Shown one piece after another: positions 1 through 64,000 of a stretch of DNA of 64,000 nucleotides. The stretch covers positions 370,510 through 434,509 of IMG/VR virus record IMGVR_UViG_3300032236_001850. One strand, written 5' to 3'. The translations under genes were made by a program, and so were the position numbers. The notes under the pieces are model-generated. The model was not told where the DNA came from and ran no database searches. It saw only the letters and a program-made list of their open reading frames with translations. The number at the start of each line of letters is the position of its first letter. Positions within the stretch are counted from its first letter, which is position 1.

Positions 1-399
1 ATATGGAATCTTCTTAGAGAATTAAATGGCGATAGAGAGGTGTTTTATGTCGATGGCGACACGAGTGAGGCTTTGAGAGAGGAATATAAGAGAAGAATGT
101 CAATTGGCTCTAATAAGGTCTTAATTGCGACATACGGAACTTTCTCAACAGGTATATCCATAAATAACTTACATAATATATTTCTTGTTGAGTCCTATAA
201 AAGTGAAATTTTAATTAAACAAAGTTTAGGTAGGGGAATGCGTAAGATGGAGGGCAAGGAAAAAGTTAATGTTATAGATTTCGTTGATGATTTTAGCACA
301 AGAAAATATAAGAGCTATTTAGCTAAGCATAGTCTGGAAAGAATAGAAATCTACAAGAAGGAAGGTTTTGAATATAAGATTTACAATGTTAAACTTTAA
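1..399 (+). CDS. uvsW: UvsW-like SF2 DNA helicase, C-terminal part (5' partial)
   Basis: ATYGTFSTGISINNLHN, QSLGRGMR (motif VI) and DFVDD motifs; frame is open from base 1. Confidence 0.8.
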   Translation: MWNLLRELNGDREVFYVDGDTSEALREEYKRRMSIGSNKVLIATYGTFSTGISINNLHNIFLVESYKSEILIKQSLGRGMRKMEGKEKVNVIDFVDDFSTRKYKSYLAKHSLERIEIYKKEGFEYKIYNVKL

Positions 400-410
400 T
401 TTTTATTAGG

Positions 411-418
411 GATATATA
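411..418 (+). promoter_or_regulatory. GATATATA putative late promoter
   Basis: Recurrent intergenic octamer; 18 nt before ATG 437. Confidence 0.6.
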
Positions 419-436
419 GAAAAACATTTTTTAGCA

Positions 437-985
437 ATGATTATAAAATCTTTTTCTGAATTTAACGAATCCAATCTGGATGAATCATATTATGATCAAT
501 ATCACGAAACCCATGGTAAGACATCTTTTACCAGATGGCTTAGAAAAATAGGTGATAAAATAGGAATAGGAGATAGTGGATATACCAGTTACTATGCAGA
601 TTCTGATCCCAATTCTGACGCTATACTTAGTGGGAGAAGAGCTATTGCAGCTACTGTAAGTGGACTCGCAAAAGGTACCGCTTCATTTATAGATTTTTTA
701 TCTCCTGGTGAAGATATAAAATCCTGGAAAGATCTTGACAAGGAAGAAATAAAAAGAAGAAAAGAGGAGATTATTAGAAAATGGGAAGCTGAGCATATAG
801 AGAATAAACATGTTACTGACCACGATGCCGAGGAATTTTATAAATCTGGAGTTCTTAGAGGGAAAAAATATTTTGGTAACGATTTTAAGCCACAAGATCC
901 TAAAAGTAAGGATGAAGAGATATACAGAGATTATCTTAGAGATGTAATGAATACCTATTATAGAAAAACCAAAAAGAAAAAATAG
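437..985 (+). CDS. Hypothetical protein with capsid-targeting-like N-terminus
   Basis: Begins MIIKSFSEFNESNLDE. Confidence 0.6.
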   Translation: MIIKSFSEFNESNLDESYYDQYHETHGKTSFTRWLRKIGDKIGIGDSGYTSYYADSDPNSDAILSGRRAIAATVSGLAKGTASFIDFLSPGEDIKSWKDLDKEEIKRRKEEIIRKWEAEHIENKHVTDHDAEEFYKSGVLRGKKYFGNDFKPQDPKSKDEEIYRDYLRDVMNTYYRKTKKKK

Positions 986-996
986 GATGAGTAACG

Positions 997-1917
997 ATGA
1001 ATAGGATACTCAATTTTTCTGATTTTATTTTTGAAGGTGGTGCTGCTATAAAAACTTCCAGAAGAATAAGGGAGGATGAATTTCCAGAAACACTGAAGAG
1101 TATACAGGAAAATCTTTTTCCGCTTATTGGTATGGTTCCTAGCAGAATCAACGATCAATATGTTGTTATTGGTAGTATAGGTAAAAAACAAAATCCCGAG
1201 GATACATCTGGTGATTTAGATATTGGTTATGATGCAATATGGTATTCACAGGATAATGGCATAGAGAAAAAGGAATGTTCTAGTTTTATTTATGAGAAAA
1301 TAAAAAATGGGATTGGTGATGTGCTTGGATTTGTACCAGAGATTAATTATATGAGAGGACTTAATATAGTTAGTTTGGGATGGCCAATAAAGGGTGATGA
1401 AAATAACGGTTTGGTTCAGCTTGACCTTATTCCTTTATCTGATATGGCATGGGCTGATTTCATATATTATTCACCAAACTACAAAGTTGGTGAGAGTAAA
1501 TATAAATCCGCTCATAGAAACTGGCTTTTAGCTGCTATATTATCAGCTAGGAAGGAGATTAGAGAAAGAGATCAATTTGGTGAAATATTGGATTATGATA
1601 CGCCTGTTCTTATTTTAAGTGATGGTCTATATTGGCACACTAAATCATATAGAGGTAAGATAAAAGACAGATTAAAGAATCCTAAAAAAATAGAGGGAAG
1701 CGAGAGATTTATCACTAATGATCCTCAGGAATTTATAGATTTTGCTTTAGGTAAAGGTTATACGGAAGATGACGTTAAAACTTTTGAGAAGTTATTTAAT
1801 ATAGTAATTTCACCTGATTTTGAATTAAAAGATAAATTACCAGAAATAAAGGAAAGATTTTTGGAATTTTTACAAAGAGTTGGACTAGAAATACCTACAG
1901 AGGTTAACGAAATATAA
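997..1917 (+). CDS. Pol-beta-superfamily nucleotidyltransferase with CTS-like N-terminus
   Basis: hGS...SGDLD motif, third Asp in VQLDL; N-terminus MNRILNFSDFIFE. Confidence 0.65.
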   Translation: MNRILNFSDFIFEGGAAIKTSRRIREDEFPETLKSIQENLFPLIGMVPSRINDQYVVIGSIGKKQNPEDTSGDLDIGYDAIWYSQDNGIEKKECSSFIYEKIKNGIGDVLGFVPEINYMRGLNIVSLGWPIKGDENNGLVQLDLIPLSDMAWADFIYYSPNYKVGESKYKSAHRNWLLAAILSARKEIRERDQFGEILDYDTPVLILSDGLYWHTKSYRGKIKDRLKNPKKIEGSERFITNDPQEFIDFALGKGYTEDDVKTFEKLFNIVISPDFELKDKLPEIKERFLEFLQRVGLEIPTEVNEI

Positions 1918-1937
1918 TAAACATTAAAAAGCTAATT

Positions 1938-3971
1938 ATGGCAGGCATCAGTCATTTATATGATATTTATAACAAAAAGGGTAAAGATTTTATTGATAAT
2001 CTCTTTAACTCCTATGTGACAATTAATGAAAAAATGGATGGTTCTGCTTTTGTCTTTGAGAGAGATCCAGAAACGGGCAGATTCAATTTTTACAAGAGGG
2101 ATCAAAGATATCCTATAACTTTAGTTGATCGTACTTTGATGAAATACTACGAGAAGCCCATAAATTATATAGAATCTTTACCTCCACACATTCTTAAGGA
2201 AATTCCTAGAGGATGGAGATTTGGACTTGAATATTTTTCAAACAACCAACCTGTTGAAATTGCTTATGATAGATTACCTAAGAATAATCTGATACTCTCG
2301 TACATCCACACCAAAAACGATAATGGTAAACCTGCATCCACAATACAGGATCAGGAACAACTCGATAATTGGGCAGATTTACTTGGTGTTGAAAGACCAC
2401 CGATCATATTCCAGGGTATGTTAACTGATGATCAGAAAAATCAGATACTTGATTTTTTAAGAACACCCTTTGATCAATTAGTTTCTGAATTCAAGACTAA
2501 AAGCTTTGTTAGGTACATAATTGGGGTTCTTAATCCCGAAGCTAAAACAAGCGCACTTAATAACGATCTTGATAAACCGATAGAAGGAATAGTCTTTAGA
2601 TTTGGTGAGGATGATAATGGTAAAGAACCTATTTTATCCAAAATGGTAGATCCGGTTTTCACCGAGATGGCCAAAGAAAAATATAATAAAAGATCGACTG
2701 AAAGACCTAGCGATTTTCTGGGTCTAACAATAATGGATATAATGAACTTCATTTTAGAGGAGGGAGTTGAATCTTTCAATGTTGCCGGCGATACTGATGA
2801 TGAGAGATACATTTCTTTCATATCTGACGTTTTTGTTAAGTTTCTTTCGGAGTATGCCTATAAATACAGAGGAGCAGATTTTCAGGAACCTGAATATTTA
2901 AAGAAGGATGAATTCAGACTTAATCACGATATGATAAAGGATAAAAGAGTTCTTAAATATCTTGATACTGATGATTCTTACGAATCTCTATTCAAGCTTA
3001 TGCTTAATTCTTTTAGAAAAATAAGAAAAAGAGCAAGCGGAATAATAACTCCCGGTATAATAGATCAATTTAATATAGTTGTTAGTGACATAGAAAGAGT
3101 TGTTTCTAAAGAACCTAAACCTGCTATACAAGAGTCCGAAGCTATACCATCATTCATGGATTTCAAGAAAAATAATCTGTCATCTAAGAGAATAGATTAT
3201 GTAACTAGCGAATCTGACAATTCTGAGGAAGCTGATACTGATGATCCATTTTATTCATATAACGAGTTCATATCGGCTCTAGAAACAATAGACACCACCA
3301 AGAAAGATAAATCAAAAGAAATCAACGAGGACACTGAGGAGGATAAAAAGAAACTTCAACCTGTTAATCTATTAGTTGGCAGATTTCAACCATTCCATAA
3401 TGGACATTTAAAAATGGTGGATCAGTTATACAAGGAAAATGATCTTCCTAGCATAATTGCAGTTGTGCATCCTGGTCATAATAAATCCGGTAAATCCCCA
3501 TATGATGAAAAATTAATTTCTCGATATATGGAGGGAATAGTTAGAGACAATCCCGGAAAAATAGCTGGCTACTTTGTGGTAAATAGAGGTCTTCTAGGAC
3601 CAATATACGGTAAGGCAAAGGAGCATGGATTTATTCCTAAAGTTATAGGTGCTGGTGATGATAGAATAGAAGATTATAATAAACAAGCAGATTATCTTAA
3701 AAAAGCTGGAGGTGATTTTCCGGAGGATATAAAAATAGTGCAAACGAAGAGATCTTCCAGTGGAACCGATGTTAGAAAAAAGATAGAAGCTGAAGATTAT
3801 GTTGGTTTCAAGAAACTTGTTCCTCAAGCTGTAGCTAATGTTTATAACTCATTAATAGATGCCCAAAAAGGTAAAGGTATTAAGGAGGATGAAGAAAAAG
3901 AGTTTGATGAGTCGGAACTTATATCAGAATCCATAATCGCTGAAGAGATAGAAAAAAATAACCAAGAATAA
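1938..3971 (+). CDS. Fusion of an ATP-dependent RNA-ligase-like domain and a HIGH (cytidylyl/NMN adenylyl-transferase-like) domain
   Basis: NEKMDGS (I), GLEYF (III), EGIVF (IV), SKMV (V); C-terminal GRFQPFHNGH and SSGTDVR. Confidence 0.7.
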   Translation: MAGISHLYDIYNKKGKDFIDNLFNSYVTINEKMDGSAFVFERDPETGRFNFYKRDQRYPITLVDRTLMKYYEKPINYIESLPPHILKEIPRGWRFGLEYFSNNQPVEIAYDRLPKNNLILSYIHTKNDNGKPASTIQDQEQLDNWADLLGVERPPIIFQGMLTDDQKNQILDFLRTPFDQLVSEFKTKSFVRYIIGVLNPEAKTSALNNDLDKPIEGIVFRFGEDDNGKEPILSKMVDPVFTEMAKEKYNKRSTERPSDFLGLTIMDIMNFILEEGVESFNVAGDTDDERYISFISDVFVKFLSEYAYKYRGADFQEPEYLKKDEFRLNHDMIKDKRVLKYLDTDDSYESLFKLMLNSFRKIRKRASGIITPGIIDQFNIVVSDIERVVSKEPKPAIQESEAIPSFMDFKKNNLSSKRIDYVTSESDNSEEADTDDPFYSYNEFISALETIDTTKKDKSKEINEDTEEDKKKLQPVNLLVGRFQPFHNGHLKMVDQLYKENDLPSIIAVVHPGHNKSGKSPYDEKLISRYMEGIVRDNPGKIAGYFVVNRGLLGPIYGKAKEHGFIPKVIGAGDDRIEDYNKQADYLKKAGGDFPEDIKIVQTKRSSSGTDVRKKIEAEDYVGFKKLVPQAVANVYNSLIDAQKGKGIKEDEEKEFDESELISESIIAEEIEKNNQE

Positions 3972-3974
3972 AAA

Positions 3975-4520
3975 ATGAAAAAATTTATTGCATCGTTTGA
4001 TCAATTTACAAATCCAATTAATGAAAATGATGGATTTGGTACATCACCATTCCTTATGAAAAAAGTAGGTGATGTTTATCATTATTTTTTCAGTCTTGAT
4101 AGTGAGGACGAAGAACATGAGATGGGATATCATTTAATTATAGGTAAATATTCTGAGAATGAACCTATAGAAGGTGCTAAAAATTCATATTGTGTACTCA
4201 ATATAAATCAGATAGGTCATGAGCTTATTGAAGATATAGCAGTAGATAAGGAGGATATACCTACTCCTGATACAACTGAATTTTTAGTTGATGGAAATGA
4301 GCTTTCAAGATTGGTGGAACAGATCTTTAAATGTGTTCTTGATTATCTTTCGTTGAATCCAAAGGTTGTTAGAATATATGACAATTTGCAAGACAATCTG
4401 GAGTATAAAGGTAAAGGAGAATATATAGAATATATGAAGTCAATATGTGTGTCCAAACTTGGTAAAAATTGGTCCGTTCAAAATGGATCAACACAAAAAT
4501 CATTAATTTTAAGCAGATAA
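3975..4520 (+). CDS. Hypothetical protein with CTS-like N-terminus
   Basis: MKKFIASFDQFTNPINE. Confidence 0.6.
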   Translation: MKKFIASFDQFTNPINENDGFGTSPFLMKKVGDVYHYFFSLDSEDEEHEMGYHLIIGKYSENEPIEGAKNSYCVLNINQIGHELIEDIAVDKEDIPTPDTTEFLVDGNELSRLVEQIFKCVLDYLSLNPKVVRIYDNLQDNLEYKGKGEYIEYMKSICVSKLGKNWSVQNGSTQKSLILSR

Positions 4521-4521
4521 G

Positions 4522-4550
4522 GGAACTTTTTGTAAAATCTTTGATATAAT
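4522..4550 (+). promoter_or_regulatory. GGAAC-N18-TATAAT putative middle promoter
   Basis: Member of a recurrent G(A/G)AA(C/T)-N17/18-TAnAAT-like class. Confidence 0.5.
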
Positions 4551-4573
4551 AATAAATTAAAATTAAATTTAAA

Positions 4574-4753
4574 ATGGAAAAATTCGAACAAATTAAGGCT
4601 CTATTAGAGCAAACACAAGGTGATGCTGAGAAATTTTTTAGCAAAGGAAACAGCGCAGCTGGAACTAGAGTTAGAAAAGCTATGCAAGAATTAAAAGCTC
4701 TTGCTCAGGAAGTAAGAACTGAAGTACAAGATGCTAAAAACAAAGCAGCTTAA
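4574..4753 (+). CDS. Histone H1-like Hc1-family small protein (59 aa, not in ORF track)
   Basis: MEKFEQIKALLEQTQGDAEKFFSKGNSAAGTRVRKAMQELKALAQEVR; KGNxAAGTRxRK is the Hc1 signature. Confidence 0.8.
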   Translation: MEKFEQIKALLEQTQGDAEKFFSKGNSAAGTRVRKAMQELKALAQEVRTEVQDAKNKAA

Positions 4754-4778
4754 TTATTAACCTTTAAAAAAGCATAAC

Positions 4779-5012
4779 ATGAGCTATTACTTAGCAAAAG
4801 TAAGATTCGAATCAGGAGAAGTTAAAAAGAATGGGGATCCAGTTTATACAATATCTCAATTTCTAGTTTCAGCAGAATCTGTATTAGACGTGGAAACGAA
4901 AGTTGCGTCATATATGGAAGGCACACTAGGAGACTTTGAAACCATCCAGGTTACAAAAACAAAAATAGAAACAGTCATTTATGACAAAGAAAGATACGAA
5001 GACTCAATCTAA
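4779..5012 (+). CDS. DUF4494-like protein (Bacteroidota family)
   Basis: YxxKVRF...NG...FLVxAES pattern. Confidence 0.55.
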   Translation: MSYYLAKVRFESGEVKKNGDPVYTISQFLVSAESVLDVETKVASYMEGTLGDFETIQVTKTKIETVIYDKERYEDSI

Positions 5013-5241
5013 ATCGGCCGATACTAATTCCTATGTTCCGCCGCAATCACCAATAGCAATACAACCAGGAGATACCGGGTTTGCTACAGTAGGTAAGGCA
5101 TATAATAGATTTATATGGACATTCGGAGATTGGTATAAAAAGAAGAAGAAGATAATCAATCCGGATACAAATTGGGATCTTAATAAGAAACCAATGTCAG
5201 ACTCAGACTGGGAAAAGAAAAAAAAGGACTTATACTTATAA
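4981..5241 (+). CDS. Hypothetical protein
   Basis: ORF in operon, followed by terminator. Confidence 0.5.
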   Translation: MTKKDTKTQSKSADTNSYVPPQSPIAIQPGDTGFATVGKAYNRFIWTFGDWYKKKKKIINPDTNWDLNKKPMSDSDWEKKKKDLYL

Positions 5242-5253
5242 GTCCTTTTTTTT
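5221..5253 (+). terminator. Rho-independent terminator
   Basis: AAAAAGGACTTATA-CT-TATAAGTCCTTTTT plus T tract. Confidence 0.8.
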
Positions 5254-5257
5254 GTTG

Positions 5258-5265
5258 GATATATA
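5258..5265 (+). promoter_or_regulatory. GATATATA putative late promoter
   Basis: Directly after terminator, before ATG 5284. Confidence 0.6.
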
Positions 5266-5283
5266 CATAAAATAAATCAAGAT

Positions 5284-5664
5284 ATGCCCTCAGTTAGTAT
5301 AGCCCAACAAAGATTAATGGCCCAAGCCTATGCAGTTAAAATAGGAGAATTATCACCATCTAAACTCAATCCTAAATACAGAGATGAGATAGTTAAATTG
5401 TCTAAGAATATGACTGAAAAAGAGCTGAAAGCTTTTGCTTCTACAAAATATAAGAATACTAAGAAGAAGCTTCCAGATCATGTTAACGAAGAGGATATGC
5501 CAATTAGCCTTGAACCAGTTAGCTCCGCAGGAATACCTAAATTTCAACCTAAGGGACCTGGTAAGATAGTTCCGTATTTGGACACAGATTCCAAACAAAC
5601 TAAAAAAGGTAAAAAAAATCTAGCTAATCTTAAGGATTATAGAGACTGGCTTTCAGGTAAGTAA
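5284..5664 (+). CDS. DUF3008-like protein
   Basis: MPSVSIAQQRLM...MTEKELKAFAST; C-terminal LKDYRDW motif. Confidence 0.5.
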   Translation: MPSVSIAQQRLMAQAYAVKIGELSPSKLNPKYRDEIVKLSKNMTEKELKAFASTKYKNTKKKLPDHVNEEDMPISLEPVSSAGIPKFQPKGPGKIVPYLDTDSKQTKKGKKNLANLKDYRDWLSGK

Positions 5665-5665
5665 G

Positions 5666-6091
5666 ATGAAAAAGCAGATGAAAAATCTTCTGAATTTTAA
5701 ATCATATTCACCCGAATATGAATATAAAACCGAGTACAGAAGAGAAATTGAATTGGATCGTGTAAGAAAATCTAGAGAATATAGAAGACTATTGGCTCTT
5801 GGATTCGATGAGGACACTTCACATCAGCAGGAAATAAACAACACTATGAAGTTTGTCAGAAGTGTTAAGAAACAAAAAGAGATTGGGCATGGTGACGTCT
5901 TTTATACCATACATCCATCAGGTACGGTTAGAAGATATAATCCAATAAAATCAAAGGAAGTAAAAGAAGGAAACGGTAACGATATAAAAAAATTCTCAGC
6001 ACCTTTTAAATCTGCTAAGGATTATGCTAAAGGATTAAATTTTCTTTGGCAGTATCTAAAAAGAAAAGAGGCTAGAGGAGATTACAGATAA
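5666..6091 (+). CDS. Hypothetical protein with CTS-like N-terminus
   Basis: MKNLLNFKSY. Confidence 0.55.
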   Translation: MKKQMKNLLNFKSYSPEYEYKTEYRREIELDRVRKSREYRRLLALGFDEDTSHQQEINNTMKFVRSVKKQKEIGHGDVFYTIHPSGTVRRYNPIKSKEVKEGNGNDIKKFSAPFKSAKDYAKGLNFLWQYLKRKEARGDYR

Positions 6092-6093
6092 TT

Positions 6094-6321
6094 ATGTGCG
6101 GATGCGGATCACCAAATGCTGTAGAGATCAGAAACATGACTCCCAGCAAAGAAGTCAGTAAGATTTTAAATTCATGGATTATTGATAATATGGGTAGGAA
6201 ATTACTCATAGATAGTCCGATATACGATAGCTATAATGATATAATAGGCTACGTAACAAAAAATGAGTCTGGTAATATAGTTAGAATATTTGCCAAGAAT
6301 ATAAAAGAAATATTAGAATAA
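6094..6321 (+). CDS. Hypothetical protein
   Basis: Tightly packed ORF in operon. Confidence 0.5.
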   Translation: MCGCGSPNAVEIRNMTPSKEVSKILNSWIIDNMGRKLLIDSPIYDSYNDIIGYVTKNESGNIVRIFAKNIKEILE

Positions 6322-6322
6322 T

Positions 6323-6823
6323 ATGTTTTACCCAACAGGAAATAGTACAAATGGAAGAAAATTAGTTTGTATCGATGACGAAAGAAAAAATTTAGATGAA
6401 TGTCTAGATGAATGCAACTGTAACGAGTCTTGTGATTGTGACGATTGCAACTGTAACGAATCTTGCAATTGTGTCGAGAATTGGCTTGGTGAGAATAATT
6501 ACTGTGTTGAAAAATGGCAACTAAAAAAGTATCTTAATGATAGAGGACTAAAAATGCAAAAACTCGATGAGGACATGGACGGAGGAGCAGCTCCAGCAGC
6601 TGGACTTGCAACACTGGGTAATGTGGGCGGAATGGGAAATCCAGCACCCCCTACTAATGGTGGTACAAACGCAGGTTTCTATGACGGTTCAAAAAATGGA
6701 AGCGGAGATAGGTTTGGCACGTTAACTGTTGGTACAGGCGCAGCTAATAAGAAAGGTAAAAGAAAAAAGAAAATGATTTCCTACAAAGAATTTGTTGATA
6801 AAAATAGAAAGAAAAAGAAATAA
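6323..6823 (+). CDS. Cys-rich/Gly-rich protein with C-terminal CTS-like motif
   Basis: CNCNESCxC duplicated; ends KKMISYKEFVDKNRKKKK. Confidence 0.55.
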   Translation: MFYPTGNSTNGRKLVCIDDERKNLDECLDECNCNESCDCDDCNCNESCNCVENWLGENNYCVEKWQLKKYLNDRGLKMQKLDEDMDGGAAPAAGLATLGNVGGMGNPAPPTNGGTNAGFYDGSKNGSGDRFGTLTVGTGAANKKGKRKKKMISYKEFVDKNRKKKK

Positions 6824-6824
6824 T

Positions 6825-6852
6825 AAAATCTCCCAATTGGGAGATTTTTTTT
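6825..6852 (+). terminator. Rho-independent terminator
   Basis: AAAATCTCCC-AATT-GGGAGATTTT plus Ts. Confidence 0.8.
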
Positions 6853-6876
6853 ATCCGCAAATATTTTTTACATTGC
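6845..6876 (+). promoter_or_regulatory. Host-type early promoter variant (T-tract..CG-N11-TACATTGC)
   Basis: Same architecture as six other sites; -7 element degenerate. Confidence 0.45.
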
Positions 6877-6892
6877 GTGAAAATTAAAAGAT

Positions 6893-7282
6893 ATGTCCAG
6901 AGAGATACTGATACAAGAAAATTATCCTAATGAACCTTGGAAAATGCTCGTTTGTTGTATATTATTAAACCAATCCCATAATAGATCTGTACGACCGATT
7001 TTAGACGCCGTATTTGAATTTATTCCTGATCCTGATTCTGCAATCAAGTGTGATGTTGAAAGTCTAGCAGCGATCATAAAACCAACCGGTTTGTACAACG
7101 TAAAGGCTAGAAGAATAAAATGGATGAGTGTGGGATACAAAAAAGGCTTTAAAAGAGTTACCGATCTACCAGGAATAGGTTTATATGGTAATGAATCCTG
7201 GGAGATATTTGTTAATGGTAATCTCGACATAAAGCCAACGGATAAAAAGCTTAGAGCTTATTTGGATGCCGTTTTATTTTGA
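6893..7282 (+). CDS. HhH-GPD DNA glycosylase, MBD4-like
   Basis: PWKMLVCCILLNQ, LPGIGLYG HhH motif, DKKL ending; no Fe-S cluster. Confidence 0.75.
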   Translation: MSREILIQENYPNEPWKMLVCCILLNQSHNRSVRPILDAVFEFIPDPDSAIKCDVESLAAIIKPTGLYNVKARRIKWMSVGYKKGFKRVTDLPGIGLYGNESWEIFVNGNLDIKPTDKKLRAYLDAVLF

Positions 7283-8245
7283 TATTTTTACTCTTAGATT
7301 TATTGGTTCTTTAAGTACTGGATTTGAAACATAGAAAGGTTTTGCAACTTCACATTTCACAAACTTTTTATTTTCACCTAATGGTAGATATATTACATCA
7401 CCAGGTTTAAACATCTTGTGAATTTTTAATTTTTTACCATCTCTTTCGAATTCAAGATCCATTTCTATATGATCGTCAAATATTGCCCAATTATCTGTTC
7501 TACCAAATTTTTTGAATTTCTTATTAATGATTCTGAAAACCTTACCTGTAACAAATCCATCTTCCCCTAATTTGGATGCAAATTTTATAGGTTTACCTTT
7601 CTTAAGATTATAAGTTTTTATTTTTGAATTATCAAGACCAAAGCTTTCTTTTGGTACTTTCTTTGATTCTTCTTCTGTGAGAACTGTACCATCACTTGAT
7701 ATAAACAATTTAAAATCGTAGTTTTCCTTAGGTTTGGTAACAATATATTTGAGTTTTTCCTCATCGTATTTCACCTTACTTAATCCTGCATGAAATTCTA
7801 TTGACTTGTTTATTTCTTCGTGTGACTCGTCATCTTTAAAAATTCTTATAGTTCTTGCTATATTTTCAATAATTGGGATGTAAATCTGATTTCCCTCTTT
7901 TGCTGATTGCTCGGCTTTTAGATTAGCTGGAACATAAACATTTAGTGGATAAAATTTACCCATAAATTTAAAATGTGTTTCCATCATGGGATAACCGGTT
8001 GCTGTTTTGTCTGGGAATTTTAACCATTTAAGAACCTCATTCAGTCTATGGTCATATTCCTTTGCAAGTAAATCAGCGCAAGATTTTTTAATTTCCTCTA
8101 TTTTTCCGTTATCGAAATAATTAGACAACATGGTGGGAAAATCTATATTTTCTGGTTTGTAAAATCTTTCAATCTCCTCAACATCAACCTTTATGGTTAA
8201 TCTTGCTTCATTTATCCAACCCTGAAATTTTTTTAAATTGTTCAT
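7274..8245 (-). CDS. Hypothetical protein with CTS-like N-terminus
   Basis: MNNLKKFQGWINEA. Confidence 0.6.
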   Translation of the reverse strand: MNNLKKFQGWINEARLTIKVDVEEIERFYKPENIDFPTMLSNYFDNGKIEEIKKSCADLLAKEYDHRLNEVLKWLKFPDKTATGYPMMETHFKFMGKFYPLNVYVPANLKAEQSAKEGNQIYIPIIENIARTIRIFKDDESHEEINKSIEFHAGLSKVKYDEEKLKYIVTKPKENYDFKLFISSDGTVLTEEESKKVPKESFGLDNSKIKTYNLKKGKPIKFASKLGEDGFVTGKVFRIINKKFKKFGRTDNWAIFDDHIEMDLEFERDGKKLKIHKMFKPGDVIYLPLGENKKFVKCEVAKPFYVSNPVLKEPINLRVKISK

Positions 8246-8550
8246 TATTCTTTTTTCTTTGAATTTTTTGCTTGAAATGTTGTTTTTAGATATTCTGTTA
8301 TATCTGATCCTGATTTCTTATCTTCATTCAGAAACTTATTAAATTCCTCGGATTTGCCACATTCATCTAAGAAATCATGAAAGTAGGCTTCTTCGTACAT
8401 GGCATCTATAGTTTCTGGCATTGTTGGATCTGCGCTCTGGTAGTTTCTGCTATTTACTTTGGTCTGATAAGAATCACCTGGAACATCAATACTTCCTGGA
8501 GAATCAATCCATTCATTAACAAAACCTTTAAATTTTTGTAAATTTTTCAT
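8245..8550 (-). CDS. Hypothetical protein with CTS-like N-terminus
   Basis: MKNLQKFKGFVNEW; GATATATA at 8557-8564 on minus strand. Confidence 0.6.
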   Translation of the reverse strand: MKNLQKFKGFVNEWIDSPGSIDVPGDSYQTKVNSRNYQSADPTMPETIDAMYEEAYFHDFLDECGKSEEFNKFLNEDKKSGSDITEYLKTTFQAKNSKKKE

Positions 8551-8619
8551 ATTATTTATATATCTGCCCGGAACATAAGTTTATTATGATGTAAAACATA
8601 TACATTAAAATATTTCTGA

Positions 8620-10026
8620 ATGATTATTGATATAGAGAATAAGGGAAGCTACTTAAATGTATCGCACTTCGGCCCTGAAGGAGAACTTGCATTCCTACAC
8701 GTCCCAATACCTGAGGAGGAAAGATTTAATTGGGAAAAATGCAATCCTGGAGATCCTAAGAGGGATAAGGAATGGACAAACTGGAAGGGAGAACCAGTAA
8801 AGAAGGTAAAGACCGAAAGATATGACAAATATCGTATGGCTCAAATCCTAATGGAAGCTCCGGATGAATTAACAAAGCCCTTATGGGAATATCAGGAACC
8901 TAAGAAATACTTCGTCGATATAGAGGTTGAGATAACCGAAGATAAAGCTGCATCACTGGATACTGAGAATGCTAGAAATAGGGTTCTTTCAATAGGTATT
9001 GGAACCGATAAAAGAAAAATATTAATTCTTGGACTCGACCCATTAACACCGGAACAGCAGGGAAGTATTTTTAATAAACTAAACTCATATTTCGAAAAAA
9101 CCGGAGACGAGTGGAGTTTCAAATATAAACAATTTGAAACCGAGTATGATATGATGTACACCTTTTTCCGTGAGCTTGGTCCTAAAATGTCAACCATTAC
9201 TGGATGGAACTGGCTTGGGTATGACTGGCCATATTTGGTTAATAGAGCTAAAAGACTTGGAATAGATCCAAAAATAATATCTCCTGGAAAAACCCTTATT
9301 GGCAAGGGACAATTACCACAGCACCTATTGATGTTTGACTACTTGGAGATTTATAAAAAATGGGACAGAGTTATTAAAATCAAGGAAAGTAATAGACTTG
9401 ATTATGTTGCAGAAAAAGCTGTTGGTTTCAAGAAGATAACTTATGATGGAACACTGAGAGATTTATACCAATCAAATTTTGAAGATTTTATCTACTATAA
9501 TGCTGTCGATTGTGCTCTAGTTCACTATATAGATCAGAAGCTTAAAACCATGCAAACTTTCTTTAAGATTGCGATGATATCTGGTGTTGAAATAAATAGA
9601 TGTCTTTCTCCTGTTTGGTCCACTGAGGTTCTTATGATGAAGAAATTTCTGGAAAGAAAACAGGTTCTTACCGCTGAGAAAAAAGAGGAGGTTCATGTTA
9701 AATTTGCTGGTGGATACGTTAAAGATCCTATAAAGGGATTGCATGGTTGGGTAGCATGTTACGATTTTGCTTCGCTATATCCTAATACAATGGTACAGTG
9801 GGGAATTTCACCTGAATCTTATAAAGGAAAAAATCTATTGAATCCTAAGGAAGCTTGGATAAAATGTGCTTCCGGTGCATACTTTGGAAATGATGACGAT
9901 AACCCAATATTAAAAATAATAATCAAGGATTTATATTCCAGAAGAAGAAAAACTAAGGATAAAATGCTTGAATTAGAGCTAGAAATTGATGCTTTGAAAA
10001 AAGAATTGGCCAAGGCGAAAAATTAA
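8620..10026 (+). CDS. Family-B DNA polymerase, N-terminal half (3'-5' exonuclease plus motif A)
   Basis: ExoI DIEV, ExoII GWNWLGYD, ExoIII YNAVD, motif A YDFASLYP; stops in the fingers helix. Confidence 0.9.
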   Translation: MIIDIENKGSYLNVSHFGPEGELAFLHVPIPEEERFNWEKCNPGDPKRDKEWTNWKGEPVKKVKTERYDKYRMAQILMEAPDELTKPLWEYQEPKKYFVDIEVEITEDKAASLDTENARNRVLSIGIGTDKRKILILGLDPLTPEQQGSIFNKLNSYFEKTGDEWSFKYKQFETEYDMMYTFFRELGPKMSTITGWNWLGYDWPYLVNRAKRLGIDPKIISPGKTLIGKGQLPQHLLMFDYLEIYKKWDRVIKIKESNRLDYVAEKAVGFKKITYDGTLRDLYQSNFEDFIYYNAVDCALVHYIDQKLKTMQTFFKIAMISGVEINRCLSPVWSTEVLMMKKFLERKQVLTAEKKEEVHVKFAGGYVKDPIKGLHGWVACYDFASLYPNTMVQWGISPESYKGKNLLNPKEAWIKCASGAYFGNDDDNPILKIIIKDLYSRRRKTKDKMLELELEIDALKKELAKAKN

Positions 10027-10028
10027 CG

Positions 10029-10094
10029 TATTAGTCTCGGTAGATCTGAATCTGGGTTGATATATAAAATCCAAGAGCGATCTAGAGTCTAGTA
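10029..10094 (+). other. Long imperfect hairpin with GATATATAA in the loop
   Basis: TATTAG/CTAGTA, CTC/GAG, TAGATC/GATCTA, TCT/AGA, GGGTT/AATCC arms. Confidence 0.6.
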
Positions 10095-10127
10095 ATAAGA
10101 TTATGAAATTAACAAAAATTAAATAAA

Positions 10128-10595
10128 ATGGCTAACATTGACAACAGTTGCTCAGAGTTAAATATCGAGGATCTTTATTCAAAAAGTAGTGACACTCTTG
10201 GGGACATACTGAATTTACAAGCAGACACGCAAAGGAATGTTTATAATTATAACTTCGATGAAATGAATCTTCGAGAAGTTATGGAATTTTGGCATATGAA
10301 CACTCATGCAATGATAGATGAGATTCATGAAGCAACAGATGCTCTTGGCGGAATTAAGGATGGCAACGGTAATGCGATTTGGAAAAAATGGAAACAAGCT
10401 TATGATACCTACGGGTCTAAAAAATTCTCAGACCTATCACCAAGCGATCAACTTGAATGTAAATTCGAGGTTATAGATATGCTTCATTTTTTCATGAATT
10501 ATGCAATATCTATAGGTATGACACCATCTGAAATGTACAATATGTACATGAGTAAAAACCTGGAAAACAGGAGAAGACAACAAAATAATTATTAA
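10128..10595 (+). CDS. Dimeric all-alpha dUTPase/dCTPase (T4 gp56/MazG-like)
   Basis: [27 protein letters not shown]. Confidence 0.85.
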
Positions 10596-10609
10596 AAAAA
10601 ATTAAAAAA

Positions 10610-11593
10610 ATGGAAGGAAGATACTCTTTACCAGAACCCATTCTGACTAATAACCCAGGCAGGTTCGTTATTTTTCCTATTGAGCACCATGATATATGGA
10701 AGCGATATAAGGAACAAGAAGCATGTATATGGACGGCGGAAGAAATAGATCTTTCTGCTGATCTTAACGATTGGAGAAATAAACTAAATGACGATGAGAG
10801 ATATTTCATCAAAAACGTCTTAGCTTTTTTTGCTGCATCGGATGGAATAGTTAATGAAAATTTAGCTGAGAATTTTGTGGCTGAAGTTCAATATGCAGAA
10901 GCAAAGTTTTTCTATGGCTTCCAAATCATGATGGAGAATATACACTCTGAAACATATTCATTGCTTATAGACACCTACATACAAGATCCAGCGGAAAAGG
11001 ATAGACTTTTTAATGCTATAGAAACAATACCAGCTGTTAAGAAAAAAGCTGAGTGGGCATTAAATTGGATATCAAATGCTAGCTTCCAAGAGAGACTTAT
11101 TGCTTTTGCTGCTGTGGAAGGTATATTTTTTAGTGGATCCTTTTGTTCCATTTTCTGGATGAAAAAAAGAGGTCTTTTACCTGGTTTATGTTTCTCTAAT
11201 GAGATGATTTCTAGAGATGAAGGTATGCACTGTGATTTTGCGGTACTGTTACACAACGAACATTTAGCTAACAAAGTTTCTGAAGAAAGAATAAAGGAAA
11301 TAATCACAAGCGCATTAGATATAGAAAAAGAATTTATAACTGAATCTTTACCTGTTAGATTGATTGGTATGAATCAGGATCTTATGAAACAATATCTTGA
11401 ATTTGTTGCTGATAGATTACTTGTTGATCTTGGTTGTTCAAAAGTTTATAATTCGACATGTCCATTCGATTTCATGGAGAATATAGCTTTACAAGGTAAA
11501 ACTAATTTCTTTGAAAAAAGAACTGGTGATTACCAAAAATCTGGAATAATGAATAAGAATTCAGATACGTTCGAGATGAATGATGACTTTTAA
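10610..11593 (+). CDS. nrdB: Ribonucleotide reductase class Ia beta subunit
   Basis: [35 protein letters not shown]. Confidence 0.95.
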
Positions 11594-11615
11594 AAATAAA
11601 AAATTAACTTAAAAT

Positions 11616-14108
11616 ATGTTTGTAACCAAAAGAGATGGCTCGAGAGAAGCTGTTAGATTTGAAAAAATATCGAATAGAATAAGAAAAATGACGTATGGTT
11701 TAAATACTGATTACGTCGATGCAATGGAAGTGGCTCAGAAGGTTATTGCTGGAATTTACGATGGTATATCAACACAGGAGCTTGATAACCTTACAGCAGA
11801 AACTGCAGCTTCCCTTATTCCTAGACATCCTGACTATTCCATATTGGCTTCCAGAATAGCGGTATCGAGACTACATAAAACAACTAAGAAAAAATTCTCA
11901 GAAACAATACAGGATCTTTATGATTACATAGATCCAGAAACAAATCAACCTGCTGGTTTGATCAACGATCTTACTTATGAGGTTGTGATGAAAAATAAAC
12001 AGAAACTTGACGGAGCAATTATACATGAAAGGGATTTCGATTTTGAATATTTTGGCTTTAGAACACTTGAGAAAAGTTATCTGTTAAAAACCAATGGACA
12101 AGTTTGCGAATCACCGCAGCACATGTACATGCGTGTAGCCGCGGGAATATGGGGTGATGATATAAAGAGTGTTATTAAAACTTACGAGCTTTTATCAACA
12201 CATATGATGACTCATGCTACTCCTACGTTATTTAATGCAGGTACCAAGAAACCTCAGTTATCGTCATGTTTCTTATTAATGATGTCAGATGATTCTATTC
12301 CTGGTATTTATAAAACCCTTTCTGACGTTGCAATCATATCACAAAATGCTGGTGGTATCGGTCTTGCTATACATAACGTGAGAGGAACTGGTTCCTATAT
12401 TAGAGGAACTAACGGTACTTCCAATGGAATAGTTCCAATGCTTAAGGTGTTTAATGAAACTGCTAGATATGTTGATCAGGGCGGAGGTAAAAGAAAGGGA
12501 TCTTTTGCCATCTATGTTGAGCCTTGGCATTCAGATATTGAAGATTTTATAGAGCTTAGAAAAAATCACGGTAAGGAAGAATTCAGAGCTAGAGATCTTT
12601 TCTTAGCTTTATGGACACCTGATTTATTCATGAAAAGAGTTGAGGAGGATAAAGATTGGAGCTTATTTTCTCCTTCTGAAGTTCCTGGTCTTTGGGAGTT
12701 ATATGGCGATGAATTTGAAGCTGCCTATGAGGCTGCAGAAGCTGCAGGTAAAGCTAAAAAAGTAATTAAGGCTAGAGAGCTTTGGTCTAGAATATTGGAT
12801 GCACAAATTGAAAATGGAACACCTTATATGCTTTATAAGGATGCTGCAAATAAAAAATCAAATCAAAAGAATCTTGGTACAATAAAGAGTTCAAATTTAT
12901 GTACCGAGATTATGGAATATACTGATAAGGATGAACAAGCAGTTTGTAATCTTGCTTCTATACCAGTTAATAAATTTCTTAAATCCACTGACAATAGAAC
13001 AGCAAAAATAACCAGAGGAAGATGTGAAGTTGACCATCAAGCTCTTTATGATGTTTCATATCAAACAACTCTAAATCTTAATAAGGTAATAGATGTTAAT
13101 TATTATCCCACAGCAGAAACTAAAAAATCAAATTTAAGACACAGACCTATAGGTATAGGTATTCAAGGACTTGCTGATTTATTTGCAATTATAGGTATTC
13201 CTTTCGCTTCTCCTGAAGCTAAAAGAATAAACGAAGAAGTATTTGAAACCATATATTTTGCTGCAATGAGTGCTTCTGTTGCACTTGCTAAGAAGGATGG
13301 AGCTTATGAAACTTTCCAAGGTTCACCTCTATCTAATGGTGAATTTCAATTTAATTTATGGGGATTCAATGACGAACAGTTGTCGGGAAGATGGGATTGG
13401 TCTAAACTTAGAAAGGATGTAATGAAAAATGGAGCTAGAAATTCATTATTACTAGCACCTATGCCAACAGCTTCAACAGCTCAGATTATGGGTAACAATG
13501 AAGCTTTCGAACCATTCACCTCGAATATATACACTAGAAGAACTCTAAGTGGTGAATTTATAGTCATAAACAAACACCTTGTGAAGGATCTTATTTCTCT
13601 AGGTTTATGGAGTGAAGATATGAAAAATCTTATAGTTCTAAATAAAGGATCTGTTCAGAATATAGAACAAATTCCTGAAAGTTTGCGTGAGGTTTATAGA
13701 ACAGTTTGGGAAATAAAGCAGAAAGATCTTATAGATATGTCAGCAGGAAGAGGTAAATTTATATGTCAATCACAGTCTCTCAATTTATTTATAGAAAATG
13801 TGAATTCAGCTAAATTGACTTCTGCGCATTTTTATTCATGGAAAGCAGGACTTAAAACAGGAATGTACTATCTAAGAACTAAAGCAGCAGTTGATGCTCA
13901 AGCAGGTCTTGGTATAGATATGGAGAAGGCTAAGAAAGCTATGAAGGAATCAAAAGAAATTAAGATAACTCCAGAACCAGTAAACACACCAAATGTTTTG
14001 GTTAACGGTATGACTAGCGAAGAACTTAGTAAAGCTGCTGAAGATGTACTTTCCGGTGTTGCTTGCAGTCTTGACGATCCGGAAGGATGCGAAATGTGCG
14101 GCTCCTAA
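11616..14108 (+). CDS. nrdA: Ribonucleotide reductase class Ia alpha subunit with ATP cone
   Basis: VTKRDG ATP cone, SSCF, SNLCTE, C-terminal CEMCGS. Confidence 0.95.
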   Translation: MFVTKRDGSREAVRFEKISNRIRKMTYGLNTDYVDAMEVAQKVIAGIYDGISTQELDNLTAETAASLIPRHPDYSILASRIAVSRLHKTTKKKFSETIQDLYDYIDPETNQPAGLINDLTYEVVMKNKQKLDGAIIHERDFDFEYFGFRTLEKSYLLKTNGQVCESPQHMYMRVAAGIWGDDIKSVIKTYELLSTHMMTHATPTLFNAGTKKPQLSSCFLLMMSDDSIPGIYKTLSDVAIISQNAGGIGLAIHNVRGTGSYIRGTNGTSNGIVPMLKVFNETARYVDQGGGKRKGSFAIYVEPWHSDIEDFIELRKNHGKEEFRARDLFLALWTPDLFMKRVEEDKDWSLFSPSEVPGLWELYGDEFEAAYEAAEAAGKAKKVIKARELWSRILDAQIENGTPYMLYKDAANKKSNQKNLGTIKSSNLCTEIMEYTDKDEQAVCNLASIPVNKFLKSTDNRTAKITRGRCEVDHQALYDVSYQTTLNLNKVIDVNYYPTAETKKSNLRHRPIGIGIQGLADLFAIIGIPFASPEAKRINEEVFETIYFAAMSASVALAKKDGAYETFQGSPLSNGEFQFNLWGFNDEQLSGRWDWSKLRKDVMKNGARNSLLLAPMPTASTAQIMGNNEAFEPFTSNIYTRRTLSGEFIVINKHLVKDLISLGLWSEDMKNLIVLNKGSVQNIEQIPESLREVYRTVWEIKQKDLIDMSAGRGKFICQSQSLNLFIENVNSAKLTSAHFYSWKAGLKTGMYYLRTKAAVDAQAGLGIDMEKAKKAMKESKEIKITPEPVNTPNVLVNGMTSEELSKAAEDVLSGVACSLDDPEGCEMCGS

Positions 14109-14122
14109 AAAAATAAATTGTA

Positions 14123-14791
14123 ATGGAAAACAACAAATGGTTTAATGACGATGTCATAAAAAAATTCGATGAATTTTTAAACGAGAGAGAATTACCAGAT
14201 TCTCAGGGGGATGTACTAGTTATGCTAGGAGCTCCTGGCTCCGGTAAAGGAACACTTTCAAAACAGCTGAATGAAAAATTTGGGATAAATCATATATCAA
14301 CTGGTGATCTAATAAGAAAATCCGATGATCCTGAATTGAAGAAAATAGTTGAGTCAGGAAAGTTCATATCCGATGAAATGATGCTTAAAATGCTAAGAAA
14401 AGAGCTAAAAAAGCTTGATCTTAATAAAGGTATAATTTTTGATGGATATCCAAGAACAATAAAACAAGCGAGAAAGCTTGATTCGTTATTGGGTAAATTG
14501 GGTCTTGGTTTAAATCATGCTATATTTATGGATCTTCCGGAGGATAAGGCTAAGGAGAGAATAAGAAATAGAGCTAAGAAGGAGGGAAGAAAGGATGATG
14601 CAAGTGATGAGGTTATAGATAAAAGATTTGCCGAATATCACGAGAAAACTTTTCCTCTTGTTGATTTTTACAAGAAAAGCAGAAAATTAATAAAAATTGA
14701 TGCTGATCTTGGTATGGAAGGAGTTCTTAAATCCATAGTTAAAAAGTTGGGTCTTAAAAAACCTAAAAAGAATAGAGATGAAAAAATCTAG
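14123..14791 (+). CDS. adk: Adenylate kinase with CTS-like N-terminal extension
   Basis: GAPGSGKGT, HISTGDLIR, DGYPRT, RKDD; leader IKKFDEFLNE. Confidence 0.9.
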   Translation: MENNKWFNDDVIKKFDEFLNERELPDSQGDVLVMLGAPGSGKGTLSKQLNEKFGINHISTGDLIRKSDDPELKKIVESGKFISDEMMLKMLRKELKKLDLNKGIIFDGYPRTIKQARKLDSLLGKLGLGLNHAIFMDLPEDKAKERIRNRAKKEGRKDDASDEVIDKRFAEYHEKTFPLVDFYKKSRKLIKIDADLGMEGVLKSIVKKLGLKKPKKNRDEKI

Positions 14792-15431
14792 TGAAGATTT
14801 TGTAAAATCGATAAAGGAAAAAGTAAATCAACAAAAGAATATAGAAATAATCCAGAGAAATCTACTACATGATTCTCTGGATTATTTTTCTTCTGTGATT
14901 CTACAGGATGGTGAAATAGAGATAAGAAGTTGCAAGAAATTTGATTCTGGTGAAATGAATTGTTTTCTTAATCTCTACAGCGAACATGATTCTATACCAG
15001 ATCAGATAGATTCAATATTACATAAAAACAATCTTGAATTCAAAAATTTAAGACTGGATGAAAGAAAATTGATATATTGTGTTAATTTTGGAAATAATAT
15101 ATTGTCCTCAGCACATAACGACAACTGGATATTTTTAGAATTTTATTTAAAAGGTAAACATATATTCGAATGTAAAATTTCCTCTAAATTGGGATCGATT
15201 GATTATTCTCTATATGATAGTAAATATTTTAATATAAAATTCTGGGTGTTTGACGGTGAATCATTTAATAAATATGAAATTCCTCTAATAAATATAAACA
15301 GAAATAAAAGAGGAATAACAAGATCACTCGATGAAAAGTATTCTGCTTCTATAAAATTTGATCAAATAGGTGAGGTTGAATCCATAAAAGTTACTAAAAA
15401 AAGGGAGCAAAACCAAACAACTAAGCTATAA
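14778..15431 (+). CDS. Hypothetical protein
   Basis: 217-aa ORF in operon. Confidence 0.5.
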   Translation: MKKSSEDFVKSIKEKVNQQKNIEIIQRNLLHDSLDYFSSVILQDGEIEIRSCKKFDSGEMNCFLNLYSEHDSIPDQIDSILHKNNLEFKNLRLDERKLIYCVNFGNNILSSAHNDNWIFLEFYLKGKHIFECKISSKLGSIDYSLYDSKYFNIKFWVFDGESFNKYEIPLININRNKRGITRSLDEKYSASIKFDQIGEVESIKVTKKREQNQTTKL

Positions 15432-15447
15432 TATTAAAAAGCTTTAA

Positions 15448-16716
15448 ATGAGTACTAAAAATAAAAAGAAACAGAAAAAAGTAGCATCACCTATTAGTAT
15501 CCCTAGGCCAATCCCCAATAACGTTCAAGTTATAGATCTTTGTTTGGTTATGATTGTTAAAGACGAGGAAGACACCATGGAAAGATGTCTTAGAGCAGTT
15601 GCTCCTTATATTAAATATTGGGTGATTGTTGATACAGGTTCCAAAGATAAAACCATAGAGGTAATAAATAAAACGATGGAATCTTTGGGTATTCCTGGAG
15701 AACTTCACGAAAGACCTTGGGTAAACTTTGAAGTTAATAGAACGGAAAGTTTAAATCTAGCTAAAGGAAAATGTGATTATAGATGGATAATAGATGCGGA
15801 TGATACATTCATACCTGAAAATCCAAACATTAATCCATTTGCTGGTCTTGATAAAGGCCCTGATTGTTACCAGGTATTATATAAATTGAATAATCTTCAA
15901 TACCACAGAGCCCAAATAGTTAAATCTGACCAAAATTGGGTTTATAAAGGTGTACTGCACGAGTATCTTCATTTGGAAGATAATAGAGGTGAAATATTTC
16001 AGGGACAGATACCAAATGCTTTTGTTATAGCTGATATCTCGCCTCTTAAAAGAGCTGCTTCACTTGAGGAAAAATATGCAAATGATGCAAAAATACTTGA
16101 AAAAGCACTTATTGATGAGCCTAATAATGAGAGATATATGTTTTATCTAGCTCAGAGTTATAGAGATTCTGATCAGCTTGAAAAATCTATAGAGGCATAC
16201 GGCAAAAGAATTGATATGGGTGGATGGGAAGAGGAGGTTTATTATTCCATGTATATGATTGCTAAAATGAGAGAAAAGATGGGTGCGCCGATAGAGGAAG
16301 TTGCTAATCTTTATTCCAGAGCATGGGAATATAGACCTTCTAGATTAGAAGCAGTTTTCCACACTATGAGAAAATATCGGGAACAGAAAAGATTTCTGAT
16401 TGCATTTGCATATGGTGATGTCGCTATAAAAACAAGAGGAACCCAGGATATACTTTTTATCGAGGCTGAGATATGGCAATGGAGATTGCTCGATGAATAC
16501 TCTTTAGCTGCACATTATATCGGAAATCCAGAAATAGCATTGGAAAAAACAAATGCCATTATAACTGCTCCGTTTTTCAAAACCCTTCCTATGGATGAGC
16601 AAAATAGATTAAATAAAAACATGGATTTTTATAGAAAAGCTGCACAGGAAAAAGCTAAACAGGTACAACTTGCAAACATGAATGCTAAACCACAACCTAA
16701 GAATAGAAAAAAGTAA
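15448..16716 (+). CDS. GT2 glycosyltransferase with TPR repeats
   Basis: MIVKDE, VDTGS, DADD, GVLHE; TPR FYLAQSY. Confidence 0.85.
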   Translation: MSTKNKKKQKKVASPISIPRPIPNNVQVIDLCLVMIVKDEEDTMERCLRAVAPYIKYWVIVDTGSKDKTIEVINKTMESLGIPGELHERPWVNFEVNRTESLNLAKGKCDYRWIIDADDTFIPENPNINPFAGLDKGPDCYQVLYKLNNLQYHRAQIVKSDQNWVYKGVLHEYLHLEDNRGEIFQGQIPNAFVIADISPLKRAASLEEKYANDAKILEKALIDEPNNERYMFYLAQSYRDSDQLEKSIEAYGKRIDMGGWEEEVYYSMYMIAKMREKMGAPIEEVANLYSRAWEYRPSRLEAVFHTMRKYREQKRFLIAFAYGDVAIKTRGTQDILFIEAEIWQWRLLDEYSLAAHYIGNPEIALEKTNAIITAPFFKTLPMDEQNRLNKNMDFYRKAAQEKAKQVQLANMNAKPQPKNRKK

Positions 16717-16756
16717 TCTAATTACTGGATATATACTATAAAAATTAGGAAGTAAA

Positions 16757-17290
16757 ATGAGACACCTTTTGGAATTTGAATCTTATGAAGGCTTAGATGA
16801 AGCTGGAATACCAATATATAATGCTGATGACTTTAGAAGGAGTCCTTCCAGTGAACCTGAGGATGAGGTATCAACCACTAAAATCTTCTCCTATATAAAG
16901 GATCTATTGGAACAACAAAAAGCTGGACAGATAGAAGAAATCAGTATGACTGTGGATTTACCATTACAAGGTAAAAAAGCTCCACAACACGTTCTTGATA
17001 CTCTTGACGCTGAAAGAAAAAGAATAGAGAAAGAACAGTATGCTATTAGAGGTAGCAGAACAGAAGCAGCTGATGTTGCTCCTGGTGATAATATCTACGG
17101 TGGTGAAGGTAGAAATCTTTTTGTTGATAGTGAGTATATAGTTACAGGAATCACCAATTTGGATGGAACAGATTACATTATAGGATTACCGGTTTCTAAG
17201 AAAAAAGAAGCTTTTAGTTCCCCTGAATCTATAGCTTATTATTCAACTTTTATAGAACCTAAACAAATAGAAGAAGTTTTTTATTCATAG
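16757..17290 (+). CDS. Hypothetical protein with CTS-like N-terminus
   Basis: MRHLLEFESYEGLDEA; GATATATA at 16728-16735. Confidence 0.6.
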   Translation: MRHLLEFESYEGLDEAGIPIYNADDFRRSPSSEPEDEVSTTKIFSYIKDLLEQQKAGQIEEISMTVDLPLQGKKAPQHVLDTLDAERKRIEKEQYAIRGSRTEAADVAPGDNIYGGEGRNLFVDSEYIVTGITNLDGTDYIIGLPVSKKKEAFSSPESIAYYSTFIEPKQIEEVFYS

Positions 17291-17307
17291 ATAGAAAAAT
17301 ATAAATT

Positions 17308-17338
17308 AAAACCCTCAATTAAACATTGAGGGTTTTTT
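17308..17338 (+). terminator. Rho-independent terminator
   Basis: AAAACCCTCAAT..ATTGAGGGTTTTTT. Confidence 0.8.
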
Positions 17339-17387
17339 ATTGAAATTAATTTTCGAAAAAGCATATAATATTAAACATAAAATTAAA

Positions 17388-19172
17388 ATGGATAACAAAA
17401 AGGTCAATAAAACTATAGAGGTACTTACTGATTTTGAGCATATCATTAAAAGACCAACGATGTATGTTGGATCTGTTAAGAAGAGTGAGGAAACATTACC
17501 CATAATAGGCGACGGCTTCATTAAGGCTGTAAATAAGGAACATTCCATCGGGATGTATAAATTGTTTGATGAAGTGTTTGCAAATTCAGTAGACGAAGCG
17601 AAAAGGATGTCTACGTCAATGAAGACGATCATCGTTGAAGTCGATAGCAAGGAAAATCTTGTTTCCATAACTGACACCGGTGATGGGTTCACTAACGGAT
17701 CAACAATAAACAAAAAGAGTAAGTTAACTAATATAGAGACGGCTGTTTCGATGCTTAGAGCAGGTTCTAATTTTGATAATGACGATATAGCGGAATCTAT
17801 AGTTGGTACAAATGGTATGGGTGTATCTCTAGTTAATGCTTTATCGAATATGTTTGAGATAGAAACAACAAATGCTAATGAAACGTATTTGCAAACCTGG
17901 ACATCTTTTAAATCCAATAAAGCAACAATAACACCGAAGAAGAAGGGCACAAAAACAGGAACGAGAGTTTCTTTTATACCGAATTCATCAGTCTTTGACA
18001 ATTCAAAGTGGGACTATTCAACCATAATATCGTATCTTTGTTTGAAAAAGAGAGTTCTAGAAACTGAGGAAAAAACTGCATCTCTGAAGATCGAGTTTAT
18101 CTGGAATGGTAAGAGTGAAATTATAGAATCTGGACTTAAGCCAGATTGGTCTGCAAAAGCAAATATTGGTGAAATTCTAATCTGGGAAAAAAGACCAGAA
18201 TCCGGAACCTTTTCTTTTGTTAATAGTGCACTTTGTACCGGGATACACCAAAAGATAATACAAGATAAAATAAACATAGAACTGGATGACACACTAGGTC
18301 ATCATTTTTATGATACACTAATTATCCTAAATATGTCACCAAGTATAGTTAGATTTGGTGATCAGAATAAAACTAAATTTGTTTCTAAGAGGGAGGAAGT
18401 TGAACCGACCATAATGAGACACTTCGATTCTGTTCTGAATAAATTCTTTAAAAGTGACGTTTACAAGAAAATTAAAAAATCCGTTGACGATAGGAGAAAG
18501 GAATCTGAATTAAAGAAAATTAGGAAAGAAAAGAAAGGTATTAGAATCAAGAATTCGAATAAGTACTTTCCACCAACAGCAATGAGAGCTGAAAATCTTT
18601 TTATAGTTGAAGGTTTAAGTGCAATGGGATCAATATTACAAAAAAGAGATCCTAAAAAGGATGGTGTTTATGCACTTAAGGGTAAGATAAAAAATGCTAG
18701 AAGTCTTTCAGATTTATCTGACAATAGAGAAATTCTCGAGCTCATGCAGATATTGAATTTAGATCCTGAAGGTCAGAATTTAACCTGCCCATTTGAAAAA
18801 GTTGTTATAGCTACAGACCAGGATCCGGATGGTGCACATATTACTTCACTTCTGATAAATCTTTTCTATACTTGGTTTCCGTGGATGATCAAACAAAACC
18901 GAATACATTTTCTTGATACCCCGTTAGTAACGGTGGGTGATCGTGTTAAAAAATATTATTATTCTCTTGATGAATTTAAAAAGGCAAAAGGAGACAAAAA
19001 TAATGTTAGGTACCTTAAGGGACTTGGTTCACTATCCTTGGAGGATTGGGATCATGTTATGAGTAATAGAAGAGTTACTGTACTTAGAGAAGATCCAGCC
19101 ACCAAAAAACATTTAGAGATGGCATTCGGAAAGTTATCAAGTGAAAGAAAAAAATGGCTAAGCTCCATGTAA
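17388..19172 (+). CDS. Type II topoisomerase ATPase/TOPRIM subunit (T4 gp39+60-like)
   Basis: RPTMYVGS, EVFANSVDE, GTNGMG, EGLSA, DQDPDG, YLKGLGS; start moved to ATG 17388, downstream of the promoter at 17342-17369. Confidence 0.9.
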   Translation: MDNKKVNKTIEVLTDFEHIIKRPTMYVGSVKKSEETLPIIGDGFIKAVNKEHSIGMYKLFDEVFANSVDEAKRMSTSMKTIIVEVDSKENLVSITDTGDGFTNGSTINKKSKLTNIETAVSMLRAGSNFDNDDIAESIVGTNGMGVSLVNALSNMFEIETTNANETYLQTWTSFKSNKATITPKKKGTKTGTRVSFIPNSSVFDNSKWDYSTIISYLCLKKRVLETEEKTASLKIEFIWNGKSEIIESGLKPDWSAKANIGEILIWEKRPESGTFSFVNSALCTGIHQKIIQDKINIELDDTLGHHFYDTLIILNMSPSIVRFGDQNKTKFVSKREEVEPTIMRHFDSVLNKFFKSDVYKKIKKSVDDRRKESELKKIRKEKKGIRIKNSNKYFPPTAMRAENLFIVEGLSAMGSILQKRDPKKDGVYALKGKIKNARSLSDLSDNREILELMQILNLDPEGQNLTCPFEKVVIATDQDPDGAHITSLLINLFYTWFPWMIKQNRIHFLDTPLVTVGDRVKKYYYSLDEFKKAKGDKNNVRYLKGLGSLSLEDWDHVMSNRRVTVLREDPATKKHLEMAFGKLSSERKKWLSSM

Positions 19173-19175
19173 ATA

Positions 19176-19208
19176 TTTTTTTATATCGAATAAATAATTT
19201 ATATTTGC
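19176..19208 (+). promoter_or_regulatory. Bacteroidota-type promoter (T-tract..CG-N11-TATATTTGC)
   Basis: TAnnTTTG -7 consensus 12 nt before ATG. Confidence 0.7.
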
Positions 19209-19220
19209 ATAAAAAATAAC

Positions 19221-20174
19221 ATGGATAGAAAATTAGGTTACTGCTGCATCAACATGACTCTTTCTGAGAGCAAAGAAAAGATCACTACAAACAGAGGAAT
19301 GGTTAAGAAAACATTCACCGAAAAGGGATTGGACTATGTTTCTGATCTTGCTTTGCAAAACGTTAAGGATCTTAGAAAAATACTAGAGTGGAATCATGCT
19401 AATGGTATAGGAATGTATAGAATGTCGAGTGATATGTTCCCATGGTGTTCTGAGTATGAAATATCTGATCTTAAGGACTATTCCGAGATATGCGGAATAC
19501 TTAAAGGCTGCGGAGATTTTGTTAAATCCGTTGAACAGAGAATAACCTTCCATCCCTCACCTTATGGGGTTCTTGCTTCTGAAAGACCCGATGTTGTAGT
19601 GAAAGCAATAAAGGAATTATCACAGCATGGTGAGATAATGGATATGATGGGATTGGATAGATCTGTTTATTACCCGATCAATATTCATGTTAATACAACA
19701 AAGCCAGATAAAGAAACAGCAGCAAACAGATTTTGTGAGAATTTTGAATTGTTACCAGATTCTGTTAAGACAAGGTTGGTTGTAGAGGTAGATGACAAGA
19801 AATCACAATATACCTCTCTTGATTTGCATAGAATGATTTATTCTAAAATTGGAATACCAGTTACTTTCGACTATTTGCATAACGAATGCAATCCACCAGA
19901 GAATATTTGCGAAGAGGCATCGCTTAGAGTTTGTTTATCCACGTGGCCAGAGAACATACCAGCAATTACCCATTACTCGGATTCTAAGAGAATGTTTGAG
20001 GATTCGACAGCTAAAGAGGTTGCTCATTCTGATTGGGTTTGGAGAGGACCCGAAACTTATGACCTTTTATTCGATATAGAATTCGAAATAAAAATGAAAG
20101 AGAAAGCTCTATTGAAATATATGGAGGAAAAAAATAATAAATTATATGAGCGAGAATGTAATACAGGAATTTGA
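19221..20174 (+). CDS. uvsE: UV damage endonuclease
   Basis: LGYCCIN, YRMSSDMFP, FHP, NIH, FDYLH, HYS, AHSD. Confidence 0.9.
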   Translation: MDRKLGYCCINMTLSESKEKITTNRGMVKKTFTEKGLDYVSDLALQNVKDLRKILEWNHANGIGMYRMSSDMFPWCSEYEISDLKDYSEICGILKGCGDFVKSVEQRITFHPSPYGVLASERPDVVVKAIKELSQHGEIMDMMGLDRSVYYPINIHVNTTKPDKETAANRFCENFELLPDSVKTRLVVEVDDKKSQYTSLDLHRMIYSKIGIPVTFDYLHNECNPPENICEEASLRVCLSTWPENIPAITHYSDSKRMFEDSTAKEVAHSDWVWRGPETYDLLFDIEFEIKMKEKALLKYMEEKNNKLYERECNTGI

Positions 20175-20379
20175 GGATTCGTTATCCAATAATATCCAGA
20201 ATCCCGACATAAAATATAGTTTGGATAGAGTTATAGAGGGAGAAGTTAAGTATGGATATTTAACTGAGAAATTCGGAAAGGAAAGGGTTGATGCTCTTGT
20301 TTCCGATTTTCTATTTTTATCTGATTTTGACTTTTTCCTTAAAATAAAAGAAAAATTAGAAAATAATGGGAATGATTAG
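20146..20379 (+). CDS. Hypothetical protein
   Basis: Overlapping ORF in operon. Confidence 0.5.
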   Translation: MSENVIQEFEDSLSNNIQNPDIKYSLDRVIEGEVKYGYLTEKFGKERVDALVSDFLFLSDFDFFLKIKEKLENNGND

Positions 20380-20722
20380 CTTTAATGGTGGATTTGGTGG
20401 ATTTCCAACTCATCCCCAATATGGTATATTAAAAAAACATATTGAAAGATCCATCCAGGATATATTTTTAAACTCATTAAGAGATCGTATGGATGATCTC
20501 GTTTATGTTTTCGATAACACTGAACAGATAGATTCCTTTATAGGAAGGATGCTTAAATATTGGGAGGGAACAGAAAATTATGAAACGTGCATGGAAATAA
20601 AAAATCTTTCCGAACCACTTAAAACTAAATGGAAGGGTAAGGGAGTTCTTGAACCTGGAGAAGCCTCCATAAAAATAAAGGATATTTTTAAATCCACACA
20701 GAATAATGAAGGACCACTATAA
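20366..20722 (+). CDS. Small protein with UVR-like ExxExYExC motif
   Basis: [14 protein letters not shown]. Confidence 0.5.
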
Positions 20723-21749
20723 AACATTAGGATTATCTAAAAATGCAACGGCTGACGAAATAAAGAAAGCTTACAGAAAATTAGCAGTTAAATACCATCC
20801 TGATAAAACTGGTAATGATCCTGTTTTGGAGGGTAAATTCAAGGAGATTAACGAAGCATATGAAATTCTATCTGACCCCAAGAAAAGAGAAAATTACGAT
20901 ACTCCAAATTCTTTCGGAGGAAGTTTTAACTGGGGTGGTAGCAATCAGGGTAATCCTTTCCAGAATGCGGATTTTGGAAATTTCTGGGGTGCTGGTAGAG
21001 GTTCTGCAAATCCATTCGGTAATCAAAGGATTAGAAAGGGAAACAATATAAACGTATATGTCACTGTTTCGTTGGAAGAGATGATGTCTGGAACTAACAA
21101 AAAAGTTAGAGTGAATCGTGCGACACAATGTTTGGATTGTAGTGGTACTGGTGCAGAATTTGGACACACTAATGATTGTGACGAATGTCATGGTTCTGGT
21201 AAGAAGACGAGAACAGTAAATCATGCTTTTGGTGTGATGGAGTCCGTTGAGGATTGTAGAAAATGTACAGGAAGCGGAAAGGTATCTGAGCATAAATGTT
21301 CCTTTTGTAGCGGGAGTGGTACAATAAGAAAAGACGAGGAGATGGAAATAAATATACCTAAGGGATCCATATCTGGGGTTTCATATATGGTTATGAGTAA
21401 GGGTGATTGGTTAAAATCCCCATGTAATCCCGGAGATCTTATAGTTAATATTAATGAATTTTTACATCCAGTTTATACGAGGGATGGAAATAATCTTATC
21501 CATGATGCACAGATCTCTTTCAAGGACGCCTGTCTTGGTACCGAGATAGAAATTAGCAATTTAAAGGGCTCAGCATATAGAATCAAAATACCCGCGGGTA
21601 CTTCGTCCGGCAAAATCTTCAGATTACCAGGAAAGGGTATACCTGAATTTAATGGTTTTGGTAGTGGTGATATACTAGTTAAAGCACATATAAAAATACC
21701 TACCGATTTAAACGAAGAGCAAATAAATGCTCTTGAATACTTTTCATAA
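20706..21749 (+). CDS. dnaJ: DnaJ chaperone
   Basis: J domain with HPD, G/F region, four CxxCxGxG repeats. Confidence 0.95.
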
Positions 21750-22090
21750 TGAATATACTTTTTATACTTTTCGTTGGTTGGTGTATAACATCAACCACAG
21801 TGAATGCTGATGTATTAGATCCAATAAGAAATTATCTATTAGTTAAATCACCAAAATTATCTAAGCTTATGACATGCGTTAGATGTCTTGGTTTTTGGGT
21901 TGGTGCTCTTCTTTTTGGTGTTATAAATTATCTTGGTAATCTTGATTCTTTTTTTGGCTTACCCATTTATTTTAATTATTTCATTTTTCCTTTTGTTCAA
22001 AGTTCAAGCGGAGTTATTATGGAATCTGTCCTTGTATTTTTACATAGCAGAAACACTGTTGTTATTAATAACAATGACAATCCCAAATAA
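21749..22090 (+). CDS. DUF1360-like membrane protein
   Basis: LMTCVRCLGFWVG, hydrophobic segments. Confidence 0.55.
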   Translation: MNILFILFVGWCITSTTVNADVLDPIRNYLLVKSPKLSKLMTCVRCLGFWVGALLFGVINYLGNLDSFFGLPIYFNYFIFPFVQSSSGVIMESVLVFLHSRNTVVINNNDNPK

Positions 22091-22146
22091 TTTCAAAAAG
22101 TTAAGAAACAATATCAAAAATGAACATAAAATAATAAAATCTTTAT

Positions 22147-23550
22147 ATGAACAATCATTTAAACATCACGGATCAAATAAACACTCAGTATAGATCCTAT
22201 GCTCTTTATGTTTTGCAAAGTAGAGGTATACCAAATTTTTATGATTCATTAACCCCAGTTCAGAGATTAATACTTGAGAATTCACCAAGCAGATTTAGTA
22301 AAACTGTTGGTCTTGTTGGTGAAGTAATTAAAACCGGATTATATCATCATGGTGATTCATCCCTGGCCGGAGCTATTTCTAAATTGGCTAGACCTTTTGG
22401 TTGTTCCTATGGAATATTGGAGGGTGATGGTTTTTTCGGTTCACCTGTAAATCCAAGTCCGTCCGCACCGAGATATACTGCTGTTAAGATAAATCAAAAA
22501 ATCAGAGATATTATAACCAAGAATTCTGATCTAAACGAAAAGAATGAGGAAGGTGGACATGATTGGGTGCACGTTGAGGTTCCTATCGGTTTATTAACAC
22601 ATATTGTTGGTATAGCAGTTGGATATAGAAGTAATATACTTCCTAGAAAATTCGAGGACATAGTTGAATACCTACAAGGCTCTACAAAGCTTTTAAAGCC
22701 CCATTTTAAGGACTTTAGCGGAAAGATAAGCAAATATATGAATGAGGAGAATTCGTGGCTGCTAGAGAGCGGTTTTGAGGTTGATTCACATAGAAAGATA
22801 ATAAGAATATTTGATCTTCCGCCAGTTATGAGATATGACAGTTTCATTAACAAACTGGAATTAAAATTGGAGAAATCTGGATATGATTACAGAATAGAAA
22901 ATAAGTCTCAAAGTAAGTGTGAATTGGCAGTCCAAATAAAGGGTAACGTTACATCGGAAACATTCACAGCTATAGCTGATCATATTTCCAAGCTTACTAA
23001 AATTATAGTTAAGGAGGATGTTATATTTGTTAGGGATGGTAATGTAATGGAATTTGGTTCGGTTAAGGAGTATCTAGATCACTTTAAACAACATCTGGAG
23101 TTAGTTAAGCTTAAAAGGATAATTAGAGATAATGAGGATAATATTAGAGAACTTAAATTTCTAGAAGCTAAGCTTCTTTTTCTTAATTTTATGATTGAAA
23201 AGAAAAGAAAAAATGATGAGATAATTAAATTTCTATCAGATTTTGAATCTTGGATATCCTCTAGACTACAAAGAATAGAAATAGTAAAGTTATCTCCTGA
23301 ATACATTAAGGAAACTAAAGAAGCTATAGACTCTATAAAAAAGGAGATTGAAAAAATTAAAAAATCAATATCAGCACAAGAAAAGATCTATAAGAAGGTA
23401 TCTGCCGATGTGGAAAAACTAGGTAACGGAGCTTCTAAAAAAATACAAAATAGTTTATTTGAAACATATCATGATGATGGAATAGAGGTATTCCAAGTTA
23501 ATGAGGAGGAATTTGAAGAAACAACAGAGGAAGAAAACGAAGAATTTTAA
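22147..23550 (+). CDS. Type II topoisomerase breakage-reunion subunit (T4 gp52-like)
   Basis: RGIPNFYDSLTPVQR, YHHGDSS, SAPRY (catalytic Tyr). Confidence 0.9.
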   Translation: MNNHLNITDQINTQYRSYALYVLQSRGIPNFYDSLTPVQRLILENSPSRFSKTVGLVGEVIKTGLYHHGDSSLAGAISKLARPFGCSYGILEGDGFFGSPVNPSPSAPRYTAVKINQKIRDIITKNSDLNEKNEEGGHDWVHVEVPIGLLTHIVGIAVGYRSNILPRKFEDIVEYLQGSTKLLKPHFKDFSGKISKYMNEENSWLLESGFEVDSHRKIIRIFDLPPVMRYDSFINKLELKLEKSGYDYRIENKSQSKCELAVQIKGNVTSETFTAIADHISKLTKIIVKEDVIFVRDGNVMEFGSVKEYLDHFKQHLELVKLKRIIRDNEDNIRELKFLEAKLLFLNFMIEKKRKNDEIIKFLSDFESWISSRLQRIEIVKLSPEYIKETKEAIDSIKKEIEKIKKSISAQEKIYKKVSADVEKLGNGASKKIQNSLFETYHDDGIEVFQVNEEEFEETTEEENEEF

Positions 23551-23571
23551 TAATTAAATATTTTAATAAAA

Positions 23572-24339
23572 ATGAGGTTAAGAATAACAAGTATACCTAA
23601 TTTGATTGTCTTTTTGAAAAGACTAAAAGCAGTAGAAAAAAGTGTTATATTGGAAATAAACAAAGATAATATTTTCAGTAAAGTTCACACACCAGATAAG
23701 GCAACAATGAAATATTCGAGTCTTGATATGGACAAAGTTTTTGAAACAAATTTCGATTGGACTTCAATTAAGCATGATCGTGTTAAAATTGGACTTAATG
23801 ATGTTACCAGATTAATGGAAGCATTTAAACACTTCAGACCTGAAGAGGAAGTTAATTTGGAACTCGACATTGCAACAGTTGACGATTCTAGTGTTTCCAC
23901 TGAATTAAGACTTGTTTCTCCATCGTTGACTATTAGATTAAGATGTTCTGATCTTACTATGCTTTCCTATGTTGAGGATAAGATATTATCAATGGTTCAT
24001 TCTAAGGATGATTGTCTTGTTAATTTCAAAATGTATCAATCAGATTTCACGACAATCAGTTCACTTTGTGGAATGGACAGCGATAGCCAGGAGATACTTT
24101 GTTTTGAAATTGATGATAAAACGGTTCATGCAATAGGTAACTCGTTCAATTATAAATTGAATATAGGCTCTAGTGAAATTATATTAGATGATAGCGACAA
24201 AGAAACTGCTAACATTTACAAAAGTCAGCTTGGGTATATGGAATCTGAATTTTGTGATGTTTTTGTGCATGATAATAGATTAGTTTTATTTTCGGAACAA
24301 TCTGCAACTTCCATAGCAATAGGTTTAGTTGAGAAATAA
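23572..24339 (+). CDS. Probable sliding clamp (gp45/PCNA-like)
   Basis: 255 aa alpha/beta pattern, next to polymerase; position-based inference. Confidence 0.5.
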   Translation: MRLRITSIPNLIVFLKRLKAVEKSVILEINKDNIFSKVHTPDKATMKYSSLDMDKVFETNFDWTSIKHDRVKIGLNDVTRLMEAFKHFRPEEEVNLELDIATVDDSSVSTELRLVSPSLTIRLRCSDLTMLSYVEDKILSMVHSKDDCLVNFKMYQSDFTTISSLCGMDSDSQEILCFEIDDKTVHAIGNSFNYKLNIGSSEIILDDSDKETANIYKSQLGYMESEFCDVFVHDNRLVLFSEQSATSIAIGLVEK

Positions 24340-24352
24340 TAATTGATAGAAA

Positions 24353-25498
24353 ATGACTCCAGAAGAAATTAAAGAGATTGAAGAAAAAATAGAGAGGCTC
24401 ACCGCTCTTAAAAATGAGTATAAGAACGAGGAGCAAGCAGTAAAGTTAACAATGAACTCCATCTATGGAGCGATTGGTAACAACTATTTCGTTTGCTTCA
24501 ATCCTGATGTTGCCGAGGCGGTAACCCTCCAGGGTCAGGATCTTATCAAATACTCTGAAAAAATATTACATAAGTATTTCCATGAACATTGGCATCTTGA
24601 CACGGAGCTGCACGAAAAACTTGGATTGACTCAGGTTAAAAGAGTTACAAATCCATTAGTCGTTTATGGAGATACTGATTCTAATTATGTTACATTTCAG
24701 GAGGTGGTGGATTCCTGTGATTATCAGGGGGATGCTAAGGATCTAATTATTAAGATAAATCAATATAGACTTAATGATTATCTTAAAAAATGTTTTGATA
24801 TCTACTCCAAAAAATGGAACACCGAGAACTATCAGGATTTTGAGCTTGAAACACTTGCTATAAATGCTATATTTCTCGGTAAGAAAAAATATGTTGCAAA
24901 TCTTGTTTATGATTCGGGATTGCACATGGAACCTCTTTCAACATTAAAAACCACTGGTGTTGAGATGATTAAGGGAGGTACACCGCCTTTCGTTAGAGAG
25001 AAACTTATCTACTTAACCAAATTGATCTTTAGTAAAGGTAGATCTTTCGATATACGTGAGTTTGTGAAGGAACTTAAATCAATTAAGAAGGAGTTCAAGT
25101 TACAGGAACCTCAGAATATATCGGCTTCCATAAATGTGAATAGCTATGATAAGATACTGAACGATACAACAGGATTTGAAGTTGCTAAGGCTTGTCCTAT
25201 ACATGTTAGAGCATCAGGTTATCACAACTATCTTTTGAACAATTCACCATACAAGACCAAGTACTCGCTCATCCGTGCGGGAGATAAAGTTAATTTATAT
25301 TTTGTAAAAACTAAAAATATAAATGATAGTAACATATTTGCATATCCACAGGGAACATTTCCGTACGAATTTGCTCCGCCTTTGGATTACGATGAACAAT
25401 TCACAAAAACCATTCTTGATCCCATAAACAGATTCATCGAGGTGATGGGATACAACCAAATAAGTCCCAATCTATTTATGGTTAACGCTCTTTTTTAA
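24353..25498 (+). CDS. Family-B DNA polymerase, C-terminal half (motifs B, C, thumb)
   Basis: KLTMNSIYG, YGDTDS, KKKY, CPIHVR. Confidence 0.9.
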   Translation: MTPEEIKEIEEKIERLTALKNEYKNEEQAVKLTMNSIYGAIGNNYFVCFNPDVAEAVTLQGQDLIKYSEKILHKYFHEHWHLDTELHEKLGLTQVKRVTNPLVVYGDTDSNYVTFQEVVDSCDYQGDAKDLIIKINQYRLNDYLKKCFDIYSKKWNTENYQDFELETLAINAIFLGKKKYVANLVYDSGLHMEPLSTLKTTGVEMIKGGTPPFVREKLIYLTKLIFSKGRSFDIREFVKELKSIKKEFKLQEPQNISASINVNSYDKILNDTTGFEVAKACPIHVRASGYHNYLLNNSPYKTKYSLIRAGDKVNLYFVKTKNINDSNIFAYPQGTFPYEFAPPLDYDEQFTKTILDPINRFIEVMGYNQISPNLFMVNALF

Positions 25499-25499
25499 T

Positions 25500-25769
25500 A
25501 TGGATAATTTTTTTGAAAATCTGGATAAAGATGATTTTGGAGATTATGTTGTTTTGCTTATAGAAGAAGCAAACTATATAATACACAATAGAGTTGAATA
25601 TCTTAAGGATAAGAGAATGTCAGAGGATGAAAAAATCGATAGGCTTAAGGAGCTTATGGATTTTTTCATTCTTGAGGATCATATGATAATTTATGATGAT
25701 CTTTGGTCCATCATGAATATGATACTTCTCAAAAAATATATCCAGTGTAGCGCATCTGATCTTATATAA
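25500..25769 (+). CDS. Hypothetical protein
   Basis: ORF in operon. Confidence 0.5.
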   Translation: MDNFFENLDKDDFGDYVVLLIEEANYIIHNRVEYLKDKRMSEDEKIDRLKELMDFFILEDHMIIYDDLWSIMNMILLKKYIQCSASDLI

Positions 25770-25811
25770 TTGTATTGTCTTTAGGATATATACATGATAA
25801 AATAATCAAGG

Positions 25812-27287
25812 ATGATGATATCAAAAAATGTACTGGACTTTTCCTCTTTTCTAAACGAAGCAAAATCCAATGCTGTTCAGGTAATTATGCTAATAGGAGG
25901 TGGAACCAATGAGTTCTCAAGATCCTTTGAAGCAGAGTGTAAGAAGAAAAAAATAAAGGTAACTGTATTTGACGTTGATCTTGCCGAAGTTACCAGAAAT
26001 AAAACCGGTGGTGGACACACAGTAACGGAAGGCAAAAAAATTGCTTCCATAGATCCATCAAATACTGTTGTTATTGCTAGATCTGGGTGTCTTAAGAGCA
26101 CACATAATAAGGAGCTTCTTATGGAGCTTGAAAATTCTAAATATTATGTTGTGAATAGATTAAGACCGATGGAAATATGTGAAAATAAATACATCACATC
26201 AGAGTTTCTTGAAAATTTAGATTTACCCGTTCCTAGATATTCTCTTATAGCATCTGAAGATCATATAGATGCAGCAGTTAAAAAAATCGGTGGTAAATTT
26301 CCAGTTGTTATGAAACTTCTTACTGGATCTCAAGGTATTGGTGTTTCCATTATTGATTCTCCAAATTCACTTAAATCTGTTTATCAAACAATTAAAAAAC
26401 TTGACGAGAAGAGTGAGGTATTAATACAGGAAAAAATAGAATCCAAATACGATCTAAGGATACATGTTATTATTAGAGACACAAGTATTAAAAATATAAA
26501 TAACACTGATAACTTCAAGGTTATTGGTGCTATGAGAAGAAATGCAGTTGGTAAGGATTTCAGAACAAATTATTCCCTTGGTGGAACGGTATCTAATGTT
26601 AAACTTAGTAAGGAAGTAATTGAAACAGCAATTAAAGCTGCTAGTGCAGTTGGATGTAATTGGTGTGGTGTTGATATAATGATCGACGAGAAAACTAAAA
26701 AACCTTACATATTGGAAGTTAATTCATCTCCTGGTACTGAGGGCATATCTAAAGCATTAGGTAAACCTATTGTGGATGATGTTATAAAATTTGTAATGAA
26801 CAGAGAAAATTGGGTTATACCTTCATCAGAAGTTGGTTACTTAGAGGTTATGGAAATAGAGGGTCTAGGTAAGGTGATAGCTAAATTTGATACTGGTAAT
26901 GGTACTCTTTGTTGTTGTTTACATGGTGATAAATTGGAGGTTAAAGGTAAAACCTTACATTTCCAAATAGGTCATAAAAAATTCACAAAAAAAATAACTG
27001 GATATACTGATGTTTCTGGTGGTATGCACACTAAAGGAACAAAGAAAATGCCAACGGTTAAGATGGATTTAAAATTTGATGGTGCATGGACAAAAGATGT
27101 TGATGTTGCAATAGTAGATAGAACAGATAAGAGCACACCATTTTTAGTTAATAGAAAAACTATGAGACAAATGAATGTTATAGTAAATCCAAACACAAAA
27201 TTCATAGTTACTGAAAATTTTGACGATAGATATAGTCAATATACATCAAAAGGAAAACCTCATGCAGGTATTGAATTTGAAAAATAA
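25812..27287 (+). CDS. rimK: RimK-family ATP-grasp ligase fused to a retropepsin-like (RimB / 'ATP-dependent Zn protease') domain
   Basis: GSQGIGV, DFRTNYSLGG, GVD, EVNSSPG; AKFDTG..LVNR protease motif; leader VLDFSSFLNEA; GATATATA at 25785. Confidence 0.8.
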   Translation: MMISKNVLDFSSFLNEAKSNAVQVIMLIGGGTNEFSRSFEAECKKKKIKVTVFDVDLAEVTRNKTGGGHTVTEGKKIASIDPSNTVVIARSGCLKSTHNKELLMELENSKYYVVNRLRPMEICENKYITSEFLENLDLPVPRYSLIASEDHIDAAVKKIGGKFPVVMKLLTGSQGIGVSIIDSPNSLKSVYQTIKKLDEKSEVLIQEKIESKYDLRIHVIIRDTSIKNINNTDNFKVIGAMRRNAVGKDFRTNYSLGGTVSNVKLSKEVIETAIKAASAVGCNWCGVDIMIDEKTKKPYILEVNSSPGTEGISKALGKPIVDDVIKFVMNRENWVIPSSEVGYLEVMEIEGLGKVIAKFDTGNGTLCCCLHGDKLEVKGKTLHFQIGHKKFTKKITGYTDVSGGMHTKGTKKMPTVKMDLKFDGAWTKDVDVAIVDRTDKSTPFLVNRKTMRQMNVIVNPNTKFIVTENFDDRYSQYTSKGKPHAGIEFEK

Positions 27288-27302
27288 AAATAAATAAATA
27301 GA

Positions 27303-27530
27303 ATGGAAAACTTAAGAGAATTCGGAAAAATTAACTCTAGATTAAGCGAGTCCGAAGAAAAAGCAGAAAAAGACGAAAAGATCCAAGTTTTGCTTTCTGG
27401 TGAAGATTTAAGTGATCTAACAAGAAAGATAGCGAAAAAAGCTTTATCTAAAGGTGAAGCTCCTGTATCTGTATCTCACTATGTTAGATCACTAATTAGA
27501 AGAGATCTTGGTAAAACTACTAAAGACTAA
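27303..27530 (+). CDS. Ribbon-helix-helix-like DNA-binding protein
   Basis: IQVLLS..DL..SVSHYVRSLIRRDL. Confidence 0.5.
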   Translation: MENLREFGKINSRLSESEEKAEKDEKIQVLLSGEDLSDLTRKIAKKALSKGEAPVSVSHYVRSLIRRDLGKTTKD

Positions 27531-28006
27531 TTCTTACCGAAAAAATCAGTGTATGATAAAACCCTACGGTCATTAGATTGTGGGGTTTCTTCTTGATTAC
27601 CAGTTTCCATCTCTGCATCATCAGGTTCAGATAAATCATCTTCATCCTCCTCGTCGTAATCTGCATCGTCGTCATCCTCATACTCCTCATCTGGATTTTC
27701 TACCTCCTCGTCATCCTCGTACTCTTCGTCTGGATTTTCTACCTCTTCATCATCATCGTAGTCTGAGTTGTCTTCATCTTCCTCATACTCTGAGTCGTCA
27801 TAGTCCTCATCCTCCTCGTCGTATTCATCATCATAATCCTCATCTTCTGATTCGTCGTCATATGTTTCATAATCATCGTTACCGTAGTCTGAGTCATCGG
27901 TATCATAAGTTTCATACTCCTCTCCATATTCACCTGATTGTGAATCGTCACCAGATAGATATGAATCGTCATTAATAAACTCGTCTTCTTCTTTTAAATG
28001 TTTCAT
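27527..28006 (-). CDS. Extremely acidic (Asp/Glu/Tyr) protein
   Basis: D/E-dominated; EEVENPDEEYEDD twice; ends VLSYTDFF. Confidence 0.7.
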   Translation of the reverse strand: MKHLKEEDEFINDDSYLSGDDSQSGEYGEEYETYDTDDSDYGNDDYETYDDESEDEDYDDEYDEEDEDYDDSEYEEDEDNSDYDDDEEVENPDEEYEDDEEVENPDEEYEDDDDADYDEEDEDDLSEPDDAEMETGNQEETPQSNDRRVLSYTDFFGKN

Positions 28007-28028
28007 AGTTTTAATATTTATAAATTAG

Positions 28029-28040
28029 AATATATATATC
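28029..28040. promoter_or_regulatory. Possibly bidirectional (TA)n late promoter
   Basis: GATATATA on minus strand (28033-28040) between two divergent CTS-motif genes. Confidence 0.5.
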
Positions 28041-28064
28041 TACTTTAAATTAAACTGTGTTATT

Positions 28065-28376
28065 ATGTCCGCTATACTGGAATTTTCCGAATTTAATGAT
28101 TCTAATCTAACAGATTCTGAAATGAGAACGATTAAGGAATGGGTTAAGAAATATGAAAAATATTTTAATTTTCACGATGGTGAAAATTTTGATTCCTCTA
28201 TAGATCAGTTAGCATCAGATGTTATGTCACAGACTGGCATAGATCAATCAAAAACTAATGATGTTGTTTCTTATCTTGAGGAGCTATATTCACTGTCGGA
28301 CGGATTATCTGTTGTTATGGCACCGGATAGACAATTTCAAGATACCGATATAGACCAATTAACAAGATTTTGGTAA
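28065..28376 (+). CDS. Hypothetical protein with CTS-like N-terminus
   Basis: MSAILEFSEFND. Confidence 0.6.
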   Translation: MSAILEFSEFNDSNLTDSEMRTIKEWVKKYEKYFNFHDGENFDSSIDQLASDVMSQTGIDQSKTNDVVSYLEELYSLSDGLSVVMAPDRQFQDTDIDQLTRFW

Positions 28377-28393
28377 AAATATCAGGTAAATAA

Positions 28394-28426
28394 TTTTTTT
28401 AATTCGTGATCTTTCCATATATTTGC
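28394..28426 (+). promoter_or_regulatory. Bacteroidota-type promoter
   Basis: TTTTTTTAATTCG-N11-TATATTTGC. Confidence 0.7.
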
Positions 28427-28443
28427 GTCATAATTAAAGAAGA

Positions 28444-29361
28444 ATGAAACCAGTTAAAGCAATATATGTGGATTGGCATATGCCAAAAAAGGATGCTGGG
28501 AAGAATATACCAGAAAAAAGACCATGGGAGATTGCCATGATTATAAGATCCGTTTATTTTGCTAAAAAATATAATGATCTTTCACCGGTTCTTTATTGTG
28601 ATCCTGATACATATTCATATTATGACGAGATTGGATTACTTAAACATTTCGACGAGGTTAAACCCATATTACCAACAAATCTTAATTTTGATGCCTCTGT
28701 ATTCTGGGCTGCTGGAAAATTTTATGCAATTCTTGATTGTAATGAGCCCTTTATATTAATAGATCTTGATGCTGAGGTTAGATTCAAAATAGATTTTGGT
28801 GATTGTGATATTTACTGTACACATCTGGAAAAAGTAATTAAGGATGATTTAAAATTCTATCCTGATGCTGAATATCTGGATCGGGATAACTATATAGCAA
28901 ATAAATTTGGTATAACCTGGAGCAATCATGCTTGTAACACATGTTTACTTGCTTTTAACGATCTTGATTTTGCCAAGGAGTATGCAACTATGGCTTTGGA
29001 TTTTATCGATCATATTTATGAACTTAATCCAGCATTTAGCAATGTTTCGTACATTGTTTTAATAGAGCAAAGATTCCTTTATGATTTGGCAATGAGTAGA
29101 GGAAAAAAGATAAATTGTCTCATTAGTGGAAACTATTTACCAACGAATCATACCGTTGGACTTCCTTCCTTTGAAGATTCAGATGTTGATGAAATTGCGG
29201 ATAAGGGATTTTTCCATGTTTGGGGTTTTAAAAACGACATAAAAAGAAGTAAGGATGTCGAGGATTCCTTTCTTGGTGATCTTGTAACTGGTGTTGATGA
29301 CATACATAATGATCTTATTTACTCAATTTCCATGAACCATAAATTATATATAGATAAATAA
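28444..29361 (+). CDS. GT-A-fold protein (DUF6734-like)
   Basis: FWAAGK, IDLD (DxD), EQRFL, HVWG. Confidence 0.6.
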   Translation: MKPVKAIYVDWHMPKKDAGKNIPEKRPWEIAMIIRSVYFAKKYNDLSPVLYCDPDTYSYYDEIGLLKHFDEVKPILPTNLNFDASVFWAAGKFYAILDCNEPFILIDLDAEVRFKIDFGDCDIYCTHLEKVIKDDLKFYPDAEYLDRDNYIANKFGITWSNHACNTCLLAFNDLDFAKEYATMALDFIDHIYELNPAFSNVSYIVLIEQRFLYDLAMSRGKKINCLISGNYLPTNHTVGLPSFEDSDVDEIADKGFFHVWGFKNDIKRSKDVEDSFLGDLVTGVDDIHNDLIYSISMNHKLYIDK

Positions 29362-29539
29362 TGAATTGGTTTTGGAAGATCAAGATAACGATTTGATGAA
29401 CGAAGCTAAGAAATTGGCTGATGAACTCGGTATTACACTAACAGAGGTAATGTTAACACCAAGATTATTAAATCTTATAAGTAAAATCATTCAGGAAAAA
29501 CGAAACAAATCATAGGATTGTTTCTTTAATATATTAAAC

Positions 29540-30001
29540 GGGCCAACACGGTATTGATTGGCAGAGTTCGTTCTTTGAGATGCAGGCAGAGTTAGTATTG
29601 GAAACTCTTAAATAACCTATACAACGCTTTAAACGGCAAAAACAACGTTTGGGAAACTATCAACGCGTTTGGTACTCCCGTAGCTAAGACTGAGCTTGCG
29701 ATAGCGGCATAGTCGACCTGGTCTCACTTACCAAGGAAAGTAAAGGTGAAAATCCCGGGTGGCTCCCTCAAGACTTCGGTCGTCGTCAAGGCGTACCTTG
29801 AGCATCCAGATCCTAGAGATCTATACAGGGGGTGAAAGAAAACCGTTTTAGAAACATGTACGTAACATGTTGTTCCGACGTATGATACCTTTAGTCGTAA
29901 AAGAAGGGAATTATTTGGTAGCATTAGAAAAAGTTACTAAGCCTGTGAATGAGTCCTTTGGCTATCTGAACAAGACGAGGGTTCGAATCCCTCTTGGTCC
30001 A
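29540..30001 (+). ncRNA. ssrA: tmRNA (about 462 nt)
   Basis: Acceptor GGGCCAA/TTGGTCC-A with G3:U wobble; T-arm GAGGG-TTCGAAT-CCCTC; GCAGGC/GCCTGT helix; PK1 AGAGTT/AACTCT; tag ORF ends in AA-stop. Confidence 0.93.
29635..29712 (+). other. tmRNA tag reading frame GKNNVWETINAFGTPVAKTELAIAA*
   Basis: Resume codon GGC after TTAAAC, downstream of PK1. Confidence 0.8.
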
Positions 30002-30010
30002 CACGGAATT

Positions 30011-30040
30011 TCGAGGATCTTAATCGATCCTCGATTTTTT
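30011..30040 (+). terminator. Terminator after tmRNA
   Basis: TCGAGGATC-N6-GATCCTCGA-TTTTTT. Confidence 0.8.
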
Positions 30041-30067
30041 ATTAAATTAACTAAATCAAATCAAAAA

Positions 30068-30448
30068 ATGGAAGCTGTAATTATTTTATTAGTGTGTATC
30101 GTATTACCTGTTGTTATAATGGTAATAGGTATTAAGAAATCGAAAAAAGAAAGAATCGAGGAAAGAGACGAAATGTTTTATGAAGGTGACGTAAAGTTTG
30201 GAGAAAATGCTGACGGTACACCAATAGAAATCAATGACACTCCTGCTCCTATAGATGCTGTTGAAGAGGTTACTAAAATATTAACTGATGAGGTTGAAAA
30301 GATAACAAAGCCTAAAAAGAAAAAACCAGGTAGAAAGAAAAAATCTGAATTTCCTATAGAACCAGTAGCACCTAAACCAAAATCAAAAAGAGGTAGAAAA
30401 CCAAAGAATAAAGATAAGAAAGGTGGAGATCAGATGTTATTAAGCTAA
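30068..30448 (+). CDS. Membrane-anchored protein with Lys-rich tail
   Basis: True start is ATG 30068 (MEAVIILLV...); the track's extension overlaps the tmRNA. Confidence 0.65.
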   Translation: MEAVIILLVCIVLPVVIMVIGIKKSKKERIEERDEMFYEGDVKFGENADGTPIEINDTPAPIDAVEEVTKILTDEVEKITKPKKKKPGRKKKSEFPIEPVAPKPKSKRGRKPKNKDKKGGDQMLLS

Positions 30449-30487
30449 TACTATAAACTTAATAATTCACTATTGATTTACATCATA

Positions 30488-30519
30488 AGGCTCTATAATA
30501 TTTTAATAGAGCCTTTTTT
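30488..30519 (+). terminator. Rho-independent terminator
   Basis: AAGGCTCTAT..ATAGAGCCTTTTTT. Confidence 0.75.
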
Positions 30520-30539
30520 ATTATATCTAAATTATACCT

Positions 30540-30980
30540 ATGAAATTTTTAATCGCATTATTATTTTTTATATCCTTTGGATATTCACAAAAGTCTGGTA
30601 TTTGTGGTGCATCCTTTTCATATTCTAAGAAAAGTAACAGTATCCTACTAAATACCCCTATTTCATTATTTCAAACCGAGGATGCAGATTACCACGTTAG
30701 AGTTAGGCTGAGAAGAGAAGTTCCGATTGGTGCGATTAATGGTGTTGAATATGGAAACATGATAGAACAACCATTTTTTGAATATGATGGTTATAAAACA
30801 TCCATGTTTTGGGCATTTAGCACATTAACATCAGTAAAACATAAAGTAAAAAAGAAAGGCACAATAGACACTAATTTTGAACTATTTTACACCAAAAAAG
30901 GTGAGTATTTTATGACAATAGATAAAATGTGCTATGATAATGTAATAGAATCAAATGAGGTTTCAATAACAATAAAATAA
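30540..30980 (+). CDS. Secreted hypothetical protein
   Basis: Signal peptide ending GYS|Q. Confidence 0.55.
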   Translation: MKFLIALLFFISFGYSQKSGICGASFSYSKKSNSILLNTPISLFQTEDADYHVRVRLRREVPIGAINGVEYGNMIEQPFFEYDGYKTSMFWAFSTLTSVKHKVKKKGTIDTNFELFYTKKGEYFMTIDKMCYDNVIESNEVSITIK

Positions 30981-31717
30981 TGGAAGCATTTTTAGAAAAG
31001 ATAAATGGCGAGTGGTTGGATGATTTTGTTTATATAGCAAAACAACCATTAATAGATATGGGATATAAAATAGTCCCGTATGATGGTGATGATTTGGAAC
31101 ACACGCTAGTGATGAGAAATCCAGATCCCAACACTGATATTTGTATAGGATCTGTGCAGGGAACTGAAAGATTTTTTCAAGCCTGTGGAGTTGAGATCCC
31201 TAAATATTTGGGTTATCCTGAGCAGCTTAGAAAGTATCTTGGTAGAAAAATAGAAACAACAACCTTTGGGGAACTTGGTACAGATTTTCCATATTTTGTG
31301 AAGCCTGCTGAATCTATTAAAATGTTTACCGGTGATGTTGTGGATAATTCTAAACATCTTGAATACCTGGTTGCTTTTGATAAATGCCTTCCAGATACAC
31401 CCGTTATAAAATCAGAGGTCATGGAATTTCTCTCAGAATATAGAGTTTTTGTTAGTCATGGTAAAATCTATGACGTTAAACACTACAAAGGAACATGGAA
31501 GGAACATATTAGCTCTAATATCATTGAGTTAATGGTTAAGGATTACACAGACTGTCCTTCTGCATACACATTGGATGTGGGTCTGAATTCAAAAGGTCTA
31601 ACAAAGTTAGTTGAGGTGAATGATATGTGGGCTATAGGATCTTATGGTATGGATGGAAGGGACTATGCATTATTGTGTGCCAGAAGAATGAAAGAAATAT
31701 TAAAAAATTATAAATAA
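30980..31717 (+). CDS. ATP-grasp protein (DUF4343/R2K-like)
   Basis: FVKP, SEYRVFV, YTLDVG, LVEVND. Confidence 0.75.
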   Translation: MEAFLEKINGEWLDDFVYIAKQPLIDMGYKIVPYDGDDLEHTLVMRNPDPNTDICIGSVQGTERFFQACGVEIPKYLGYPEQLRKYLGRKIETTTFGELGTDFPYFVKPAESIKMFTGDVVDNSKHLEYLVAFDKCLPDTPVIKSEVMEFLSEYRVFVSHGKIYDVKHYKGTWKEHISSNIIELMVKDYTDCPSAYTLDVGLNSKGLTKLVEVNDMWAIGSYGMDGRDYALLCARRMKEILKNYK

Positions 31718-31750
31718 TTTTTTTATTCCGAATTTTTAATCTATATTTGC
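31718..31750 (+). promoter_or_regulatory. Bacteroidota-type promoter
   Basis: TTTTTTTATTCCG-N11-TATATTTGC. Confidence 0.7.
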
Positions 31751-31768
31751 ATCACTAAATTTAAAATT

Positions 31769-32275
31769 ATGAGCTTGAGACATCTAAAAAAAAGAATTAG
31801 TTTGGCCATGCCTAAACTTAAAAGAACAGTTAAAAGAGATATTTTTCAAATGTGTCCTAAGATGACAAGGGAGGAGAGGGCAATATCTGCAATGATACGA
31901 AATCTTTTGAGCAATCAGGAGAATAGAATAATTTACTCCATAAGAAGTAAATCTATAAGAATCCAAACCAAGGATAAAAAATATGTTGTTTCACTCACAA
32001 GCAGCTACATCAGGATAAATTTTGTTTTAATCTCGCTCAATGAAAGAATCGGTAACGTTCTTGTTGACCGAGTTATTGATAGAATGGAATCGGATATAGC
32101 AAATATGGATAATGATGTTATGTCAGATCAGAAAGAGTTTCTATCCGGGATGAATGATGTTTTTGTGAAAGCAAATGTCGAATCTGCTAAAAGATCACAG
32201 CTGATTAAAAATGCCTCATCCAGAAATATCGAAAGCACACTTTCTAGAATAATGAAAGAACCAATAAATGCCTAA
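31769..32275 (+). CDS. Hypothetical protein
   Basis: First gene after promoter. Confidence 0.5.
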   Translation: MSLRHLKKRISLAMPKLKRTVKRDIFQMCPKMTREERAISAMIRNLLSNQENRIIYSIRSKSIRIQTKDKKYVVSLTSSYIRINFVLISLNERIGNVLVDRVIDRMESDIANMDNDVMSDQKEFLSGMNDVFVKANVESAKRSQLIKNASSRNIESTLSRIMKEPINA

Positions 32276-32542
32276 AAACGAAAGTTACGGAACTCATGAG
32301 GAATTGAAGGATGTAGCTGTAATTATGAGAAAAGCAATGTTTGATTTTATAATGGGTAAAATAACAAAGTATGCTTTTCTCCAGATATATTATGGGTATG
32401 AGTGCTTCCTACTTGAACATGGCTATGTCGAGACTGAAGATCCTTATTTTGAGATGGATCTCCCTGATGGTGAAAGATTCGTTCATGATGCATTATACAA
32501 CCATAATGTTGTTTGGAAAGAAATTAAAAAATAAATTATAAT

Positions 32543-33250
32543 ATGTTGAAGATAACACTAATTAGTGATACACACAATAAACATCGTCAGTTAACGGAAG
32601 ATCTTCCTGGTGGAGATCTTCTTCTTTTTGCTGGTGACATAATGGGTACAGGGTACAAAAAGGAGGAACTTCGGGATTTCTGTGAATGGTTTAATTCACT
32701 GGATCAATATGAAACTAAAATATTCATAGCTGGAAATCACGATCGCATATTCGAAAATTTTCCTGTTGAAGCTAATATGATAGTTAATGAATATCCAAAT
32801 ATTACCTATCTACAGGATGATTGCGATTCCCATTTTATAAATGGTAGTCAAGATAATTTTGTTAGTATCTATGGATCACCTTGGCAACCATGGTTTTATA
32901 ACTGGGCTTTCAATTTACCAAGAAGAGGTCCTGGGCTTATGTCTAAATGGGAAGCTATACCGGAGCTAACAGATATTCTAATAACTCATGGTCCAGCTTT
33001 CGGATATTTAGATACTGTTGAAGGTAGAAGAAATGAGAATCTTGGGTGTGAATTATTAACCGAGAGAATAAAGGAGATAAAACCAAAAATCCACCTTTGT
33101 GGCCACATCCATACGGGTTATGGTTATGTTTTCGATGGGGATACACACTTCTTTAATGCGTCGGTTCTTAATGAGGATTATAACTATGCTCATAAACCAT
33201 TTGTCTTCGAATGGGATCCTGTTACTAATGAGATAATTTTTCCGGAATAA
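32543..33250 (+). CDS. Calcineurin-like metallophosphoesterase
   Basis: SDTH, AGD, AGNHD, THGP, GHIH. Confidence 0.9.
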   Translation: MLKITLISDTHNKHRQLTEDLPGGDLLLFAGDIMGTGYKKEELRDFCEWFNSLDQYETKIFIAGNHDRIFENFPVEANMIVNEYPNITYLQDDCDSHFINGSQDNFVSIYGSPWQPWFYNWAFNLPRRGPGLMSKWEAIPELTDILITHGPAFGYLDTVEGRRNENLGCELLTERIKEIKPKIHLCGHIHTGYGYVFDGDTHFFNASVLNEDYNYAHKPFVFEWDPVTNEIIFPE

Positions 33251-33309
33251 ATTCATATACTGTTGAAATTTATCCAGATTTTTGTCATATAAAAAGACAA
33301 ACATCATAA

Positions 33310-34089
33310 ATGAAAACCTTCTCTAAACCTTCTGAAGCAATAAAATGGACAAAGGAAAGACTATCCAATTATGGATATGTTGTTAAAACCGAAAGATGGC
33401 AAGGCATCGAATCACCCGACGACATGTGGGAAACTATGAATCATTCTTTTCAGTTTTTTATACCTGATACACTAGAGGAACTTAAAGAGGAGGTTAGACC
33501 AAACCTTCCCTGGGCTGATGATCATTTCGGTGAAAGAATTAGTGGAAGTCCACTTAATCCGCCGCCTTCTCATAATTGGTGGCCATTTGCCCAAAAGAAT
33601 AACGAACAGTTTGGTGGTAACGAAAAATTCTCTCATACATATCCAGAGAGAATATGGCCAAAGAATGCTGGTGAAAATGGAGATGATGCTATACTTTCTG
33701 GTATTAGATTTGCTTATGGTGATTTTGGAGATGTTATAGATTTAATGTATAGAGAACCTTTCACTAGACAAGCATTTTTACCCATATGGTTTCCCGAAGA
33801 TACTGGTACAGTTCATGGAGAAAGGGTTCCATGCACAATAGGTTATCACTTTATGAGAAGAGGTGAAAATCTTCATATTGTTTATTATATCAGATCCTGC
33901 GATTACATAAGACACTTCAGGGACGATGTTTATATGGCCTGTAGAAAGCTGATGTATATCCTGGATATGTTGAAGCTAAGAGATTGGGAAAGATGGAAAG
34001 ATGTTAAACCTGGATATTTTGCAATGCACATAACTTCGTTACATTGTTTCAATAGTGAGAAAGGAATATTAAAACAATCAAAATTATAA
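33310..34089 (+). CDS. Thymidylate-synthase-family enzyme, probably dCMP-modifying
   Basis: TRQA, PC (catalytic Cys), RSCD..D with Asp at the TS Asn position, SLH. Confidence 0.7.
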   Translation: MKTFSKPSEAIKWTKERLSNYGYVVKTERWQGIESPDDMWETMNHSFQFFIPDTLEELKEEVRPNLPWADDHFGERISGSPLNPPPSHNWWPFAQKNNEQFGGNEKFSHTYPERIWPKNAGENGDDAILSGIRFAYGDFGDVIDLMYREPFTRQAFLPIWFPEDTGTVHGERVPCTIGYHFMRRGENLHIVYYIRSCDYIRHFRDDVYMACRKLMYILDMLKLRDWERWKDVKPGYFAMHITSLHCFNSEKGILKQSKL

Positions 34090-34677
34090 AGATGGAAAAA
34101 CCTGTAATATTAGGACCGGATTTCAAGGCCATAAACGAACCTTCGGAAAGCATAAAAAAGCACTATGCTAAACTTTATGAAAGAAATCAAAATAAATTCA
34201 TAAGAAGATCCAAACTTGAACAATCCCACTTGGGAAGTGAGTTTGAACACAATGGTAGAACCCTTAGACTTATAGGATCAGCTGATAGTGATAGAATGGT
34301 GGTTGTTGACGAATCAGATAACACTTACTATTTTATACATTCGGATATCCCAACCAATGCAATATTAAACAAAGAATAAGATTTTGTTAGAATATTATAT
34401 AAAAACTATAGACCCAAGATCACATATAGGCGTATGTGAAATTATCTCTTTAATGGGGATAGAAATACTTGAGGATGGATTTGGTGATTCTACTGATGAT
34501 TACTATGGTATTTTTAAAGTTTTCTCTGATACTGATGCTCTTGACGTTCTTTCCGACCTTCCGGATGTCCAAATAGATTTTCCTAGCGAAAGAGTAATTA
34601 GATAAAAATCCTGATAATACTTGGATATATAAGTCAAATAAACTTTAGGTGTATTGGGCGATAAACCAAAAGTAATT

Positions 34678-35061
34678 ATGGACGAAAAAGAAATAACTCA
34701 AGCTTTTCTGATGAAGGAGATATTAGGCGAGATCAAAGATCTCAAATCTAATATGCCTAATGGAGAAATAAAAATTCTTCAAACCAGCATGGATGATATA
34801 AAGAGGGAGCAAAAATCCATCAAAGATGACATGTCTGATATAAAGAAGAAATTATTAGATCCAGATGATGGTGTAATAGTAAAGGTTAACGAAAACACAA
34901 AGTTTAGGATCCAAGAACAGGATCGCTATGACGATTATATGCAATTCACTATCGATATTCAGGAGATGAAAACCTGGAAGAAGGGAGTTAATCAGGCATT
35001 GTGGATTCTTTTCGGTGCACTCATAGCAGTAGCTGCTAAAGTAATATTTGGCGTAGGGTAA
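34678..35061 (+). CDS. Coiled-coil protein with C-terminal TM helix (late promoter)
   Basis: Heptads plus ALWILFGALIAVAA; GATATATA at 34624; ATG 34678 preferred. Confidence 0.5.
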   Translation: MDEKEITQAFLMKEILGEIKDLKSNMPNGEIKILQTSMDDIKREQKSIKDDMSDIKKKLLDPDDGVIVKVNENTKFRIQEQDRYDDYMQFTIDIQEMKTWKKGVNQALWILFGALIAVAAKVIFGVG

Positions 35062-35065
35062 TATC

Positions 35066-35810
35066 ATGGATATAGATTCACACACATTTAGAGATTTTAT
35101 TTATATAAAAGATAAAAGTGGTGTGTATCTTGGTGATCTTTTTTACGAGAGAATTAAATTAGCTCTAGCAAAGAATAAAAAACTAGCTTCCCTTTTTACC
35201 TCGGTGGATAATGATCCAAACAACCCAGGCACCTCACAAATATTTATGTGCACTATAGAGAGTGAAAATTTTCCCACATTTCTTCGAGAATATTTAAGCT
35301 GGTGTGAATCCAAGGAGGATTACGAGAAATGTTCAGAAATAATGAGTTTAAATATTTTATGATTCATTATGAAAGATTCGGATATAAAAAAATATGACAT
35401 TTACTTAAAATTATATTCCGAAATAATGAGTAATGGGGGAAAAACCAAAACCATTTCGGAAATAAAAGAATGTCTGGAAACTTTTGAAGCTTTGGAAGAT
35501 TATGACAAATGTAAGGATCTTCTAAATATCATAAGAATGGAACGTAAGAATAAAGATGTTAATAAACAGTAGAGAGAATCAAAGATTTGTTTTTGAAAAC
35601 GCATACAATAGTATGCTTAAATACGGAAAGGAAAGCATGATGTCTCACAAAATATTATCAAGAAGAGACGAGATAGAATCCTCCATGATAAAATATTATG
35701 AATCAACGGAGGAATTTGAAAAGTGTAAATTCATATTGGATTTCTTTAAGGACTTGGAAGAAACACTACAAAAAGGACTGGAAACGGTTGATATAGAAGA
35801 CATTAAGTAA
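35066..35810 (+). CDS. Three tandem small genes (35066-35362, 35369-35572, 35556-35810), each with a UVR-like ExxE(D/E)(Y/F)(E/D)KC motif
   Basis: ESKEDYEKCSEI, EALEDYDKCKDL, ESTEEFEKCKFI. Confidence 0.6.
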
Positions 35811-35825
35811 ATATACCATAAAAAA

Positions 35826-35861
35826 ATAAAGGTTTCAGCAATATTACTGAAACCTTTATTT
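35826..35861 (+). terminator. Terminator hairpin overlapping a GAAAC-N18-TATAAA promoter
   Basis: AATAAAGGTTTCAG..CTGAAACCTTTATT. Confidence 0.65.
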
Positions 35862-35903
35862 TGTTGCTAGATATAAATATCATTAAACATTAAAAAACAA
35901 TTA

Positions 35904-37475
35904 ATGAAATTTTCAGATCTAACTACAGAACAGATTACAACAATTTCGGATGTTTATTGGGATAGAAATTTAGCTTGGGATGATAGAATGGCCAAACTTA
36001 AAAATTATCTAGGTAAATCTGAAAGAACTGTTCAATCCTGGGTTTCCAAATTGGGAATAACGGAGAAGGCTTTGCAAGAATCCCCGCAATTTATAAAAGC
36101 TAAAGAAAGAAAATTCAATAAGAAGAAGAAAAGATTCATTATCACATGGGCTCAGAACGATACGCCTGTACACGATACTTTCATCGAGAATATTGAAGCC
36201 TATGCTGATTTTATAAATGCAGATATTCATATAATAGCAGGAAGATATAAAAATCCAACATCAGTATTTAGTGATAGGAATTATGATACTTGGTCGGAAA
36301 GAATCGAACAGTATTTGGATGCTGGTAGACACGAGGTTCATAAGCACATGTGGATCATGTCCGATGTTAAGATTCAACCAACTGCGGTGGATCCAATGAC
36401 AGGATTACAAGGTATGAGTGGTATAAATTCATGCGTTTTTGGATCACCCAAGGTTCACATGGAAACAATTCCCGTATTGGAGGGAAATCTACCAAAGATG
36501 ATGATGACTACTGGAGCATGTACAGTTAATAATTATACAGATTCTAAAGCTGGTAAAAAAGGTGAATTTCACCACACTCTTGGTTTTGTTGTTATAGAAA
36601 TAAAGGACAAGGACACATTCTTTGCCAGACAAGTTACTGCAAATGATTATGGTGATTTCACGGATCTTTATTATAATGTTTCCTATGATGCAGGTGAGGA
36701 GAGAGGTTTGGTAAAAAGAATCGAAAAGGTTTCTGCTGCCATATTAGGAGACCTACACTATGGTCAACATGACGAGAGAGTGATAAGTAAGACTTTGGAT
36801 TTATTTTCTCTTATACATCCAGAAAACGTTGTTTTACACGATGTCTTTGATGGTCTTTCAATTAACCATCACGAATCGAAAGATCCGTTCATTCAATTCC
36901 AAAGGGAGATTGATGGAACTAACTCACTAAAGAAGGAAGTTGATGAAATGCTGGAAGGCTTAGAGGTATTTAAAGATTATAATACAATCATAGTTAGAAG
37001 TAACCACGATGACTTTTTGGACAGATGGTTAAAAGGCACAGACTGGAGAAAAGCTTCAACGTTAAAGAACTCAATAGAGTACATGGAATACAGTGCTTTG
37101 TTACTTAAAGGTAAAGCACCAAATGGTATAATCCCATATCTAATAAATGAAAAATTCCCAAATTATATAACTTTAGGTCGTAGCGATAGTTTTGTTATAA
37201 ATGGATGGGAACTTGGACAACATGGTGATATAGGTTCCAATGGAACTAGAGGATCATTACTTCAGTTTAGAAAATTAAACACAAAGATAGTTGTTGGCCA
37301 CTATCATTCACCAGGTAGAAAAGACGGAGCTTTAGCCGTTGGTACATCAACCAAATTAAGAGTTAATTACAACATAGGACCTAGTGGATGGCTTCAATCT
37401 CACGTCATTATACATGAGGATGGGAAAGCACAACATATAAACTTCATAAAAGGAGAATTTACAACTTTAAAATAA
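35904..37475 (+). CDS. Large metallophosphoesterase-fold nuclease (T5 A1-like) with N-terminal HTH
   Basis: GDLH, HDVFDG, SNHD, HGD, GHYHSP; AQNDT and GEFHH resemble A1-like proteins as I recall them. Confidence 0.55.
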   Translation: MKFSDLTTEQITTISDVYWDRNLAWDDRMAKLKNYLGKSERTVQSWVSKLGITEKALQESPQFIKAKERKFNKKKKRFIITWAQNDTPVHDTFIENIEAYADFINADIHIIAGRYKNPTSVFSDRNYDTWSERIEQYLDAGRHEVHKHMWIMSDVKIQPTAVDPMTGLQGMSGINSCVFGSPKVHMETIPVLEGNLPKMMMTTGACTVNNYTDSKAGKKGEFHHTLGFVVIEIKDKDTFFARQVTANDYGDFTDLYYNVSYDAGEERGLVKRIEKVSAAILGDLHYGQHDERVISKTLDLFSLIHPENVVLHDVFDGLSINHHESKDPFIQFQREIDGTNSLKKEVDEMLEGLEVFKDYNTIIVRSNHDDFLDRWLKGTDWRKASTLKNSIEYMEYSALLLKGKAPNGIIPYLINEKFPNYITLGRSDSFVINGWELGQHGDIGSNGTRGSLLQFRKLNTKIVVGHYHSPGRKDGALAVGTSTKLRVNYNIGPSGWLQSHVIIHEDGKAQHINFIKGEFTTLK

Positions 37476-37481
37476 AAATCA

Positions 37482-38069
37482 ATGTTCAATAATATAGACG
37501 TTTCTCAATTGAAACTAGTAGCCGGAGTGGATGAAGTTGGACGTGGATGCCTTTCAGGCGCGGTTGTAGCTGCAGCTGTTATATTGCCACCTGGATTTAA
37601 TGATCCTAGAATAAAAGATAGCAAAAAAATTAAAAGCCTTAAGAAAAGAGAGGAAGCAGAAAAAATCATAATGGATAATGCTATTTGTTGGGGTATAGGT
37701 GCAGCTTCACCGGAGGAAGTTGATAGGATAAATATACTACAAGCAACTTTTTTAGCAATGAAAAGAGCTCTAGATTGTTGTGGTAAGGTTCCTGAATTTT
37801 TGTACATTGATGGTGACAAATTTCCTGGATACAACGGAATACCATACGAATGTGTTATAAAAGGTGATTCCCTAATACCTTCAATTGCAGCAGCATCCAT
37901 ACTTGCTAAAGTTCACAGAGATAGGTTAATGAAATCTTTGGATAATGAATTTCCTAAATATGGCTGGATAACAAATGTTGGTTATGGAACAGCAGACCAC
38001 ATAAAGGCCATAAAGGAAATAGGTATAACAAAACATCACAGAAAAACTTTCTGTCAAAATTTTATTTAA
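37482..38069 (+). CDS. rnhB: Ribonuclease HII
   Basis: GVDEVGRG, DSKK, IDG, KGD, AASILAKV, GYGT. Confidence 0.95.
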   Translation: MFNNIDVSQLKLVAGVDEVGRGCLSGAVVAAAVILPPGFNDPRIKDSKKIKSLKKREEAEKIIMDNAICWGIGAASPEEVDRINILQATFLAMKRALDCCGKVPEFLYIDGDKFPGYNGIPYECVIKGDSLIPSIAAASILAKVHRDRLMKSLDNEFPKYGWITNVGYGTADHIKAIKEIGITKHHRKTFCQNFI

Positions 38070-38070
38070 T

Positions 38071-38903
38071 ATGGAAAACAACGAAGAAAAAGAATTTTTA
38101 GTGGCTGACGAGTTTAGCATCATGGATGAGGATCAAATCCAAAAAGTAATAGGAGTAGAAAATTATGACCAAGCTGAATGGTGCTTCCAGTTTGACGACG
38201 AGGACCCAATCGTTATTGCCTGGAGCAATGATCAGAACGAACCTGGAGAATTAACTTTCATGTTGAAAGCAAACAGTGAAAGTAGAATAGCTTTCCAATC
38301 TGAGGATGGTTCTAAAACTCTAAGAATATTTGCAAGATCCATGTCCGAAGAGAAAAGACAAGAATTAGGTAGAAGCAATAATTCTGAAAAATAATTACAA
38401 AGATCTATAAAAATTTATAATTTTTTGGTATATACAACTAAAAAAAGTTAATAATGAAAAGTAATTATTTTTTAACAGTTGACTTAACGTCAAATAAAAA
38501 ATTCCTCAAGGATCAAATAGAAGAAATAAAATCCAATTTAGAACTCAATGAGGATTTCCTAAAATTCTGTACTTTATTTAGCACAGCATTAGATGTGAAT
38601 TTTAACGGCTATGTTGAAATTTATATTGAAGACCAACCATTCGATAATGACATTTTAAGTGAAGTTGAGGATTTGGTTGAAAATCTAGATTCATTCATTC
38701 CAGGAGGTTGGGTTAGCGATTCTAAAATAGAATGGATAAGCGAAATTCCAGATCAAACATACGTTTGGTTTAAGGATGGAAGTGAATGGTCAAGCGTGGT
38801 TAGAGAACACGACAGAGGATTCATAGGAGAAGAGGAAGAATGGGACGATGATTCTACAGATTCTTACAGTTCTTATGATGATTATGATGAAGATTCCTGG
38901 TAA
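38071..38903 (+). CDS. Two acidic hypothetical proteins (38071-38394, 38454-38903)
   Basis: ORF track. Confidence 0.5.
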
Positions 38904-38915
38904 GGATATATAATA

Positions 38916-39000
38916 TCAATTGTATTGAAGGTGCCTTTAGTACTTGATGTCCCGGGTCTAACGACCCTCGAGATGTTTGAATGAGCATCAAAGGGATTTT
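38916..39000 (+). ncRNA. Structured 5' leader complementary to the 3' UTR of the same gene
   Basis: TTGATGT/GCATCAA stem, GGGTC-TAAC-GACCC hairpin; 38919-38943 pairs with 39894-39916. Confidence 0.6.
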
Positions 39001-39020
39001 AAAAAATAAATAAGGTAAAA

Positions 39021-39884
39021 ATGAAAAACAAAAAACCCGGTATACTTAGCGGAATGACCGTTAGTAAACCACAAGCATGGATCGCAGTATCCAACAATCG
39101 TCAAAGAATCTATGACGCAAACACAGAAAACGAAAAAGTTTATCTGGAAGACGGACAAGAGTTTCAAATCGAACTCTACAATCCCACTGAAATTTCTTAT
39201 GTAGCTAAGATCTACGTAAATGGTCAGCTTATTAGCTCCTCTGGTTTGGTTTTAAAACCAGGACAGAGATATTTCCTTGATCGATTCATAGATGAAAACA
39301 AAAAACTAGTTTTCTCCACTTATGATGTCGAAAACACAGCAGGGGCTAAGGCTGCAATTGCAAAAAATGGTGATCTGAGAGTTGATTTCCATGCGGAGTA
39401 TTTCCAAAACTTTGCTTGGACAGCGGGAACGGGTACGGTAACAACTTGGGGTCTTCCTCATACTCTTACAGTAAACACCCCACCATTCTTTAGAGATTAT
39501 GGTAATTATTCCACACCAGTCTCTACATTTACCACTGCAACAACAGGTAACATAACTTACACTAGCGGAACAACAAACACATACTTTTGTTCAAATAGTG
39601 GAACTTTATCAACCAATATTAATTCTAGTTCTACAAGATCTAAATCTTCAAAAAGTATAGAGACAGGAAGAATAGAAAAAGGTGGTAAATCAAATCAAAG
39701 TTTCGATAATGATAACGGAACCTATAATTCATATGCTTCCTGGAGTTCTGCTTATAAAATACTTCCAAGATCAGCTAAGCCTGTGGAGGTTTCCGAAATC
39801 AGATCATATTGTCCAGGATGTGGTACCAGAATGAAAAAACAAAACTGGAAATTTTGCCCTACATGTGGGGAGTCACTAGACTAA
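39021..39884 (+). CDS. Uncharacterised protein: beta-rich domain, Thr/Ser linker, C-terminal zinc ribbon
   Basis: VYLEDGQEFQIELYNP; CPGCG..FCPTCG. Confidence 0.7.
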   Translation: MKNKKPGILSGMTVSKPQAWIAVSNNRQRIYDANTENEKVYLEDGQEFQIELYNPTEISYVAKIYVNGQLISSSGLVLKPGQRYFLDRFIDENKKLVFSTYDVENTAGAKAAIAKNGDLRVDFHAEYFQNFAWTAGTGTVTTWGLPHTLTVNTPPFFRDYGNYSTPVSTFTTATTGNITYTSGTTNTYFCSNSGTLSTNINSSSTRSKSSKSIETGRIEKGGKSNQSFDNDNGTYNSYASWSSAYKILPRSAKPVEVSEIRSYCPGCGTRMKKQNWKFCPTCGESLD

Positions 39885-39958
39885 TCTAGTATCGTACAAA
39901 GGCACCACGATACAATAAAATTTAATCTAAGTGGATATATAATAATAAAATCTACAAA

Positions 39959-40351
39959 ATGGAAAGAATAAAAAGTTTTGATTTATTTGAGGATGAAAGT
40001 ATTGGTCCTCCTGAACAAAAAATATACAGTAAATATTACCAGGGACCTTCTGCCTGGCCTACAGTTGTTGATGCGTTAGCTATTATTAGTAAAAATCAAA
40101 ACGGAGATGGAGATGGAGATGGTTTAGTAAAGCCATCACAGGAGCTAGTTGATTTTATTAAAGACAACAGTTCGGAGGATGGATTAGATAGTTCAATAGC
40201 AGGATTTTTTACTGAAATATTGAAAGCAGTTAAAATTGCTAATAGTAGTTTATATACCAAACTGGGTGGAGAATCAATGATTAGAGCTATTGAGGGAATG
40301 CAGAACGATTACGTTGCTACCCACAACACAGATGGTACTAAAAAATTCTAA
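39959..40351 (+). CDS. Hypothetical protein with CTS-like N-terminus
   Basis: MERIKSFDLFEDES; GATATATA at 39934. Confidence 0.6.
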   Translation: MERIKSFDLFEDESIGPPEQKIYSKYYQGPSAWPTVVDALAIISKNQNGDGDGDGLVKPSQELVDFIKDNSSEDGLDSSIAGFFTEILKAVKIANSSLYTKLGGESMIRAIEGMQNDYVATHNTDGTKKF

Positions 40352-40395
40352 ATCATTAGAAAGCAGCAAAGATAAATTAAAAAAAATACACAAAA

Positions 40396-40830
40396 ATGGA
40401 AAGAATAGCTTCATTTGAACAATTCAAAAGAAATGGCGCATCAATGGATGAATATAATTCTGAGATAGAGGCAACAAACGAAAATAGTACGGATGACAAA
40501 AAACATTATATGTTTTTTAGAAATGTGCAATCAATCAAGCACTATATTGATGAGATCATGAAAATGGACAAAGATAAAATCGATGAACTTCTTGAGGATG
40601 GTCATGATTGGGCTGCTGATCACATATCAACCGCTAAAACAGACATTGAGGAAGTTGCTGAATGGTTAAGAGACGAATTTGAAGATGCAGAGGAATCTGA
40701 CGATGAGGAAGAAAATGAACCGGAGGAAGCAGAAGAAACTGAGGAGGAACCAGAAGGTGAGGAATCTGATGAAACAGGAGAAGAACCAGAAGGGGAGGAA
40801 GAGGAAAAAACAGGAAAGGAACCTCTATAA
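40396..40830 (+). CDS. Hypothetical protein with CTS-like N-terminus and Glu-rich tail
   Basis: MERIASFEQF; EEPEGEE repeats. Confidence 0.6.
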   Translation: MERIASFEQFKRNGASMDEYNSEIEATNENSTDDKKHYMFFRNVQSIKHYIDEIMKMDKDKIDELLEDGHDWAADHISTAKTDIEEVAEWLRDEFEDAEESDDEEENEPEEAEETEEEPEGEESDETGEEPEGEEEEKTGKEPL

Positions 40831-40848
40831 TTCCAAATAAATAAAAAC

Positions 40849-40874
40849 AAAACCAGCCAAAGGCTGGTTTTTTT
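40849..40874 (+). terminator. Rho-independent terminator
   Basis: AAAACCAGCC-AAA-GGCTGGTTTTTTT. Confidence 0.8.
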
Positions 40875-40913
40875 GTGAAACATAATTATTATTTAAAATA
40901 TGATATCTGATTA

Positions 40914-40946
40914 TTTTTTTAATCCGAATTTTTAAATTATATTTGC
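40914..40946 (+). promoter_or_regulatory. Bacteroidota-type promoter
   Basis: TTTTTTTAATCCG-N11-TATATTTGC. Confidence 0.7.
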
Positions 40947-43900
40947 ATTCTAAAAGATTGAATATGGAAACAACACACCTCGCATTGAACGTATTAGGCT
41001 GGATATTCTTGATTGGTTCATGGATAATTTATTTTTTTAATAAAAAGAAAGAAATGCGTCTTTTCAAAGTACAACTTGCAGTTAATGTATTAGCATTAAT
41101 TTGCTTTGCTGCTAATCTAATATTAAAATTTGTTTAATGACTGATTTAGCAGAGGATACTAGGGACTTTTTTGAGGATCTGAAAAACAGACCAAGACCAA
41201 ACTTCTTCAGAAGAGTGTGGCTTTGGTGGGATCATGATGGTAGATATGCGCATAAAACTTTTGCCAATGGTGTAAAGAATCTTTGGTATTGGTTTCCTGT
41301 AATATGGAAAGATAGAAACTGGGATAGTCATTATCTTTTTGAGATAATGAAGCATAAATTGGTTTCTCAGTCTAATTACATAGGCAGAAGAGATTTTCAT
41401 ACTAGAGCACAACAGGATGCTCGTAATATGAGAATCTGTGTTAAACTGATTCAAAACATACAGGATGACGTTTACACCCTGGAGTATATGGACTATGCTA
41501 AAGATAGACATTGGTTCGAACCTTGTAATGATGGCACAGGAAACTCAACCTGGGAATCCGAAAACATCTGGGAGAAGTATGATGATTACTTCAAAAAATA
41601 CCCACTTGTCTACAAAAGAGTAATGAACGGAGAAGGATTTACCTCCTTGGAAGGTAGAGAAGACGATAAGCACGTGATTGCTTTGAGTATGGCTCACTTA
41701 AATCACCAAAGAGCTAAGTCTCTATTGTTTAAAATAATGGACACCCAAATCGAGGGGTGGTGGGACTAGTATGGGATGGTTAATAATTTTAATAGTTGCT
41801 GCGGCAGTTATAGGATGCTGCGTTATGTGGGTTACCGGAATACATCACATGAATAAACATTTTCCAAATTATAAAGCTGAGGATTTTTTAAATGATAAAG
41901 AAGACGATGAATAGAAAACTTAATGATCACATAGGTGAAGTAATAGGCGATTCAAATGAACCTGAAAAATCACCCAGGGTCCACCACGAAAGTAGATTTT
42001 TTGGTGATATCTATTTTAAAAGAAAAAAATCCAAGATTGACAAAATCGTGGATGAGTGTAAAAAGGCCACACCTTACGAGATCTGGGAGGGAATAAGAGA
42101 TAATTTTGTTTTTGGATTTTTAGGTGCAATGCTTGTTGTTTTTATTGCTACTCGTACCGATGTTGCTGTCCTATTAGGTTATTTCCTTTATTATTCATTT
42201 ATGGGTAAGATTGTAAATAGGCCAAAATATGTTACAGATCTTGGAAAACTTATTGTCTTTCCAATTCCTTCCGCCCTCGGTGCATTTACAGGATATAAGG
42301 TGTCATACATTCTACTACATTTAATTTAAACTAACAATCTATGTCATACTCAAGATGGTCAAATAGTCGATGGTATACATTCTGGACTTCCTTTAGTGGT
42401 GACACTAAGGAATCTCAGGCTTTCGAGGTGATGATAGATTTTGCTAGAAGCAGAGTATTTACATACTCAGAGTTAACTAAAAATATAGACGGGTGTCTTA
42501 CTGAAATACAGAAACTGTGTGCAAATCCAATCGAATACAGTTCACCTCAAGAAATAATAACAGAGGAACCTAAAAAAGAACAAACCACCATATTTGATAG
42601 AATGATTTATGTAACTGAGATATCCGGACCAGATCCAGCAACGGATGAAGAACTGGCTGAGCTTAGGATTTACATGGAGAATTTTATTACTGACGTTGAT
42701 TGGGACTATTCAATACCAGGAAAACTTATTGATTTTCTAATATCAGAAACAAGACTCAGTAAATTTGGATGGTGGCTAAAGTTTAAACTTGAACCTAAAA
42801 GGAAAAAATATGCAGGAAGCAGTTATAGAGAAATGTGATGATTGTGATGCTCCCGCGGTGTGGTTTTACATGCCTGGAGACTATCAAAGATGTGATGAGC
42901 ATGTCCATAGGGGATGTAGCTGCAATCATAGATATGTTAGTCCCGATGCGTACCATCCACCACTGAAAGAAGCGGATCTTCCATATTCTGAAGGAGTTGA
43001 AAATGTTGATTGGAAATGGTTGGATGACGAAAAAACACATTGGTGTAGAATAGACAGTAAAGGTAGGGAATGGCCATGCTGCGAATGGGATTATGATGGT
43101 CCAGATATGGACTAAAATAAGCTCGTTTAAGGGACTTTATTTTTTTCGTGTATGTTTTTAATCTAAACCGTTTTTGATTTGGATGCGATAAAGTAAACGA
43201 CCAATTAAGTATTAATGAGAGTATATCTATAAAAATAAAATATATGAACAGTGAAATTATCAAGGAAAAATTAGGTGAGAAATCAATCTGGAACGATTCA
43301 GATTTCGCAGAAGCTTTCGATAAGTACAAAGATGAGCACACATCGGAAATTACTGAAACTAATAAACCTTGGAGGTATGATATAGACCCGGAAGATCTTG
43401 GGCTCGGAGAGCTGAAAGTGGAACCGGTTTTTATGTATAATGGGAATCCTCAAACATGTAGACTTACGAAGCTTCCGATATTTAGAAACACGGATCTTAA
43501 TAAGAACTTCTCACAAATAAAACCCAAGAAGCTTAGTAAAGAATTAGCTTCGTATGTAAAAGAAAACTACACCCACGTTAACAGTATAATTGAACATAGG
43601 CAATCAGCAATCGTTGCTGACAGAGTTATAGATATGGTTTATTATATGATCCACGGTGTTAAAATTGGATATTAATGGAAACAACTAAACCACTAAGACA
43701 AGTTGGTGATAAGGTCTTATTAGACGGATACACCTCAATGGCTCAGCAGAATGCTGAGATAGTAACAATCAAAAAAGTTGATTGGAGATTTGATGAAAAG
43801 ACTGGAGAGAAATTCCCAATCTATCATATCGGCGACGGTGAATGGTATGACGGCAGAGATGGCGGATGCTATAGTAAAAAACAATCAATGTATTATTTAG

Positions 43901-44568
43901 ATCTATGAAAATATCAAAACAAGACAAACTATTACCTCATTTAGGTTTATTAAACTTTGAGGGTGATGCTGTAAGAGCATACAAAAAACCAGACGGTGAT
44001 CGCTACATCATAGTGGACGAAAGACTTGAAATTATAGCAGAGTGGGATTCTCTTGAGATCTTTGAGTTTATAAGAGGTGATTTTGCAGTAACTACTAGTT
44101 ACGGTAAGGATTACAGATACACAGACTGGAACGACGATTGCAAGCCAAGGAAAGAAGTATTGGATCTTTTCATTGGTATAGTTGATTTACCTGAAGTGGT
44201 TAAGAGATTATCAGCCCTTGCTTCTGGTTTAAGCGAGGAAGATCTTGGTAGACATTCAATAGAAAGCATACAACTAATATCGGAAAAAACCATGCCACCC
44301 GTTCTTTGTGTTAAGTATAAGGACGAGGTAATTGAAAGTTTCAAGGATATTAGTGAGATGGTTAGATTCATGGAGGCTTTGAAAAATGGTTAATGAGAAT
44401 GTAAGAGTTGGATTTAGATCAGATGATCCCAACTTTGATTGGCAATCTGTTATCGGGAAACAACCCGGATATGAGTTTGTAAGATCAAGAACCATAGAAA
44501 ACAACGAGAATCCAAACTGGCCAAAATGGACAATTATTATTGATTATAAAAGAAATAAAATTAAATAA
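40943..44568 (+). CDS. Run of small hypothetical (probably early) genes, several membrane-associated
   Basis: Packed ORFs 40943, 41137, 41892, 42341, 42789, 43244, 43675, 43905, 44386; no recognised motifs. Confidence 0.5.
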
Positions 44569-44569
44569 A

Positions 44570-45001
44570 ATGAGTAAAGTAAAAATTTCAACAGACAAAG
44601 GTGATATGGTTGCAGAACTATATGACAACGAAACACCAATCACAGCAGGCAATTTTTTAAAATTAGCTAATGATGGATTCTATAACGGACTAAATTTCCA
44701 TAGAGTTATCCCTAATTTTGTTATCCAAGGTGGATGTCCAACAGGTACTGGTCAAGGTGGACCTGGTTATAATATCCCTTGTGAGGTAACTGCACCAAAT
44801 CAATTCCACGACAGAGGAGTTCTTTCTATGGCACATGCCGGAAGAAACACAGGAGGATCCCAGTTCTTTATTTGTCACAGCAGACAAAACACAGCTCACT
44901 TGGACGGTAACCACACATGCTTTGGTAAGGTAACTGAGGGTCTAGATGTTATCGACCAGATCCAGCAAGGTGACAAGATAATATCAATTTCTGAAATATA
45001 A
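44570..45001 (+). CDS. Cyclophilin-type peptidyl-prolyl isomerase
   Basis: [29 protein letters not shown]; start ATG 44570. Confidence 0.95.
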
Positions 45002-45767
45002 TCCAATATGAGTGGAGGTCACTGGGAATATTTGCAATATAGATTCACTGATGTTGCCGAAGATATAGAAAAGCTGGTTGTTAAAAACGGCCAGCCTAAA
45101 ACCGAGGAGGAAAAGAAATATGAGAATTGGCACGATTCCGAATGGTATGAGAAGTACCCGGAGGAGAATTTTCACCATAAATATTCCGATGAAGTTATAG
45201 AAGAGTTTAAAAAGGGAGCAGCGGCAATAAAACTAGCTCAGATCTATATGCAAAGATTGGATTGGCTGCTATCTGGTGACGATGGTGAAGAATCATTTAT
45301 AAGTAGATTGAGAGAGGATTTAAAAAAATTGGAAGATGAAAACATACGAGGATAAAATAAAAGAAACCATCGATTCCATCTGTGATGAACACAAATTGGC
45401 AAAGCCGATCACAGTTCCATCCGCAGGTAAACTTATCTATGAATATAGGGGAATTGATACCGCAATTGAATTGTTTGAAGGTGCTGCTAATGAAACTAAA
45501 TCTAATATATTTAGATCGTCAGCGTTTGAATCAACATTAGAATCTATATTAATGCCAATAAAAACAGGAATAAAATGGGAGCCGAATCACAAAAAATAGT
45601 TACTTGGAAATTGGATTATAATGACACTAATCCGGAAGCCCTTTCTGATTATCTTAAATTAGAATCTGAAAATGGATGGGGTGTTCATTTAATACAACCG
45701 ACACTTTTTGGTAATGATCCATACGGACCAAAGAAACTTCTTATGGCCGTAATAATATTTAGAAAAT

Positions 45768-46013
45768 ATGAATAATTCTGATAACAAAATACCAGAACTT
45801 AATCTAAAGATGGAAACTAGGACTATGGAAGCAAAGACTAGAGTACTACGTACTCCTTATGTTTTAGTAACAACTCCTTATATGATACTTTCTGATAAAG
45901 ATGGAACTAGAAGAGTGTGGACAAGAAACAAAAGAAGCATAATTCTGTATTATCTTTATAAAATAACAAGGATTGAATGGTTTATAAAAAAATATAATGA
46001 ACAGGCTAGATAA
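45768..46013 (+). CDS. Small protein carrying a gp23 major-capsid-like segment
   Basis: IPELNLKMETRTMEAKTRVLRTPY resembles the gp23 ExxFxIxKxxxEAKSRxLKAxY segment. Confidence 0.5.
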   Translation: MNNSDNKIPELNLKMETRTMEAKTRVLRTPYVLVTTPYMILSDKDGTRRVWTRNKRSIILYYLYKITRIEWFIKKYNEQAR

Positions 46014-47247
46014 ACAATACACAGATCTACTTGCAACCATATTGGAGCATGGGGTAGATAAAAAAGATAGAACAGGAACCGGCACAAGGTCAATATTTGG
46101 TTATACCATCCGACATAATATGAAAGATGGGTTTCCACTTCTTACAACCAAGAAAATGTCATTCAAAACAATCGTAACAGAACTTATCTGGTTCTTACGA
46201 GGTGATACAAACATTAAGTTTTTGGTTGATAATAATTGTCATATTTGGGATGGTGATGCTTATAAAGCGTTTGGAAAATGGAAACAAGAAACAGACGCTA
46301 AAATAAGAAAAGAAAACCCAACAATAGATTTTCAGCCTTTGGAATATGAATCACAAGAAGAATTTATCAACAAAATAAAAACAGATGATGAGTTTGCTAA
46401 GAAGTGGGGTGAGTTAGGTCCAATTTATGGAGCTCAATGGAGAAGTTGGGGAGAACATTTACCTCAGGATCCTCAATATAAATTAGCAGCTAGAACATAT
46501 ATCGATCAGATCCATAACTCTATAGATTTGCTTATAATTGACCCTGACTCAAGAAGAAACAGAGTTTCAGCATGGAATGTTGGTGAACTGAACATGATGG
46601 TTCTTCCGCCATGTCATACTGATTTTCAATTTTATTCCGTTGAGATGACAAACGAAGAAAGGTGTCAATATTTTGCAAGTAGTCTGAATAAGAATATTTC
46701 ATTTACAAAAAATCTTACCAATAAAAAACTTGATGAACTTGGTTGTCCCTCACGTAGATTGTCACTAATGTGGAATCAGCGTTCGGTAGATACTTTCTTG
46801 GGTTTACCCTTTAATATTGCTTCCTATGGATTATTATTAGAAATAATTGGGAGATGTGTTAATATGATTCCTGACCAGTTGATTGGTAATTTGGGTGATG
46901 TTCATTTGTATTCAAATCACATTCAGCAAGCTAAAGAACAGATTGGAAGAAAATATACACACGAGGAAAGAACCTCCATGTTGATCTCCGCTATGGGTGA
47001 AGAAAAATATAATAAAGCACTTGGTGAACTGATGCCATTTGGTGGAGGTATGAGTGAATATTATGACTCTTATAACATACCTCACAGAACTAGAGAACCC
47101 TTTGATTTACCTAAATTGATTCTAAATCCAATATTTTTAGCGGATCTGGAACATAAAGGATTTGATGCAGCTATAAATGGCGAGATTAATTTCAAAATTG
47201 AAAATTATCAAGCTCATCCACATATACCAGCACCTCTAAGCAACTAA
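45997..47247 (+). CDS. thyA: Thymidylate synthase with insertions
   Basis: DRTGTGT, LPPCH, QRSVD..GLPFN, DVHLYSNH. Confidence 0.95.
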   Translation: MNRLDKQYTDLLATILEHGVDKKDRTGTGTRSIFGYTIRHNMKDGFPLLTTKKMSFKTIVTELIWFLRGDTNIKFLVDNNCHIWDGDAYKAFGKWKQETDAKIRKENPTIDFQPLEYESQEEFINKIKTDDEFAKKWGELGPIYGAQWRSWGEHLPQDPQYKLAARTYIDQIHNSIDLLIIDPDSRRNRVSAWNVGELNMMVLPPCHTDFQFYSVEMTNEERCQYFASSLNKNISFTKNLTNKKLDELGCPSRRLSLMWNQRSVDTFLGLPFNIASYGLLLEIIGRCVNMIPDQLIGNLGDVHLYSNHIQQAKEQIGRKYTHEERTSMLISAMGEEKYNKALGELMPFGGGMSEYYDSYNIPHRTREPFDLPKLILNPIFLADLEHKGFDAAINGEINFKIENYQAHPHIPAPLSN

Positions 47248-47426
47248 AGATATGAGAAAATTTTTATTAATAACGGGTATCCTTTCCGTAGCTAGCTTTT
47301 ACATTTGCGGAGCATTTGCATTTGGCGATGCTTTAGCAAAAGAATCTGAATTAAGAGCACACAGAGAACATGTAAGATTCGAAAGAGACAGCTTACAATT
47401 AGAAATCTATAAAAAACAATTAAAGA

Positions 47427-47810
47427 ATGAAAGCAATAATAGCAGTAAATGAGCTAGGATACATAGGTCTAAATGATTCACTTCCTTGGAGATGCTCCGA
47501 GGATCTTAAGCACTTCAAGAAAATGACGGATGGTTGCACACTGTTGGTGGGTCATAACACCTCCCAGAAAATGCCACCACTTCCAGGTAGAACAGTAATT
47601 AACGACGAAAGAGGTGTTATCATATCTGAGGGTATAGATTGGTGCATAGGTGGTAAAAAGACCTATGAGAAATACTGTCATCTATTCACTGAGCTTCACA
47701 TCTCAAGAATAGAAAACAAATCTGAAGGTGATACAGTTTATCCGGATCTGTCCTCATTGAATCCAGAATGCCAAATTTTTGAATATAATTTCAAAGAAAA
47801 TCAGAAATAA
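47427..47810 (+). CDS. folA: Dihydrofolate reductase
   Basis: IG..LPW..EDLKHFK, LPGR, IGG, GDT. Confidence 0.9.
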   Translation: MKAIIAVNELGYIGLNDSLPWRCSEDLKHFKKMTDGCTLLVGHNTSQKMPPLPGRTVINDERGVIISEGIDWCIGGKKTYEKYCHLFTELHISRIENKSEGDTVYPDLSSLNPECQIFEYNFKENQK

Positions 47811-47843
47811 TTTTTTATTCTCGAGAGCCTGATCTATATTTGT
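47811..47843 (+). promoter_or_regulatory. Bacteroidota-type promoter
   Basis: TTTTTTATTCTCG-N11-TATATTTGT. Confidence 0.65.
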
Positions 47844-47872
47844 TGATATTTTTATATTAAAATCGTTAAAAT

Positions 47873-48382
47873 ATGAGAAATCTTTTATTGATGCTGATTC
47901 TTCTTATGACTTCGCTTGGAGTGTCACAGAACAAATGCACACTGGACGTCAAAAAATATGGACTGATTACTAAACCTGGATATCTAAAAACAGGAATACA
48001 TTTGAATCTCCCAGATAGCTATTACTTTTATCTCGTGGGCGAGAGAATAACACTTGGGATAGAAAGATTCGATAGCATAGCACAATTCAGAGGTGTTGAG
48101 GAAGATTTTACAAAAATGTACCAAGATAGACTCTGTGAATATATGAGTAAGAAACACGAGGACTGTGGGGACACTGAAATTGTATATGAAATACAGAATA
48201 GTCCAATGTTTGAATACTGTAACGTAACATATTACTACTATGATAGTTACATGTCTACTAATTACATATGTAACTCTTGGTCAGCAATTAGTGATGGCGA
48301 TTATGAAATAATTATCACTTCTGACGATAAGATATACTATACAAGAAAGATTAAAGTTAGAAAAGGTAATCTAGTAAAATAA
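47873..48382 (+). CDS. Secreted hypothetical protein
   Basis: Signal peptide ending GVS|Q. Confidence 0.55.
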   Translation: MRNLLLMLILLMTSLGVSQNKCTLDVKKYGLITKPGYLKTGIHLNLPDSYYFYLVGERITLGIERFDSIAQFRGVEEDFTKMYQDRLCEYMSKKHEDCGDTEIVYEIQNSPMFEYCNVTYYYYDSYMSTNYICNSWSAISDGDYEIIITSDDKIYYTRKIKVRKGNLVK

Positions 48383-48674
48383 TGGATAAAATAATATTGG
48401 CACATTATATCAATGTGGGAAACGTTAGTCCCTCCAAGGTAGCTGAGGTACTTTCAAGGATAAGCAAATCTCTAGTTGGTCAAGATGATGTTCTTCATTA
48501 CGTTTATCCAATAACACAGGGTGATACTAGGGTCGATTGCATCAATCCAAAATTAGTTACTGGAGATGAATACAAATATGCCAAAGAGGTTTTATCTTTC
48601 AACGAGAAACTAATAAAAACAGTAATTGACAAAAGCATGAACGATTTTAAATTCGATATGCAAAAAATAAAATA

Positions 48675-49088
48675 ATGGAACTAATATCATCACACCCAAT
48701 AAAGAAATCAGATTTAGGATTTCATGGTAATCTATTCGGAGGAAAATTAATGGCCTGGATGGATGCAGGAGCTGCTGTTTATGCAATGGAAGCTTGTGAT
48801 TCACCAAGAATGGTAACTATACTCATAGATAAATGTGTTTTCAAGAAACCTGCCAAGGAAGGACAGATCATTAAGATCTATGGTGAGGTACTAAGTATTG
48901 GTAACACATCAATCACTCTTTATATGGAAGCTAGATCGCATAATGTTTATTCAGGAACACAATCTGTGATTCTGTCAACAAATATGAAATTCGTACGAAT
49001 TGACGAGAATGGTGATCCTATTCCTATCTCCGATAAAGTGAAGGAGAAATACAAGGACAATGGGGAAAAGGAAAAAGAATCCAGATAG
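48675..49088 (+). CDS. Acyl-CoA thioesterase (hotdog fold, YciA-like)
   Basis: HGNLFGGKLMAWMD, FKKP, GNTSI, FVRID. Confidence 0.85.
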   Translation: MELISSHPIKKSDLGFHGNLFGGKLMAWMDAGAAVYAMEACDSPRMVTILIDKCVFKKPAKEGQIIKIYGEVLSIGNTSITLYMEARSHNVYSGTQSVILSTNMKFVRIDENGDPIPISDKVKEKYKDNGEKEKESR

Positions 49089-49404
49089 GGATCTGGATAG
49101 AAAAAAATGGGCTGATGATCTTATGGGTCGCTACGGTCAATTACAGGAAATAATGGACAATACACCAATTTCTGAAATTGAATGGAAACCTGATAATACT
49201 GACATTTTCCTACCAATACAAAGAGTTTTTGCAAAAACTGTTGGTCTAGATCTGGTCGAGGTTGCACCAATGTCTGCACCGACTGGGATGTTATTCTACA
49301 TGGATCCAGCTACAATTCTTACCGACGAGGAACAAATTGAGAGAGATGCAGCCAAATGGATGAGAGAAAATATTGAATGGGTAAAAATAAAATTAGATAA
49401 ATGA
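49060..49404 (+). CDS. Small protein carrying a gp23 Gol-region-like segment
   Basis: LPIQRVFAKTVGLDLVEVAPMSAPTGMLFYMD. Confidence 0.65.
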   Translation: MGKRKKNPDRDLDRKKWADDLMGRYGQLQEIMDNTPISEIEWKPDNTDIFLPIQRVFAKTVGLDLVEVAPMSAPTGMLFYMDPATILTDEEQIERDAAKWMRENIEWVKIKLDK

Positions 49405-49937
49405 AAAAAACACTAGTTATAAATTTCTACGGAGGACCTGGATCAGGTAAAAGCACAACTGCTGCTCGTATATTTTCAGAGCTTAAGGATAAAGGATATA
49501 ATGTCGAACTTGCTACCGAATATGCAAAGGATATGACCTGGCAAAAATCTTTTCATGTTCTTGGAAATCAGGTTTATATATTTGCTAAACAACAACATAG
49601 AATATGGAGACTTGATGGTATGGTTGATATGATAATAACTGATGCGCCTCTATTAAATAGTCTCGTATATGGTGACACTAGTGATACTTTCAAGTCTCTT
49701 GTTATTGAGGAATATTGGAAGAGACCAACTTTCGACGTTTATTTGAATAGGGTAAAGAAATACAATCCTGCAGGAAGATCCCAGCATCTTGAAGAGGCAA
49801 TAGAGATAGATAAAATAACAACCAGAAGAGTCGAGGAGGTTAAAGAGTTTGATCTTATAGTCGATGGTGAGAAGAATTCAACCGAAGAAATAGTAAACGG
49901 CATATTAGAAAAATATAAAGAATTACAAAAATACTAA
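49401..49937 (+). CDS. P-loop kinase (NadR/AAA_28-like)
   Basis: GGPGSGKST, EYAK, ITDAPL, GR. Confidence 0.75.
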   Translation: MKKTLVINFYGGPGSGKSTTAARIFSELKDKGYNVELATEYAKDMTWQKSFHVLGNQVYIFAKQQHRIWRLDGMVDMIITDAPLLNSLVYGDTSDTFKSLVIEEYWKRPTFDVYLNRVKKYNPAGRSQHLEEAIEIDKITTRRVEEVKEFDLIVDGEKNSTEEIVNGILEKYKELQKY

Positions 49938-50581
49938 TAATGATACATTTTTTAAGAAACCCTAAGGGTCAAACACTAATAGAATGCGAAGCAATGGAGG
50001 AAGATCTTAGTGCTTCAATGTATGTTTGGAACTACACAATGGAAGTTCTTTACAGAGCTAAACAATCAACAACTGAGGTTCTTGAATTTGCACGTACCAT
50101 GGACGACCTTGATGAGATAAGAGGCCTATGGTGGGAGAAAGCAAGAGACATGGAGGATTGGCAAAGCATAGATGATTTCGTTGCCCATCATTTCAAAGCT
50201 GCTGCTAAAAAATATGATCTGAATTACGTAACGGATTAAATATGAAAAAGAGATTTGAATGCCAAAGAAAAAATATGCGATGTCTAAATTGGACCGCTAT
50301 TATAACCTGGACTATTATATTTACTATAGCCTATAACCTATTCAAATGGTTATATGGTCTTGTATTTTAATTTCTATTAGGGAATAAAGGATCTGGTTGT
50401 ATATCTGGATCCTTCTTATTCTTTAAATATTCCATGGCGGACATACCGACCTGGTCTATAAAACTTGGCATCTTGAATGGCTCTCTACATTCACCACCAA
50501 CATTAACACTCCCCACCAGACCTGGATTCATAGCTTCCAGTCTTTTAGAGATCATGTCTAAATATTCTTGACTTGGTTTCA

Positions 50582-51553
50582 TTATTTTAGCTTACCTACT
50601 AATTTCTTTATCTTTTCTGGATCTTCCAATAGTCCTGGATTCTGTGCATCATAATCCATGAATTTCTTGCTTAATTTTGGATTTTCTAGAACCGCAGTTA
50701 TTAGATCCATAGCTTTATTGTCCGGTATATTTACTATGGCTTTAAAGAACGTCTTCATGTCAAGGTCATCAAAAAGGGAAACTATTCTTTTGCATGCTTC
50801 AATTGATAATTCATCATTAATAGATGTTCCATATGTTTTTACGAAAGTTGGGATGTTGACATTCCCTTCCAATATCGATTTTATAGCTGATGGTCCTAAA
50901 TTTATTGCCGATGCATATAAGATGTCCTCAATTATATTTATAACGTCCAATTTTTCTTCTCTTGTATAGAATGGATGATCCTTGGTTATAACGGTAGCAT
51001 GAAATCCTCCGTTATAATCATTAACTGTATCCACATTGGGGTTACCATATATCGTTACATAACCAGGTGCAGGAGCGCTCAATCTTATTGCCATATTATC
51101 AATTAGTTCCTTTGCTGAATCACGTCGAGATGAATATCCTCTGGTTCCTCTATAATGAGGCCATCCGCTAGAAGTGCTCTCAGCTGGTAAGCTTATATCT
51201 GCTTTTCTAAAAGTTCTTTTATTTATAAGATTGCTTATAATATTAACAGTTGATGTTCTTCTTTCTGGTCTTTGTGTAACAAGACCATTTTCATCGTCTC
51301 TATATAAATCAAAATCACTAAATGGAACTAGATCGAATTTCTTTTTTAGCTCAGCAAACTCTGGTATCTGAAGAAGCTCCTCAAACTTAGGAAGATATTT
51401 GGTGATTTCCTTTTTAGGTGGTTTCTTCATACCAGCAAATCCCGACTTCTTAAGAATGTTATTAACCTTCTGTAGCTTTTTAAAATTTTCTATATCTAGT
51501 GGCTTTTCTTCCTCGTTTTCGTTCATGAGGAATTCTTTGAATTTTTTAATCAC
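50582..51553 (-). CDS. Hypothetical protein with CTS-like N-terminus
   Basis: MIKKFKEFLMNE; GATATATA on minus strand at 51572-51579. Confidence 0.65.
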   Translation of the reverse strand: MIKKFKEFLMNENEEEKPLDIENFKKLQKVNNILKKSGFAGMKKPPKKEITKYLPKFEELLQIPEFAELKKKFDLVPFSDFDLYRDDENGLVTQRPERRTSTVNIISNLINKRTFRKADISLPAESTSSGWPHYRGTRGYSSRRDSAKELIDNMAIRLSAPAPGYVTIYGNPNVDTVNDYNGGFHATVITKDHPFYTREEKLDVINIIEDILYASAINLGPSAIKSILEGNVNIPTFVKTYGTSINDELSIEACKRIVSLFDDLDMKTFFKAIVNIPDNKAMDLITAVLENPKLSKKFMDYDAQNPGLLEDPEKIKKLVGKLK

Positions 51554-51596
51554 AGCAATTCTTATTTTATCTATATATCGAAAAAATTGAATATCA

Positions 51597-51629
51597 TTTT
51601 TTTATTTCGAATCTTTTTATTATATTTGC
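51597..51629 (+). promoter_or_regulatory. Bacteroidota-type promoter
   Basis: TTTTTTTATTTCG-N11-TATATTTGC. Confidence 0.7.
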
Positions 51630-52104
51630 ATAAAATAATAAATAATGGGAACATACACAGGAATTCATTTGGGTGTCTTCATAAAGGTGCCAATAAGGGA
51701 AATAGAAATCACAGAAACCAAATTTGTAGATCCCGAGACAGGTAAAACAAAGAAAACCAAATTCTGTCCGGATACTGGTAAAGAATTTAAAACAGAAACT
51801 TTTACTAGAAAAGAGAAAGATTACCCATCTGCTTATATAGAGAAGGAAGGTTATAGAGAGGATGAATTTTGGCAACCTGCATATCATGGAGGTGGAGAGG
51901 AGTTTCAGGTTTTTTTATTGAATTCCAAAAATCCTAAGTATGTTATAGATGCTGATGTTGATGATCTTGATTGTATAAACTTCATCGGTAGAAACAATAA
52001 CTATGAATCGATAGTTGAGGAATTCACTAAGGAATACGAAAAATATATTAACTATTATAAGGAGCAGTATGGAGAAATCCAAATCTGCTACGGTCTAACA
52101 ATTT

Positions 52105-52572
52105 ATGCACACTAAAATGAAAAAAATTAGAAATGCTGTTTTCGAAACTAACAGCTCAAGTTCACACAGTATCTCAGTTTCGGATGTAAATTCTGACGAA
52201 TTGATGGATAACGTCATGGTCATGGATGAAAATGATAATGTCGTAGTGGAACCCGGAGAATTTGGATGGGAGGAAGAAGTTTATAATGATTCTGTGACGA
52301 AGGCAAGTTATATGCTTACTTATATTAAGAATTACTGTGGTGACAGGGAATCAGAATTCGAGGAGATGCTTAAGGATGTAATCAAGGAGCAAACAGGATG
52401 CAACGATGTTATCTTTAATGAATCTGGTGACAAATACTATAATTATGGTTATATCGATCATCAGTCATCATCAAACGATCAGCTTCACTGGGTTTTTGAG
52501 AATAAAGAAACACTTAGACAGTTTATTTTCAACAGAGAATCAATACTAGAGACAGACAATGACAACCATTAA
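52105..52572 (+). CDS. FETNSSSxHS-motif protein
   Basis: IRNAVFETNSSSSHS at N-terminus, YIDHQS, ends DNDN. Confidence 0.65.
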   Translation: MHTKMKKIRNAVFETNSSSSHSISVSDVNSDELMDNVMVMDENDNVVVEPGEFGWEEEVYNDSVTKASYMLTYIKNYCGDRESEFEEMLKDVIKEQTGCNDVIFNESGDKYYNYGYIDHQSSSNDQLHWVFENKETLRQFIFNRESILETDNDNH

Positions 52573-53437
52573 TACATACCAAAATGGTAACACAACCGTT
52601 ACCCTAATGAGCGATGGTACAAAAATAAGGGAGTATGAAGGTACTCCCGTTGTTTATCATCCAGAAAGCATAGATGTGAAGATCACGGACTATTGTGACA
52701 TGGGATGTGCTTATTGTCACGAGAGCTCCACCAAAGCTGGGGTTCATGGTGATCTTGGCGTGCTTCTTGAAACCCTGAAGGATCTTCCTGCCGGTGTGGA
52801 GTTAGCTATAGGTGGGGGTAATCCTCTAGCTCATCCGGATCTTATCCCTTTCCTTCAAACCCTGAAGGCAAGAGGTATCGTTGCAAATCTAACCATAAAT
52901 CAAGGACATCTTAAAACATTCCAAGATCTTATTGTTTATTTAATCAAGGACAATCTAGTAAAGGGTGTTGGTATTTCTATAACCAGCAACAACTTCACTT
53001 ATGTTAAACCTCTATTGGAAATAAGTGATAATATAGTTTACCATATTATTGCTGGTGTAAACAAGGTGGACGACATGGAAAAACTAATCTCACTTGGGAA
53101 ATGTAAAGTGCTTGTACTTGGATATAAGCATTTTGGATTTGGCGTTAACTTCCATAGCGAAGCGGTGGAGAAAGAAATTAGAAGATGGTATATTCATTTA
53201 CCAAAATATCTTGGTAAGTGCGTGGTTTCTTTTGATAATCTAGCAATCGAACAACTTAATGTTAAGAGACTATTCACTAATCGAGGATGGGAGAAATTCT
53301 ACATGGGTGATGACTTCTGTTTCACTATGTATATTGACGCTGTTAAGCAAAATTATGCTCCGACCAGTAGAAGTAGTGACCGAAGATCTTTTGCTCAGTA
53401 TACGCTGCTAGAATACTTTAATACGGAAAGAAAATAG
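52559..53437 (+). CDS. Radical SAM protein
   Basis: CDMGCAYCHE (CxxxCxxC), GGGNP. Confidence 0.9.
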   Translation: MTTINTYQNGNTTVTLMSDGTKIREYEGTPVVYHPESIDVKITDYCDMGCAYCHESSTKAGVHGDLGVLLETLKDLPAGVELAIGGGNPLAHPDLIPFLQTLKARGIVANLTINQGHLKTFQDLIVYLIKDNLVKGVGISITSNNFTYVKPLLEISDNIVYHIIAGVNKVDDMEKLISLGKCKVLVLGYKHFGFGVNFHSEAVEKEIRRWYIHLPKYLGKCVVSFDNLAIEQLNVKRLFTNRGWEKFYMGDDFCFTMYIDAVKQNYAPTSRSSDRRSFAQYTLLEYFNTERK

Positions 53438-53439
53438 CT

Positions 53440-55272
53440 ATGGCAGTAATAGGAATACATTACGATGGCGGCAATTACTACGATGATGATGACCAATTAG
53501 TTGAATTTCCAATTGGGTATCAAAATGTTTATCTTCATACAGGCAAGGGTGAATTTATATTCGACTCTGGAGATTTTGTGAAGGATTGGTTTAACGCTAA
53601 GAAGAAATATGTTGAGGTTATGGACGAGGAACCATGGCTTTCTGGATCTTCAAGTTGCGATCATTTCATAACAGATGGAGCAAAATTCGACAGCGCGTAT
53701 TTACATACAGACGAGGAGGGAAATCCTGAACTTAGATACATTGATTATTCAGATGAAAACTATCTATATAATCAGAGAGATGTATACGAGAAGGGATGGG
53801 AGATGTTTGTGAATCCTGGAGAAACACCGACGTGGAAGGAATTAAGTGAATATTGTAAAAAAGAATAATATGAAATTACAAGATGTAATAAATGGACTTA
53901 ATGATGGATCGATAACAATAATGGGAACTCATTATACAAATCCACTTGTTGATAAATTGGAGTATGAGATTAATCATCTCCAGGATATGATTAAGGAGTA
54001 TACACAAAAAATAAAGGATAAAGAACCAGAAATTAGAGAGAATCAACATCAGGGAATGCTGGATTGGTACATCAGGGATCTTAATATGGATCTGGAATTT
54101 GGTGATGATCTAATGAGAGCCGAAAATTATTGTTTTGATTGTGACGAACATCTTCGTGTTGTTCTTATTGACGAGAAAACAATTGCATATTCAGATCAAC
54201 ATCATTTCTATTCAATAGTATCCGAAAAGAGAGGTGAGGGCAGGAAATTTTTGGTTTCTGACGTGAAGTCTTGTTCCTGTGGTGATCTTAGAGAAAAATC
54301 CAAAATGGTTTCCAGAATAGAGGTTCCAACCGGTGAATTAGTTTTTTCTAACTTCTTCAGAACCAAAGAATTATACTGTGATCCTGACAACGAATGGGGT
54401 AAACCTGGCATAAATTCTCTTTTGGGTAGAGATGCACTTATGCAGAATTTAGCAACCCGAAATGTTGGGTATGGTCAGATGGGAAATATGAGTGCTGGTA
54501 TTTGTAGTAATGGGAGGGATGAGATCTACGTTTGTGACACTTATCCAGTAGCTCTTGATAATGCTAGATACTATGAGGATCATCCAGAAAGGCTCGAGGA
54601 GATGTCGGAGAAGGAGAAAAGGATGCTTTATAAGGATGTTGAGGACTCTAAAAATCTGGAGAAAAAATTTGAAACCGAAGGATTTACAAATCATGGTAAT
54701 GTTTCAATGAGTGTTTGGAGATGGCAATGTGCGGATAAATCTGTACTTGATGCTCATGGAGAAGATCTGGAAGCACTCAAGAAGGATTATGTTGATGTTA
54801 TTACAGTGAAAGTTGAACCTGGAACTTGGGAAATAGAACACTACTACGACTTCCCTTGCAATGGTGATGTCATATATTCTAAATTAACAAAAGTAAAATA
54901 ATGGAATATTCTAAGTTTGAGGAGATAATCAAAAGAATGAAAAGCCACGGCGAAAGAAACAGCAAGGCTTATGAACTTAATATAGACCTTATTAATTTCT
55001 GTGACGATCTGGAAACCATAGTCAGCCTACTTATTCGCGAAGTCTATGGTGAAGAGGGTGCTGGTTGGTTTGATTGGTTCTGCTTTGATGCGGATTTCGG
55101 TGAGAAGGACTGGAGCAAATCTGCAACATACGAAAACGTTAATGGGATTATGAGAAAGATTAAGGAGGAGGGAGATCCAAAATGGGGAGCTAGCGACGAA
55201 AACGGCAATCCCATTTGTTACTCTGTTAGATCAACGTGGGAATATTTAGAAGCTAACTATAATAAGAAATAA
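53440..55272 (+). CDS. Three hypothetical proteins (53440, 53846, 54901)
   Basis: ORF track. Confidence 0.5.
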
Positions 55273-55273
55273 A

Positions 55274-56092
55274 ATGCCAGAATTACCAGAAGTAGCAAGA
55301 ACCGTACATTCTTTAAGTCAAATAATAAAAGGTGGTACTTTAGAGGAGGTCATTATCCATTCCGGCCGATATGCAAAGCACGGTGATCCTGCTGGATTGG
55401 AGAATTTTAGAAATGATCTCCCAGCAAAAATAGACGATATTAATTTCCAGGGCAAACTCATAATATTTGAATTTACTGGGAGTAGCGGAAAGAAGTGGTG
55501 GGCTTGGAACACATTAGGTATGTCCGGTGGCTGGAGAAATGATTGGTCTAAACATGGACATGTAGAATTTAGATGTAAGTTTCTATCTGTTTTCTTCACA
55601 GATATACGAAATTTTGGTACACTCAAATTTACTGATAGCCTGGATGAAACGAATAAAAAGAAAAGAACAATTGGACCGAATCATTTAAGTGACGAGATTT
55701 CTAATGAACTTTTTAAACAAAGGCTGATGAAATATCCAAATAAAACACTGCCAGAGGTTCTAATGAATCAGTCGCTGATAGGCGGAATCGGAAACTATAT
55801 AAAGGCTGAGGTTCTTTATAGAGCTGGTGTATCACCACATAGACTTGTTGGCTCTCTTAACGATGAGGAATTTTCAGCTCTGAATCGAGAAACAAGGGAC
55901 GTTGTCAGGAGTTCTTATGCCAGAAGAGGTGCAACAATTAGCACATATCGAGACATTGAAGGGAATGGTGGTGAGTTTGTTTTTTACTTCAAAGTTTATG
56001 GTAGACCGATATGTGAAAATGGATACCAAGTAGTTAGAGAAATAACTAAGGATAAAAGAATGACCCACTGGGTACCACAAATACAAAGATAA
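55274..56092 (+). CDS. mutM: Fpg/Nei DNA glycosylase with zinc-less finger
   Basis: MPELPEV, LGMSG, DIRNFG, GIGNYI; lacks the four Zn-finger Cys. Confidence 0.85.
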   Translation: MPELPEVARTVHSLSQIIKGGTLEEVIIHSGRYAKHGDPAGLENFRNDLPAKIDDINFQGKLIIFEFTGSSGKKWWAWNTLGMSGGWRNDWSKHGHVEFRCKFLSVFFTDIRNFGTLKFTDSLDETNKKKRTIGPNHLSDEISNELFKQRLMKYPNKTLPEVLMNQSLIGGIGNYIKAEVLYRAGVSPHRLVGSLNDEEFSALNRETRDVVRSSYARRGATISTYRDIEGNGGEFVFYFKVYGRPICENGYQVVREITKDKRMTHWVPQIQR

Positions 56093-56278
56093 TGCCATAC
56101 CCAAAGTACAAAAAAGGAGAGAAGGTAGAAATCATTGGTAACACCATTGGTTTTATAAAAGATGGAAAAATTGGACCTTTTTATGGAACAATTAGAGAAA
56201 TTGACGGTAAAGATATTTATATAAAACCTAGATATCAAAGATGGACAGGCCACTGGTATATGTGGGAGATTAAAAAGA

Positions 56279-57301
56279 TTGAAGATGTCAAAGCGAGCAA
56301 GATCTGAGGAAATAAGACAAACACTTAAGAAAATTAAAACCTATAGTATGAATGAGTATCACCCAAATCACCCGAGATCCATATCTGAATTATTGGAGGA
56401 GGAAGAAGAAACTAAAAGAAAAAATGATTTCACACAGTGGAACATAGTCGGAGATGGTAGTTATATAGCTGCACCTAAAACACAGAAGATTTTATTTCCA
56501 GGTCTTTATGAACCACACTATAACAATAGAGCTAGTGAATGGGGATTGATGAAACAGGATGTTAATACTGATGAGCTTTATGAGCTACCAACAAAGGAGA
56601 TTGAGGTTATCCTAACAGATCTTAAAAGCTTCTGGGATAAGAAGGATGAATATGCAAAGTATAAACTTATGCACAAAAGGGGTATACTTCTTTACGGAGA
56701 TCCCGGATGTGGTAAATCTGGTATACTTCAGCTTTGTATGAAACACATCATCAAGGATCTTGGTGGAATAGTGATTAATGTTAAAGATGAAGATACTGTT
56801 AGAGGTTACTTGGAAGTTATTGGTAAACTAAGACAAATCGAACCAGATAGACCAATCATAGTTATCATAGAGGATATTGACGGTATAGCAGCGGAAGGAA
56901 GCTATGTTACATCTCAACTTCTTAACATGTTGGATGGTATTAAGCAAATTGAGAATGTTGTTTATATAGCAACAACAAATTACCCTGAGAAGTTAGCGGA
57001 AAGGATCACAAACCGTCCGTCTCGCTTCGATAGAAGGTATTATATAGCTCCTCCGTCTCCAGAAGTAAGAATGTCTTATTTGAAAAATAAACTCGGTAGT
57101 GAAGCCGAAATCGACTTTAATATGTGGGTTAAAGATACTGAGGGCATGTCAATCTCTCACCTTAAGGAGCTATTCATATCTGTTTTCCTATTGGATAATA
57201 AATATGAGGAAGCTCTTAAGCATCTGAAGGAACTTAAGAAAACACCGAGAGGGAAGGGACAAAAAGGAGTTGGGTTCAGTACATCTAAAGACAACGATTA
57301 G
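56279..57301 (+). CDS. AAA+ ATPase
   Basis: GDPGCGKS, IEDID, LLNMLDG, TTN, RPSRFDR. Confidence 0.9.
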   Translation: MKMSKRARSEEIRQTLKKIKTYSMNEYHPNHPRSISELLEEEEETKRKNDFTQWNIVGDGSYIAAPKTQKILFPGLYEPHYNNRASEWGLMKQDVNTDELYELPTKEIEVILTDLKSFWDKKDEYAKYKLMHKRGILLYGDPGCGKSGILQLCMKHIIKDLGGIVINVKDEDTVRGYLEVIGKLRQIEPDRPIIVIIEDIDGIAAEGSYVTSQLLNMLDGIKQIENVVYIATTNYPEKLAERITNRPSRFDRRYYIAPPSPEVRMSYLKNKLGSEAEIDFNMWVKDTEGMSISHLKELFISVFLLDNKYEEALKHLKELKKTPRGKGQKGVGFSTSKDND

Positions 57302-57644
57302 TCATGAAAAAATACGATAACTCAGTTCTTATTAAATTAAGAAGAACTTACTCTGAAAACGAAGCAGTTATGTGGGCTTTGAATAAGCTTAAAGAGATGT
57401 ATGTTGAGAGAGGGCAGAATAATGCTTATATCCATGAGCTTGAAGACAAAGTTAGAAAATTAGAAAAAGAACTTCTCAAAAGAGAAAAGCAAGTTCCATT
57501 AACAGATGAGCAAAGAAGCGAATATGATCAATATATGAGCATGAAATCAGAGATGGAAAGCAAAACTCAGATGAAGAAAGAAATAGAAAGATTAACAAAG
57601 GACAACAAGGATCTTGTTGGACGTATAGCTAGAATGCAGCAATA

Positions 57645-58211
57645 ATGAAGGTGGTATTTTTGGACAACGATGGCGTGATTTGTCTTTCCAATAATTGGGG
57701 AGGTAGAACAAGAAAATATGAGGAGTATAGAAAATTGCATCCTGATGCAGTATCATACAAAGAGGTTGACGTTTTTCATAGATTTGATAATTTCGACAGA
57801 AAGGCTATTAGAGTTCTTAATTCCATCTTGGAAGAAACCGGTGCCGAAATAGTTGTAAGTTCAGATTGGAAGAAGCATGCAACATTGGAGGAGCTTGGTG
57901 ATTATTACGAATCTCAGGGAATCATTAAAAGACCTATAGCTGTTACTAGAAGTTTCATTGGATGTGATAGACCTGCGGATTTCAATTGGAACAGATCTCT
58001 TCATTATGAACAGGAAAGATCTTTCGAGATTAATCAGTACGTAAAGGATAATCCACAGATAACCCACTGGGTAGCGGTGGATGATCTCGATATGTCAATG
58101 CGAAAGGACTGGGGAGTTGAAAATTTTGTCCTCACCCCTAAGATGAGCGAGGGTATAAAACAATCAGGTATAAAAGAAAAAATTATGACTTTTTTGTCCG
58201 ATAATATATAG
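57645..58211 (+). CDS. HAD-family phosphatase (Swiss-Army-knife RNA-repair type)
   Basis: FLDNDGV, VSSDW, AVDD. Confidence 0.8.
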   Translation: MKVVFLDNDGVICLSNNWGGRTRKYEEYRKLHPDAVSYKEVDVFHRFDNFDRKAIRVLNSILEETGAEIVVSSDWKKHATLEELGDYYESQGIIKRPIAVTRSFIGCDRPADFNWNRSLHYEQERSFEINQYVKDNPQITHWVAVDDLDMSMRKDWGVENFVLTPKMSEGIKQSGIKEKIMTFLSDNI

Positions 58212-58214
58212 AGG

Positions 58215-58727
58215 ATGGAAAAATGTATATTCTTTTTGCTTTTACCAATATTGATATTTAGCCAGGATTGTAATCCTGCAAAAAGGAACGTGATAATTGG
58301 AGATTCTTGCACCCCTCTAATTGCTAAGCACACAGAAAATGCTAAGCTTTCAATCTGGAAATCTGGTATTGGAGTTAATTGGTTGATTCATTCACTTGAT
58401 GTTAGAAAGGCTGATGAGAAGGTTTCTAATGTAATAATAAATATTGGAACTAACGATGCTTTCAATCCACTTGCTAATATACGCAGACTTTTCTATAGTC
58501 TAAGAAGGGCTTATCCGTGTGCCAATTTTATTGCAGTCCAAGGATCTTGGGGATGGGGTAACAATAGAAGAATAAAGGAAAGCAAGGTTAAAGCTTTTTA
58601 TGAAATCTTCAAATCGTATGGTGCTTATATTATAGATCCACCGATTGGATTTGTTAGAAATCCACATTTGGATTTATCAGTCTATACTCTAATCGGAAAA
58701 GAGATAGATAAAAAATTAAAAAATTAA
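58215..58727 (+). CDS. Secreted SGNH/GDSL-like hydrolase
   Basis: IGDS, G, IGTND, NPH; signal peptide IFS|Q. Confidence 0.65.
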   Translation: MEKCIFFLLLPILIFSQDCNPAKRNVIIGDSCTPLIAKHTENAKLSIWKSGIGVNWLIHSLDVRKADEKVSNVIINIGTNDAFNPLANIRRLFYSLRRAYPCANFIAVQGSWGWGNNRRIKESKVKAFYEIFKSYGAYIIDPPIGFVRNPHLDLSVYTLIGKEIDKKLKN

Positions 58728-58732
58728 AAATT

Positions 58733-59017
58733 ATGTCGCAATTGAAAGTGATGGACTTCTATGCAGAATGGTGTGGTCCATGTAAAACATTAGCTCCGAT
58801 CATCAAAGATCTTATGGATGAATACGGGGATGGAGAAAAATCGGGTGTACTCGTTGAAAAAATAAACGTCGATGACCATAGAGAATTGGCTGATAAATAT
58901 TCAATTAGAAGCATACCTACGATTGTCTTCGAGAAAGATGGTGAGGTACTCGAGAGAGTTACTGGATTACAATCAAAGGCCGTTTTAGTAGCCAAGATTG
59001 ATAGTTACACCAATTAA
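58733..59017 (+). CDS. trxA: Thioredoxin
   Basis: WCGPC, SIPT. Confidence 0.95.
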   Translation: MSQLKVMDFYAEWCGPCKTLAPIIKDLMDEYGDGEKSGVLVEKINVDDHRELADKYSIRSIPTIVFEKDGEVLERVTGLQSKAVLVAKIDSYTN

Positions 59018-59031
59018 ACATAACAAAAAAG

Positions 59032-59057
59032 AAAGCCGAGCATCGCTCGGCTTTTTT
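59032..59057. terminator. Bidirectional terminator between convergent operons
   Basis: AAAGCCGAGC-ATC-GCTCGGCTTT flanked by A and T tracts. Confidence 0.85.
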
Positions 59058-59196
59058 ATCTTCCCTGACCTCTATAAGCTTTCTTATAATTCTTAGAATT
59101 CTTATTTTTTGATTCGTTACTCTTAGCGTGACGATCACAAGATTTTCTTGCTTTAGCTACGAATTTGTTTTCTGATGAGGTTTTTGCTTTTGCCAT
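59056..59196 (-). CDS. Small basic protein (46 aa, not in track)
   Basis: MAKAKTSSENKFVAKARKSCDRHAKSNESKNKNSKNYKKAYRGQGR. Confidence 0.65.
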   Translation of the reverse strand: MAKAKTSSENKFVAKARKSCDRHAKSNESKNKNSKNYKKAYRGQGR

Positions 59197-59221
59197 GTTT
59201 TTTATTTTTTTCCTTATATAT

Positions 59222-59674
59222 TTATTTTTTGCTGTAAAAAATGATCATATCTATGACATTTTTAAATAACCATCCCTCAACTTTGGGTAATTTGCAAAGA
59301 AAATCATATTCGTACTTATAGCAAATTAATTCCTCCTCGCTTTCTTTTAGTTTTTCAACTTTTGAATAAAGATAGAGATGATATGATTCATGTACTAAAA
59401 CTGATGCTACATCGTTTACCGAACCTAGGTACATATCTCTAGTGTTAATCACAATTGTCTTAGGTGGTTTAGTTGTTGAAAAATCACCAATCATAAATTC
59501 TATGTTATTGCAATTTTCCATCAGAAGATCGTATTTTGGTCTATCTGTATTTTTTATAAGCTCTATTGCTTCCTCTATTATTGGCTTCCAATTGGAGATG
59601 TCAGATATTTTTATCTGAGAAAAAGAAAAAATTGGAAATAGTAACAAAAAAATTATTGAAGTCCAGATACGCAT
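59222..59674 (-). CDS. Secreted HExxH metallopeptidase-like protein
   Basis: Signal peptide SFS|Q; VLVHESYH..EE. Confidence 0.6.
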   Translation of the reverse strand: MRIWTSIIFLLLFPIFSFSQIKISDISNWKPIIEEAIELIKNTDRPKYDLLMENCNNIEFMIGDFSTTKPPKTIVINTRDMYLGSVNDVASVLVHESYHLYLYSKVEKLKESEEELICYKYEYDFLCKLPKVEGWLFKNVIDMIIFYSKK

Positions 59675-60099
59675 TCCTCTATAGCTTTTTTTATAGCAGT
59701 TGACACGGTCATTTTAGAAAATGGCACTTTACCATCAACCAATTCTATAAATGCTGCTCTGACCTCCGTATCGGATTCACCTATTCCCTCGTAGGTTTTA
59801 CCCTTATAATATAATTTTATACCAACCTGTGTTACCTGGTTTGTTCTTTCTATTCCAACAACTCTTAGGGATTTTTTAGGAACTCCGAAGTAATAAATTT
59901 CCACAGAAATCTTTTCTCCGCTGTCAGATAAGCAAAATTTATTCGAAAGTTGTTCTTCCAATATTTGTTTCACGCCAAATCTTATATCCCTATTGCCAAG
60001 TTCTCTAACCTTAGCTGTGGAATAGATAGTGTCAACTTTAACACAATTCTGTGCTATTCCTAAAAGTGGAAATAGCATAATAAATAATAGTTTTTTCAT
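59653..60099 (-). CDS. Secreted protein, possibly CsgG/TolB-N-like
   Basis: Signal peptide GIA|Q; beta-alpha-beta pattern ending STAIKKA. Confidence 0.4.
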   Translation of the reverse strand: MKKLLFIMLFPLLGIAQNCVKVDTIYSTAKVRELGNRDIRFGVKQILEEQLSNKFCLSDSGEKISVEIYYFGVPKKSLRVVGIERTNQVTQVGIKLYYKGKTYEGIGESDTEVRAAFIELVDGKVPFSKMTVSTAIKKAIEECVSGLQ

Positions 60100-60107
60100 G
60101 TTTGTTT

Positions 60108-62870
60108 TTATTTTAAATATCCAGTTCTTATTAGATAAAAGTTTGTGCTACCCCCGGTTAATATGCCATCTATGTTCATTACTTGTAAGCCTGGATATGT
60201 AGATTTTAGATTGGCAGTTCCCGAATTTATTTGTGACCATTCAACTGGTGTGAATATTCTATATGTTGGTGTTGAATTTGTCCATCCCGTAGATCCTCCG
60301 CTCTTAAAGTAAATTAAGAATATATCTGTTACTGATAAATTGTTATCGTTATTAACATCCATTCTGTAGAAATCCTTAGAATTGAATATTCTATTTAGAA
60401 CTTTTGTATTGAAGCTATATGCATCATTTATGGTTGGTGCAGAGATCGGAATGTTTTCTAATGCAATTCTGAAATCATTCGAAACTGATGACAATGTGGT
60501 TGTTATAAGATACTTCCCCGTTGAATCTGTCGGATATATTCCGTATAAGGTGTAAATTATCTGGCTTTTTACTCTGTAATATAATTTAACTGGAATTGCA
60601 TTTATGCCAGTATTTTCTGAATCGTAAACGTATCCATTATATGTGAATGGTGTGCTTACTAGGCCAGATTGGGAATAAGTGGTACATGAACCATTTGTTA
60701 CAACAGCTCTAAATAAAACACCATCTGTCTGATTAGTAAAAGTATATGAAGTTGTTGTGTTTGAAATATCCGTCCAGGTTACACCACTATCAGTGGATCT
60801 TTGCCATTTGGATACTGTTCCCGTATTTCCACTTAGATTTATAGTTCCTGATGTACCTGCATAAGAAGAAACAGAGCCTCCCGTTGGTGGTGCAAGTACA
60901 GAAACACTTACAACATTTGGATAAGTTACTACAGTACAACCTGTTGCTTGTATTTCAACTCTATAGTAATAAGTACCTGGTGCTGTAATTACTCCATTAG
61001 TCCAGTTTGATGTTGTTCCAGTAAGTGCAAAGTTATATAAAGTACCTGTGTTATTATTACCGCTTGTATCAGTTAAAGAAGTAATAGTATTTGTGCCGTT
61101 TGGATTTCCTTGATTAAATCTATAATATTCTACAAGTGAACTTGATGTACCTATCTCGGAATTCATATTTGATTGAATATCAGATTGTGAACGTACAACA
61201 TTCCAAATTCTTAACTCGTCTATTGTTCCATTAAAATATTGAATACCTGTTTGTATTGATCCTATACGTATTGAGGGTGGTGCACTTCTAAGACCTGTGG
61301 CACCGGTTGTACTGGCTTCTAATACACCATTAATATAAAGTTTCATGGCACCAGTTGAACCATCCCAAGTAGCCGCAACGTGTACCCAATTTCCAGTATT
61401 AATACTTGTAGTTGATTGAATGGTAACATCAGGAAGTCCAACACCAAATGCTAACTTACTATTAAGTAATGATGTACCAAAATCTGTTGTAGCACCACCA
61501 ACTTCAGCATCAACTATACCATTACCCTGATACCATTGTGATCCTGAAGGTGATGCTTGTGTTGTTTTAACCCAATACTCTATTGTAAAGGCATTAAGAC
61601 TAGGTTTAGGTATATTTACATAATCATTAGAACCATCTGTATTTAAAGCACCGCCATAAATAGTTTCACTTAAACTTGTGGTTGTATTTGCTATATCAGT
61701 CCAATTTACATTATCAGTTGATCTTTGCCATTTATTTATATTTCCGCTTTGTCCTGAAAGTGTTAATTGTACATTACCACCCGTACAAATTGTTCCTGTA
61801 GTTGTTGCCAGGGTTCCACCAATTGGAACTGTTCCTGTTTTTGTAACGACGACAGTACCATAAGCACCAACATTAGGTTCTTCTGCTCTAATAGTATTTG
61901 AAGCTAATGTTCCTGCGTTAGATGTGAAAACAACAGTTCCTATACCCGAAGCATTTGTTGTTAAGGTATAAGCTGATAAAGTTCCACCACCAACATCAGA
62001 AGACATAACTAAGTTAGTAGGCATTCCAACACCATTAACATCTTTTGTTGTAACGGTTATAGTTGATGTTAGAGCAGTACAAGAAATTGAATTAGATGAT
62101 GTTAAAACAATAGAAGCTACACCTTGTGAATAACTTCCGGTACTTGATAAAGGTGTTGAATTAGGTGCCACTAAAGCACTATAAACATCATGTTCTTCTG
62201 TTGCACCACCTGTTGCGGCAGTATATCCAAAATAGAAATCAGAAATTCCTACAAAATTTGTAGCTAGGTTAATTGAAACGGATAACGTAGCTGCAGTAGG
62301 ACGAGTAGTTGTATTTGATATACGTACTTCCAATATGTGAGTTACTCCGTTATACTCTATCCAATTATATTTCATTGCACCATCTGCTAAGTTAACTGGA
62401 GAAGCAACCACGTTTGTACTACCGGAGTGTAATACCCCATTTATGTCGAGTGCTATATGATTATTACCACCAACTTCACCATTGTCATAAGTATCATACT
62501 CAACTGCAATAGACTTTCCCGGCATTCCTTGATACCCTAGACCACCACCAGAACTACCTGCATTATTACTAGCTTGTTGAATACAGAATGTCATACCATC
62601 CGCTCTTGAACCAGGTATCATTTTTGATGTGAAATATGTGGAGAATGACATATCATCAGGAAGAGAAATTTTCTGTTTCCAGAAAGCTGATCCTGCTTGA
62701 TTACCAGCATTAGGGGTTAATCTTAAATATGAACTACTAATAATGGAAGCATTACCGTTAATTTGCCATCCACCAGCCGAACTAAAGTTTGGTGAATAGA
62801 TAGGAAGTGGAGTTTGTGCATTAATTAGTGTGCTTGTTATTATGCACAGGAATAATAATATTTTTCTCAT
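60108..62870 (-). CDS. Secreted multidomain adhesin: L-type lectin, LamG/ConA, Ig-like repeats, dockerin-like EF hand
   Basis: ADGMTF/AVEYDT lectin motifs; WVHVAAT, GTIDELRIWN; KWQRSTD repeat twice; DVNNDNNLSVTD. Confidence 0.75.
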   Translation of the reverse strand: MRKILLFLCIITSTLINAQTPLPIYSPNFSSAGGWQINGNASIISSSYLRLTPNAGNQAGSAFWKQKISLPDDMSFSTYFTSKMIPGSRADGMTFCIQQASNNAGSSGGGLGYQGMPGKSIAVEYDTYDNGEVGGNNHIALDINGVLHSGSTNVVASPVNLADGAMKYNWIEYNGVTHILEVRISNTTTRPTAATLSVSINLATNFVGISDFYFGYTAATGGATEEHDVYSALVAPNSTPLSSTGSYSQGVASIVLTSSNSISCTALTSTITVTTKDVNGVGMPTNLVMSSDVGGGTLSAYTLTTNASGIGTVVFTSNAGTLASNTIRAEEPNVGAYGTVVVTKTGTVPIGGTLATTTGTICTGGNVQLTLSGQSGNINKWQRSTDNVNWTDIANTTTSLSETIYGGALNTDGSNDYVNIPKPSLNAFTIEYWVKTTQASPSGSQWYQGNGIVDAEVGGATTDFGTSLLNSKLAFGVGLPDVTIQSTTSINTGNWVHVAATWDGSTGAMKLYINGVLEASTTGATGLRSAPPSIRIGSIQTGIQYFNGTIDELRIWNVVRSQSDIQSNMNSEIGTSSSLVEYYRFNQGNPNGTNTITSLTDTSGNNNTGTLYNFALTGTTSNWTNGVITAPGTYYYRVEIQATGCTVVTYPNVVSVSVLAPPTGGSVSSYAGTSGTINLSGNTGTVSKWQRSTDSGVTWTDISNTTTSYTFTNQTDGVLFRAVVTNGSCTTYSQSGLVSTPFTYNGYVYDSENTGINAIPVKLYYRVKSQIIYTLYGIYPTDSTGKYLITTTLSSVSNDFRIALENIPISAPTINDAYSFNTKVLNRIFNSKDFYRMDVNNDNNLSVTDIFLIYFKSGGSTGWTNSTPTYRIFTPVEWSQINSGTANLKSTYPGLQVMNIDGILTGGSTNFYLIRTGYLK

Positions 62871-64000
62871 AATAATAATCTTGTGCCCATCATCACTGTG
62901 TAATTCATGGCGCTATTTTTTAGATCGAATGCACCCCCAACATTTACGTTTATTTTAAATCTCTTGGTTAATCCTATATTTGTACCAACTATTGGTAAAA
63001 CAACTTGCGGGGATTTCAATAATATGTCATTATAATAACTAACATATGGACAATAGACATACAGAAGTAGCATTTTCATTTGGTATCTTTTTGACACCTT
63101 AAGATCATACATACCACCTGCTATTGCAGCTGTTCCTATAAATGGTTCTCCGTATACTTTTCCGAATGAGCCACTAATCATATAAACAACCTTAAAATTT
63201 TTAATCTTCTTGAATGATCTCATTTCTCCAAGTGCTATTGTTCCATAATATGACGTTTTAGTGTCAAAACCAAAAGTCAATGTTGTAGATATTAGATCAA
63301 TTTTTTTATCGCCTATAAAGGCATAAAATCCAGTTAAATTAGGTCCTTTTAATGCTGTTGTATAATCAGCCATCAATCCTGATGACCTTAATCCATCCCA
63401 TCTTGTTGATGTGAAACCACCTGTAAATTTACCTCCGTATGATGTTTCACTTTTCTTAAAATTAAATCCAACAAAATCACTACTCGCAAGAACTGTAGGT
63501 CTATTACCATTTTTACTTGCAGCAGATGATGCTGATTTTCCACCAGGTGTACTATTACCTATTGAATTTACTGAACTACCAACAAGATTTGTGGCTGGTT
63601 TATCTTCTTGTATGCTAGATGTTCCATTATTCTGTGTATTTGTATTACTATTTGCTTGTCCATTACCACTTGTTCCACTTGATGCTGATTGACCATTATA
63701 GTTTATTGATCCATTAGAACCTGAGGAACCATTAGAAGATACTGAACCATTAGAACCTGAGGAACCATTAGAACCATTAGAAGATACTGAACCATTAGAA
63801 CCTGATGAACCATTAGAAGATACTGATCCATTAGAACCTGAGGAACCATTAGAACCTGAGGAACCATTAGAAGATACTGAACCATTAGAACCTGAGGAAC
63901 CATTAGAAGATACTGAACCATTAGAACCTGATGAACCATTAGAACCTGAGGAACCATTAGAAGATACTGAACCATTGGAGCCATTAGAACCATTAGTACC
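62867..64000 (-). CDS. Ser/Gly/Asn-repeat protein with probable C-terminal outer-membrane beta-barrel (5' partial)
   Basis: Frame stays open from 64000 to the stop at 62867 (translated by hand); alternating beta-strand pattern at the C-terminus. Confidence 0.65.
   Translation of the reverse strand, partial: GTNGSNGSNGSVSSNGSSGSNGSSGSNGSVSSNGSSGSNGSVSSNGSSGSNGSSGSNGSVSSNGSSGSNGSVSSNGSNGSSGSNGSVSSNGSSGSNGSINYNGQSASSGTSGNGQANSNTNTQNNGTSSIQEDKPATNLVGSSVNSIGNSTPGGKSASSAASKNGNRPTVLASSDFVGFNFKKSETSYGGKFTGGFTSTRWDGLRSSGLMADYTTALKGPNLTGFYAFIGDKKIDLISTTLTFGFDTKTSYYGTIALGEMRSFKKIKNFKVVYMISGSFGKVYGEPFIGTAAIAGGMYDLKVSKRYQMKMLLLYVYCPYVSYYNDILLKSPQVVLPIVGTNIGLTKRFKINVNVGGAFDLKNSAMNYTVMMGTRLLL
63710..63996 (-). 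repeat. Coding tandem repeat of 18-nt units (SNGSSG / SNGSVS)
   Basis: GAACCATTAGAACCTGAG and GAACCATTAGAAGATACT interleaved. Confidence 0.9.

What the first reader, a model, noticed from the sequence alone, without database searches (positions are those of the whole stretch)
45768..46013. Second mini-gene with a different gp23 segment
Seen: IPELNLKMETRTMEAKTRVLRTPY resembles gp23 EMGFRIDKQVIEAKSRQLKAAY (recalled), another highly conserved capsid segment. Two separate conserved MCP pieces grafted into small ORFs 3 kb apart suggest a repertoire of capsid mimics rather than chance (inference).
Basis: partly seen in the sequence, partly recalled or inferred. Interest (0 to 1): 0.65.

Follow-up and report, generated by a model that had tools for sequence, protein, structure and literature searches.

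The report
Small phage gene, weak capsid-like stretch
This is a real, conserved 81-residue gene just upstream of thymidylate synthase in a 434-kb phage; its first 30 residues weakly resemble one strand of the T4-type capsid protein, but they were not grafted in and the likeness may well be coincidence, whereas two other small genes in the window do carry clear capsid-protein pieces.

Summary
The ORF (45768-46013, +) exists as described, and the recalled T4 gp23 segment is correct: gp23 242-270, the return strand of the E-loop before the spine helix.

The ORF is a genuine gene. It has at least 33 homologue clusters, dN/dS of 0.1-0.36, and start/stop overlaps with its neighbours and with td.

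The likeness to gp23 is weak but beats controls.
- PHROG 138 gives a genome-wide E of 0.005, and 5e-4 for the orthologue in a 430-kb relative.
- My own T4-type capsid profile gives 9.0 bits against noise of 2.8 bits or less. One of 47,750 shuffled ORFs reaches that score.

The likeness is also fragile.
- Pfam Gp23 gives no hit.
- There is no match to the phage's own capsid protein.
- Only one subclade of the gene family shows it. The rest of the family scores 0.3% in hhalign.
- The N-terminus is collinear with that of the short-form relatives, which argues against a graft.
- The key arginine varies between near-identical strains.
- A relative has an unrelated gene in this slot.

The wider idea is partly right. 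ORF114 (49060-49404) and ORF166 (6323-6823) carry clear capsid-protein pieces, and only the capsid protein has such fragments in this genome.

Verdict: about 50% coincidence, about 30% true capsid-strand mimic, about 12% non-functional relic.

The parts
45768..46013 (+). ORF81: an 81-aa, basic (pI 10.1) small protein and a member of a conserved uncharacterised phage family.
   Evidence: The ORF is listed. There are 33 homologue clusters at 43-100% identity and 31 representatives in the exhaustive search. dN/dS is 0.10-0.36.
45774..45866 (+). Residues 3-33: the stretch that resembles the E-loop return strand of T4-type capsid proteins (T4 gp23 242-270; MCP2 32-57).
   Evidence: AlphaFold gives pLDDT below 50 for residues 1-38.
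45873..45920 (+). Residues 36-51: the most conserved core of the family, with a predicted beta-hairpin at 39-42/48-51. It looks superficially like a single WD40 blade.
   Evidence: Invariant and nearly invariant columns are listed. The WD40-type matches are and 36/37.
45930..46004 (+). Residues 55-79: two basic, aromatic-rich amphipathic helices. This is the second conserved module of the family and is kept even in members that lack the N-terminal stretch.
45768..45775 (+). Start of ORF81 overlapping the stop of the upstream 66-aa ORF (ATGAATAA), as in translational coupling.
   Evidence: Read directly from the sequence.
45997..46013 (+). 17-nt overlap between the end of ORF81 and the start of thymidylate synthase (td, 45997-47247).
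   Evidence: The same arrangement is seen in relatives.
49207..49305 (+). Context: residues 50-82 of ORF114 (49060-49404), a robust copy of MCP 98-131. I place this in the Gol region of T4 gp23 from memory.
6593..6724 (+). Context: residues 91-134 of ORF166 (6323-6823), a robust copy of MCP 44-98, the mature N-terminus or N-arm.
   Evidence: The orthologue in a 219-kb phage keeps the motif.
44259..44339 (+). Context: residues 119-145 of ORF162 (43905-44393), a marginal likeness to MCP 527-553.
   Evidence: See (E 0.1; 1 of 2000 shuffles; 8.7 bits against noise of 3.9). By BLAST it lies inside the noise continuum.

Best explanation
ORF81 is an ordinary but genuine small accessory gene of an uncharacterised phage family.

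Shown:
- It is under purifying selection.
- It sits in a chain of overlapping small ORFs and ends 17 nt inside td.
- In most loci that hold the family it lies just upstream of thymidylate synthase.
- The conserved core is a beta-hairpin (residues 36-51) plus two basic amphipathic helices (55-79).
- The N-terminal 30 residues are the variable, dispensable part of the family.

Inferred:
- The gp23-like look of that N-terminal tail arose inside one subclade through a 2-residue indel and a few substitutions in an amphipathic K/E/T-rich strand.
- It is most likely a coincidental or convergent likeness. It is neither a grafted capsid piece nor a maintained capsid mimic.
- The protein is probably made by translational coupling with td. 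It probably acts through its conserved core as a small binding partner of a protein or nucleic acid in the nucleotide-precursor module. I put about 0.3 on that specific role.
For: A real gene and a real family:
- Homologues and family alignment.
- Purifying selection.
- Position upstream of td.

Not a graft:
- The long-form N-terminus aligns residue by residue with the short-form relatives.

The likeness is subclade-only:
- T4-type profile scores are 5.5-14.3 bits in six close relatives, and 5.0 bits or less (mostly at or below zero) in the other members scored.
- hhalign of the subclade against T4-type MCPs gives Prob 74%. The rest of the family gives 0.3%.
- The best capsid match of the rest-of-family N-terminus lies in a different capsid region, which shows how readily such short strands match.

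No support from family-level searches:
- The family profile against 1.84 billion proteins, against the PDB and against the own genome finds no capsid protein.
- The family against the MCP2 family gives Prob 0.6%.

Not like the phage's own capsid protein:
-.

The motif is not constrained:
- The arginine is glycine in P0002 and P0004, and the motif is altered in L006.
- The R25G allele is the one found in pond and viral metagenomes of three studies.

Other points:
- A 139-kb relative keeps ORF162-like, td, DHFR and ORF114-like genes but has an unrelated 117-aa ORF upstream of td.
- Family members exist that lack the N-terminal stretch or carry another domain in its place.
Against: The likeness beats every control I could build:
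- PHROG 138 gives a genome-wide E of 0.0054, and 5.3e-4 for the orthologue. It finds nothing in 14 control genomes, in T4 beyond gp23/gp24, or in a Flavobacterium phage beyond its MCP.
- The T4-type profile gives 9.0 bits against real-ORF noise of 2.8 bits or less. One of 47,750 shuffles reaches it.

The context raises the prior:
- The same genome has two robust MCP-segment ORFs, and only the MCP has such fragments.
- ORF81 lies 3.3 kb from ORF114.
- The matched strand is the hairpin partner of the strand that ORF114 carries, in the E-loop that holds the I domain.

Some divergent family members also carry K-S/T-R-x-L/V-K-like motifs (P0083, P0076, P0058).
Confidence: 0.5

Rival explanations
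1. ORF81 is a true capsid-strand mimic and the weakest member of a set that also includes ORF114, ORF166 and perhaps ORF162.

Its disordered N-terminal tail would present an E-loop return strand of T4 type. It would dock by beta-strand addition onto whatever normally holds that strand. Candidates are E-loop strand 1, the edge of the P-domain sheet, the acidic helix of a neighbouring P domain, or a host factor or sensor that reads conserved capsid segments. The conserved core would supply a second function.
For: - The statistics are above both shuffled and real-sequence nulls, and hhalign of the subclade gives Prob 74%, P 2.8e-5.
- Fragment sharing in this genome is specific to the MCP.
- Three candidates lie within 5.5 kb. 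Only 19 of 392 small genes lie that close to ORF114.
- The matched segment maps onto the hairpin loop and return strand of the MCP2 model (E37-49 and E51-60, ahead of the spine helix). In T4 it maps onto the I-domain linker, which corresponds to the E-loop.
- The tail is predicted to be unstructured when alone.
Against: - The likeness is to T4-type MCPs, not to the phage's own MCP, whereas ORF114, ORF166 and ORF162 match the own clade.
- The motif drifts within the subclade and between strains.
- Most of the family lacks it.
- ORF81 and ORF114 are distributed independently.
- Pfam sees nothing.
Confidence: 0.3
2. The N-terminus is an ancient relic of a capsid-protein fragment that was captured when the family arose. 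Its origin would be homologous but it would have no present mimic function. It survives recognisably in a few lineages and has eroded in the rest.
For: - Long or KSR-type forms occur in at least four places on the family tree. They include the very divergent P0083, P0076 and P0058.
- The first half of the motif (hydrophobic-P-E-hydrophobic, then L-K-x-E-T-K-x-V) is family-wide and lines up with the capsid consensus.
Against: - The tree is poorly resolved, and the gp23-like subclade nests beside short forms.
- The rest-of-family profile gives no signal at the homologous capsid position.
- The candidate pieces lie in reverse order along the + strand, so this is not a decayed capsid gene.
Confidence: 0.12
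3. The ORF is not a gene. It would be a chance open frame, or a conserved td leader or regulatory RNA read as protein.
For: It overlaps the td start. A 6-bp palindrome lies at 45841-45855.
Against: - dN/dS is 0.1-0.36 with many synonymous changes in both halves.
- The family keeps its C-terminus even where td does not follow.
- The palindrome is not conserved.
Confidence: 0.03

Closest known systems
T4 gp23 major capsid protein, residues 242-270 (Pfam PF07068 Gp23; PHROG 138): the linker and strand that returns from the I domain into the P domain
   Same: About 30 residues of ORF81 align with this region: 9/29 identities to T4 gp23 and 10/26 to the best T4-type capsid protein (L035). The shared pattern is x-P-E-h-x-h-x-h-E-x-x-T-h-x-A-K-S/T-R-x-L-K/R-x-x-Y.
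   Different: ORF81 is 81 aa and has no A or P domain and no spine helix. It is below every curated threshold. Most of its own family lacks the motif, and the phage's own MCP reads differently at this place.
ORF114 and ORF166 of the same phage: small proteins with clear MCP pieces. ORF114's piece is the Gol region of T4 gp23, which binds EF-Tu and triggers the Lit protease (PMC3014915).
   Same: They are small ORFs in the same non-structural region and carry a short capsid-like stretch. ORF81's stretch would be the hairpin partner of the strand that ORF114 carries.
   Different: In ORF114 and ORF166 the match is to the phage's own MCP at 51-56% identity (E about 1e-6 to 1e-7). In ORF114 it is the most conserved part of the family. 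ORF81 meets neither condition.
Short-segment mimicry of capsid-assembly proteins by satellites, such as SaPI1 CpmB copying the C-terminal capsid-binding helix of the helper's scaffolding protein (from memory, not checked here)
   Same: A small protein would borrow a short interaction segment of an assembly protein to engage its partner. ORF81 would work like this if the mimic reading is right.
   Different: There is no evidence of binding here. ORF81 is encoded by the phage itself, and the segment is a beta-strand of the capsid protein, not a scaffold helix.
Uncharacterised small ORFs of the plastic, early-gene regions of T4-like phages
   Same: It is small and tightly packed, has overlapping starts and stops, is replaceable between relatives, and has no Pfam, PHROG or NCBIfam family. 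It has no homologue in 50,697 GenBank phages.
   Different: It is unusually widespread in metagenomes and is usually tied to td.

Membership tests
T4-type major capsid protein (Pfam PF07068 Gp23 / PHROG 138) | Score above the curated Pfam cut-off (24.4 bits). | tested here: not met
   Pfam gives no hit at E<=1 or E<=10. The genome-wide PF07068 search returns MCP, MCP2 and ORF114 only.
T4-type major capsid protein (Pfam PF07068 Gp23 / PHROG 138) | HK97 fold with A and P domains and a spine helix. | tested here: not met
   The protein is 81 aa. The AlphaFold model has one hairpin and two short helices at pLDDT 49. MCP2, by contrast, folds as HK97 and matches T4 gp23 at E 1e-13.
T4-type major capsid protein (Pfam PF07068 Gp23 / PHROG 138) | Local likeness to the E-loop return strand that exceeds the controls. 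| tested here: met
   PHROG 138 gives E 0.0054 genome-wide. The T4-type profile gives 9.0 bits against noise of 2.8 bits or less, and 1 of 47,750 shuffles reaches it. The signal is weak and depends on the profile used.
MCP-segment small proteins of this phage (ORF114/ORF166 type) | Significant match to the phage's own or own-clade MCP. | tested here: not met
   BLASTP gives no alignment at E<=100. The own-clade profile gives -3.3 bits, rank 554.
MCP-segment small proteins of this phage (ORF114/ORF166 type) | The capsid-like stretch is the conserved heart of the gene family. | tested here: not met
   The conserved core of ORF81 is residues 36-79. The N-terminal stretch varies, is missing or is replaced in some members. 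Compare ORF114.
MCP-segment small proteins of this phage (ORF114/ORF166 type) | Physical association with capsid protein, procapsid or virion. | not testable with these tools
   This needs pull-down experiments or virion proteomics.
ORF81 small-protein family (alignment A1; unnamed) | Full-length similarity, with the T-P-Y ... G-T-R-x-x-W hairpin and the basic aromatic C-terminal helices. | tested here: met
   
ORF81 small-protein family (alignment A1; unnamed) | Position just upstream of thymidylate synthase. | tested here: met
   True for the window and for most of the nine viral loci: directly, or with a homing-endonuclease ORF or a few small ORFs between. No td is seen within the held flank in L008 and L009.
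WD40 repeat | Several tandem blades that form a propeller. | tested here: not met
   Only one blade-like hairpin (residues 33-53) matches coatomer and NACHT-WD40 proteins, at E 0.04-5e-5. It is a resemblance of a single unit.

The most novel reading that the evidence does not exclude
This 434-kb phage encodes a set of small, non-structural-region proteins. Each would display one interaction element of its capsid protein:
- N-fist/N-arm in ORF166.
- Gol region and E-loop strand 1 in ORF114.
- E-loop return strand in ORF81.
- A C-terminal P-domain strand in ORF162.

ORF162, ORF81 and ORF114 lie within 5.5 kb. Together they would act as capsid-segment mimics. They could be regulators or poisons of capsid assembly. 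ORF81's strand is of T4 type rather than own type, so it could be aimed at competing phages. Alternatively they could be decoys for host factors or immune sensors that read conserved capsid segments, such as EF-Tu/Lit-like systems.
Probability: 0.15. Interest if true: 0.8.

Novelty: new member of a known kind. Interest (0 to 1): 0.42.

Why it matters
If ORF81 is only a small accessory gene with a chance likeness, the result shows how easily short amphipathic strands imitate conserved capsid motifs. It also shows which controls separate the cases: profiles of the phage's own clade, family-level profiles, and variation between strains.

If the mimic reading is right, ORF81 would belong with ORF114 and ORF166 to an undescribed class of phage proteins that borrow single interaction elements of the major capsid protein. 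That bears on capsid assembly control, on competition between phages, and on how hosts sense capsid proteins.

The robust cases, ORF114 and ORF166, deserve experiments whatever the fate of ORF81.

Tried and rejected
- Complex prediction of ORF114 with ORF81 gave no verdict (score 0.00; controls not run). It counts neither for nor against binding.
- AlphaFold on the family alignment gave pLDDT 49. That is too poor for a fold search, so ORF81 could not be mapped on the HK97 fold directly. MCP2 was folded instead.
- The ESM Atlas gave no usable hit.
- tblastn against 50,697 GenBank phages gave no match.
- NCBIfam gave nothing.
- The family profile against the PDB gave only WD40-blade look-alikes.
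- The family profile against 1.84 billion proteins gave only short relatives, a junk repeat protein and a WD40 protein.
- A decayed capsid paralogue was rejected. The candidate pieces lie in reverse order on the + strand, and each sits in a family under selection.
- General segmental duplication was rejected. No other large gene has small-ORF fragments at E<=1e-3.
- The hairpin at 45841-45855 as a functional or mutational source of the motif was rejected, because it is not conserved in relatives.
- Sigma-70-type promoter sites are no more frequent than in shuffles.
- No RNA run holds the region, so expression is untested.
- Two literature searches found no description of capsid-fragment small ORFs. 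A third search failed on a format slip.

Full report
**Setting.** The window is the last 64 kb (370,510-434,509) of a 434,509-bp virus record with direct terminal repeats and 35% G+C. The genome has a T4-like major capsid protein, here called MCP: 574 aa, genome 298,781-300,505, 139.5 bits to Pfam Gp23. It also has a second capsid-like protein, here called MCP2: 297 aa, genome 87,289-88,182. The nearest cultured relatives by DNA are Flavobacterium phages, and they match only over td and a thioesterase. The same DNA occurs in pond, lake and viral metagenomes of five studies.

**The observation.** The ORF at 45768-46013 (+) encodes 81 residues, and the quoted peptide is residues 8-31. The recalled T4 segment is correct. 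The T4 gp23 sequences returned by the PDB search and translated from the T4 genome record NC_000866 read as quoted at residues 249-270.
- ORF81 3-31 aligns with gp23 242-270 at 9/29 identities. One of 2000 shuffles scores as high.
- ORF81 4-29 aligns with the homologous part of MCP2 (32-57) at 9/26 identities. The pairwise E is 4e-4 and 8 of 2000 shuffles score as high.
- There is no alignment at all with the phage's own MCP.

[quoted passage not shown] The gp23 stretch in question follows the I domain and runs into the spine helix.
- MCP2 folds confidently (pLDDT 81.6) with a long hairpin, E17-31 and E37-49/E51-60, followed by helices 61-69 and 74-101.
- Its best structural matches are T4 gp23 and gp24 (Foldseek E 1e-13).
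- So the ORF81 look-alike covers the hairpin turn and the return strand of the E-loop.

**ORF81 is a real gene.**
- The word search finds 33 clusters of 74-142 aa at 43-100% identity.
- The exhaustive profile search finds 31 representatives.
- Nine viral contigs carry it.
- dN/dS is 0.10-0.36 in both halves, with plentiful synonymous change.
- Its ATG overlaps the stop of the upstream 66-aa ORF, and its last 17 nt overlap the td start.
- In most loci it lies just upstream of td. Sometimes a homing-endonuclease ORF or a few small ORFs lie between.
- The conserved core is residues 36-51, a predicted hairpin, plus residues 55-79, two basic aromatic-rich helices.
- The N-terminal stretch is the variable part. 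Some members lack it, and one has another domain in its place.
- No Pfam, NCBIfam or PHROG family other than the weak head-protein hit covers it. There is no homologue in 50,697 GenBank phages.

**Is the likeness more than chance?** Evidence in favour:
- PHROG 138 (major head protein), searched against all six frames of the genome, returns only MCP, MCP2, ORF81 (E 0.0054, profile 172-205) and ORF114 (E 0.013). It returns nothing in 14 control bacterial genomes.
- In the 430-kb relative the ORF81 orthologue scores E 5.3e-4. T4 and a Flavobacterium phage give only their capsid genes.
- I built a profile from 30 T4-type capsid proteins (T4 gp23 plus IMG/VR loci), leaving this genome out. It ranks MCP 98.9, ORF114 16.2, MCP2 13.7 and ORF81 9.0 bits (E 0.086), then noise at 2.8 bits or less.
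- One of 47,750 shuffled small ORFs reaches 9.0 bits. That is about 2e-5 per ORF, or about 0.04 per genome set. Reversed real ORFs reach at most 5.0 bits.
- hhalign of the six long-form relatives against the T4-type alignment gives Prob 74% and P 2.8e-5 over 32 columns.

Evidence against:
- Pfam Gp23 sees nothing.
- A profile of the phage's own capsid clade gives -3.3 bits. A mixed profile gives E 0.74.
- The raw Smith-Waterman score ranks 8th of 1910 in a smooth continuum.
- The family profile finds no capsid protein in the own genome, the PDB or 1.84 billion proteins.
- The family against the MCP2 family gives Prob 0.6%.

Several profiles were tried, so the corrected significance is roughly 0.01-0.1 genome-wide. 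The signal is detectable but not compelling.

**Evolution of the motif.** The gp23-like form is confined to one well-supported subclade (98/87) that sits beside short-form relatives. The rest of the tree is poorly resolved.
- The long and short forms align residue by residue. The long form has two extra residues and a handful of substitutions. Nothing was grafted.
- Scores in the subclade run from 14.3 down to 5.5 bits. The other members score 5.0 bits or less, mostly at or below zero.
- The rest-of-family profile gives 0.3% against T4-type capsid proteins. Its best capsid match is a different region, gp23 445-454. This shows how easily such short strands find partners.
- The key arginine is glycine in P0002 and P0004, and the motif is altered in L006.
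- The R25G allele is the one assembled from pond and viral metagenomes of three studies.
- The motif is closer to T4-type capsid proteins (best 10/26 identities) than to the own clade, which has lost the basic residues at this place.
- A 139-kb relative keeps ORF162-like, cyclophilin, td, DHFR and ORF114-like genes but has an unrelated 117-aa ORF upstream of td.
- A 219-kb phage has a short-form ORF81 and an ORF166-like gene but no detectable ORF114.
- On the other hand, a few very divergent members (P0083, P0076, P0058) also show K-S/T-R-x-L/V-K-like motifs. An old capsid origin therefore cannot be excluded.

**The 'repertoire'.**
- With the MCP as BLAST query against all 2190 ORFs, ORF166 (window 6323-6823) matches MCP 50-98 at 51% identity (E 1.3e-6). 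ORF114 (49060-49404) matches MCP 98-131 at 56% identity (E 1.7e-6). Their z-scores are 14 and 16 against shuffles.
- The two pieces abut at MCP residue 98.
- In the ORF114 family the capsid-like stretch is the most conserved part, and it shares its invariant residues with the MCP.
- The ORF166 orthologue in the 219-kb phage keeps the motif.
- ORF162 (43905-44393) is marginal: E 0.1 by BLAST, 8.7 bits against noise of 3.9 with the own-clade profile, and inside the BLAST noise continuum.
- In an all-against-all BLAST, the only pairs of a small ORF with a fragment of a large protein at E<=1e-3 are these two, and both involve the MCP.
- ORF114's stretch corresponds to the Gol region of T4 gp23. 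The review describes Gol as a 29-residue region, the most conserved part of gp23, that binds EF-Tu and activates Lit (PMC3014915). The residue numbers 93-122 are from my memory.

**Weighing.** The statistics and the context (two robust siblings, fragment sharing specific to the MCP, ORF81 3.3 kb from ORF114, and hairpin-partner geometry) argue that the likeness could be real. The evolutionary evidence argues against a grafted or maintained mimic. That evidence is the collinearity with short forms, the restriction to one subclade, the drift of the key residues even between strains, the likeness to foreign rather than own capsid proteins, and the independent distribution. I put about 0.5 on coincidence or convergence in an ordinary small gene, 0.3 on a functional capsid-strand mimic, 0.12 on a non-functional relic and 0.03 on 'not a gene'.

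**Likely working.**
- Shown: the gene is translationally linked to td, and it has a conserved hairpin-plus-helices core and a variable N-terminal tail.
- Inferred: the protein is a small basic binding protein (pI 10.1) of the nucleotide-precursor gene cluster that acts through its core. If the mimic reading is right, the tail would dock by strand addition where the E-loop return strand normally lies.

**Limits.**
- There are no expression data, because no RNA run holds the region.
- The complex prediction gave no verdict.
- The ORF81 model is of low confidence.

Noticed in passing
window 49060-49404 (+), residues 50-82: ORF114 carries a clear copy of MCP 98-131, at 56% identity. From memory this is the Gol region of T4 gp23. 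It is the most conserved part of a 14-cluster family, and its invariant residues are shared with the MCP. It could bind EF-Tu as Gol does.
   Followed up: partly
window 6323-6823 (+), residues 91-134: ORF166 has a cysteine-rich N-terminal half, then a copy of MCP 44-98 (the mature N-terminus or N-arm, 51% identity), then a lysine-rich tail. Its capsid piece ends at MCP residue 98, where ORF114's begins. An orthologue in a 219-kb phage keeps the GSGDKF-x-SL motif.
   Followed up: partly
window 43905-44393 (+), residues 119-145: ORF162 shows a marginal likeness to MCP 527-553. The pattern is kept in four relatives, but by BLAST it lies inside the noise.
   Followed up: partly
genome 87289-88182 = L002:1423-2316: MCP2 is a 297-aa gp23-like protein with no I domain and no N-arm. 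It is encoded among non-structural genes, 210 kb from the head module. The model has pLDDT 81.6 and its best structural matches are T4 gp23 and gp24. It belongs to a family of about 22 clusters. Its role is open: it could be a vertex protein or something else.
   Followed up: partly
window 45997-47247 (+); variable part 46265-46352: Thymidylate synthase is long (416 aa) and carries insertions. One stretch of about 87 nt is replaced by 95 other letters in related strains. In relatives td is split by a GIY-YIG endonuclease ORF (L006) or is flanked by an I-TevI-like gene (L104) or a 341-aa ORF (L005).
   Followed up: partly
window 45777-45840: Pond and viral metagenomes of three studies hold an allele of ORF81 with S4E, M20V and R25G. 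It equals P0002.
   Followed up: yes
window 44540-45001 (+): A cyclophilin-type peptidyl-prolyl isomerase lies between ORF162 and ORF81. It is conserved in relatives (Pfam Pro_isomerase in L104).
   Followed up: no
window 45873-45920 (ORF81 residues 36-51): The family core (T-P-Y-M-I-L-S-D-K-x-G-T-R-x-x-W) looks like a single WD40 blade. It draws coatomer and NACHT-WD40 proteins in profile searches.
   Followed up: partly
window 45841-45855: A perfect 6-bp palindrome with a 3-nt loop encodes the R-V-L-R-T part of the gp23-like motif. It is not conserved in relatives.
   Followed up: yes
window 48675-49088 and 47427-47810 (+): A hotdog-fold thioesterase-like ORF and dihydrofolate reductase flank the region. 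The whole stretch from 41 to 50 kb is a run of tightly packed small + strand ORFs, many with overlapping starts and stops.
   Followed up: no

What the first reader, a model, noticed from the sequence alone, without database searches (positions are those of the whole stretch)
49060..49404. Stand-alone mini-protein carrying the Gol region of a T4-type major capsid protein
Seen: LPIQRVFAKTVGLDLVEVAPMSAPTGMLFYMD (about 49210-49305) inside a 114-aa ORF in a non-structural operon. It aligns with gp23 MVRRAIPNLIAFDICGVQPMNSPTG (recalled). Known: that segment is the Gol peptide, which binds EF-Tu and triggers Lit, and capsid proteins trigger other defences such as CapRel. Inference: a capsid-epitope decoy that blocks a capsid-sensing defence, an EF-Tu modulator, or an assembly regulator.
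Basis: partly seen in the sequence, partly recalled or inferred. Interest (0 to 1): 0.8.

Follow-up and report, generated by a model that had tools for sequence, protein, structure and literature searches.

The report
Free-standing capsid N-arm (Gol) mini-protein
A 114-residue gene in a 434-kb phage, sitting among nucleotide-metabolism genes, carries a selectively maintained copy of the most conserved stretch of the phage's own T4-type capsid protein (the 'Gol' stretch); it belongs to a scattered, apparently undescribed family of such capsid-N-terminus mini-proteins, and its function is untested.

Summary
ORF 49060-49404 (+) encodes 114 aa. Residues 47-84 are homologous to residues 95-133 of this phage's own 574-aa Gp23-type capsid protein (BLASTP 56% identity, E=8e-10; hhalign 97.5%, E=5.6e-12) and to T4 gp23 99-127, the Gol region.

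It is not a decaying fragment. The frame is intact in every relative with DNA in hand, the gene is translationally coupled in a thyA-DHFR-thioesterase-kinase operon, and dN/dS on the motif is 0.09-0.29.

New here: profile searches found over 100 small viral proteins with the same motif. Nine were checked and are complete genes in non-structural regions of large phage contigs. The distant ones copy the whole capsid N-terminal region (hhalign 99.5%, E=3.7e-23, capsid residues 7-136).

Function is unresolved. My preferred reading (about 0.35) is a trans-acting mimic of the nascent capsid N-terminus that engages the host partners known for T4 gp23 (EF-Tu, GroEL). A role in prohead assembly or targeting (about 0.3) and a decoy for a defence sensor (about 0.13) remain open. 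The one complex prediction (E. coli EF-Tu) gave no answer.

Novelty: a new variant of a known kind. Interest: moderate to high.

The parts
49060..49404 (+). 114-aa ORF: free-standing paralogue of the capsid N-terminal region
   Evidence: ORF listing and sequence. 14 homologues at 49-91% identity. Intact frame in 8 DNA copies.
49041..49046 (+). Shine-Dalgarno-like AAGGAG, 13 nt before the ATG, inside the 3' end of the thioesterase gene
   Evidence: Read directly from the sequence. The 29-nt overlap with the upstream ORF is kept in relatives.
49099..49161 (+). Predicted N-terminal helix (residues 14-34) in the fast-evolving N-terminal half, preceded by a basic tip (residues 1-18, pI 10.6)
   Evidence: AF2 monomer model, low confidence. 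dN/dS 0.42-0.77. This half is absent from the 76-aa variant in L007. Charge computed.
49198..49311 (+). Capsid N-arm / first hairpin ('Gol') motif, residues 47-84. Core residues P52, L65, V66, V68, P70, M71, S72, P74, G76, L78, Y80.
   Evidence: BLASTP against own capsid protein, hhalign, Pfam Gp23, T4 gp23 99-127. dN/dS 0.09-0.29. P70 and P74 are invariant in 128 sequences.
49324..49398 (+). Predicted C-terminal amphipathic helix, residues 89-113, conserved in the close family and partly in distant mini-proteins
   Evidence: AF2 secondary structure. Invariant E91, Q92, I93, W100, R102, N104. hhalign of A1 against A4 extends to residue 99.
48675..49088 (+). Context: upstream 4HBT thioesterase gene, overlapping the mini gene by 29 nt
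   Evidence: Pfam 4HBT, E=7e-17.
49401..49937 (+). Context: downstream P-loop (AAA_28 / thymidylate-kinase-like) gene; its ATG overlaps the mini stop codon (ATGA)
   Evidence: Pfam and PHROG hits; sequence.
49940..50239 (+). Context: 99-aa protein of unknown function that follows the mini gene in every relative (84-98% identity, dN/dS 0.01-0.12)
   Evidence: Synteny; rates.
50387..50414 (+). Terminator-like hairpin that probably ends the operon
   Evidence: Consensus scan only.

Best explanation
What it is (about 0.95 confidence): a free-standing, expressed paralogue of the N-terminal region of a T4-type (Gp23) major capsid protein. It has been reduced to the N-arm and first hairpin (the 'Gol' stretch), flanked by a variable N-terminal helix and a conserved C-terminal helix. 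It lies in a nucleotide-metabolism operon about 120 kb from the head genes. How it most likely works (inferred, about 0.35): the motif is not part of a capsid fold here. It is displayed as an exposed linear element and acts in trans as a mimic of the nascent capsid N-terminus. It would occupy the cellular partner that this stretch contacts before it is locked into the shell. For T4 gp23 the published partners are EF-Tu (domains II-III, GDP form) and GroEL. Binding could tune translation or chaperonin capacity ahead of the burst of capsid synthesis, or mask that interface. Shown here: homology, selection, gene context, family spread. Inferred: any binding partner and any effect.
For: The motif is the only part shared with the capsid protein, and it is the most constrained part of the gene. 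dN/dS is 0.09-0.29 for the motif, 0.42-0.77 for the N-terminal half, and 0.25-0.52 for the whole gene. The same positions (P70, P74, G76, L65, V66, V68) are kept across 128 small proteins that lack the rest of the HK97 fold and have unrelated flanks, including basic helices, a zinc-ribbon-like tail and DUF4116 repeats. This argues for a portable module with a conserved external partner. The AF2 monomer model has helices at 14-34 and 89-113, with the motif as extended coil carrying the best local pLDDT (72-80) and pTM 0.18, so it is not an autonomous globular fold. The gene context is non-structural in every independent lineage checked: thyA/DHFR/kinase here; dUTPase/PolB in L013; TK/IMPDH/Macro in L045; small accessory ORFs in L014, L023 and L044. 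From the literature: the 29-residue Gol peptide binds EF-Tu domains II-III, the first ~100 residues bind more stably, and Gol is the most conserved part of gp23 (PMC3014915). The gp23 N-terminus directs fusion proteins to GroEL (PMC3012670). Distant family members copy exactly that first ~100-130 residues (hhalign 99.5%, capsid residues 7-136). The phage has no Cpn10, Cpn60 or EF-Tu of its own.
Against: There is no direct evidence of any binding. The EF-Tu complex prediction scored 0.00 and the tool says it must not be read either way. EF-Tu and GroEL binding is documented only for T4 in E. coli. The mini motif is only 31% identical to T4's, and the host here is unknown, probably Bacteroidota judging from capsid relatives. 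In the capsid the same stretch is also a structural element, so its conservation need not reflect a host partner. In T4 proheads the capsid N-terminus faces the scaffold (PMC9546572), which favours the assembly rival. Expression timing is not known: no RNA runs were listed and promoter scans were uninformative.
Confidence: 0.35

Rival explanations
1. Prohead assembly factor or capsid-targeted protein. The capsid-derived N-terminal region docks on the scaffold core, or on capsid subunits, as the real capsid N-terminus does. The mini-protein would then regulate nucleation or size, or be carried into the head.
For: Distant members, such as the 157-aa gene in LR745206 and L066, copy the capsid propeptide-like N-terminus almost residue for residue and end in basic tails. 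In T4 this region lies inside the prohead and probably contacts the scaffold (PMC9546572; PMC9958956). The phage has a T4-type protease-scaffold-capsid module. A short N-terminal capsid-targeting sequence is a known T4 device.
Against: In this family the propeptide-like half is the least constrained part and is missing in one lineage. hhalign finds no capsid similarity outside residues 47-84. The gene is never next to head genes. There is no similarity to T4 core proteins gp67, gp68 or gp22. An (L/I)-x-E protease site is not consistently kept.
Confidence: 0.3
2. Anti-defence decoy. An early-made fragment occupies a host sensor that recognises newly made capsid protein (Avs7/8/10, CapRel, CmdTAC or Lit-type systems) without activating it.
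For: Many defences sense capsid protein monomers. The mini gene evolves 3-30 times faster than its neighbours, which are 92-99% identical where the mini is 47-67% identical. The setting looks like an accessory-gene region.
Against: For Lit the Gol peptide alone is the activator, and for titration-type sensors a mimic should trigger rather than block. There is no sign of positive selection, since all dN/dS values are below 1. No defence system is known for this host.
Confidence: 0.13
3. One piece of a multi-part capsid mimic. The mini-protein would pair with other capsid-derived fragments of the same genome: the 297-aa paralogue that lacks the N-arm, and/or the 81-aa ORF at 45768-46013 that carries a segment like the E-loop return strand.
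For: The genome holds three Pfam Gp23 matches. The 297-aa paralogue is conserved alongside the mini gene in relatives G001 and G002. The 81-aa ORF resembles the paralogue's E-loop strand (E=4e-4; Pfam E=0.0044 for the G001 copy).
Against: The 297-aa protein keeps its own copy of the strand that the mini would supply, and BLASTP finds no mini-to-paralogue match. The 81-aa ORF is missing from three relatives that have the mini gene. All the similarities are weak.
Confidence: 0.05
4. Functionless remnant of a partial capsid-gene duplication, or an artefact of gene calling.
For: It is short, homology covers only 38 residues, and it evolves faster than its neighbours.
Against: The frame is intact and the length conserved in all relatives. 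dN/dS on the motif is 0.09-0.29. The gene is translationally coupled. The capsid copy of the motif is invariant in 20 clade members, yet the mini copy is only 56% identical to it, so the split is old and the gene has been kept since.
Confidence: 0.05

Closest known systems
Gol region of T4 major capsid protein gp23 (residues ~93-122)
   Same: It is the homologous stretch, with the shared core D..V.PM..PTG..F. It aligns to gp23 99-127, and through the family profile to 94-135.
   Different: Here it is a separate 114-aa gene product without the capsid fold, encoded outside the head module. Identity to T4 is only 31%. Binding to EF-Tu and activation of Lit are untested.
Pfam PF07068 (Gp23) capsid proteins, including this phage's own 574-aa capsid protein and T4 gp24
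   Same: Shares profile positions 12-49 of the family model; 56% identity to its own capsid protein over 34 residues.
   Different: It covers about 10% of the model, scores below the gathering cut-off, and lacks the A, P and insertion domains, so it cannot form a shell subunit. gp24-type paralogues are full-length.
Other stand-alone capsid-N-terminus mini-proteins found here (e.g. the 157-aa ORF of huge phage LR745206.1, L066, P0124, P0061, P0144)
   Same: Same motif followed by a helical, often basic tail, and the same kind of non-structural context. hhalign of A1 against A4 gives 99.2%, E=1e-19.
   Different: Those keep a recognisable copy of the capsid propeptide-like N-terminus (hhalign to capsid residues 7-136). 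The window's family has lost detectable similarity there and has its own conserved C-terminal helix.
T4 capsid-targeting sequence (CTS) of internal proteins IPII/IPIII
   Same: A possible functional analogy only: a short portable sequence that could direct a small protein to the prohead core (PMC9958956).
   Different: The CTS is about 10 residues, N-terminal, cleaved by gp21 and unrelated in sequence to gp23. No evidence here of packaging or cleavage.

Membership tests
Pfam PF07068 Gp23 (T4-type major capsid protein) | Whole-protein score at or above the curated cut-off (24.4 bits) | tested here: not met
   18.8 bits, E=1.2e-3; 18.2 bits in the genome scan. Homology of the segment is nevertheless supported by hhalign at 97.5%.
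Pfam PF07068 Gp23 (T4-type major capsid protein) | Complete HK97-type fold (A and P domains, about 376 profile positions) | tested here: not met
   Only profile positions 12-49 are matched and the protein is 114 aa. The AF2 model shows two helices and a coil.
Pfam PF07068 Gp23 (T4-type major capsid protein) | Encoded in the head module next to the protease and scaffold | tested here: not met
   The gene lies in a thyA-DHFR-thioesterase-kinase operon. The head module is about 120 kb away.
Gol peptide (functional definition from T4) | Sequence equivalence to gp23 residues ~93-122 | tested here: met
   Mini 53-81 aligns to T4 gp23 99-127. The family profile aligns to gp23 94-135 in PDB 6uzc.
Gol peptide (functional definition from T4) | Binds EF-Tu domains II-III | tested here: inconclusive
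   The complex prediction with E. coli EF-Tu scored 0.00 and the tool's verdict was 'no answer'. A binding assay is needed.
Gol peptide (functional definition from T4) | Activates Lit protease to cleave EF-Tu | not testable with these tools
   No Lit homologue in the phage genome, but that search's control rang nowhere, so it is uninformative. The host is unknown.
Stand-alone capsid-N-terminus mini-proteins (family defined here, alignment A4) | N-arm/hairpin motif followed by a short helical tail, in a complete ORF under ~200 aa outside the head module | tested here: met
   hhalign of A1 against A4 gives 99.2%, E=1e-19, over residues 47-99. The A4 profile finds the mini gene in the genome at E=5.3e-18.
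Stand-alone capsid-N-terminus mini-proteins (family defined here, alignment A4) | Recognisable copy of the capsid propeptide-like N-terminus (KW..I...W..Y..H) | tested here: not met
   hhalign against the capsid N-terminal alignment covers only residues 47-84. Only a faint 'KKW..L' resemblance remains. tblastn to the RM378 capsid gene spans residues 11-82 at E=1e-4.
T4 prohead core proteins gp67 / gp68 / gp22 | Sequence similarity | tested here: not met
   HMMs built from A1, A2 and A4 score about 0 bits against all three.
Co-chaperonin (Cpn10 / gp31-like) | Cpn10 family match or beta-barrel fold | tested here: not met
   No Cpn10 hit for the protein or anywhere in the genome. The predicted structure is helical plus coil.

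The most novel reading that the evidence does not exclude
The Gol stretch is an autonomous, transferable module that binds a universal host factor (EF-Tu and/or the chaperonin). Large phages deploy it as free-standing proteins from non-structural operons. This would explain why it is the most conserved part of T4-type capsid proteins, and would give phages a direct handle on host translation or folding capacity, or on defences that read the capsid-EF-Tu interface.
Probability: 0.25. Interest if true: 0.8.

Novelty: new variant of a known kind. Interest (0 to 1): 0.6.

Why it matters
It has been an open question for over 20 years why the Gol stretch is the most conserved part of T4-type capsid proteins, and whether its binding to EF-Tu and its targeting to GroEL serve the phage. 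A naturally isolated copy of that stretch, kept under purifying selection without the rest of the capsid fold, gives a clean test object. If the stretch has a function of its own, the mini-protein should show it in simple binding and co-expression assays. It also matters for phage defence. Several systems (Lit, Avs7, CapRel, CmdTAC) read newly made capsid protein, and a phage-encoded copy of the sensed region could trigger, blunt or reshape that sensing. Finally, it flags a recurrent class of small viral proteins that are so far un-annotated, or are labelled only as 'Gp23 domain' fragments.

Tried and rejected
**Tests that gave no usable result**
- The complex prediction of the mini-protein with E. 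coli EF-Tu scored 0.00 with the verdict 'no answer', so it is not used either way.
- The AF2 monomer of the mini-protein had pLDDT 63.6 and pTM 0.18, too poor for fold search. Structural neighbours from the ESM Atlas were ignored for the same reason.
- The AF2 model of the phage's own capsid protein, built from a shallow 20-row alignment, had pLDDT 42.6. It could not be used to place the motif in the fold.
- Expression data: no RNA runs were listed. The T4 late-promoter word TATAAATA is not enriched in the window (14 found against 11 expected). Sigma-70-like sites are below the shuffle mean.

**Ideas tested and rejected**
- Pseudogene or neutral fragment: rejected by the dN/dS values and frame conservation.
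- Recent duplicate of the phage's own capsid gene: rejected. The capsid motif is invariant across the clade while the mini copy is only 56% identical to it.
- Contig-end fragments or exon 1 of an intron-split capsid gene as the source of the small hits: rejected for the nine checked loci, which are complete ORFs with other genes downstream. Not excluded for the remaining unchecked hits.
- Relation to T4 core proteins gp67, gp68 and gp22: none found.
- Phage-encoded Cpn10, Cpn60 or EF-Tu: none found. The Lit search found nothing either, but its control rang nowhere, so it is uninformative.
- The 297-aa paralogue that lacks the N-arm as a complement of the mini-protein: the two overlap rather than complement each other.
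- A compositional island: GC content is 0.34-0.38 throughout.

**Left unproven**
- The N-terminus of a 191-aa ORF as a third copy of the motif: hhalign gives only 41%.

Full report
**Setting**

The window is G000:C1:370510-434509 of a 434,509-bp virus record with direct terminal repeats. Its capsid protein is of the T4/Gp23 type. The nearest capsid proteins in the phage collection belong to huge uncultured phages (LR756500, 45%), Lak megaphages (44%), and Tenacibaculum, Chryseobacterium and Flavobacterium phages. This points to a lineage of very large phages, probably of Bacteroidota. The head module lies near 296-300 kb of the genome. It comprises a Peptidase_S77 protease in a long frame with a repeat-rich scaffold, followed by a 574-aa capsid protein.

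**The observation**

- ORF 49060-49404 (+) encodes 114 aa.
- Its start lies 29 nt inside the 3' end of a 4HBT thioesterase gene, with AAGGAG 13 nt upstream.
- Its stop overlaps the start of a P-loop kinase-like gene (ATGA).
- The surrounding operon carries a cyclophilin, thymidylate synthase, DHFR, the thioesterase, the kinase-like gene and a conserved 99-aa ORF. It probably ends at a hairpin at 50387-50414.

Evidence that it is capsid-derived:

| Comparison | Result |
|---|---|
| Pfam Gp23, profile 12-45 | E=1.2e-3, 18.8 bits (below the 24.4-bit cut-off) |
| Own capsid protein, residues 98-131 | 19/34 identical, E=8e-10 |
| hhalign, mini family vs capsid N-terminal alignment | 97.5%, E=5.6e-12, mini 47-84 vs capsid 95-133 |
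| Own capsid 96-131 vs T4 gp23 | aligns to gp23 93-128 |
| Mini vs T4 gp23 (NC_000866) | mini 53-81 vs gp23 99-127, E=2e-4 pairwise |
| Profile of 128 motif-bearing proteins vs PDB | T4 gp23 chains, residues 94-135, E=1.1e-4 |

Homology covers about 38 residues only.

**A kept gene, not a relic**

- Fourteen proteins of 49-91% identity exist in public data, nearly all 104-121 aa.
- Synteny is constant: (thyA)-DHFR-(three small genes including the thioesterase)-mini-(kinase)-99-aa ORF.
- In the eight copies for which I had DNA, the frame is intact.

| Region or gene | dN/dS vs the window copy |
|---|---|
| Mini, whole gene | 0.25-0.52 |
| Mini, motif (residues 50-82) | 0.09-0.29 |
| Mini, N-terminal half | 0.42-0.77 |
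| Mini, C-terminal part | 0.32-0.89 |
| Six neighbouring genes | 0.007-0.195 |

- One lineage (L007) has lost the N-terminal half altogether and keeps a 76-aa protein made of the motif plus the C-terminal helix.
- The neighbours are 92-99% identical in genomes where the mini-protein is only 47-67% identical. It is the fast-evolving gene of a conserved block, yet its motif is held.
- The capsid copy of the motif is invariant in 20 clade members that differ by 10-21% overall. The mini copy is only 56% identical to it. The split is therefore old, or the copy came from another lineage.
- GC content shows no island.

**A wider family**

A profile of the close family searched against 1.84 billion representatives gave 137 hits at E<=1e-3.

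- Median length is 134 aa, and 121 of the hits are 200 aa or shorter. The only hit of 400 aa or more is a TPR false positive.
- Of 128 aligned proteins, 111 hit Pfam Gp23 at E<0.01.
- 96 of the 100 nearest ESM Atlas clusters are viral 'Gp23-domain' clusters, and the top three listed representatives are 117-185 aa.

Some of these hits may be contig-end fragments of capsid genes. The loci I checked, however, are complete ORFs with other genes downstream:

- L011, L012 and L015.
- L013, between dUTPase and PolB.
- L014, two tandem copies.
- L044, with the motif at the N-terminus of a 175-aa protein, seen in 48 blocks of the collection.
- L045, two motif copies, among Macro, TK, IMPDH and GlnA genes.
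- L066.
- A 157-aa ORF in the 634,780-bp phage LR745206.1, which also has a normal 560-aa capsid gene behind a scaffold with the same 13-residue repeats as in this phage.

The distant mini-proteins copy the whole capsid N-terminal region. hhalign against the capsid N-terminal alignment gives 99.5%, E=3.7e-23, spanning capsid residues 7-136 minus the Gly/Ala-rich linker. The window's family joins them at 99.2%, E=1e-19, over residues 47-99.

They are a minority feature:

- In an IMG/VR scan, 74 of the 80 best loci were full-length capsid genes and one was a complete mini gene.
- tblastn against 50,697 phage records hit capsid genes wherever the listed records were annotated. The one record with a second hit place, LR745206.1, was examined and that second place is the 157-aa mini.
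- PHROGs has no family for them, and my literature searches found no description.

**What the stretch does in the parent protein (literature)**

- In T4, the first 65 residues of gp23 are cleaved off. Residues 66-90 form the N-fist, and an extended N-arm follows.
- In the unexpanded prohead the first ordered residue is L106. The preceding part lies inside the prohead and probably contacts the scaffold (PMC9546572; PMC9958956).
- The 29-residue Gol peptide binds EF-Tu domains II-III, prefers the GDP form and inhibits the GTPase.
- The first ~100 residues bind more stably, and Gol is noted as the most conserved part of gp23 (PMC3014915).
- The gp23 N-terminus also drives fusion proteins to GroEL (PMC3012670).

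**Mechanism**

Alone, the mini-protein is predicted as two helices (14-34 and 89-113) joined by an extended segment that carries the motif. The fold confidence is poor (pTM 0.18) but the local pLDDT is highest on the motif.

The same prolines and glycine are kept in over 100 proteins that lack the capsid fold and have unrelated flanks. Combined with the extended prediction, this is most simply explained by an external partner shared with the capsid N-terminus.

I favour a host partner (EF-Tu or the chaperonin) at about 0.35, for three reasons:
- The gene always sits in non-structural, often nucleotide-metabolism, operons.
- In this family only the motif and the C-terminal helix are indispensable.
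- The region copied in the distant members coincides with the T4 fragment that binds EF-Tu and GroEL.

The main rival, at about 0.3, is docking on the scaffold or on capsid subunits during prohead assembly. The faithful propeptide copies and basic tails of the distant members favour this reading.

A defence-sensor decoy is possible (about 0.13) but is awkward for Lit-type and titration-type sensors, because a mimic should trigger them.

I could not discriminate further:
- The EF-Tu complex job gave no answer.
- The capsid model failed.
- No RNA data were listed.
- The phage encodes no EF-Tu, Cpn10 or Cpn60 of its own; the Lit search was uninformative because its control rang nowhere.

**Comparison and verdict**

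The protein is homologous to part of Gp23 but is not a member in the functional sense. It scores below the cut-off, covers about 10% of the model, has no shell fold and lies outside the head module. It carries the sequence equivalent of Gol, but the defining activities (EF-Tu binding, Lit activation) are untested. It is unrelated to T4 core proteins and to co-chaperonins.

I class it as a new variant of a known kind: a free-standing, selected copy of the capsid N-arm/Gol module that belongs to a scattered and apparently undescribed family. Interest is 0.6, because it turns an old question (does Gol have a function of its own?) into a simple experiment.

Noticed in passing
G000:C1 ~87289-88182 (L002:1423-2316), outside the window: A 297-aa Gp23-family ORF (Pfam E=4.7e-11, profile 121-366) that lacks the N-arm and the insertion domain. 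It sits among non-structural genes and is conserved in relatives G001 (301 aa) and G002 (298 aa). It could be a minimal vertex protein or another capsid-derived accessory protein.
   Followed up: partly
window 45768-46013 (+): An 81-aa ORF just upstream of thyA. Its residues 4-29 resemble the E-loop return strand of the 297-aa paralogue (BLASTP E=4e-4). The G001 orthologue hits Pfam Gp23 positions 127-154 at E=0.0044. The ORF is absent from three relatives that have the mini gene. It may be a second capsid-fragment gene in the same operon, but the evidence is weak.
   Followed up: partly
G000:C1 ~76205-76780 (L041:1489-2064), outside the window: A 191-aa ORF whose N-terminus looks like a degenerate N-arm motif (FP..RN...RT.A..LE.V.P). 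Invariant F20, P21, N25, E36 and P40 are kept in 17 homologues. hhalign to the mini family gives only 41% (E=2.8e-4), so this is unproven.
   Followed up: partly
window 45997-47247 (+): The thymidylate synthase is 416 aa, against about 270 aa typically, with an internal insertion and a C-terminal extension. In relative L009 the gene is split by a GIY-YIG homing endonuclease, and in L004 an I-TevI-like gene lies beside it. This looks like a hotspot of mobile-element activity.
   Followed up: no
window 44540-45001 (+): A cyclophilin-type peptidyl-prolyl isomerase (Pfam E=1.2e-45), conserved a few kb upstream of the mini gene in all relatives examined. A phage-encoded folding catalyst near a proline-rich capsid-derived motif may or may not be a coincidence.
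   Followed up: no
L001:8-1198 (own phage) and L024:31-2154 (LR745206.1): Scaffold proteins made of many tandem 13-residue repeats of the type ..YSEYLAENLDK.I. In both phages these are in frame with, or fused to, a T4 gp21-like protease. The repeats could be docking sites for capsid N-termini.
   Followed up: no
window 60108-62870 (-): A 919-aa protein with legume-lectin and LamG/concanavalin-like domains (E=3e-29 and 9e-28), probably a carbohydrate-binding fibre or adhesin.
   Followed up: no
window 49940-50239 (+): A 99-aa ORF of unknown function that always follows the mini gene (or the kinase gene). It is extremely conserved (84-98% identity, dN/dS 0.01-0.12) and has no family match in Pfam, PHROGs or NCBIfam.
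   Followed up: partly
LR745206.1 (W01) 255082-255243, 222134-222304 and 440206-440298: Further weak Pfam Gp23 partial matches (E=2e-4 to 2e-3) scattered in this 635-kb phage, hinting that capsid-gene fragments may be common in very large phage genomes.
   Followed up: no

What the first reader, a model, noticed from the sequence alone, without database searches (positions are those of the whole stretch)
52105..53437. Radical SAM enzyme coupled to an FETNSSSxHS-motif protein
Seen: overlapping genes under a host-type early promoter. The upstream protein starts with RxxxFETNSSSSHS and ends in DNDN. The rSAM has no SPASM Cys cluster. Inference: an enzyme-substrate pair in which the Ser-rich motif is modified or self-processed to make a cofactor, or a two-component nucleotide-modifying or anti-defence enzyme. 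Function unknown to me.
Basis: partly seen in the sequence, partly recalled or inferred. Interest (0 to 1): 0.6.

Follow-up and report, generated by a model that had tools for sequence, protein, structure and literature searches.

The report
Phage radical SAM enzyme with tagged client proteins
A jumbo-phage radical SAM enzyme is paired, in many phages and some cellular assemblies, with proteins that share one invariant Ser-rich N-terminal tag, which is predicted to thread into the enzyme's active site; neither this pairing nor its chemistry turned up in the papers and family libraries I searched.

Summary
The two genes are real. Gene A is at 52105/52117-52572. Gene B, a radical SAM (rSAM) enzyme, is at 52559-53437 and overlaps A by 14 nt. 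The claimed host-type promoter is not supported.

The pair is a self-contained module:
- 81 of 84 loci found through A carry a B homologue.
- 79 of 80 loci found through B carry at least one tagged ORF on the same strand.
- No third gene family is conserved around the pair.
- At least 120, and probably several hundred, proteins are A-B fusions, including Salmonella phage Arash gp146.

The motif, TNSSSxH about 8-9 residues from the start, is a portable N-terminal tag. In Lak phages and gut metagenome contigs, 2-9 proteins with unrelated bodies carry it next to a single rSAM gene.

B has only the three cluster cysteines and no SPASM or twitch domain. Its model is nonetheless closest to the peptide-modifying maturases SkfB and SuiB. 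A's body has no Pfam family and no detectable structural relative.

A complex prediction scored 0.92 against a best control of 0.01. It places A residues 2-28 in B's barrel, with A 6-9 strand-pairing onto B's N-terminal sheet.

Best reading: B is a maturase that abstracts a hydrogen atom from the tag of its client proteins. The chemistry and the biological role are unknown. Main rival: an obligate holoenzyme in which the tag is a docking or active-site element.

The parts
52105..52572 (+). Gene A: the tagged client protein. 155 aa from ATG 52105, or more likely 151 aa from ATG 52117. Its body is a family without a Pfam model (phrog_28997). Conserved elements are GEFGW, K66..Y69, QTG, GYIDHQS, and the C-terminal end TDNDNH.
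52117..52170 (+). N-terminal tag MKKIRNAVFETNSSSSHS (residues 5-22). It has a leader-like K.IR..VF strand and an invariant core, T15 N16 S17 S18 S19 x H21 (52147-52167). The residue before the core, E14, is replaced by A in the fused family. The position between the last Ser and the His is variable across the family.
   Evidence: Invariant columns. The shared module is the only region that aligns between type-1 and type-2 proteins. pLDDT is below 50 in the monomer model. All of residues 2-28 lie in the interface with B.
52559..53437 (+). Gene B: radical SAM enzyme, 292 aa, phrog_16999. It is a partial TIM barrel with a single [4Fe-4S]/SAM site and no auxiliary-cluster domain.
52565..52633 (+). 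B's N-terminal three-stranded sheet (residues 3-25; conserved Y.NGN and DGTK.R). It is the predicted docking site for the tag's K.IR strand.
   Evidence: Secondary structure. Alignments to SkfB and SuiB span this N-terminal part. The lowest-error contacts are B 21-25 with A 6-9.
52694..52717 (+). Cluster-binding motif C46-DMG-C50-AY-C53, followed by H54-E55. These are the only invariant cysteines. The spacing from the first to the second Cys varies among homologues (about 3, 5, 8 and 12-15 residues).
52559..52572 (+). The 14-nt overlap of A's end with B's start, suggesting translational coupling.
   Evidence: B starts within 100 nt of a tagged gene's end in 64 of 76 related loci.

Best explanation
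B is a radical SAM maturase and A is its client protein.

Proposed mechanism:
1. A's N-terminal tag is flexible in free A.
2. Its K.IR..VF segment docks as an extra beta-strand on B's N-terminal sheet, much as a RiPP (ribosomally made, post-translationally modified peptide) leader docks on its recognition element.
3. The invariant core TNSSSxH is fed into B's barrel beside the [4Fe-4S]/SAM site.
4. The 5'-deoxyadenosyl radical abstracts a hydrogen atom from one of the invariant residues, most likely a Ser. The variable x position is not the target.
5. This installs a post-translational modification.
6. The modified tag then serves the client's own function, probably by folding back onto the body's invariant polar cluster (D118 H119 S121, D151 D153).

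In other phages the same rSAM serves several clients with unrelated bodies, or is fused to an A-type client.

Shown: gene linkage, fusions, tag portability, B's fold class, and absence of auxiliary clusters.
Predicted: the binding mode.
Inferred: that a modification occurs, which residue is hit, the chemistry, and the biological role.
For: Linkage:
- 81 of 84 A-seeded loci carry B, usually directly downstream on the same strand.
- 79 of 80 B-seeded loci carry at least one tag, and all 120 tags are on B's strand. The one exception is a locus cut off inside B.
- A census of 81 neighbourhoods found no other family in more than 10 loci.

Fusions:
- Arash gp146 is an A-B fusion.
- 726 proteins match it at E <= 1e-5; the 120 listed are 435-570 aa and cover at least 92% of it.
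- Both the tag and the rSAM motifs are invariant in 20 aligned fusions.

One enzyme, many clients:
- There are 2-9 tagged ORFs per locus, with at least six body types.
- Lak-B7 has one B and four tagged genes.
- hhalign aligns only the first 38 columns between body types 1 and 2 (probability 99%).
- The tag sits at a fixed offset from the start.

Fold: B is closest to SkfB (Z 20.4, 261 aa, rmsd 3.2) and SuiB (Z 18.6; Foldseek 6e-8). Next come EpeE, PqqE, ChlB, CteB and anSME, with viperin and BlsE interleaved.

Complex: ipSAE 0.92 (runs 0.87, 0.92, 0.92) against a best control of 0.01.
- This mark was reached by 58 of 80 solved complexes and 2 of 110 mismatched pairs. Those counts hold only roughly here, because my own alignments were used and ligands rode along.
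- The runs share at least 90% of contacts, and the partner's pLDDT is at least 79.
- A 2-28 touches B's invariant barrel-lining residues (54-55, 81-86, 110-112, 135-138, 160-162, 183-190, 221-228, 258, 269-270).

The tag is disordered in the monomer model.
Against: - No modification has been observed, and the complex is a prediction only.
- Widespread fusion and 1:1 overlapping genes are more typical of subunits of one enzyme than of a catalyst and its substrate.
- Most structurally characterised peptide- or protein-modifying rSAMs that do two-electron oxidations use SPASM or twitch clusters, which B lacks. B also has no conserved Cys to act as a hydrogen donor, as used by epimerases.
- Eight contiguous near-invariant residues are far more conserved than typical RiPP cores.
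- The clients' functions are unknown, so it cannot be said what a modification would be for.
Confidence: 0.55

Rival explanations
1. Obligate holoenzyme. A and B are two subunits, or two domains in the fusions, of one rSAM enzyme that acts on a third-party substrate such as a metabolite, nucleotide, nucleic acid or host protein. The tag is a docking or active-site element that completes or gates B's barrel, replacing the missing C-terminal SPASM or twitch lid. The different tagged bodies are exchangeable specificity subunits.
For: - The fused architecture is common.
- The genes overlap and are 1:1 in jumbo phages (a single copy of each in the 434-kb genome).
- The interface is very large (about 203 contacts), as in permanent complexes.
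- The tag's extreme invariance fits a catalytic element.
- B lacks any substrate-binding C-terminal domain.
Against: - The modelled tag touches barrel strands around the site where rSAM substrates bind (B 81, 108, 110, 136, 160, 183-190, 221-228). This leaves no obvious room for another substrate.
- No candidate third component is conserved nearby.
- B's nearest folds are peptide maturases.
Confidence: 0.27
2. Protein-radical activation. B acts like a glycyl-radical-enzyme activase and leaves a catalytically used radical on the tag of A-type enzymes.
For: - B is a small rSAM without auxiliary clusters that acts on a conserved loop of a folded protein, like PflA or NrdG.
- PflA is among the fold matches (Z 12.4).
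- One source names a fused homologue 'organic radical activating enzyme'.
Against: - The tag core has no glycine.
- NrdG and PflA-type family scores are far below their cut-offs (NrdG2 19.7 bits against 131).
- SkfB and SuiB match much better than PflA.
- Many hosts are aerobes or oxygenic phototrophs (Microcystis), where stable backbone radicals are unlikely.
Confidence: 0.06
3. A two-component nucleotide- or DNA-modifying enzyme, the first reader's alternative, with A binding the nucleotide.
For: - The window neighbourhood holds a thymidylate-synthase homologue and an Fpg/Nei glycosylase.
- Weak N-terminal similarity to viperin, MoaA and QueE models.
Against: - Those neighbours are not conserved with the pair.
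- All family scores are far below their cut-offs and cover only the generic cluster/SAM region.
- A's body has no nucleotide-binding family or fold match.
Confidence: 0.07

Closest known systems
RiPP radical SAM maturases with an N-terminal peptide-recognition domain (SkfB, SuiB, CteB)
   Same: - They are the best structural matches, and the alignments span the N-terminal domain: SkfB Z 20.4, SuiB Z 18.6.
- The substrate's N-terminal segment is predicted to dock as a strand on the enzyme's N-terminal sheet, with the following residues entering the barrel.
- One enzyme serves several precursor genes in an array.
   Different: - B has no SPASM or twitch domain and no auxiliary-cluster cysteines.
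- Its N-terminal element is only a three-stranded sheet, not a full winged-helix recognition element.
- The clients are folded proteins of 90-320 aa with conserved bodies, not short peptides.
- The target sits at the N-terminus and is almost invariant.
- The distribution is mainly viral.
Anaerobic sulfatase-maturating enzymes (AtsB, anSME) and Ser/Cys-type sulfatases
   Same: - An rSAM modifies a Ser or Cys in a short conserved motif near the N-terminus of folded client enzymes, making a catalytic residue (established knowledge).
- One maturase serves many clients.
- anSME is among the fold matches (Z 14.9).
   Different: - The motif is TNSSSxH, not (C/S)-x-(P/A)-x-R.
- There are no auxiliary clusters.
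- The clients are not sulfatase-fold proteins and have no Pfam hit.
Glycyl-radical-enzyme activases (PflA, NrdG) with GrcA/YfiD-type small clients
   Same: - A small single-cluster rSAM acts on a conserved loop of a folded protein that must flip into the activase (established knowledge).
- The client here is small, about 150 aa.
   Different: - The tag has no glycine, and it is N-terminal rather than C-terminal.
- The fold match is weaker (Z 12.4).
- Family scores are below their cut-offs.
Capsid-targeting sequences of T4 internal proteins (an analogy recalled from general knowledge, not tested here)
   Same: Arrays of otherwise unrelated phage proteins share only a short conserved N-terminal sequence that directs them to one common machine.
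   Different: - Here the common partner is an rSAM enzyme, and the tag is predicted to sit in its active site.
- There is no evidence for packaging or cleavage.

Membership tests
Radical SAM superfamily (PF04055) | A three-Cys motif (canonically CX3CX2C) binding the [4Fe-4S] cluster | tested here: met
   C46, C50 and C53 are invariant in 39 homologues. Pfam scores 38.3 bits against a cut-off of 29.5.
Radical SAM superfamily (PF04055) | Partial (beta/alpha)6 TIM barrel with a Gly-rich SAM-binding strand | tested here: met
   The model has pLDDT 94.5. Many solved rSAM structures match with Z above 10. The ELAIGGGNP strand is conserved.
SPASM/twitch radical SAM maturases (anSME, SkfB, SuiB, PqqE) | C-terminal domain with extra Cys ligands for auxiliary Fe-S clusters | tested here: not met
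   No Cys beyond 46, 50 and 53 is conserved, and the protein ends right after the barrel. Only PF04055 is hit.
SPASM/twitch radical SAM maturases (anSME, SkfB, SuiB, PqqE) | N-terminal peptide-recognition (RRE-like) element that binds the substrate's leader | tested here: inconclusive
   Alignments to SkfB and SuiB span residues 3-25, which form a three-stranded sheet. That sheet is predicted to pair with A 6-9. No winged-helix part is present.
RiPP precursor peptides | A short gene product with a leader and a core, released by proteolysis | tested here: not met
   Tagged products are 90-476 aa with conserved bodies. Cleavage cannot be tested with these tools.
Glycyl-radical enzyme / activase pairs | A conserved Gly in the client's radical motif, and an activase that reaches the family score | tested here: not met
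   The tag core has no Gly. NrdG2 scores 19.7 bits against a cut-off of 131.
Viperin / pVip | A full-length match to the viperin models, including the C-terminal nucleotide-binding part | tested here: not met
   NF038283 scores 22.5 bits against a cut-off of 180, on residues 37-145 only. PADLOC pVip scores 1e-7, also N-terminal only.
QueE / MoaA | The equivalog score is reached | tested here: not met
   QueE scores 17.2 bits against 300. MoaA scores about 20-22 bits against cut-offs of 231-325.
phrog_16999 ('Fe-S oxidoreductase') and phrog_28997 (unknown function) | A full-length profile match | tested here: met
   B scores 4.1e-76 over 34-288. A scores 4.5e-13 over 7-154. These are bookkeeping families with no tested function.

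The most novel reading that the evidence does not exclude
A phage-wide protein-tagging system. A dedicated, auxiliary-cluster-free rSAM installs a so-far-undescribed radical modification on an invariant N-terminal TNSSSxH tag. The tag is carried by many unrelated phage proteins, including a large family with no detectable structural relative. The modification creates a protein-derived cofactor or reactive group that arms a varied set of host-takeover or counter-defence effectors.
Probability: 0.3. Interest if true: 0.9.

Novelty: new variant of a known kind. Interest (0 to 1): 0.78.

Why it matters
Radical SAM enzymes that mature proteins, such as sulfatase maturases, glycyl-radical activases and RiPP maturases, have each revealed new cofactors or new chemistry. 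This case stands out for four reasons.

- It is a very large family that is mostly viral. The A-type client alone has 4,963 clusters at 50% identity.
- It has no Pfam family, no detectable structural relative for the client body, and no literature that I could find.
- It has a clear, testable handle: a 20-residue tag, a 290-residue enzyme, and natural fusions.
- It occurs in cultured phages (Microcystis phage Ma-LMM01, Salmonella phage Arash), and homologues lie in isolate bacterial genome assemblies.

If the tag is modified, this defines a new post-translational modification and a new way for phages to arm sets of accessory proteins. It would also explain a gene that has been annotated only as 'Fe-S oxidoreductase' or 'methyltransferase'.

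Tried and rejected
- Pfam, NCBIfam and PADLOC on A found nothing. On B they gave only generic N-terminal rSAM matches far below the family cut-offs.
- A's fold: Foldseek against the PDB gave a best E of 0.58. VIA-align against 48,161 chains gave a best Z of 2.8. A PDB profile search found nothing with E below 0.3.
- The Atlas fold search gave a lead: a 261-aa cluster annotated Tad2-like (PF11195) matching A at TM 0.66. Pfam scans of 56 long A-family members (6, 10, all 50 of alignment A4, with overlap between the last two) found no PF11195 or any other domain. The lead is unconfirmed.
- Bodies of the other tagged protein types have no Pfam or PHROG function.
- Literature: searches for the motif string, 'radical SAM' with Ma-LMM01, jumbo phage with radical SAM, and phage-encoded or viral radical SAM found nothing relevant. 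The Arash paper does not discuss gp146.
- A near-identity DNA search of the phage collection found no match.
- A conserved third gene was looked for, for example the aaRS-like genes seen near the pair in Ma-LMM01 and L007. It was rejected by the census.
- The promoter claim is not supported by the scan.
- I noted that the fused family has A in place of the tag's E, and C-Y-Q in place of B's C-H-E. Unfused loci with C-Y-E or C-Y-A still have E in the tag, so I do not claim covariation.

Full report
**1. What is in the window**

- ORF A runs 52105-52572 (+) and encodes 155 aa. It reads MHTKMKKIRNAVFETNSSSSHS... and ends ...ETDNDNH.
- ORF B runs 52559-53437 (+) and encodes 292 aa, with C46-DMG-C50-AY-C53.
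- The two genes overlap by 14 nt.
- B passes Pfam's Radical_SAM threshold (38.3 bits against 29.5) and matches phrog_16999, 'Fe-S oxidoreductase', at 4e-76. A has no Pfam or NCBIfam family and matches only phrog_28997, of unknown function.
- B has six cysteines, but only the three cluster ligands are conserved. There is no SPASM or twitch hit.

Two corrections are needed.
- Relatives begin MK.IR, and the tag sits 8-9 residues from the start in 222 of 245 ORFs. A therefore more likely starts at the second ATG, 52117.
- The 'host-type early promoter' is not supported. The sigma-70 scan finds no + strand site upstream of A, and finds fewer sites overall (7) than in shuffles (9.5). A is the second gene of a packed co-directional run from 51645 to 58727.

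The window is the last 64 kb of a single 434,509-bp contig with 35.2% G+C, evidently a jumbo phage. That genome has exactly one tagged ORF and one B gene.

**2. The pair is a conserved, autonomous module**

- A has 1,395 relatives in the word-indexed search, none with a Pfam domain. The exhaustive profile search finds 4,963 clusters at 50% identity.
- In 84 loci fetched through A, 81 encode a B homologue, nearly always directly downstream on the same strand. B starts within 100 nt of a tagged gene's end in 64 of 76 loci.
- Starting instead from B, 79 of 80 IMG/VR loci carry at least one tagged ORF. All 120 tags are on B's strand. The single exception is a locus truncated inside B.
- Reversed translations of the same DNA give zero tag matches.
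- A census of all ORFs in 81 neighbourhoods found no other family in more than 10 loci. Nothing else is needed genetically.
- Among isolated phages, the pair occurs in the Microcystis Ma-LMM01/MaMV group (gp130, then gp129, then gp128) and in Lak megaphages.

**3. Fusions**

- Salmonella phage Arash gp146, annotated 'methyltransferase', is a single 476-aa protein. It consists of the tag, an A-type body and then B.
- This is not an isolated case. 726 proteins match it at E <= 1e-5. The 120 listed are 435-570 aa and cover at least 92% of its length. They include records from Methylobacterium and from Thermoanaerobaculia and Promethearchaeota MAGs.
- In 20 aligned fusions, the tag (R..G.ATNSSS.HS), the A-body motifs (GW, K..Y, DH.S, GGNDN) and the rSAM motifs are all invariant.

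**4. The motif is a portable N-terminal tag**

- Lak-B7 has one B gene followed by four tagged genes.
- Gut and rumen contigs have 2-9 tagged genes next to one B. One example is L142, with six tagged ORFs between 5088 and 8715 and then the rSAM at 9699-10538.
- These products all begin MK.IR..(V/T)FETNSSSxH(S/A) but have at least six different kinds of body.
- A profile-profile comparison of the A-type alignment with the commonest second type, which ends ...VAFG.YGYDG, aligns only the first 38 columns (probability 99%, E 6.5e-18).
- None of the bodies has a Pfam or PHROG function.
- The position between the last Ser and the His is variable (T, S, V, Q, C, M, A). T-N-S-S-S and H are essentially invariant.

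**5. Structures**

- A's model is confident apart from the tag: pLDDT 83.5 and pTM 0.80, but residues 1-16 are below 50. It has no detectable relative among solved structures. Foldseek's best E is 0.58, VIA-align's best Z is 2.8 over 48,161 chains, and the profile search of PDB sequences is empty.
- B's model has pLDDT 94.5. It is most similar to the RiPP maturases SkfB (Z 20.4, rmsd 3.2, 261 residues) and SuiB (Z 18.6; Foldseek 6e-8), and both alignments span their N-terminal domains. EpeE, PqqE, viperin, BlsE, ChlB, CteB and anSME follow. PflA is at Z 12.4 and QueE at about 8-10.
- B therefore belongs structurally with peptide- and protein-modifying rSAMs, but lacks their auxiliary-cluster domain.
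- The spacing from the first to the second cluster Cys varies among homologues, at about 3, 5, 8 and 12-15 residues.

**6. Predicted complex**

- The job used B, a 4Fe-4S cluster and SAM, with A as the partner. It scored ipSAE 0.92 (runs 0.87, 0.92, 0.92) against a best control of 0.01.
- The tool's mark was reached by 58 of 80 solved complexes and 2 of 110 mismatched pairs. These counts hold only roughly here, because my own alignments were used and ligands rode along.
- The runs agree in at least 90% of contacts, and the partner's pLDDT is at least 79. This supports binding but does not show it.
- The interface on A is residues 2-28, plus 31-36, 40, 44, 95-99, 143 and 145.
- A 6-9 pairs with B 21-25, the third strand of B's N-terminal sheet.
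- A V12 and F13 touch B 81, 108, 110, 136 and 160.
- The rest of B's interface is made of its invariant barrel-lining residues (54-55 next to the cluster loop, 81-86 on the SAM strand, 110-112, 135-138, 160-162, 183-190, 221-228, 258, 269-270).
- A's other invariant residues (D118, H119, S121, D151, D153) are not in the interface.

**7. Interpretation**

The most economical reading is that B is a maturase and the tag is its substrate. A leader-like strand docks on B's N-terminal sheet, and the invariant core enters the barrel at the SAM site. A hydrogen atom is then abstracted from one of the invariant residues. The modified tag later works together with the client's body.

The following favour this reading:
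- several different clients per enzyme;
- the fixed N-terminal position of the tag;
- its disorder in free A;
- B's fold class;
- the modelled occupation of the substrate site.

The following count against it and support the rival, an obligate holoenzyme in which the tag is a docking or active-site element and the bodies are specificity subunits:
- widespread fusion and 1:1 overlapping genes;
- the tag's extreme invariance;
- the lack of an auxiliary cluster or of a conserved Cys hydrogen donor, which limits the familiar chemistries.

I put the maturase model at about 0.55 and the holoenzyme at about 0.27. Glycyl-radical-type activation (no Gly in the tag) and nucleotide modification (no conserved nucleotide genes, family scores far below cut-off) are minor. 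The broader statement, that A's tag engages B's active site as a dedicated pair, I hold at about 0.85.

The chemistry is not determined. Options that need no auxiliary cluster include Ser dehydration or elimination, oxidation with electron return to the main cluster, and C-alpha to C-beta fragmentation. These are conjectures.

**8. Comparison with the known, and novelty**

- The system works like an rSAM protein maturase: anSME with sulfatases, activases with glycyl-radical enzymes, or RRE-dependent RiPP maturases.
- It fails the defining features of each of these. It has no SPASM or twitch domain, no Gly motif, no short cleavable precursor, and its family scores are far below the cut-offs.
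- I found no paper on it.
- I file it as a new variant of a known kind. A real chance remains that the modification and the tagging logic are new in kind.

**9. Limits**

- No experiment was possible.
- The complex is a prediction made with my own alignments.
- The cellular 'genome' loci are mostly MAG contigs, which may be phages or prophages. I did not test this.
- The Tad2-like lead from the Atlas fold search could not be confirmed.
- Timing of expression is unknown.

Noticed in passing
L044:6846-8950: In this viral contig the B gene is interrupted right at the cluster motif. The N-terminal piece ends C-P-F and then continues C-F-H-P-D-S-E-V..., which looks like the start of an intein. The second piece ends ...N-C-L-V-H-N and is followed by C-H-E-K-S-T. 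The third cluster cysteine would therefore be the +1 residue of an intein. The two pieces are in different frames, so the element may be degenerate.
   Followed up: partly
L090:3629-5626 and L143:6491-7349: These are further interrupted B genes. L090 has about 1.1 kb inserted between residues ~94 and ~85-270, which could be an intein or an intron. L143 has two overlapping pieces in different frames, suggesting a frameshift.
   Followed up: no
window 45997-47247 (+): A 416-aa thymidylate-synthase homologue (PF00303, 2e-83). Its match spans residues 6-322 for only 228 profile positions, so it carries insertions and a C-terminal extension. It could be a dUMP/dCMP hydroxymethylase-type enzyme.
   Followed up: no
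window 55274-56092 (+): A phage-encoded Fpg/Nei-type DNA glycosylase (Fapy_DNA_glyco and H2TH domains; phrog_21295), three genes downstream of the rSAM.
   Followed up: no
window 60108-62870 (-): A 920-aa protein with a legume-lectin domain and a Laminin_G_3/pentaxin-like domain. It is possibly a receptor-binding or decoration protein.
   Followed up: no
window 57645-58211 (+) and 56279-57301 (+): A HAD domain of the 'Swiss Army Knife RNA repair' type (PF18143, 1e-20), next to an AAA ATPase.
   Followed up: no
A-family proteins P0123, P0127, P0135, P0153, P0163, P0245 and others: About a third of the best 150 A-family representatives are 240-356 aa. They consist of an A domain ending TGNDN plus varied C-terminal extensions without any Pfam match. 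An Atlas cluster of 261-aa proteins annotated Tad2-like (PF11195) has a part with A's fold (TM 0.66).
   Followed up: partly
L001 (Ma-LMM01 gp131) and L007:1992-2777: Truncated aminoacyl-tRNA-synthetase-like genes ('histidyl tRNA synthetase' of 266 aa; a tRNA-synt_1c protein of 261 aa) lie a few genes upstream of the pair in two unrelated phages. They are not conserved in the wider census.
   Followed up: partly
alignment A5 (fused family) versus A1 and A2: In the fused family the residue before T-N-S-S-S is Ala instead of Glu, and B's post-cluster residues are Y-Q instead of H-E. Unfused loci with C-Y-E or C-Y-A keep Glu, so this is not clean covariation.
   Followed up: partly
L123 (Eubacterium plexicaudatum ASF492), L117 (Lachnospiraceae MD308), P0287 (Methylobacterium ajmalii): The module occurs in genome assemblies whose record titles name isolate bacteria. 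These are presumably prophages, which I did not check. If so, they offer tractable native systems.
   Followed up: no

What the first reader, a model, noticed from the sequence alone, without database searches (positions are those of the whole stretch)
59222..64000. Phage operon for a host-surface display apparatus: beta-barrel, lectin adhesin, CsgG-like protein and peptidase
Seen: four closely packed minus-strand genes; the three whose starts lie in the window have Sec signal peptides. They encode a barrel-like protein with a long SNGS spacer, a 920-aa lectin/LamG/Ig/dockerin-like protein, a small secreted protein and a HExxH protein. Signal peptides argue against virion tail parts. Inference: the infected cell is decorated with a glycan-binding complex, for aggregation with new hosts, superinfection exclusion or grazing avoidance. 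The dockerin-like motif predicts a cohesin partner upstream.
Basis: partly seen in the sequence, partly recalled or inferred. Interest (0 to 1): 0.7.

Follow-up and report, generated by a model that had tools for sequence, protein, structure and literature searches.

The report
Phage cassette for lectin surface display
A large group of water-dwelling Flavobacterium phages carries a conserved gene cassette that sends a cohesin scaffold, an outer-membrane barrel and an exchangeable sugar-binding lectin into the host's envelope, which looks like a virus-built surface display kit that has not been described.

Summary
Four packed minus-strand genes lie at 59222-64000. They encode a protein with an invariant HExxH motif, a small secreted protein, a 920-aa legume-lectin/LamG protein, and a protein ending in a confidently modelled 12-strand outer-membrane barrel behind a Ser/Asn/Gly repeat.

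The window ends at the contig end of a 434.5-kb T4-like phage genome. Across the junction the operon continues with five more genes:
- a 238-aa secreted protein (CsgG/LpoB-like by language-model features only);
- two small membrane proteins;
- a 644-aa protein with a Cohesin domain, a dockerin-like module and a T9SS type-A sorting domain;
- an endolysin.

The cassette keeps its gene order in every related IMG/VR locus examined (about 100). Relatives of its 238-aa gene occur on 336 IMG/VR contigs and in the cultured Flavobacterium phage immuto. The lectin slot swaps heads (legume lectin, C-type lectin, LamG, Ig) on a constant C-terminal anchor module, which also sits inside the cohesin protein.

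Best reading: the host's Sec, BAM and T9SS pathways are used to show an exchangeable lectin on the infected cell. This is inferred, not shown. Binding, location and purpose are untested. A lysis-linked role is the main rival.

The parts
59032..59054 (-). Terminator-like hairpin followed by a T run, between the converging thioredoxin gene and the end of the cassette
   Evidence: 10-pair stem with 6 G-C pairs; 1 such site found against 0.4 expected in shuffles.
59222..59674 (-). Last gene of the cassette: 150-aa secreted mini-zincin-like protein (accessory; present in about two thirds of relatives)
   Evidence: signal peptide ending FS|Q. (14 relatives, 37-53% identity). (ESM Atlas model pTM 0.80; neighbours DUF2201_N, DUF2268, M48 and M1 at TM 0.53-0.63). 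(32 of 48 complete cassettes carry it).
59378..59392 (-). HESYH motif (residues 95-99)
   Evidence: H95, E96, S97, H99 and E114, E115, E122 are invariant. Coordinates.
59653..60099 (-). 148-aa secreted protein, a distant paralogue of the upstream 238-aa protein (core gene)
   Evidence: 16 relatives; invariant Q17, C19, C56. (hhalign against the 238-aa family: probability 81%, E 1.3e-5 over 83 columns). (only weak feature-based leads to LptE, CsgG and DUF4410).
60108..62870 (-). 920-aa secreted lectin protein occupying the variable slot of the cassette
   Evidence: Searches show that the slot holds different heads in relatives.
62178..62765 (-). L-type (legume) lectin domain, residues 36-231
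   Evidence: Lectin_legB 3.2e-29; matches winged-bean lectins and ERGIC-53.
61173..61637 (-). LamG / concanavalin-A-like domain, residues 412-566
   Evidence: Laminin_G_3 8.8e-28, Pentaxin 3.5e-6.
60111..60668 (-). Constant C-terminal anchor module (beta-sandwich, dockerin-like segment, tail), residues 735-920
   Evidence: alignment A4. (exactly two copies in the genome: here and inside the cohesin protein). (81 proteins with varied heads share it).
60294..60359 (-). Dockerin-like calcium-loop-plus-helix segment, residues 838-859 (starts DVNNDNN)
   Evidence: Read directly from the sequence. The homologous segment in the cohesin protein scores 23.8 bits against Pfam Dockerin_1, cut-off 22.9. 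Relatives score 16-19 bits.
62867..64000 (-). 3' part (377 codons) of the barrel-protein gene. The 5' part lies at the other contig end (C1:71-721 after removing the 70-bp overlap). The joined protein is 594 aa.
62870..63520 (-). C-terminal 12-strand outer-membrane beta-barrel domain
   Evidence: AF2 pLDDT 84.6, pTM 0.77, 12 strands. (EstA, FapF, NalP, NanC). (autotransporter clusters). (PF03797 cluster at TM 0.85, rmsd 2.3 A over 206 residues).
63707..64000 (-). 18/36-nt tandem repeat coding the Ser/Asn/Gly-rich disordered spacer. It continues at C1:1-232.
   Evidence: in-frame 18-nt and 9-nt length variants in other runs; relatives have spacers of 69-366 aa with different compositions.

Best explanation
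This is the downstream half of a nine-gene operon of a 434-kb T4-like phage whose host is most likely a Flavobacterium. The operon's secreted products are built for the host cell envelope, not, on the evidence here, for the virion.

Shown:
- Six products carry Sec signal peptides of the Bacteroidota type, with cleavage exposing Gln.
- One product (644 aa) combines a cohesin domain with a T9SS type-A sorting domain.
- One ends in an autotransporter-type 12-strand outer-membrane barrel. It carries a small disulfide-containing N-terminal domain on a long disordered tether.
- One is a lectin whose variable sugar-binding head sits on a constant C-terminal module. That module contains a dockerin-like segment, and the same module occurs inside the cohesin protein.

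Inferred:
- The host T9SS exports the cohesin scaffold and leaves it on the cell surface.
- The lectin docks on the scaffold through the dockerin-like module. This may already happen in the periplasm, so that the lectin rides out with the scaffold.
- The barrel protein, the two CsgG/LpoB-like proteins and the small membrane protein form the envelope-anchoring or export-helper part.
- The net effect is an infected cell, and later its debris, coated with a glycan-binding protein whose specificity is swapped between phage lineages.

Most likely purpose (inferred): the lectin covers host surface glycans. That would block superinfection and stop progeny from sticking to dead envelopes. Tying neighbouring cells to the infected one is the second option.
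For: Phage identity. The genome is an IMG/VR record rated 100% complete with a Gp23-type capsid gene. The window holds phage replication genes.

Operon extent. It was traced across the contig junction.

Signal peptides.. The Q-rule is a Bacteroidota trait (PMC5837995).

Cohesin and sorting domain. Both pass their cut-offs. They are also present in the cultured relative's gp015.

Dockerin-like module. Dockerin_1 passes its cut-off in the scaffold's copy. The lectin's copy is homologous to it.

Barrel..

Conservation. The order cohesin, p110, (TM), 238-aa, barrel, variable lectin, 148-aa, (HExxH) holds in all 23 loci and all 80 loci. 48 of 65 distinct architectures carry the core five; most of the others are loci cut short of the full flank. 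336 IMG/VR contigs carry a relative of the 238-aa gene, and 5,588 protein clusters match it.

Head swapping. Heads vary on a constant anchor.

Modular split. In phage immuto the scaffold is divided into a cohesin-plus-dockerin adaptor (gp014) and a cohesin-plus-sorting-domain anchor (gp015), next to a C-type lectin-plus-anchor protein (gp013). This is the layered logic of cellulosomes.

Host. The cultured relative infects Flavobacterium sp. LMO8. The only cellular-genome hits are four MAGs, three of them labelled Bacteroidetes, Flavobacterium or Flavobacteriaceae.

Precedent. Variable phage-encoded T9SS cargo has been reported (PMC7468147).
Against: - No direct evidence of location, binding or timing. 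No RNA run was listed and no proteome exists.
- The lectin itself has no recognisable T9SS sorting domain, so its route across the outer membrane is a guess.
- Pfam Dockerin_1 does not hit the lectin directly. Only one full calcium loop is visible in it.
- The N-terminal cohesin-like region of the scaffold is below threshold (14.3 bits).
- The roles given to the barrel, the 238-aa, 148-aa and 110-aa proteins are not derived from any test.
- An endolysin lies in 31 of 48 complete cassette loci (within about 8 kb) and a holin-like gene in 32 of 48. This could mean the cassette serves lysis rather than display.
Confidence: 0.45

Rival explanations
1. Lysis-linked envelope module. The cassette works with the neighbouring endolysin and holin-like protein. 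It would breach or weaken the outer membrane, or set lysis timing by sensing the outside, in the way T4 uses secreted RI. The barrel and the CsgG/LpoB-like proteins would stand in for spanins.
For: In this genome the endolysin (PG_binding_1 + GH19, phrog_181 at 1.4e-67) is the first gene of the same operon. A lysin lies in 31 of 48 complete cassette loci (within about 8 kb), in varying positions and orientations. The 114-aa protein has two hydrophobic segments and a charged tail, like a class II holin. p110 has a Gly/Thr-rich weak membrane segment and a Pro/Lys/Glu-rich periplasmic tail. No classical spanin pair was seen here.
Against: A cohesin/T9SS cargo and lineage-swapped lectins have no known part in lysis. 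The holin-like gene is missing from a third of cassettes and from the cassette of phage immuto, whose endolysin lies about 6 kb downstream. No lipobox for an o-spanin is present. Proximity may only reflect shared late expression.
Confidence: 0.15
2. Secreted, not displayed. The cohesin protein is released by the T9SS, as many Flavobacterium type-A cargoes are. The lectin complex then acts as a soluble agglutinin or particle binder around the infected cell.
For: From general knowledge of F. johnsoniae, type-A cargoes are often released rather than anchored. Phage-encoded, variable T9SS cargoes have been proposed to be secreted (PMC7468147). Relatives place a secreted non-specific nuclease next to the cassette, which suggests an extracellular tool set.
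Against: The conserved outer-membrane barrel with a tethered domain and the membrane protein p110 point to an envelope-fixed assembly. The lectin still lacks an export signal for the outer membrane.
Confidence: 0.15
3. Periplasmic function. Only the cohesin protein leaves the cell. The lectin, the CsgG/LpoB-like proteins and the N-terminal domain of the barrel protein (in a FapF-like topology) stay in the periplasm. There they bind glycan intermediates or peptidoglycan to remodel the envelope or exclude incoming phage.
For: The lectin has no outer-membrane export signal. FapF, which has a periplasmic N-terminal coiled coil, a linker and a 12-strand barrel, is among the top structural matches. 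A conserved amphipathic stretch follows the N-terminal domain.
Against: A head that is swapped between legume lectin, C-type lectin, LamG and Ig types fits a variable external target better than conserved periplasmic glycans. A cohesin partner that is exported would be separated from its ligand.
Confidence: 0.13
4. Virion adhesins after all. The lectin proteins fold in the periplasm, where disulfides and calcium are available, and join particles only at or after lysis as host-binding decorations.
For: Lectin, LamG and Ig domains are common on phage fibres and capsid decorations (general knowledge). The head-swapping pattern resembles receptor-binding proteins. The sequence occurs in viral-fraction metagenomes, which only shows that the DNA is packaged.
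Against: Every secreted product carries a conserved signal-peptide cleavage site. No cohesin or anchor module is found elsewhere in the genome for virion attachment. The constant part is C-terminal, the reverse of fibre proteins. The cassette lies outside the structural gene region, with the capsid gene at 299 kb.
Confidence: 0.07

Closest known systems
Cellulosome cohesin-dockerin assemblies (anchoring scaffoldin, adaptor scaffoldin, dockerin-bearing subunit)
   Same: There is a Pfam-level cohesin domain in a surface-targeted scaffold. There is a C-terminal constant module with a dockerin-like calcium loop and helix on exchangeable subunits. In phage immuto the scaffold is split into an adaptor and an anchor.
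   Different: The system is encoded by a phage of a diderm Bacteroidota host. Anchoring would use a T9SS sorting domain, not SLH or sortase. The subunits are lectins, not enzymes. The dockerin-like segment is embedded in a beta-sandwich module and is near or below Pfam threshold. Binding is not shown.
Phage-encoded T9SS cargo ('Cryophage', Bellas et al. 2020, PMC7468147)
   Same: A phage gene with a type-A sorting domain, in a phage of a Bacteroidota host, with variable cargo between phage variants.
   Different: In Cryophage the cargoes are single enzymes or PA14 proteins. Here one cargo is a cohesin scaffold inside a fixed multi-gene cassette with a barrel, CsgG/LpoB-like proteins and non-cargo lectins.
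Type Va autotransporters, and FapF of the Pseudomonas Fap amyloid system
   Same: Signal peptide, N-terminal part, linker and a C-terminal 12-strand barrel. The best structural neighbours are these.
   Different: No PF03797 sequence match. The 'passenger' is a roughly 60-aa disulfide domain, a short amphipathic stretch and a 69-366-aa disordered spacer, not a beta-helix. The family has only 67 representatives at 50% identity, and every match over most of the domain places it at the C-terminus. Topology is unknown.
Phage surface-modifying and exclusion proteins (T5 Llp, lambda Lom and Bor, T4 Imm and Sp)
   Same: Phage-encoded proteins placed in the host envelope during infection. Receptor masking is the proposed purpose here (inference, from general knowledge).
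   Different: Those are single small proteins. This is a multi-part assembly with a swappable glycan-binding head, and no sequence relation was seen.
CsgG/HfaB/LpoB fold group
   Same: Language-model features place the 238-aa protein next to CsgG/HfaB/LpoB clusters (score 0.94). JGI names two close homologues CsgG. Short motifs line up at equivalent positions.
   Different: No Pfam CsgG match even at E 10 within the genome. hhalign against flavobacterial CsgG gives under 4% probability. There is no lipoprotein cysteine. The structure model failed.

Membership tests
Cohesin-dockerin (cellulosome-type) system | Cohesin domain (PF00963) in a scaffold protein | tested here: met
   644-aa upstream protein: 45.2 bits against a cut-off of 24.1. 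It is the only copy in the genome. Also present in immuto gp015 at 36.7 bits.
Cohesin-dockerin (cellulosome-type) system | Dockerin (PF00404) on the docking subunit | tested here: inconclusive
   No direct hit on the 920-aa lectin at E<=0.1. The homologous module in the scaffold scores 23.8 bits against a cut-off of 22.9. Slot proteins of relatives score 16-19 bits. The module profile links both copies at E 1e-60 or better.
Cohesin-dockerin (cellulosome-type) system | Calcium-dependent binding of dockerin to cohesin | not testable with these tools
   It needs a pull-down or ITC. The one complex-prediction job gave no answer (listed under Tried and rejected only).
Cohesin-dockerin (cellulosome-type) system | Docked subunits are carbohydrate-active enzymes | tested here: not met
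   The heads are Lectin_legB, Laminin_G_3, Lectin_C, Ig_7 or have no Pfam match. No hydrolase domain was found.
T9SS type-A cargo | C-terminal type-A sorting domain (PF18962 / TIGR04183) | tested here: met
   Met for the upstream 644-aa protein only: 45.3 bits (cut-off 27) and 37.6 bits (cut-off 23). Not met for any of the four window genes. hhalign of the lectin's tail against the phage sorting domains gives 2.8% probability.
T9SS type-A cargo | Host possesses a T9SS | not tested
   Inferred. The cultured relative infects Flavobacterium sp. LMO8 and the signal peptides follow the Bacteroidota Q-rule (PMC5837995).
Type Va autotransporter | C-terminal 12-strand outer-membrane barrel | tested here: met
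   AF2 model with 12 strands, pLDDT 84.6. A PF03797 cluster matches at TM 0.85. EstA, NalP, BrkA, Hbp and EspP are among the hits.
Type Va autotransporter | Sequence match to the Autotransporter beta-domain family (PF03797) | tested here: not met
   No Pfam hit at E<=0.1 apart from the repeat-driven 'Collagen' hit. phmmer over 1.84 billion representatives finds only 67; in a word-indexed search of a named collection its relatives were unnamed or called 'hypothetical protein'.
Type Va autotransporter | Pore-spanning alpha-helical linker and a folded passenger exported to the surface | not tested
   Only the barrel was modelled. The upstream part is a small Cys-Cys domain plus a disordered spacer.
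CsgG/HfaB family | Match to PF03783 | tested here: not met
   No hit for the 148-aa or 238-aa proteins. Nothing in the whole genome at E<=10. hhalign against nine flavobacterial CsgG domains gives 0.6% and 3.7% probability.
CsgG/HfaB family | Lipoprotein signal with a lipobox cysteine | tested here: not met
   Both proteins have SPI-type A|Q or S|Q sites. The 238-aa mature protein has no cysteine. The distance from Q to C19 in the 148-aa family varies.
CsgG/HfaB family | CsgG fold with two membrane hairpins | tested here: inconclusive
   The only support is language-model features (0.94 for the 238-aa protein; 0.88-0.89 for the 148-aa protein). The AF2 model of the 238-aa protein was unusable at pLDDT 42.
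Zincin metallopeptidases | HExxH with a downstream third ligand, in a zincin fold | tested here: met
   Invariant H95, E96, H99 and E114/E115/E122. The ESM Atlas model (pTM 0.80) has DUF2201_N, DUF2268, M48 and M1 neighbours at TM 0.53-0.63. No Pfam family is assigned. Activity is untested.
L-type (legume) lectin and LamG | Domain-level sequence match | tested here: met
   Lectin_legB 102.6 bits, Lectin_L-type_dom 96.2 bits, Laminin_G_3 97.8 bits. PDB matches to winged-bean lectins and ERGIC-53. Sugar-binding residues were not examined.
Phage lysis cassette (holin, endolysin, spanin) | Endolysin with an adjacent holin and spanins | tested here: inconclusive
   The endolysin is present as the first gene of the operon. 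The holin call rests on hydropathy only. No PHROG lysis family matches the small proteins. No lipobox o-spanin is present.

The most novel reading that the evidence does not exclude
A widespread clade of aquatic Flavobacterium phages encodes a self-contained, cellulosome-like display system. A cohesin scaffold carrying a T9SS sorting domain binds a dockerin-like module on lectins in the periplasm and carries them through the host's T9SS as folded passengers. The infected cell becomes coated with a lineage-specific lectin that masks the phage's own glycan receptor. This would be the first cohesin-dockerin system in a virus, the first piggy-back export through the T9SS, and a multi-part receptor-masking device.
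Probability: 0.2. Interest if true: 0.85.

Novelty: new variant of a known kind. Interest (0 to 1): 0.72.

Why it matters
Phages are known to place single proteins in the host envelope, and one report describes phage-encoded T9SS cargo. A conserved multi-gene cassette is a different scale of host-surface engineering. It combines a cohesin scaffold, dockerin-like exchangeable lectins, an autotransporter-type barrel and CsgG/LpoB-like helpers.

The cassette is abundant. Relatives of its best-conserved gene occur on 336 IMG/VR contigs and in more than 5,000 protein clusters, from ponds, lakes and the Baltic. It could therefore shape aggregation, superinfection and particle attachment of Flavobacteria, which recycle algal carbon.

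It is directly testable, because a cultured phage-host pair carries it (phage immuto on Flavobacterium sp. LMO8). If the docking works, it would also offer a natural modular display system for Bacteroidota.

Tried and rejected
- Complex prediction of both cohesin regions with the lectin's anchor module: no answer, score 0.06 against a mark of 0.34. This is not evidence either way.
- AF2 of the 238-aa protein from a shallow alignment (70-92% identity): pLDDT 42, unusable. This used the last structure job, so the 148-aa protein, the anchor module and the barrel protein's N-terminal domain were not modelled.
- PDB profile searches for the 238-aa, 148-aa, HExxH and anchor-module families: nothing significant. 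Dockerin chains appear only at E about 1.
- Pfam CsgG in the genome at E<=10: none. hhalign against flavobacterial CsgG: not significant.
- hhalign of the lectin's tail against phage T9SS sorting domains, and of the barrel protein's N-terminal domain against the anchor module: no relation.
- PHROGs: no family for any cassette protein except low-complexity 'tail fiber' noise and the endolysin.
- T4-type late promoter TATAAATA: seen upstream of the cassette in a few relatives, but only 7 of 496 ORFs in this genome have it within 60 nt. No timing claim is made.
- RNA runs: none listed.
- megablast against GenBank phages: no match.
- Literature: no paper in the held library discusses this cassette.
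- Considered and dropped: collagen-like adhesin (the repeat is not continuous G-X-Y and its composition varies between relatives); a PorP/SprF partner for a type-B sorting domain (no Pfam or NCBIfam hit).
Full report

Yes. ORF listing shows four minus-strand genes with overlaps or gaps of 22 nt or less:
- 59222-59674 (150 aa);
- 59653-60099 (148 aa);
- 60108-62870 (920 aa);
- 62867-64000 (open at the 5' end).

The three complete genes begin with a basic n-region, a hydrophobic core and an A/S|Q site.

Pfam finds Lectin_legB (3.2e-29) and Laminin_G_3 (8.8e-28) in the 920-aa protein. It finds no curated family for the two small proteins.

The Pfam 'Collagen' hit and the PHROG 'tail fiber' hits on the fourth gene fall on the Ser/Asn/Gly repeat and are low-complexity noise.

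**2. Where the window sits**

The window is the last 64 kb of a single 434,509-bp IMG/VR virus record rated 100% complete. The record has a Gp23-type capsid gene at 299 kb. The window carries phage DNA polymerase, topoisomerase II, ribonucleotide reductase and thymidylate synthase genes.

The first and last 70 bp of the contig are identical, and they lie inside an 18/36-nt tandem array. The assembly therefore broke inside the repeat of gene 4. Joining the ends gives one 594-aa protein with its own signal peptide. The true repeat number is uncertain. Other runs show in-frame 18-nt and 9-nt length variants.

**3. The operon is larger**

Across the junction (locus L001 = C1:1-16000) the same strand continues upstream with five more genes:
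- a 238-aa secreted protein (721-1437);
- a two-segment membrane protein of about 114 aa (1442-1786);
- a 110-aa protein with one weak Gly/Thr-rich membrane segment and a Pro/Lys/Glu-rich tail (2018-2350);
- a 644-aa secreted protein (2359-4293);
- an endolysin with PG_binding_1 and GH19 domains (4319-5140).

A terminator-like hairpin at window 59054-59032 closes the operon.

The 644-aa protein carries three recognisable parts:
- Cohesin: 45.2 bits, cut-off 24.1.
- Por_Secre_tail / TIGR04183: 45.3 and 37.6 bits, both over cut-off.
- An internal Dockerin_1 match: 20 bits in the protein scan and 23.8 bits (cut-off 22.9) in the genome scan.

It is the only cohesin and the only T9SS sorting domain in the genome.

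**4. The individual products**

*Barrel protein.*
- An alignment of 39 relatives down to 20% identity gave an AF2 model of the last 217 residues with pLDDT 84.6, pTM 0.77 and 12 strands.
- Foldseek against the PDB returns EstA, FapF, NalP, NanC, BrkA, intimin and Hbp.
- AlphaFold DB clusters are mostly autotransporter beta-domains.
- The ESM Atlas gives a PF03797 cluster at TM 0.85, rmsd 2.3 A over 206 residues.
- At sequence level the family is isolated. There are 67 representatives among 1.84 billion. Every match that covers most of the domain places it at the C-terminus of a 400-700-aa protein.
- All members share a signal peptide, a roughly 60-aa N-terminal domain with two conserved cysteines, and an amphipathic stretch. 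A hydrophilic spacer of 69-366 aa with varying composition follows.

*Lectin protein.*
- Behind the legume-lectin and LamG domains lie two Ig-like repeats and a C-terminal module of about 185 aa.
- The module aligns with the C-termini of the slot proteins of all relatives and with residues 200-380 of the 644-aa protein.
- A profile of this module finds exactly those two places in the genome, at E 1e-60 or better.
- The module has no relation to the T9SS sorting domain.

*148-aa and 238-aa proteins.*
- They are distant paralogues: hhalign probability 81%, E 1.3e-5 over 83 columns.
- Language-model features place the 238-aa protein next to CsgG/HfaB/LpoB clusters at 0.94. The 148-aa protein gets only weak leads.
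- HMM tests for CsgG fail. Neither protein is a lipoprotein. The structure model of the 238-aa protein was unusable.
- 'CsgG-like' is therefore a fold-level lead, and it fits the upstream gene better than the one in the window.

*HExxH protein.*
- HESxH and three glutamates are invariant.
- The ESM Atlas model (pTM 0.80) resembles small zincins.

**5. Conservation**

The barrel domain has 591 relatives in the 5.8-billion-protein collection. The 238-aa protein has 5,588, mostly at 80-92% identity.

The gene order is cohesin, p110, (TM), 238-aa, barrel, variable protein, 148-aa, (HExxH). It recurs in five loci fetched around two barrel-protein relatives, in all 23 viral loci found with the barrel, and in all 80 loci kept of 336 found with the 238-aa protein.

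Of 65 distinct architectures, 48 hold the core five genes; most of the others are loci cut short of the full flank. Among those 48:
- 32 also carry the HExxH gene;
- 32 carry the holin-like gene;
- 31 carry an endolysin, in varying positions.

The slot between the barrel and the 148-aa gene holds proteins of 302-990 aa. Their heads are Lectin_C, Lectin_C + LamG, Ig_7, legume lectin with or without LamG, or unassigned. All sit on the same anchor module.

The cultured Flavobacterium phage vB_FspM_immuto (160 kb, Baltic Sea) carries the cassette as gp013-gp019. Its scaffold is split into two proteins: gp014, which matches the N-terminal half of the 644-aa scaffold (cohesin-like region plus anchor module), and gp015 (cohesin plus T9SS sorting domain).

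Among 185,579 species genomes only four MAGs carry the 238-aa gene. Three are labelled Bacteroidetes, Flavobacterium or Flavobacteriaceae. Two of the contigs are about 250 kb and are probably binned phage.

Near-identical DNA occurs in pond, lake, freshwater and viral-fraction metagenomes.

**6. Host**

Three lines point to a Flavobacterium-like Bacteroidota host:
- the Gln-exposing signal peptides, a Bacteroidota trait (PMC5837995), also noted in Porphyromonas phages (PMC10367356);
- the T9SS sorting domain;
- the host of the cultured relative.

**7. How it most likely works**

Shown:
- Six products of the operon are Sec substrates.
- One is a T9SS cargo with a cohesin domain.
- One is an outer-membrane barrel protein with a tethered domain.
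- One is a lectin with an exchangeable head on a constant module that contains a dockerin-like segment, and the cohesin protein carries the same module.

Inferred:
- The scaffold is exported by the host T9SS and stays on the surface.
- The lectin docks on it. Because the T9SS moves folded proteins (general knowledge) and the lectin has no sorting domain of its own, docking may occur in the periplasm, with the lectin riding out on the scaffold.
- The barrel protein, the two CsgG/LpoB-like proteins and p110 anchor or assist the assembly.

Purpose:
- The lineage-specific swapping of heads fits a target that varies with the host, such as a surface glycan used as the phage receptor.
- Masking that receptor would block superinfection and protect progeny from debris. 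This is the logic of T5 Llp (general knowledge).
- Cell-to-cell adhesion is the alternative purpose.
- Sitting beside lysis genes would fit late co-expression, but timing was not shown.

**8. Rivals**

- A lysis-linked role is kept at 0.15 because of the recurrent endolysin and holin-like neighbours.
- Release as a soluble complex is kept at 0.15.
- A purely periplasmic role is kept at 0.13. It is supported by the missing export signal and the FapF-like match.
- Virion attachment is kept at 0.07. It is least likely given the conserved cleavage sites, the absence of any further cohesin or anchor module in the genome, and the C-terminal position of the constant part.

**9. Comparison with what is known**

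The nearest systems are:
- cellulosomal cohesin-dockerin assemblies;
- the phage-encoded T9SS cargoes of 'Cryophage' (PMC7468147);
- type Va autotransporters and FapF;
- single-protein phage envelope modifiers.

Dockerin-bearing, signal-peptide proteins on putative archaeal virus contigs have been proposed to affect adhesion (PMC13452462).

None of these combines the parts seen here. No paper in the held library mentions this cassette. PHROGs v4 has no family for its proteins.

I rate it a new variant of a known kind (phage remodelling of the host surface) and not categorically new, because function is not shown.

**10. Verdict**

It is a conserved, abundant, nine-gene envelope cassette, with a cultured model system available.

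Noticed in passing
window 63931-64000 and C1:1-70: The 70-bp 'direct terminal repeat' that makes IMG/VR call this record complete lies inside the 18/36-nt coding tandem array of the barrel-protein gene. It is an assembly break in a repeat rather than a physical genome end, and the repeat copy number is uncertain.
   Followed up: yes
window 63726 and 63879: Contigs of other runs, and of the source run, carry in-frame deletions of 18 nt and 9 nt in the Ser/Asn/Gly repeat. The spacer length is therefore polymorphic in natural populations.
   Followed up: partly
window 61733 joined to 60850: Contigs from three pond or viral metagenomes join the first KWQRSTD Ig-like repeat of the lectin gene to a point just upstream of the second, with 40 other letters between. 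This is a domain-level rearrangement between the two internal repeats in close relatives.
   Followed up: partly
window 58215-58727 (+): A 170-aa ORF next to the cassette also has a Q-rule signal peptide and a GDS motif. Its Lipase_GDSL_2 similarity is only weak (E 0.082). It may be a secreted esterase.
   Followed up: partly
whole genome (C1): A crude scan finds about a dozen further ORFs with Bacteroidota-type signal peptides ending A/S|Q, and several lipoprotein-like starts, scattered over the genome. This phage encodes a sizeable secretome beyond the cassette.
   Followed up: partly
L002:5608-6303; L030:5202-5780 (immuto gp012): Relatives place a signal-peptide-bearing non-specific DNA/RNA endonuclease (Endonuclease_NS, 9.8e-28) directly upstream of the cassette. 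This genome has none at that position.
   Followed up: partly
window 55274-56092 (+), 56279-57301 (+), 57645-58211 (+), 58733-59017 (+): The plus-strand neighbours include an Fpg/Nei-type DNA glycosylase, an AAA ATPase, a HAD_SAK_2 domain protein and a thioredoxin. A thioredoxin also lies just after the cassette in phage immuto.
   Followed up: partly
L090, L093, L094; L030 (immuto gp014 and gp015): In some lineages the cohesin scaffold gene is split into two separately secreted proteins of about 368 and 261 aa.
   Followed up: partly
L072-L088, L120, L124: In one sub-clade the HExxH gene has moved to the other end of the cassette on the opposite strand, and the endolysin sits downstream on the opposite strand. 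Linkage is kept although the order is not.
   Followed up: no
window 63411-63692 (+), 63703-63999 (-): The extra ORFs listed inside the repeat and spacer region are alternative-frame readings of the barrel-protein gene, two of them through the tandem array itself. They are not credible genes.
   Followed up: partly
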